The notes under the pieces are model-generated. The model was not told the DNA's origin. It was given only the letters and a program-made list of their open reading frames with translations, and did not search any database. Below are positions 1 through 15,212 of a stretch of DNA of 15,212 bases, piece by piece. The DNA comes from Pseudomonadota bacterium (GTDB lineage Bacteria > Myxococcota > JACRCW01 > JAFGSX01), in contig JBDRCO010000006.1 in assembly GCA_043821645.1 (NCBI GenBank), forward strand, positions 1 to 15,212, in the 5' to 3' direction. Within the stretch, counting starts at the first letter, position 1; every line of letters begins with the position of its first letter. Position numbers and translations under genes: made by a program.

Positions 1-1874
1 ATGCTGCTCGACGACCAGTTGGCGCTGCCGTTGAAGCTGTCGTCGCCGACCACGCCGAACTTCTCGTGCATGACGCGCGAAGAGATGATGCGCAGGTCCA
101 CGTCCTTGCCCTGCTCCTTGAACTTCTTCAGGGCGTTGATGGCCGACTCGTTGTAGGACTTGTAGAGCACCACCCGCACCTGCACCCCGCGGTCTATGGC
201 CTCGGTGAGCGCCTTGAACTCGGGCGAGCTGGGCGAGATGCCGTACAGGGCCAGGCGGAAGGTCTGGCCGGGCTGGGTGCGGCGCAGCATGTCGACGACC
301 GGCGCGGCCATGTCGCGCTCGACCTTCTCCACGGTGTCGCGGTTGGCAGGGATGGCGCCCCCCTCGTCACCGGCCACGGCGCCGCGACCCGCGACGGTCA
401 TGGTGCCGTGGTGCGTCTCCGACCACCCCGTCGTCGCCTGGCCGCCGGGCAGGCTCGCGGAGTAGGTGCCCATGCCCTCGTCGTCGGTGAGCACGTCGCG
501 CAGTCGGTTGACCGTCGAGGTGCCGATGCCCTTGATGGCCTTGAGCTCGTCCAGGTTCTCGAAGGCGCCGTGCGCCTCGCGGAAGGCCACGATCTTCTCG
601 GACTGCTTGCGGCTGAGGCCGGCGCGGTCGAGCTCGGCGACGGTGGCGGTGTTGATGGACAGGCCGCCCTGGCCGTAGTCCAGGTTCTCCATCAGCTGCT
701 CGCGGGCCCAGGTCGAGGCCTTGGCCACGTCGGGCACCCGCGCCAGCAGCTCGGTCCAGCAGTCGAAGCGGCCGTAGGTGCGCAGCTCCTTCTCGATCTT
801 GCCGGCCAGGGTCTTGCCGACCACCGCGCGCAGCTTGGCACTGTCCTCGTCGGCGAAGGAGTTGATGTCGAAGCCGGCGTGCTTGTTGCTCGCGTCGTAC
901 AGCGGGTCCGTGCCGAGGTCGTCGGGCACGTCGGTGGGGCGGTAGGGCTGGTTGTGGTCGGCGTACATCTTGGCGTACAGGTCGTTCTTGTAGGACCGCG
1001 CCTCGTTGTAGGTCAGGGCCACCTCGTCGTTGTTCCAGAAGCCCGCGAACTCGTCCTGGTAGCCGGCCATGACCCGTCTGTTGTCGGGATCGGCGCGGTC
1101 GAGGAGCATCAGGTTCTCGTAGTTGCTCTTCATGGCGCTCACGGACCAGTTGAACGAGCCCATGGTCATCTTCTCGGGGCGGCCGTCTATCGTCGTCACG
1201 AAGCCCTTGTGGTGGTTGAGGCCAAAGGTCTTCGAGTGCGAGTAGACGGGGCGCTTCGCACTGTCGCTCCACACGTATGGATCGTCCTTCTTGAACTTGA
1301 CCTGCAGGTTGGTCAGACCCTGCTCCTCGGCGATGCGAGCCAGGCGTGGGGGCTGGCGGTCGCCGCTGGTGGCGAGCTGCGACCAGTCCGTGAGCAGGCG
1401 GAAGTTCACTTCGGGGTGTGCCTTGGCCATGTCGACGATGGCGTCGGCCATGATCTTGTCGGTGAAGGCGAAAAGCATCATGTTGACGTCGACGGGCTTG
1501 CCGCCGGCGCGGTCAATGGTCTCCTGCAGGCTGCCCAGGATCTTGCCCCTGAACTGCTCCAGCGCCTGGCCCTCGGAGGTGAAGATGACCTCGGTGGCCT
1601 TGACGCGCTCGCTCTTCATCTCCTGGATGCGCAGGCTCAGGGCGTTCTTGAAGGCGCCCACCTTGTCCGCCGTCAAAGCCTGGCCCTGGGGCACGGCGGT
1701 GTCGTAGGCGTGCTTGATGGCCTCGGCCTCGAACTGGTCCAGCACCTTGTCGCCGTCGACCGCTGCCACGTCGCGAATGGCCTCGTCGACCACCTTCTTG
1801 ACCGCGGCGTCCTGGCTCTGGGTCAGGGGCGCGATCAGGGCGCGCGATTCGCTCAGGAGCTTGATGCTGGTCAT
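1..1874 (-). CDS. PLD-superfamily (Nuc-like) protein with two HxK domains flanking tandem ComEA-like helix-hairpin-helix domains; 3' end lies outside the window
   Basis: Manual translation, absent from the ORF track because it is truncated. ATG at 1874 with GGAGG RBS just upstream (MTSIKLLSESRAL...), open to position 1. Motifs: NHHKGFVTTIDGRPEKMTMGSFNWS (~1214-1143), SINTATVAELDRAGLSRKQSEKIVAFREAHGAFENLDELKAIKGIG (~659-520) and MHEKFGVVGDDSFNGSANWS (~71-12). Codon third positions are strongly G/C. Confidence 0.9.
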   Translation of the reverse strand, partial: MTSIKLLSESRALIAPLTQSQDAAVKKVVDEAIRDVAAVDGDKVLDQFEAEAIKHAYDTAVPQGQALTADKVGAFKNALSLRIQEMKSERVKATEVIFTSEGQALEQFRGKILGSLQETIDRAGGKPVDVNMMLFAFTDKIMADAIVDMAKAHPEVNFRLLTDWSQLATSGDRQPPRLARIAEEQGLTNLQVKFKKDDPYVWSDSAKRPVYSHSKTFGLNHHKGFVTTIDGRPEKMTMGSFNWSVSAMKSNYENLMLLDRADPDNRRVMAGYQDEFAGFWNNDEVALTYNEARSYKNDLYAKMYADHNQPYRPTDVPDDLGTDPLYDASNKHAGFDINSFADEDSAKLRAVVGKTLAGKIEKELRTYGRFDCWTELLARVPDVAKASTWAREQLMENLDYGQGGLSINTATVAELDRAGLSRKQSEKIVAFREAHGAFENLDELKAIKGIGTSTVNRLRDVLTDDEGMGTYSASLPGGQATTGWSETHHGTMTVAGRGAVAGDEGGAIPANRDTVEKVERDMAAPVVDMLRRTQPGQTFRLALYGISPSSPEFKALTEAIDRGVQVRVVLYKSYNESAINALKKFKEQGKDVDLRIISSRVMHEKFGVVGDDSFNGSANWSSSS

Positions 1875-1930
1875 GGGTGCCTCCGGATGACGAGAGCCTG
1901 CCCTTTTTATCGAGCAGCCATAGATAATGG

Positions 1931-2833
1931 CTAGAACAGGTGTGTTCGAATTAAATCCAATGTGGTTTCGGATAGTTGAAGCGATGCGCCAAGGCTGAGA
2001 AGGACCTCGGCCAGGGCATCCATGGCGGCCCCGCGCGCCAGCACTTCCCGCCCCACGCGACCTGCATCGCGGGGCCGAAGTTGACCCAGGGCCACCAGGT
2101 GCAATGCGGTCTCGAAGAAGTTCTCGGTGGGAGTCACCAGTCCGTCGTAGCGCTGGTAGCGCTCGAGCGGCGTGCGCCGGATGCGGTGGATGAAGATACG
2201 CTCGACGCTGCGCTGGCGCGGCAGGTCAGAGGCGAGCTGGCAGATCGATGCGGCGTCGTCCTCGGGCGTGCCTCGATCGCGCAGCCGCTGCGCCAGTGGA
2301 TCCGCGCGCAGTCCGGCGCAGATCTCATTGAACAGGGCAAAGATCGCGGCATCGTCCTCGGCATCGTCGCCAAACATGAACCAGCGGGCGGCATCCGAGA
2401 TCTCGCGTCGCAGCAGCAGCAGAGCTGTCAGCTTGTAGCCGGTGTGATCCACCAGCTTGCGGATCCGTCCTCGCTTCAGCAGGGCAAGCTGGTCCTTGAA
2501 GCTGATGCCATCGTGCTGCACCCCATCGAGCACCATGCGCCGCTCGAGCACGTGGCGGAGCTCGGGCGGACTGGCGCTCACGAAGTACAGCGGCGTCAGT
2601 CGCGATTCAGGCTCCGGTCCATGGCGCAGCCCCTGCAACAGCTGCACGGCGCCGGGGATGGGGTCCTTGTCCACCGCAAACTCGAAGGGGATGGCGAGCA
2701 GCCCACGCCACGTCGAGAAGTGCGTGTTGAGATAGGTCTTGTCGATGTCCCAGATCAGCACCGAACCGTCGTAGCCATCCGGCAAGCGGCGGTCATTGCT
2801 CCGATCCAGAGGGTAGGGTGTGGGCATGGTCAT
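1931..2833 (-). CDS. HAD-superfamily phosphatase, App1/LNS2-like (putative phosphatidate phosphatase)
   Basis: HAD motif I LIWDIDKTYL (DxDxT), motif II YFVSASP and acidic motif IV FGDDAEDD. Start placed at ATG 2833, which overlaps the gpsA stop (ATGA). The longer N-terminus in the ORF track overlaps gpsA. Substrate is inferred from context. Confidence 0.75.
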   Translation of the reverse strand: MTMPTPYPLDRSNDRRLPDGYDGSVLIWDIDKTYLNTHFSTWRGLLAIPFEFAVDKDPIPGAVQLLQGLRHGPEPESRLTPLYFVSASPPELRHVLERRMVLDGVQHDGISFKDQLALLKRGRIRKLVDHTGYKLTALLLLRREISDAARWFMFGDDAEDDAAIFALFNEICAGLRADPLAQRLRDRGTPEDDAASICQLASDLPRQRSVERIFIHRIRRTPLERYQRYDGLVTPTENFFETALHLVALGQLRPRDAGRVGREVLARGAAMDALAEVLLSLGASLQLSETTLDLIRTHLF

Positions 2834-3795
2834 ACCAGGCTGTCCCGTGCCCCCAGCCCCGGGTCGCTCCCGAGCAGTGCCTGTATCATCTCGCGCGGCG
2901 GCTCCAGGTCGTCGAGAACGCGCGCCACACCCGTGGCCAGCGGTACCTTGACGCCGAGTTCCTCGGCGCGTCTTGACAGTGCACGGGCGGTGACGGCGCC
3001 CTCGACAGCTCCAAGGTCCTCGAGCACGGCCAGGGCCACCTCGCCCCGGGCACAACGCTCACCCAGCTGGTAGTTGCGGCTCGACGAGGACTCGCGGCGG
3101 GCGATCAGGTCGCCGACGCCTGCGATGCCGACGAAGGTCGCTGGCTCCGCACCCAGGGCCTTGCCCAGGCGCGCGGTCTCGATCAGGCCGCGTGCCAGCA
3201 CGGCGCTGCGGGCGCTCTCGCCCAGACCATCGGCCAGGCCAGCGGCCACGCTGATGACGTTGCGCATGGCGCCGGCGAGTTGCACCCCGACGATGTCGTG
3301 GCTCCGGAACAGCTGCTGCTCCTTGGTGGACAGGCACGCACCCAGGGCATCGAGCACACAGTCGAAGGGCGAGGCCATGACCAGGCCACCCGGCCCGCGG
3401 CGGTTCAGCTCGCTGGCGAGCACAGGGCCGCCGATGGCTCCGATCTGCTTCACGCAGCTGCGGGCGCGAAACACCTCGTGCACCAGCTCACCCTCGGCCG
3501 TGCTGCCCTTGCAGCCATGGATCCAGTAGTGGTCACCGCGCGCGACATCGCCTACCTGGGCGAGCACCTCGCTCACACTCCAGGGAGGAAGGGCAAAGAA
3601 CACCAGACGCGCCGTCTGCACGACCTCGGTGGCGCTGTCCAGGACCTCGATGCCCGCCGGCAGGGTGCGCGGGTTCGTGCCCGCCGATTGCCCCCTCGAC
3701 CAGGCCACGACCCGGCTTCCCGTCGACGCTGCCAGGCCAGCCACGGCTTGCCCCAATGCTCCCAATCCCAGCACGCCCAGCAGGCGATCACCCAT
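2830..3795 (-). CDS. gpsA: NAD(P)H-dependent glycerol-3-phosphate dehydrogenase family protein (divergent active site)
   Basis: Rossmann GLGALG, HGCKG, GGPVLASEL, DIVGVQLAGAMRNVISVAAG, GIAGVGDLIA and SRNYQLG all align with GpsA motifs. GAGGGAG RBS upstream. Confidence 0.88.
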   Translation of the reverse strand: MGDRLLGVLGLGALGQAVAGLAASTGSRVVAWSRGQSAGTNPRTLPAGIEVLDSATEVVQTARLVFFALPPWSVSEVLAQVGDVARGDHYWIHGCKGSTAEGELVHEVFRARSCVKQIGAIGGPVLASELNRRGPGGLVMASPFDCVLDALGACLSTKEQQLFRSHDIVGVQLAGAMRNVISVAAGLADGLGESARSAVLARGLIETARLGKALGAEPATFVGIAGVGDLIARRESSSSRNYQLGERCARGEVALAVLEDLGAVEGAVTARALSRRAEELGVKVPLATGVARVLDDLEPPREMIQALLGSDPGLGARDSLV

Positions 3796-3885
3796 CTTCG
3801 GCTCCCTCTGTTCTCGGCGCGTGGACCGGTCCCCGCCGTGGTGCTGCAGGACCCCGCCTCCTGCACGCGGCTTGCGGGCGCGGAA

Positions 3886-5586
3886 TCAGTTGAGGCGCCG
3901 CGCTCCTGGTGCCGTGGCGTCGACACCATCGAGACCATACCCGTCGAGACGATTGGCGTAGTACAGCATCAGATTGCGATCCCGCGCGAACAGACGGTCG
4001 CCCTTGCGCTGCACCGCGGGCTGGGTGTGATAGATGGCGAAGTGCCGCAGACCATCGGCCACCAGGGACTCGGCGTCGGCGTGGGCCAGGTCCTCGTCGA
4101 GGCGAATCCGACGCTGTTGTTCCAGGTTCCGGAGCTGCTCCAGCAAGAGGCTGCACTCGCGATACACCTCGCGCAGTTCGATGTTGCGATCCCGGCCCCC
4201 GGTGCGCAGCAACCTGAACAGGTCCAGATCCGGATTGTGTCGGAGCAGCAGCCTGAACATCACCCGGGCCAGGGCGTGGGTCGAGTAGACCACGCTATCG
4301 CTGTAGAAAGCCTGTCGCACCCGCTGTCCGACCTCGCGGGTGTACTCGGCATCGCGCTGAGGATCCGCCACCGGACCTTCGCCGTTGGTCACGTAGGCGG
4401 CGGTGTCGACAGCCCTGCCCATGGGATCGCGCGAGGTGCCGTCATCGTCGACGGGATTGCCGAACACGTCATAGCCTCGACCCAGGGTGACGTAGATGCG
4501 CGAGTCCAGCGAGAACAGATGCATGACGAAGTCGGCGATGCGCTTCGGCCTCGAGAACTCGTCGTCGGTGATGATGTAGCGCGACTTGCCCGCCTCCTGC
4601 AGCCAGTCGTCGATCAGGGTCTCGGCCTCCAGCACCAGCTGGTAGCTCAGGGTGCAGGGGACCACGAAGATCTTGGGCCTGTCCTTGCCATTGCGCAGGT
4701 TGTTGACATAGGCGGAGATGCCGGTGCCCAGCAGGCCGAGCTTGAGGTGGTTCTCGACGGCACCCGAGCGACTGCGCGTGCCACCCGGGAAGAACAGGTT
4801 GTTGTAGCCATACTCGAGGGTGAGCGTGGTGTAGTTCTTGAGAACTTCCTTGTACAGCCAGTTCTTCTTCCGCCTGTCGACGGTGTAGGCGCCCAGATTA
4901 CCCATGAAGAACCCGAGCACGGGGTTCGCGAAGAGGTTGAGACCCGCGCCGTAGAGCACCGGAGGCAGGCCGCTCTCGTACAGCGCCCAGCCGAGCAGGA
5001 TGGAGTCCAGGTTCGAAAGGTGGGTCGGCGTGAAGATCAGGGTCCCCACCTCGTTGAGCTTGAGCACGTGCTCCATCTCACCCTGCATGCGCACCGAATG
5101 GGTCAGGTCGGGCAGGGACAGCGACGGCACATGCAGCCCCTCCGTGAGGCGTGAGCGGTGGGGCAGGGCGTGGGCAGAGCTGCTGCCCCCGAGCATGTTG
5201 CGCAGCAGCTTGCGGGGACTGACCGCATTGAGCAGCACTCCCAGCAGCGGCGGCAGGATCCGGGTCGAGAAGCTGTACACGCGCTCGTCGAAGTTGCCGG
5301 CAATCTCATGGCCGTAGGCGTGGACCACGCGCTCGAGCATGTTGCGCAGTTCCTGCTCCGAGGCATTGCCGATGCCGCGGCGCACCACCTCCCACATGGC
5401 CTGGTCGGCTTGCGCCCGCTTGGTGCCCTTGCGCTCGGACTGCAGCCGCCGCTTCTCCTGGAACAGGGTGTCACCCAGGATCTCGTCGAGCTGGGTCCCC
5501 TTTTTTGACTCCGCTGCCCTGGACAGCGACGACACCACGCGGCTTTCAAGCTCGACCAGTAGACTCTCGTGATGTTCAGGTCTCAT
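3886..5586 (-). CDS. PlsB-like glycerol-3-phosphate O-acyltransferase (glycerolipid acyltransferase family)
   Basis: Motif I PTHLSNLD (HxxxxD), GAGLNL, motif II GAYTVDRR, motif III FFPGGTRSRSG, motif IV IFVVPCTLSY. Lies directly upstream of gpsA. Confidence 0.85.
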   Translation of the reverse strand: MRPEHHESLLVELESRVVSSLSRAAESKKGTQLDEILGDTLFQEKRRLQSERKGTKRAQADQAMWEVVRRGIGNASEQELRNMLERVVHAYGHEIAGNFDERVYSFSTRILPPLLGVLLNAVSPRKLLRNMLGGSSSAHALPHRSRLTEGLHVPSLSLPDLTHSVRMQGEMEHVLKLNEVGTLIFTPTHLSNLDSILLGWALYESGLPPVLYGAGLNLFANPVLGFFMGNLGAYTVDRRKKNWLYKEVLKNYTTLTLEYGYNNLFFPGGTRSRSGAVENHLKLGLLGTGISAYVNNLRNGKDRPKIFVVPCTLSYQLVLEAETLIDDWLQEAGKSRYIITDDEFSRPKRIADFVMHLFSLDSRIYVTLGRGYDVFGNPVDDDGTSRDPMGRAVDTAAYVTNGEGPVADPQRDAEYTREVGQRVRQAFYSDSVVYSTHALARVMFRLLLRHNPDLDLFRLLRTGGRDRNIELREVYRECSLLLEQLRNLEQQRRIRLDEDLAHADAESLVADGLRHFAIYHTQPAVQRKGDRLFARDRNLMLYYANRLDGYGLDGVDATAPGARRLN

Positions 5587-5891
5587 GGGGTCCGCATTCT
5601 AGTCGAGGGCCGGGGTCGCGGAAAGCCGGCTGGTTGCCACCAGGACCCACACCGGGATTGGCATCCCAGGCAAGGACCCTCTTGAAGTCTGCCGGGCACC
5701 GGGTCGCCGGGGCTCCTGACCACCCCGGATCCGCCCCCTGGGCCATCCTGACGCCGCCGTGACATCGATGACGGCGTCGACAGCCATGGTCGGGGTCACG
5801 CGAACGCGCAGCAGCTCTTCTCGCTTGCCCGTCGCTGCGCACCCTGTTACTTGGCCGCCCTGTCGACACTGCCTGCGCCGGAGCACACATC

Positions 5892-7364
5892 GTGAGCGAT
5901 CGTCCCGTCACTGTCCGCATCGCACCCTCGCCGACCGGCGATCCTCACGTCGGCACGGCCTACATCGGGCTGTTCAACCTCGTGTTCGCGCGTCAGAACA
6001 AGGGCCGCTTCGTGCTGCGCATCGAGGACACGGACCAGAGCCGATCCACGCGCCAGGCCGAGGAGGCCATCTACCGATCCCTGCGCTGGGCCGGGCTGGA
6101 GTGGGACGAAGGACCGGACAAGGGCGGCCCGCACGCGCCGTACCGGCAGAGCGAGCGGCTGCCCATCTATCGCGAACACGTCGGCACTCTGCTGCACAGC
6201 GGTCACGCCTACCACTGCACCTGCACGCCGGAGCGCCTGGCGGTTCTGCGCGAGCAGCAGCGCGCGGCCAAGGAAGGCGGTGGCTACGACGGTCACTGCC
6301 GGGATCGCCAGGATGAAGTGGCGCGGGAGATCGCGGACGGCGCACCAGCAGTGGTGCGGCTCAAGGTGCCTCGCTCCGGCGTCACCGTGGTTCAGGATGT
6401 GCTGCGCGGGGCCATCGAGTTCGACAACGCAGGCATCGACGATCAGGTCCTGCTCAAGAGCGATGGTTTTCCGACCTATCACCTGGCCAACGTTGTCGAC
6501 GATCACCTCATGGGTATCACCCACGTGATCCGCGGCGAGGAGTGGATCTCCTCGGGGCCCAAGCACGTGCTGCTGTACCGGGCCTTTGGCTGGGAGCTGC
6601 CGGTGTTCGCGCACCTGCCCCTGCTGCGCAACGCCGACAAGAGCAAGGTCAGCAAGCGCAAGAACCCGGTCAGCCTGGTGTGGTACGAGAAGGCCGGGAT
6701 CCTGCCCCAAGCCTTGCTCAACTACCTCGGGATGATGGGCTGGACCATGCCCGACGGCGCCGAGCTGTTCTCGGTCGAGGACATGGTGCGCGAGTTCAAG
6801 CTCGACCGCATCAGCCTGGGCGGGCCCGTGTTCGACCTGCAGAAGCTCACCTGGCTCAACGGCAAGCACCTGCGCGAGCGTCTCGACGACGAGGCCTTCA
6901 CTGACGCCGTGCTCGAGCGCGTGGTGCCACGCGACTACCTCAGGCAGATCGTGCCCCTGGTCAAGGAGCGGGTGGACAAGCTCGAGGACTTCGTGCCCTA
7001 CGCGGGCTTCTTCTTCGCGGGCAGTCTGGAGTACAGCGTCGAGGCCCTGATCCCGAAGAAAGGTACAGCCGCAGGCTCCGCCGCTGTCCTCGAGGGCGTG
7101 GCCGAGCGCGTGGATGCGCAGTTCGAGTGGAGCCATGATGCCATCGAGGCCATGCTCCGTCGCTACTGCGAGGACACCCAGCAGAAGACCCGCGACGTTT
7201 TCATGCCCCTGCGCGTGGCCGTGACCGGCAAGGCCGCCACGCCTCCGCTGTTCGAGACCATGGAAGTCCTGGGCCGCGAGCGCTGTCGCCGGCGCATGCG
7301 CGAGGCTGCGGCGTTCTTGCGTTCCCAGGGGGCGGTCAGCCCGTCCCCTCTGCCGTCGAAGTGA
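5892..7364 (+). CDS. gltX: Glutamate--tRNA ligase
   Basis: RIAPSPTGDPHVGT (HIGH motif), LRIEDTD, PYRQSER, YHLANVVDDHLMGITHVIRGEEW, KVSKR (KMSKS motif) and anticodon-domain PLRVAVTG. GTG start with GGAG upstream. Confidence 0.97.
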   Translation: MSDRPVTVRIAPSPTGDPHVGTAYIGLFNLVFARQNKGRFVLRIEDTDQSRSTRQAEEAIYRSLRWAGLEWDEGPDKGGPHAPYRQSERLPIYREHVGTLLHSGHAYHCTCTPERLAVLREQQRAAKEGGGYDGHCRDRQDEVAREIADGAPAVVRLKVPRSGVTVVQDVLRGAIEFDNAGIDDQVLLKSDGFPTYHLANVVDDHLMGITHVIRGEEWISSGPKHVLLYRAFGWELPVFAHLPLLRNADKSKVSKRKNPVSLVWYEKAGILPQALLNYLGMMGWTMPDGAELFSVEDMVREFKLDRISLGGPVFDLQKLTWLNGKHLRERLDDEAFTDAVLERVVPRDYLRQIVPLVKERVDKLEDFVPYAGFFFAGSLEYSVEALIPKKGTAAGSAAVLEGVAERVDAQFEWSHDAIEAMLRRYCEDTQQKTRDVFMPLRVAVTGKAATPPLFETMEVLGRERCRRRMREAAAFLRSQGAVSPSPLPSK

Positions 7365-7454
7365 ATTCGACGGCCTGCACCGGCGCAGCCTGGGTGCTGC
7401 GACGGGTGGTTGCCGCGAGCTTTTTGACGATCCCCAACCTGGCGAGGAGACAAC

Positions 7455-7880
7455 ATGGCCACCGAGAAAACATTCAGCATCATCAAGCCCGACGCCGTGG
7501 CGCGAAACCTGGTCGGCAAGATCTGCTCGCGCTTTGAAACCAACGGTCTGAGCATCGTCGCCATGCGCATGGTGCACATGAGCCGGCGCGAGGCCGAGGG
7601 CTTTTACGCCGTGCACCGCCAGCGACCTTTCTTCGGCTCGCTGGTCGAGTACATGACCTCGGGCCCCTCGGTGGTCATGGTCCTCGAAGGCGAGGACGCC
7701 ATTGCCAAGAATCGCAAGCTCATGGGCGCCACGGATCCGGCCAAGGCCGACAAGGACACCATCCGCAAGGATCTGGGCGAGAGCCTCGAGCGCAACAGCG
7801 TGCACGGATCCGATGCGCCGGACACGGCGGCCACCGAGATCGCCTGGTTCTTCCCGGGCACCAACCTGCACAGTCGCTGA
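7455..7880 (+). CDS. ndk: Nucleoside diphosphate kinase
   Basis: [33 protein letters not shown] and catalytic [16 protein letters not shown]. Confidence 0.98.
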
Positions 7881-7907
7881 GCCCGGGGCCTCTCGCAGCG
7901 TCAACAC

Positions 7908-7989
7908 ACGCGGGCCAGGCCCGTGTTTCGCCTCCGGGTGTTTCCAGGCGCCGGGCACACCTCAACACGGCGTCGTCCTCGACGTCGTG
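7908..7989. terminator. Two GC-rich hairpins between convergent ndk and 8016..8327; possible terminators
   Basis: ACGCGGGC-CAG-GCCCGTGT (7908-7926) followed by a short T run, and CACGGCGTCG-TCCT-CGACGTCGTG (7966-7989). U tails are weak. Confidence 0.35.
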
Positions 7990-8015
7990 GAGGAGCCGTC
8001 GTCCCTGAAGGATGC

Positions 8016-8327
8016 CTACTTCTTCTTCTTGGACTTGGTCTTGTCGGACTGTGCCTGGGACAGCGAGGTGCCGTCCGACAGGAAGTGCACCTGCGACCAG
8101 GGCACCAGGATGTGCGGCACCTCGGGATATTCCTGCGAACCCACGATGGCGCCGAGGTCATTGAGACCCATCAGCCATCCATCCATGCCGACCTTGAAGC
8201 CCCAGCTTGGCAGCTCGGTGGCCGTCGACAGGCGCACGTGGGTTGGCTTGTCGTCGCAGCCCAGGCGCTTGGCCACCTCGCTGACGTTCCCCTTGGCAAT
8301 CTCGAGCAGGTAGATGTTTTCGGCCAT
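8016..8327 (-). CDS. Hypothetical protein, 103 aa, small beta-rich domain with a Lys-rich tail
   Basis: GGAGGT RBS before the ATG, GC3-biased codons, fills the gap between ndk and the upstream gene. No family recognised with confidence. Confidence 0.75.
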   Translation of the reverse strand: MAENIYLLEIAKGNVSEVAKRLGCDDKPTHVRLSTATELPSWGFKVGMDGWLMGLNDLGAIVGSQEYPEVPHILVPWSQVHFLSDGTSLSQAQSDKTKSKKKK

Positions 8328-8408
8328 GATGAGTTACCTCCCGGTGGGACGGGAGCATGGCTCAGGATGGATTTTCTTGGAAGAGGAGAACGAACGCGCG
8401 AGTGGCCA

Positions 8409-9035
8409 CTAGTCGTCGTGGGGCTCCGGCATGATGCCGTAGCGCACCGCGGGTGCCGGGTCAACGTCGACCGGTGGCTTGAAGCCGTAGCGAACGGCGG
8501 GGCCTGGATCCGTGTCGACGTGCGGCCGGATGCCATAGCGCATCACGATGGGCAGGTCGTCGTTGCTTGGCGGCATTATGCCGTAGCGCAAGGCGATCGC
8601 CGGGTCCTCGGGTGTGGGCGGCATGATGCCGTAGCGCATCGCGATGGGCGGGACACCGCTGTCGTCGATGGCCGCGGCCATGCGCATCTCCATCGCGAGC
8701 TGCACGGCCAGCTTGCCCGTGGTCGACATCTTGTCGATCTCGCTCTTGCTCAGGCCGTTGTTGTTGAGGTCGTACTGGTTGATGAGCTTGTCCTTGGCGT
8801 AGGCCACGGCCTTGTCGATGTCCTTCTTGGTGACCACTGCACCGGGAACGTGGTCGCGGTGGTCAATGAACTTGAAGAAGATGTCGACCAGGTTGCGCTC
8901 GGTGCCCTTGAGGTCCTGGAGCTTGGCCTTGATGTCCGCACGACTGACCCGACCGTCCGGGCCCGCGGCATCCTCGATCTGCTTGGCTGCTCTCATCAGG
9001 GCAGCGTTGACGTCCGAACGTGCGATGCGTGCCAT
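8409..9035 (-). CDS. Protein with an N-terminal helical/EF-hand-like domain and five C-terminal 16-aa RYG repeats; candidate RiPP-like precursor
   Basis: ATG 9035 preceded by GAGGAGGA; 208 aa. EF-hand-like loops AAGPDGRVSRADI and YDLNNNGLSKSEI. C-terminal repeats PIAMRYGIMP, AIALRYGIMP, PIVMRYGIRP, GPAVRYGFKP and APAVRYGIMP. The gene call is confident; the function is inference. Confidence 0.85.
   Translation of the reverse strand: MARIARSDVNAALMRAAKQIEDAAGPDGRVSRADIKAKLQDLKGTERNLVDIFFKFIDHRDHVPGAVVTKKDIDKAVAYAKDKLINQYDLNNNGLSKSEIDKMSTTGKLAVQLAMEMRMAAAIDDSGVPPIAMRYGIMPPTPEDPAIALRYGIMPPSNDDLPIVMRYGIRPHVDTDPGPAVRYGFKPPVDVDPAPAVRYGIMPEPHDD
8412..8655 (-). repeat. Five degenerate 48-bp tandem coding repeats
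   Basis: GCCRTAGCG (reverse complement of the Arg-Tyr-Gly codons) starts at 8436, 8484, 8532, 8580 and 8628, an exact 48-bp period. Confidence 0.95.
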
Positions 9036-9072
9036 AAAATCCTCCTCGACCCTCAAGTCGTTGTCGAACCTG

Positions 9073-9429
9073 TCAGAAACCGGCCAGGCGTATCCCCAGG
9101 GGACTGTCGCCCGGTGTCATCAGAAAGCCCAGGTGCTGCAGCAGGTCCGTATCGCCGTGGTAAACGATATCTCCCTTGCGCACCAGCTCGCGCGCTTTGC
9201 TCGACCCGCTGACGAAGCCCTCGAAGCCCTGCGCCGTGAACCAGACCTTGAGCTCGGCCCGGGCGTCAAAGCCCTCGGTCACAGGCGCGTCGAGGTCGCC
9301 CAGGTGCAAGGTCCACGCGCCAGCCCCCTTGACCTTGCAGGCGATGGTGCCTTGCATGAGCAGGAAGCGGTCGACGTCGCGTGCCACGACGGACGGGATC
9401 GCGACCTCAAAAAAACGTTCGGCATCCAT
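9073..9429 (-). CDS. SCP2 sterol/lipid-binding domain protein
   Basis: 118 aa from ATG 9429. Pattern GAGAWTLHL...VTEG...AELKVWFTAQGFEGFVSG...LVRKGDIVYHGDTDLLQHL matches the SCP2 fold layout. Confidence 0.7.
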   Translation of the reverse strand: MDAERFFEVAIPSVVARDVDRFLLMQGTIACKVKGAGAWTLHLGDLDAPVTEGFDARAELKVWFTAQGFEGFVSGSSKARELVRKGDIVYHGDTDLLQHLGFLMTPGDSPLGIRLAGF

Positions 9430-9547
9430 CCTTGAAACCCCGACCCTTTGCGGTGTCGCCGCAGGCAGGCATGGATAATACACGGGGTGCCCCAGGTTTG
9501 GCGAACAAGACCCTGGGAGGTTAAAAAATCAAGCGAAGACAAGAAGT

Positions 9548-10333
9548 TCAGCGTGCGGCCAGGTGTTGATCCGGGGCCAGAGCTGCTCCGTCGACGATGA
9601 TGGTTGCGTAGCCGGCAAACAGGGCGGCCGTGGTCTGGGATGGCTGGTCGCCCTCGCCCCGGCGCAGGTAGTGATTCACCCTGCGCCCACTGTCCGGATC
9701 GCGGACACGTTCTGGGTAGCGCAGGTTCATCCGGTAGCGCAGCACGCCCCGCGCAACCGTGTGCACGATGGTCACGGTCCCGTCGTCCTCGACGCGCTCG
9801 ACCACGGCGACGTGGGTCAGCATGTCGTCGCGGCGGCCATTGTGGTTGCGATCGTAGGTGTCGTGAAAGAATACCAGGTCGCCGACCTCGGGGCGTGCCA
9901 GCTTGTAGACCACACCGTGCTGGCGAGCGTAGCGGTAGATCGCACTCACACCGTTTTCGCCCTCTCGATTGTCGACATTCATGACGTCGATGCCCTGGGC
10001 CAGGTAGGCGGCGCGAGCCAGACCGGAGCAGTCGTAAGGCAAGGCCTTGCCATCGACCAGGATCTGGTGCTGGCCGACGTATCTGCGCGCGGCCTGGGCC
10101 ACACGCAGGCGCTGCGCCTGGCTCGCAGGGTCGTGGGCGCGCTGGTCAGGGTCGCCGTCGAAGTCTGGCTTGTGCACGCCAAGGAAGGGCACCAGGTGCG
10201 GGCCTCCCTCGCCGTCGCCGTTGCCGAGCATGGGGTGGTGCAGGCGCGAAGGTGCATGGGATGCCGTGCACCCCGAGGCGAGCACGGCGAGGCGGACCAC
10301 CAGCGAGACCAGGAAGAGCTGTCGGAGGCGCAT
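9548..10333 (-). CDS. NlpC/P60 (CHAP-like) cell-wall peptidase lipoprotein
   Basis: Catalytic YDCSGL, PEVGDLVFF and THVAVV. Start placed at ATG 10333 (GGAG upstream), giving signal peptide MRLRQLFLVSLVVRLAVLASG-C with a lipobox. Confidence 0.85.
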   Translation of the reverse strand: MRLRQLFLVSLVVRLAVLASGCTASHAPSRLHHPMLGNGDGEGGPHLVPFLGVHKPDFDGDPDQRAHDPASQAQRLRVAQAARRYVGQHQILVDGKALPYDCSGLARAAYLAQGIDVMNVDNREGENGVSAIYRYARQHGVVYKLARPEVGDLVFFHDTYDRNHNGRRDDMLTHVAVVERVEDDGTVTIVHTVARGVLRYRMNLRYPERVRDPDSGRRVNHYLRRGEGDQPSQTTAALFAGYATIIVDGAALAPDQHLAAR

Positions 10334-10623
10334 GCTTGGCTCCATCCGGGGCCGGCGCACGCCAGCCCCCTCCACCAGGGTACGGATGGCGCCGCCTGGG
10401 TCAAAAAATCGACCAAAAAAAGAGTGCGTCGGGTGCAGTAGCCGCCGACGTTGCAGCCTGGCCAGGTTCAAGACCGCGCGTGAACGTGTGGGATGCGCAG
10501 TGCACCGTGGGTGCGCGAACTCGATCTCGGATGATTGCTGCCGTCGAGATCCCGGACACTATCCGGAGAGTGGAGATGGGTGCTTGACTCCCCGTGTGAT
10601 TGGACTTTTTATACTGAGTAGCA

Positions 10624-10652
10624 TTGTCAGAATTTATTCTCTCCGCTAGCAT
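10624..10652 (+). promoter_or_regulatory. Candidate sigma70-type promoter of the cytochrome operon
   Basis: TTGTCA (10624-10629), a 17-bp spacer, then TAGCAT (10647-10652), inside an AT-rich patch about 75 bp upstream of ATG 10727. Confidence 0.5.
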
Positions 10653-10726
10653 GCAGGACTTGTTCGTCGGGGGATCCCACCATCCAGCGCGTACCGAGCG
10701 ACGCACGAGCGCGCACAGGGGAGAGC

Positions 10727-11908
10727 ATGCTGCAGCGCTTCGCACTGTTGATCGGCCTGTCTGTCGCCATGATGGCCTGTCCCAAGGCCAAGCCCGAACC
10801 CTCGCAGGCCGGGACCGTGACAGACTTCAGCGCGGGCAAGTTCTCGCGCAGCGCCGTGTGCAAGCAGTGTCACGTCGACATTTATCAGTTCTGGAGCGTG
10901 TCCGCGCACGCCACGTCCTACCGCAATCGTAACTTTCAGGTTGCGCAGCAGCAGTTCCGGCAAGGAGCGAAGCCTGAGGATGCCAACCTGTGCGTCAGCT
11001 GCCACGCACCCCTGATGCTGCATGCGGATTCGCAGACCGCGTACAAAGAATGGAAGCCCGTCTCGACCCTGGAGGACGAGGGTGTCGGGTGCGACTTCTG
11101 TCACTCGATCAAGGCTGTGGATCTGGCCTCAAGGACCTCGCCCTACACCCTGGAACCCGGCCCGATCAAGTTCGGCCCTGTTGCGGACGCGTCGGACCAG
11201 GAGCATGGCGTGGTGCACAGCGAGCTCTTCAGTCAGTCGACGATCTGCGCCGGCTGCCATGAGTACAAGAAGCCAGGCACCGGGCTCGCGATCATCTCGA
11301 CGTACAGCGAGTGGCAACAGACCGATCACGGCACGAAGGGCGAGCACTGCCAGAGTTGCCACATGAAGGTGGAACCCGGGAACATCGTCGACCCCAAGGT
11401 CAAGCGCAGCGACCGGCCCGTCAATGCCCACCGCATGCCCGGCAGCCACTCGCGGGCGCTCCTGCGCGAGGCGCTGCGCCTTCGCATCGACGACCTGAAG
11501 CAGAATGGAGACAGGGTCGAGGTGACCGTGGTGGTCGAGAACAAGGGCGGTGGCCACTCCATCCCCACCGGCATGCCCACGCGCAAGCTTGAACTGGAGG
11601 TCGAGGCGGCCACCCCCGCAGGTCTCTCCTACAAGGAGCGCCGCGTGTACCAGAAGGTCCTCGTCGACGACAAGGGCCTGAGCATCGTCGCCGACAGCGA
11701 GGCCTTCCTGAACGCCGTGGCGATCAAGACGGACAACCGTATCGCCGCAGGGGAGGAGCGTCGCGAGAGCTTCTCTTTCCCGGTGCCCCACACCGAACAG
11801 CTGACCGTGCGCGCGCACCTGATCTACAGCTACAGCCCGCAGCCCGACACCCTGCCCGAGGAGCGCCTCGGCGTGGTCAGCGTCGAGAAGTCCCTGGCGG
11901 CGCGCTGA
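10727..11908 (+). CDS. Pentaheme cytochrome c lipoprotein with C-terminal beta-rich domain
   Basis: Five CxxCH motifs (CKQCH, CVSCH, CDFCH, CAGCH, CQSCH), signal peptide ending VAMMA-C, GGHSIPTG motif. GGGGAG RBS. Confidence 0.9.
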   Translation: MLQRFALLIGLSVAMMACPKAKPEPSQAGTVTDFSAGKFSRSAVCKQCHVDIYQFWSVSAHATSYRNRNFQVAQQQFRQGAKPEDANLCVSCHAPLMLHADSQTAYKEWKPVSTLEDEGVGCDFCHSIKAVDLASRTSPYTLEPGPIKFGPVADASDQEHGVVHSELFSQSTICAGCHEYKKPGTGLAIISTYSEWQQTDHGTKGEHCQSCHMKVEPGNIVDPKVKRSDRPVNAHRMPGSHSRALLREALRLRIDDLKQNGDRVEVTVVVENKGGGHSIPTGMPTRKLELEVEAATPAGLSYKERRVYQKVLVDDKGLSIVADSEAFLNAVAIKTDNRIAAGEERRESFSFPVPHTEQLTVRAHLIYSYSPQPDTLPEERLGVVSVEKSLAAR

Positions 11909-11961
11909 GCGCGGCGCCATAGTGAGCGCGGCGCGGGGGGACCGCGCGCGAGGTCACCGAT

Positions 11962-12936
11962 ATGAAGCCAGCAGATCATGCACCGCCCCCGGATGGCGGT
12001 TCCGGGAACCGGCACGTCCGGATCGTGTTTGGCGTGCTCACCGTCGTCATCGTGGTGGTGGCCACGGCGCGCTGGATGGCAGTGCCGGCGACCTACGGCG
12101 AGTACGGGCACTTTCGCGGCGCGGCCCGCGAGGTGGTGATGAACGACCCGCAGCCGCTGCACCAGGGCCAGGACAAGTGCGGGGAGTGCCACGACGACGA
12201 GGCCGCGGTCCACGCCAAGGACGTCCACGGCACCGTGCAGTGCGAGACCTGCCACGGCCCGGGTGGCGCGCACGTGGCCGCGCAGAGTGGCGACGAGGCC
12301 ATCCGCAAGGACGGCCCGCCCATCCGCAAGCCAGACGGCGCGCTGGACTGCCTGACCTGCCACCGGCGGCTGGTGGCGCGACCCGCGGGCTTCCCGCAGA
12401 TCGACCAGACCGAGCACTTTGCGATGCTGCACGTGAACAAGCCCGAGACCCCGTGCAAGAGCTGCCACAGCCCGCACGAGCCGCTATTCGTCGACGGGAC
12501 GGTGGCCGGAGCGCGCCTGCACCCGGTGATCAACGAGTGCGTGGACTGCCACAAGCACGCACAGGATCCCAGGGCCGAGCGGCCTGCCGCGCACCCCGTG
12601 GTGTTCGAGTGCAGCTACTGTCACGGCGCCATCGCCCGCGATCAGGCGACGCGCACCCACAAGGACTTCCGCTGCGGCGTGTGCCACCAGGCCTACCCGG
12701 TGAGCGAGCGCGCCGCGCGCGTGCTCAAGCACCGCGACCCTCGCTTCTGCCTGCTGTGCCACAGCGGAGCGGAGTTCAAGGACGACAAGGCGCCGCCTGC
12801 CATCGCGTGGCCGCAGCACAAGGTCGACATGGTGGGCGAGGAGGCCGGTGACAAGGTCTGCGTCGACTGCCACCGCGAGGCCTTCCACCTGGCACCGGAC
12901 GCGCTGGCCAAGGCGGGGACAGGAGCGACGCCATGA
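11962..12936 (+). CDS. Membrane-anchored nonaheme cytochrome c
   Basis: Nine CxxCH motifs (CGECH, CETCH, CLTCH, CKSCH, CVDCH, CSYCH, CGVCH, CLLCH, CVDCH) and an N-terminal hydrophobic helix IVFGVLTVVIVVVATA. GAGGT RBS. Confidence 0.92.
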   Translation: MKPADHAPPPDGGSGNRHVRIVFGVLTVVIVVVATARWMAVPATYGEYGHFRGAAREVVMNDPQPLHQGQDKCGECHDDEAAVHAKDVHGTVQCETCHGPGGAHVAAQSGDEAIRKDGPPIRKPDGALDCLTCHRRLVARPAGFPQIDQTEHFAMLHVNKPETPCKSCHSPHEPLFVDGTVAGARLHPVINECVDCHKHAQDPRAERPAAHPVVFECSYCHGAIARDQATRTHKDFRCGVCHQAYPVSERAARVLKHRDPRFCLLCHSGAEFKDDKAPPAIAWPQHKVDMVGEEAGDKVCVDCHREAFHLAPDALAKAGTGATP

Positions 12937-13748
12937 CCAAGAAGAAGACCCACCCCGAGAACCTGGTGCGGCCGCCCACGTCGATGCTGCGGCGAGACTT
13001 CCTGGTCAAGAGCGCCGCAGCCGCCGGGGGCCTGCTGGTGTGGACCTTCCCGGGGCTGCGAGCCCGCGCCGAGGGCAGCACGGCACCGACCGAGGGCTAT
13101 GACTGGAATCAGCACTACTGGGGCTACGCCGTCGACACCACCAAGTGCGTCGGCTGCAACGCCTGCGCGCGCGCCTGCCGCGCCGAGAACGGGGTGCCGG
13201 CAGGCAACCACCGCACCTGGGTCGAGCGCTACGAGATCGACGACGCGGGCGAGGCCCACGTCGACGTGGCCAGTAACGTGCGGGTGACCTTCGACGGGGA
13301 TGAGCTGACCGCCGATCGCTCGGGCAAGGCGCCGCTTAAGGCTTTCTTTGTGCCAAAGCTCTGCAACCACTGCGAGAAGTCGGTGTGCACCCAGGTGTGC
13401 CCTGTGGGCGCGAGCTTCTCCACCAAGGACGGCGTGGTGATGGTGGATCCGGGCTACTGCATCGGCTGCGGTTACTGCGTGCAGGCCTGCCCCTATGGCT
13501 CGCGCTTCATGAACGCCGAAACCCACATGGCCGACAAGTGCACGCTGTGCTACCACCGCATCACCAAGGGGCTCAAGCCCGCCTGCGTGCAGAGCTGCCC
13601 GGTGGGCGCGCGCATCTTCGGCGACCTCAAGGATCCGCACAGCGACATCTCGCGGGTGCTCAAGGAGCGGCGCTACACGCTGCTCAAGCCTGAGATGGGA
13701 ACGCATCCCAAGTGCTACTACATCGGCCTCGACCAGGAGGTGATCTGA
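12933..13748 (+). CDS. NrfC/DmsB-type 4x[4Fe-4S] protein with Tat signal
   Basis: Twin-arginine LRRDFLV. Cys groups CVGCNACARAC, CNHCEKSVCTQVCP, CIGCGYCVQACP and KCTLC...PACVQSCP. ATGA overlap with the upstream gene. Confidence 0.93.
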   Translation: MTKKKTHPENLVRPPTSMLRRDFLVKSAAAAGGLLVWTFPGLRARAEGSTAPTEGYDWNQHYWGYAVDTTKCVGCNACARACRAENGVPAGNHRTWVERYEIDDAGEAHVDVASNVRVTFDGDELTADRSGKAPLKAFFVPKLCNHCEKSVCTQVCPVGASFSTKDGVVMVDPGYCIGCGYCVQACPYGSRFMNAETHMADKCTLCYHRITKGLKPACVQSCPVGARIFGDLKDPHSDISRVLKERRYTLLKPEMGTHPKCYYIGLDQEVI

Positions 13749-14905
13749 TGGAAGGCTTCGTCTTCCCCAACGAGCAGAACGTCACCTGGACGGTGATGAT
13801 CGTGCTCTATCCCTACATCACGGGCCTGGTCGCCGGCGCCTTCATCGTGTCGTCGCTGTACCATGTGTTCGGCGCCACCCAGATCAAGCCAGTGGCGCGC
13901 TTCTCGCTGGCCTCGGCTTTTGTGTTTTTGCTGTTCGCGACCCTGCCACTGCTGATCCACCTCGGGCAGCCGCAGCGCGCCTTCAACATCATGATCACGC
14001 CCAACTTCACATCGGCGATGGCGGGCTTTGGCTACATTTACAGCTCGTACCTCGTCGTCGTCGCGCTCGAGATCTGGTTCGTGATGCGTGAGGACTTCGT
14101 CAAGCGGGCGAGGGAGGGCAAGGGCCTCATCAGCCTGTTCTGTCGCGTCATCATGTTCAACCAGCTCGAGGTCAGCGACGAGACCCGGCGCATCGACCAC
14201 AAGATCATCAGCTTTCTGGCCGCCCTGGGCATACCCATGGCCTGCCTGCTGCACGGCTACGTGGGATTTCTCTTCGGCTCCCTCAAGGCCAACCCCTGGT
14301 GGTCGACGCCACTGATGTTCATCATCTTCCTGTTCTCGGCCATCGTCAGCGGCATCGCCGTGCTGATCTTTCACTACACCATCGTCAGCAGGATCAACGG
14401 CTGGATCGTCGACCGCGACTGCATTCGCGCCCTGGGTAAGTACCTGTGGGCCTTCATGATCGTCGCCGTCACCCTGGAGTTGCTGGAGGTGCTGTCCATC
14501 GCCTACAAGCAGACCGAGGAGTGGGAGGTGCTGGGCGAGTTGATCATGGGCAAGCTGTTCTACAGCTACGTCGTGTTCCAGTTCTTGATCTTCTCGCTGA
14601 TCCCATTCTTCCTGCTGGCCATCAATGCCATCTTCAAGATCAGCGATCGGACCTCGCACGTGATCGTGTTCATCAGCTCCACCATGCTGCTCATGCAGGT
14701 GCTTCTCATGCGCTGGAATGTGGTCATCGGCGGCCAGCTCGTTTCCAAGAGCATGCGCGGCTTCACCAGTTACGTCCCCGGCATCTGGGAGAAGGAGGGT
14801 CTGGTCACGGCCGCGGTGATCTTCACCGCTCCCTTCATGCTGCTGTGGGTGTTCAACAAGATCGTGCCGCTGTTTCCGGGGGTCGAGAAGAAGAGCCCTG
14901 CTTAG
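13748..14905 (+). CDS. NrfD/PsrC-family integral membrane quinol-interacting subunit
   Basis: ATG 13748 overlaps the upstream TGA, with AGGAGG RBS. Many TM helices; motifs YPYITGLVAG, HLGQPQRA, HGYVGFLF...ANPWWST and MRWNVVIGGQ. Confidence 0.92.
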   Translation: MEGFVFPNEQNVTWTVMIVLYPYITGLVAGAFIVSSLYHVFGATQIKPVARFSLASAFVFLLFATLPLLIHLGQPQRAFNIMITPNFTSAMAGFGYIYSSYLVVVALEIWFVMREDFVKRAREGKGLISLFCRVIMFNQLEVSDETRRIDHKIISFLAALGIPMACLLHGYVGFLFGSLKANPWWSTPLMFIIFLFSAIVSGIAVLIFHYTIVSRINGWIVDRDCIRALGKYLWAFMIVAVTLELLEVLSIAYKQTEEWEVLGELIMGKLFYSYVVFQFLIFSLIPFFLLAINAIFKISDRTSHVIVFISSTMLLMQVLLMRWNVVIGGQLVSKSMRGFTSYVPGIWEKEGLVTAAVIFTAPFMLLWVFNKIVPLFPGVEKKSPA

Positions 14906-14926
14906 GCTGTTTCTGCCTGCCGCTGT

Positions 14927-15030
14927 AGCGCAATGAGGCACAGTGAGCGCATTGAGGGGTAGAGCAGAAAGAGCATTGAGAGCAGTAAGGAACAGAGCAG
15001 AAAAGCAGAAAGAGCAGAAAAGCAGAAAGG
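14927..15030 (+). repeat. Purine-rich stuttered short tandem repeats (AGCAGAAA[G]-like, 8-9 bp)
   Basis: AGCAGAAAG AGCATTGAG AGCAGTAAG ... AGCAGAAA AGCAGAAAG AGCAGAAA AGCAGAAAG. Composition differs markedly from the rest of the window. Confidence 0.8.
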
Positions 15031-15095
15031 GACAGAGACCCAATTTGCCACTGCATTGGGTGCATTGGTGCATTGGGGACAGAGACCCAATTTGC
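15029..15095 (+). repeat. Two identical 20-bp direct repeats GGGACAGAGACCCAATTTGC (REP-like)
   Basis: Copies at 15029-15048 and 15076-15095. The 27-bp spacer is made mainly of TGCATTG(G) x3. A partial third CAATTTGC is at ~15108-15115. Confidence 0.8.
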
Positions 15096-15164
15096 ATCAC
15101 GCTGCCTCAATTTGCGACGCCCTACAGGGTGCAATCAGAAAAAAGTGAGGTAATTTCTGGTACC

Positions 15165-15192
15165 GGATGAAGGGGCCCAACTGGCCCCATCC
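15165..15192. other. GC-rich hairpin of unknown role
   Basis: GGAT-GAA-GGGGCC-CAACT-GGCCCC-ATCC inverted repeat with a bulge; no clear U tract. Confidence 0.35.
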
Positions 15193-15212
15193 TTGCTGTA
15201 CCCGCAGATATG

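Follow-up and report, generated by a model that had tools for sequence, protein, structure and literature searches.

A five-unit Arg-Tyr-Gly tail on a folded Myxococcota protein as a supported splicease-type multi-core module at a locus without a radical SAM gene

The window, meaning the whole 15,212-bp contig analysed here, carries a gene for a protein with a repetitive C-terminal tail (P0001), lying between an SCP2-like gene and a small gene on the same strand (Table 1). The P0001 gene starts at an ATG at position 9035, with a GGAGG Shine-Dalgarno sequence 7 nt 5′ of the ATG. As stated in the initial annotation, which saw no maturase here, there is no radical SAM gene on the whole contig, which extends 8.4 kb to one side of the tail gene and 6.2 kb to the other. 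The same order of SCP2-like gene, tail gene and small gene occurs on a metagenome contig (L059), with a 69-bp gap and again no radical SAM gene; further, a contig from an independent DNA run spans positions 8294-8637 with zero differences. Because L059 repeats the order and the independent contig bridges it, the enzyme-less arrangement at the tail locus is real. The SCP2-like gene is a recurrent upstream neighbour of genes encoding the N-terminal domain of P0001 (the N-domain), with or without a tail, and is adjacent to and co-oriented with them in L059, L023, L024, L027, L065 and L072.

Table 1. Features of the tail locus and their coordinates in the window.
Feature	Coordinates	Strand	Details
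SCP2-like gene	9073..9483	(-)	37 bp upstream of the tail gene; Pfam SCP2, E 2.3e-4
P0001 (tail) gene, 208 aa	8409..9035	(-)	stop codon 8409-8411; homologue searches
N-domain, residues 1-126	8658..9035	(-)	all-helical, EF-hand-like loops; AF2
Disordered tail, residues 127-208	8412..8657	(-)	five 16-residue units, each with R-Y-G
Small gene, 103 aa	8016..8327	(-)	81 bp downstream of the tail gene; GGGAGG Shine-Dalgarno

Translation confirms the repeat as it had been read initially. The tail has five units with a period of exactly 16 residues, placing the Tyr of each Tyr-Gly pair at residues 135, 151, 167, 183 and 199, and all five units match [PAG]-[IP]-[AV]-[MLV]-R-Y-G-[IF]-x-P. In DNA, the five 48-nt units have pairwise identities of 56-75%, with synonymous differences in conserved codons, and Tandem Repeats Finder recovers 2.7 copies at 75% matches; these low identities, synonymous changes and weak repeat signal indicate that the repeat is old and has been kept at the protein level, and is not a recent duplication. 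Across all six reading frames of the entire 7.07-Mb genome, P0001 is the only ORF of at least 50 aa in which the strict motif occurs twice or more. When the motif is loosened, 7 of the 88,891 frames of at least 40 aa qualify, and three of the other six are core peptides from a cluster on another contig of the genome (C101), described below.

The Y-G pair is conserved across tail homologues of 59-64% identity. In particular, across the five aligned sites of six tail-bearing homologues, the Tyr is invariant at all five and the Gly at four, the only replacement being Gly to Ala in one unit of three of the six. Free substitution of Tyr or Gly had been named in advance as evidence against a splicease site, and these homologues display the opposite pattern. 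The position before the Tyr (X) varies in the same six proteins, with M, L, E or K seen; the role first proposed for Arg at this site, in keto-beta-Arg units suited to trypsin-like proteases, is putative. P0001 has no Pfam or NCBIfam family match, and when the genome collection was searched in translation with the tail alone, 87 pattern stretches matched, of which tblastn confirmed none. One tail match from the representative search, the 424-aa protein P0253, carries an unrelated R-H-G-Y-R-P-P repeat and was dropped as a low-complexity match.

The repeat is fused to a folded domain, in agreement with the first reading. The AF2 model gives the N-domain pLDDT values over 95, a single 10-residue block at 87 being the exception, while the tail is modelled as disordered, with mean pLDDT values of 44-63 per 10-residue block from residue 131; from this model, the tail is predicted to be accessible to an enzyme. 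The N-domain has EF-hand-like loops (D-L-N-N-N-G-L-S-x-x-E), among them D-L-N-N-N-G-L-S-K-S-E, to be compared with the EF-hand loop D-x-[DN]-x-[DN]-G...E, and weak EF-hand Pfam matches occur in 3 of 147 N-domain homologues. Fold searches gave weak matches, mostly to EF-hand proteins (Foldseek E ≥0.3; VIA best Z 5.6, lanmodulin Z 4.7), and no fold is therefore named. There are 211 homologues of P0001 at E ≤ 1e-3, with 197 in the representative library; the N-domain family is present in 57 genomes of a 401-genome sample of the phylum and, in the searches made here, is restricted to Myxococcota. The N-domain is a folded domain of a separate family, with no similarity to the leaders of the C101 peptides or to the N-terminal parts of the RYG-repeat precursors described below. 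Nif11, NHLP or activating-helix leaders are absent from P0001, as are the C101 leader and the F-P-R-x-x-W-x-D-P motif of the RYG precursors. Several N-domain paralogues carry inhibitor domains, namely NuiA (46 of 147), NuiA_2 (4 of 147) and Inhibitor_I42, or chagasin (2 of 147). These domains, like the small gene downstream of the tail gene, were overlooked in the initial annotation.

Spliceases are described as excising tyramine at X-Tyr-Gly (XYG) sites (PMC11414181). Near-identical RYG repeats (PPIAMRYG..., in three to five copies) lie directly 5′ of radical SAM/SPASM genes in five other Myxococcota genomes, so that the enzymes expected alongside homologous repeats were found. These enzymes resemble TIGR04103, which we take to be the family of PlpX, scoring 643-665 bits against a cut-off of 725. 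For example, the locus G400:C882 encodes three copies of PPIAMRYGVIRP, ending 13 bp before a radical SAM/SPASM gene of 643 bits to TIGR04103, and P0001 matches it with 58% identity (E 4e-7).

A collection-wide DNA pattern scan returned at least 122 stretches; the DNA was examined for 80 loci, and all counts are lower bounds. At least 28 of the 80 loci contain three or more in-frame RYG sites and, among these 28, at least four have proline-rich repeats (PPIAMRYGLP... or PPVVARYGV...), all in Myxococcota MAGs and with five units each. A radical SAM gene lies immediately downstream in all four proline-rich loci, compared to none of the other 76 loci examined, and the four enzymes (645-665 bits) cover TIGR04103 positions 1-406 of 412. 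The other 24 of the 28 loci were set aside; they are not proline-rich and, judged from their peptides, resemble off-frame readings of DNA repeats. The tail of P0001 aligns to the enzyme-adjacent RYG precursors with tblastn E values of 1e-12 to 1e-15 (composition statistics and low-complexity filter both off), and the octapeptide PPIAMRYG is common to the tail and to enzyme-adjacent precursors from another family of the phylum. As judged from these alignments, the tail and the RYG-repeat precursors of the Myxococcota PlpX-family (TIGR04103-like) radical SAM/SPASM enzymes are homologous. The original proposal that it is a splicease-type (XYG) multi-core module is thereby supported at the level of sequence. 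No paper on RYG/KYG-repeat precursor cassettes, and no experimental test of these Myxococcota enzymes, was found in the literature searched, with the catalogue of Scott et al. 2022 lying outside it for the cassettes.

The small gene is a member of a family that has no name, about 95 aa in length, whose genes are found elsewhere immediately 3′ of TIGR04103-like radical SAM genes. In the 401-genome phylum sample, 19 genomes have the family, and 13 of the 19 loci have a radical SAM gene directly upstream; in all four loci with five RYG units, a homologue of the small gene (33-36% identity, E 1e-16 to 1e-18) is the next gene 3′ of the radical SAM gene. Moreover, the small gene adjoins all three tail-bearing N-domain genes and none of the 35 other N-domain loci (L020-L036 and L061-L078; tblastn). 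PlpX needs PlpY, itself the product of a small gene that follows plpX directly (PMC5995677). The new element here is the small gene, whose family and gene order tie this locus to the radical SAM cassettes, where the family fills the slot that PlpY holds in the cyanobacterial system. In 5 of the 19 loci, the small gene has no nearby radical SAM gene or YG-rich ORF, and standing alone in this way it may have a function of its own; in the closed genome G247, at least about 190 kb separate it from any PlpX-like gene, which indicates that cassette components can be scattered.

The small protein has no Pfam, NCBIfam or PDB sequence match and no PqqD/RRE signature; a homologue search with the single sequence returned only itself, and a profile search returned 111 proteins. 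Its AF2 model is poor (pLDDT 56), mostly beta, and unfit for a fold search. In the ESM Atlas, a low-confidence model of the small protein has SH3-like or Sm-like barrels as its structural look-alikes; some proteins of this fold class bind proline motifs, and with TM scores of only 0.5-0.6 the resemblance is a lead only. RNA-library contigs from one sample cover only positions 8005-8291, inside the small gene, and none of the tail gene, with DNA carry-over possible.

The genome that carries the tail locus (G000) also encodes a PlpX-like radical SAM/SPASM enzyme, at G000:C101:3631-4758, with a CxxxCxxC motif, a SPASM domain and XYG cores of its own; the absence of any such gene had been named beforehand as refuting the splicease reading. 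It is the only PlpX-like candidate in the assembly (94.7% complete, 140 contigs), and it belongs to a different, uncharacterised class, about 39% identical to the G400 enzyme and below the family cut-off (300.5 bits to TIGR04103, cut-off 725; 296 bits to TIGR03913). Searched with TIGR04103, the assembly gave no hit over 300 bits, nor any piece of an enzyme from the class paired with RYG repeats elsewhere. Three peptides follow the C101 enzyme, sharing a leader and carrying XYG cores (X = R, E, L, D, M) that include P-V-[AV]-R-Y-G-[VI] sites. The cluster also has an HExxH intramembrane protease and a methyltransferase, which match daptide models below their cut-offs, and no small gene is adjacent to the enzyme. 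An orthologous cluster in the sister genome G001 (78% identity) has five such XYG peptides, but this genome, which is 82% complete, has neither the tail protein nor the small gene. Further, in five loci, enzymes of this intermediate class carry 4-8 fused XYG repeats. PlpX itself is listed under IPR026482 (PMC11002830). When the C101 enzyme was modelled in complex with SAM, three 4Fe-4S clusters and tail residues 121-208, in a prediction run without controls, the score was 0.00 against a mark of 0.32, a result that counts neither way.

We propose, with evenly balanced confidence, that the tail is a five-site spliceotide-type core whose enzyme gene has been lost, that it is spliced in trans, and that the protein has a protease inhibitor or immunity role. 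In the history of this lineage, the core module would have been joined to an EF-hand-like carrier and the small partner gene kept, while the intervening enzyme gene was lost. A radical SAM splicease from another part of the genome would act on the disordered tail, which the small protein may present to it; the candidate is the C101 enzyme, the only one in the assembly and one with P-V-[AV]-R-Y-G-[VI] cores of its own. A tyramine equivalent (135 Da) would be excised from each R-Y-G to leave alpha-keto-beta-arginine residues, and the resulting protein, with up to five ketoamide warheads, may act as an intracellular protease inhibitor or immunity-type protein. To our knowledge, spliceases are the sole route by which ribosomal products acquire beta-amino acids and ketoamide warheads. 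Inhibition of serine and cysteine proteases is reported for spliceotides, but only in their spliced form (PMC11626197); the inhibitor role proposed for P0001 draws on the analogy with the NuiA and chagasin domains of N-domain paralogues. We infer the modification, its action in trans, the choice of enzyme, the chemistry and the inhibitor function. Several observations count against the explanation: the contig has no enzyme, the C101 enzyme is of another class and has no small gene beside it, the RYG-pairing class was not found in the assembly, P0001 lacks both a C101-type leader and the F-P-R-x-x-W-x-D-P motif, G001 has the enzyme cluster but neither the tail protein nor the small gene, the small gene is alone in 5 of 19 loci, and its product has no PqqD/RRE signature. 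The fullest form of the proposal, in which a natural protein, as opposed to a peptide natural product, is spliced in trans, a new small-protein adaptor recruits the enzyme, and five keto-beta-arginine warheads turn a cytoplasmic EF-hand-like protein into a ribosomally made, multivalent covalent-reversible protease inhibitor or immunity protein, is tentative, and we lean somewhat against all of it holding together.

An unlikely but serious alternative is that modification of the tail has ceased and that, once the enzyme gene was gone, the small protein and the RYG repeats persisted as binding partners. The small beta-rich protein might then bind the proline-rich, multivalent tail and tether or regulate the N-domain protein, or the pair might serve as a splicease decoy. 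Such a pair is consistent with an enzyme-less order kept in two lineages, with the 5 of 19 loci where the small gene is alone, and with its SH3-like or Sm-like look-alikes, although the small-protein models are of low confidence. However, an invariant Tyr beside a free X is the signature of an enzyme target site and not of a typical binding motif, and the genome keeps a PlpX-like enzyme whose putative cores hold P-V-V-R-Y-G sites.

It is improbable that a radical SAM enzyme modifies Y-G by another chemistry, for example a cross-link or hydroxylation. All of the enzymes score below the curated cut-off (300-665 bits versus 725), the C101 class scores about equally against TIGR04103 and TIGR03913, and the C101 cluster has its daptide-like methyltransferase and protease; in contrast, X-Y-G followed by a hydrophobic residue within proline-rich flanks resembles the proven tags PIRPLYGLPI and AVAAMYGVVFP, as given in PMC10533398, and the RYG-adjacent enzymes match TIGR04103 from end to end. 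Just as improbable, or slightly more so, is that the cognate enzyme is of the TIGR04103-like class and lies in the unassembled part of the genome, making the C101 enzyme irrelevant; the incomplete, 140-contig assembly and the distant small gene of G247 leave room for such an enzyme, but the TIGR04103 search recovered no trace of its class. A reading of the repeat as an ordinary proline-rich disordered linker, or as chance low complexity unrelated to radical SAM enzymes, is close to refuted, as the missing family match and the unconfirmed collection search with the tail are set against the PPIAMRYG octapeptide of enzyme-adjacent precursors, the small-gene synteny with radical SAM cassettes, the Y-G pairs kept across homologues, and a strict motif repeat unique to P0001 within the genome.

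The proposed trans-spliced tail can be compared to several known systems. Among them are the Myxococcota RYG/KYG cassettes themselves (L080, L103, L125, L131, G400:C882 and 13 small-gene loci), which have in common with P0001 three to five units, the core PP[IV][AV][MA]RYG and the small-protein family. Their precursors, however, have a basic low-complexity N-terminal part with F-P-R-x-x-W-x-D-P in place of an EF-hand-like domain, and their enzyme gene lies between the precursor and the small gene, where the P0001 locus has none. The small protein resembles PlpY, the 'Y protein' of cyanobacterial type I splicease systems, in being encoded directly 3′ of a radical SAM gene in 13 of 19 family loci, but it has no detectable PqqD/RRE similarity, is mostly beta in a poor model, and has no radical SAM gene beside it at 8016-8327. 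Binary splicease systems without a Y protein are also reported (PMC11414181). The locus suggests that the RYG type of substrate is accompanied by a conserved small protein.

N-domain fusions to NuiA (PF07924) and chagasin (PF09394) share with P0001 the N-domain (60-70% identity) and a C-terminal slot holding an inhibitor-type module; in P0001, by contrast, that position is taken by a disordered repeat, for which inhibition would depend on modification. The carrier domain thus appears to be swapped between NuiA or chagasin inhibitors and a spliceable tail, and this exchange points to an intracellular inhibitor or immunity role.

Spliceotide precursors are the A proteins of PlpX-type spliceases (Morinaka 2018, Scott 2022, as cited in PMC5995677, PMC10849128 and PMC11414181), whose natural end products and roles are described as still largely unknown (PMC9811515). 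P0001 resembles them in its several X-Tyr-Gly sites, hydrophobic proline-rich context and disordered core, and relatives of its repeat lie directly 5′ of TIGR04103-like radical SAM/SPASM genes; it differs in having a 126-residue folded domain in place of a Nif11/NHLP-type or helical leader, a locus without a maturase, and Arg at X in all five sites. Published mining, as described in PMC10849128, sought YG motifs beside the enzyme gene, and by that description an enzyme-unlinked substrate such as P0001 would be missed. The locus suggests that whole proteins, with genes apart from that of the enzyme, can serve as substrates, a class that, if real, is invisible to neighbourhood-based RiPP mining. 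Confirmation would widen the search space for spliced proteins and give protein engineering a scaffold from nature with five sites and no leader, together with a candidate for a new adaptor.

Finally, PlpXY is reported to modify short splice tags in unrelated proteins without a leader (PMC11414181, PMC10533398). The engineered splice-tagged proteins (PlpXY on SUMO, MBP, FtsZ and affibodies) resemble P0001 in combining a folded protein with an XYG tag in a terminal disordered segment and in their leader-free modification. Those proteins are laboratory constructs, whereas P0001 would be a natural case with five tags and, if the proposal is true, their first native counterpart.

The C-terminus of the tail gene product (P0001) contains five units whose Tyr-Gly pairs lie at residues 135, 151, 167, 183 and 199, with a period of exactly 16 residues, and all five match [PAG]-[IP]-[AV]-[MLV]-R-Y-G-[IF]-x-P, as the initial annotation had described. 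The ATG of this gene is preceded, at 7 nt, by a GGAGG ribosome-binding site. Pairwise DNA identity among the units is just 56-75%, their conserved codons differ synonymously, and Tandem Repeats Finder reports only 2.7 copies, which together indicate that the repeat is old and maintained at the protein level. In AlphaFold2 predictions (147 homologues), residues 1-126 (the N-domain) are helical with pLDDT above 95, bar one 10-residue block at 87, and disorder is predicted for the tail, whose 10-residue blocks average 44-63 from residue 131 onward; the proposed fusion of an Arg-Tyr-Gly (RYG) module to a folded domain of about 120 aa thus holds. A six-frame scan of the 7.07 Mb genome (G000) identified P0001 as the sole ORF with at least two strict motifs; with a loose motif, 7 of 88,891 frames qualify, including P0001 and three peptides encoded on contig C101.

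Coordinates and strands of features in the window
Feature	Position	Strand	Remarks
Small ORF	8016-8327	-	103 aa; 81 bp past the tail gene; own Shine-Dalgarno
Tail gene (P0001)	8409-9035	-	translated ORF, 208 residues
SCP2-like gene	9073-9483	-	same strand as the tail gene
CHAP/NlpC-P60 gene	9548-10471	-	same strand as the tail gene
Alternative-complex-III-like operon	10727-15212		multihaem cytochromes c, 4Fe-4S dicluster protein, NrfD-type membrane subunit

Spliceases remove a tyramine equivalent at X-Tyr-Gly (XYG) sites, creating alpha-keto-beta-amino acids (PMC5995677; PMC11414181, available portion). According to the available portion of PMC10533398, PlpXY acts leader-free on short tags in unrelated proteins, for example P-I-R-P-L-Y-G-L-P-I, and the modified tags include disordered or terminal segments; serine and cysteine proteases are inhibited by spliced peptides and not by unspliced ones (PMC11626197, available portion). 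Because of this published chemistry, leader-free modification and inhibition, the P0001 tail is best read as a candidate splicease substrate with five sites, borne by a folded carrier. Its splicease would be supplied in trans; as initially annotated, no maturase is present in the window, a complete 15,212-bp contig on which no radical SAM gene was found and whose remaining genes are housekeeping (PLD/HhH protein, APP1-like phosphatase, GpsA, acyltransferase, GltX and the alternative-complex-III-like operon).

The same genome encodes 18 SPASM-domain ORFs, one of which (G000:C101:3631-4758) has as its top match TIGR04103 ("nif11-class peptide radical SAM maturase 3"), which we take to be the family of PlpX. 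The suggested whole-genome search for a PlpX-like enzyme gave this one candidate: the 375 aa enzyme, with a CxxxCxxC at residue 23, has its own XYG peptides, but its score is just 300.5 bits (cut-off 725), close to its 296 bits for TIGR03913, and it belongs to an uncharacterised class. PlpX itself has been placed in IPR026482 (PMC11002830, available portion). Directly 3′ of the C101 enzyme, three small ORFs share a leader (...R-I-A-P-V-K-C-D-K-N-P-x-A-P-E-C) followed by XYG cores, including A-P-V-A-R-Y-G-V and D-P-V-V-R-Y-G-I; past them lie genes for an HExxH intramembrane protease and a methyltransferase, which score 209 and 61.5 bits to daptide models (below cut-offs of 300 and 175, respectively). 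Together these genes make up a whole splicease-like cluster on a contig other than the window's (G000:C101:3631-7941, locus L058). The sole other genome of the order (G001) has an orthologous enzyme that is 78% identical and has five peptides of this kind after it. Moreover, enzymes of this intermediate class (250-300 bits) at L039-L043 (genomes G026, G336, G085, G243 and G091) carry 4-8 C-terminal, Cys-rich XYG repeats, such as C-E-C-E-Y-G-V-I-P-P; one polypeptide appears to hold both enzyme and multi-site substrate.

A second YG-linked system (G000:C44:1235-2806, locus L011) has a radical SAM/SPASM gene resembling TIGR04133 (374 bits, below the cut-off of 425) and, upstream of it, a 142-aa lipoprotein with Y-G-M-P directly after the lipobox Cys. 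A 170-codon frame at G000:C76:129914-130423 has two P/V-x-Y-G-[VI] sites past a lipobox-like A-L-D-A-C, and may be an additional YG substrate or a chance match.

As had been suggested, the search was also extended across genomes, and RYG repeats that adjoin radical SAM genes were found. In particular, G400, from a different family of the phylum, has a 146-aa ORF with three copies of P-P-I-A-M-R-Y-G-V-I-R-P, ending 13 bp 5′ of a radical SAM/SPASM gene whose TIGR04103 score is 643 bits. A species-level genome collection was scanned for a pattern of three R-Y-G-hydrophobic codon groups spaced 13-22 residues apart; this gave at least 122 stretches, and the DNA of 80 loci was examined. Among the matches listed, 28 of these 80 have the triple motif in frame; 24 of the 28 were set aside, as they are not proline-rich and resemble off-frame readings of DNA repeats. 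The other four (L080, L103, L125 and L131) are proline-rich, come from Myxococcota MAGs and have five units each. Among the same matches, a radical SAM gene lies directly 3′ of all four, compared to 0 of the 76 other loci; the TIGR04103 scores of these enzymes are 645-665 bits, with matches spanning positions 1-406 of 412. A TIGR04103 search of the G000 assembly, which is 94.7% complete (67% G+C), did not find any enzyme of the kind that accompanies RYG precursors elsewhere. The window tail matches the four precursors with E values of 1e-12 to 1e-15, which are generous (composition statistics and low-complexity filter off). These precursors and that of L057 share [FE]-F-P-R-x-x-W-x-D-P-x-x-L about 30-50 residues ahead of the first repeat; this possible recognition element is absent from P0001.

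The metagenome contig L059 repeats the window's order of SCP2-like gene, N-domain with XYG tail and small gene (gap of 69 bp), and likewise has no radical SAM gene. A contig from an independent DNA run spans 8294-8637 with zero differences, linking the small gene, spacer and repeat region. An SCP2-like gene recurs as co-oriented upstream neighbour of N-domain genes, tail or no tail (window, L023, L024, L027, L059, L065 and L072), those of L023, L024, L027, L065 and L072 being tail-less. Because of these three observations, the window locus reads as a chimera that joins an SCP2-like gene and N-domain to RYG repeats and the small gene and lacks the gene for the enzyme.

N-domain relatives number 211 in a clustered database (E <= 1e-3) and 197 in a representative library, every named source being a Myxococcota MAG, and the domain is present in 57 of 401 sampled phylum genomes. 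It occurs solo (about 127 aa) or with diverse C-terminal modules, including NuiA (nuclease A inhibitor-like; 46 of 147 homologues), NuiA_2 (4 of 147) and chagasin-type Inhibitor_I42 (2 of 147). Since NuiA or chagasin domains occur on paralogues of the carrier, it is a reasonable guess that P0001 acts as an inhibitor or in immunity. The XYG tail is common only to P0002-P0006, which are 59-64% identical to P0001, and no match extends through it outside G000 in the 401-genome sample. Across the six tails, the Tyr is invariant at all five sites, the Gly is invariant at four (Ala in 3 of 6 at the second unit), and the D-P pair preceding each unit is conserved, while X varies among R, M, L, E and K. 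Free substitution of Tyr or Gly is therefore not seen, and the postulated selection on RYG is upheld for Y-G but not for Arg, on which this alignment suggests that the constraint does not act.

The literature searched, which did not include Scott et al. 2022, yielded no paper tying spliceases to Myxococcota cassettes, Arg at X or unlinked protein substrates. According to the available portion of a review (PMC10849128), Scott et al. mined YG motifs beside rSAM-SPASM genes, finding hits across 189 genera, and 27 pairs were confirmed. The enzyme-adjoining RYG cassettes may already be listed there or in its supplements; a fused, enzyme-less substrate with a small partner would evade such mining.

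The small protein is a candidate adaptor. Its family comprises 111 proteins of about 95 aa in a profile search, all unnamed, whose named sources are Myxococcota with a single exception (P0366, a partial entry from a Candidatus Eremiobacterota MAG). Searches against Pfam, NCBIfam and PDB sequences gave no match, and no RRE-like signature was found. Two RNA-library runs of a single aquatic sample gave contigs that match the small gene over 8005-8291 at >=99% identity, with DNA carry-over possible. The gene family is present in 19 of the 401 genomes, one copy each: directly after a radical SAM gene in 13, with XYG repeats before it where the locus extends far enough; directly after the tail gene in one (the window); and near neither in five (L210, L212, L215, L216 and L217). 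From translations alone, two solo copies follow a FAD-oxidoreductase-like ORF and two a TetR-like ORF, and in the closed genome G247 the small gene is about 190 kb or more from every PlpX-like gene. A tblastn search places the small gene beside every tail-bearing N-domain gene (3 of 3: the window, L059 and L060) and beside 0 of the 35 other N-domain loci searched. Further, each of the four five-unit RYG loci has a homologue (33-36% identity, E values of 1e-16 to 1e-18) that directly follows its radical SAM gene, and the six sequences align over their full length with invariant P-T-H-V-R-L, P-H, P-W and D-G positions. This placement, right after the radical SAM gene, is that of plpY, the small gene that follows the X gene and is required for PlpX activity (PMC5995677; PMC11414181, available portion).
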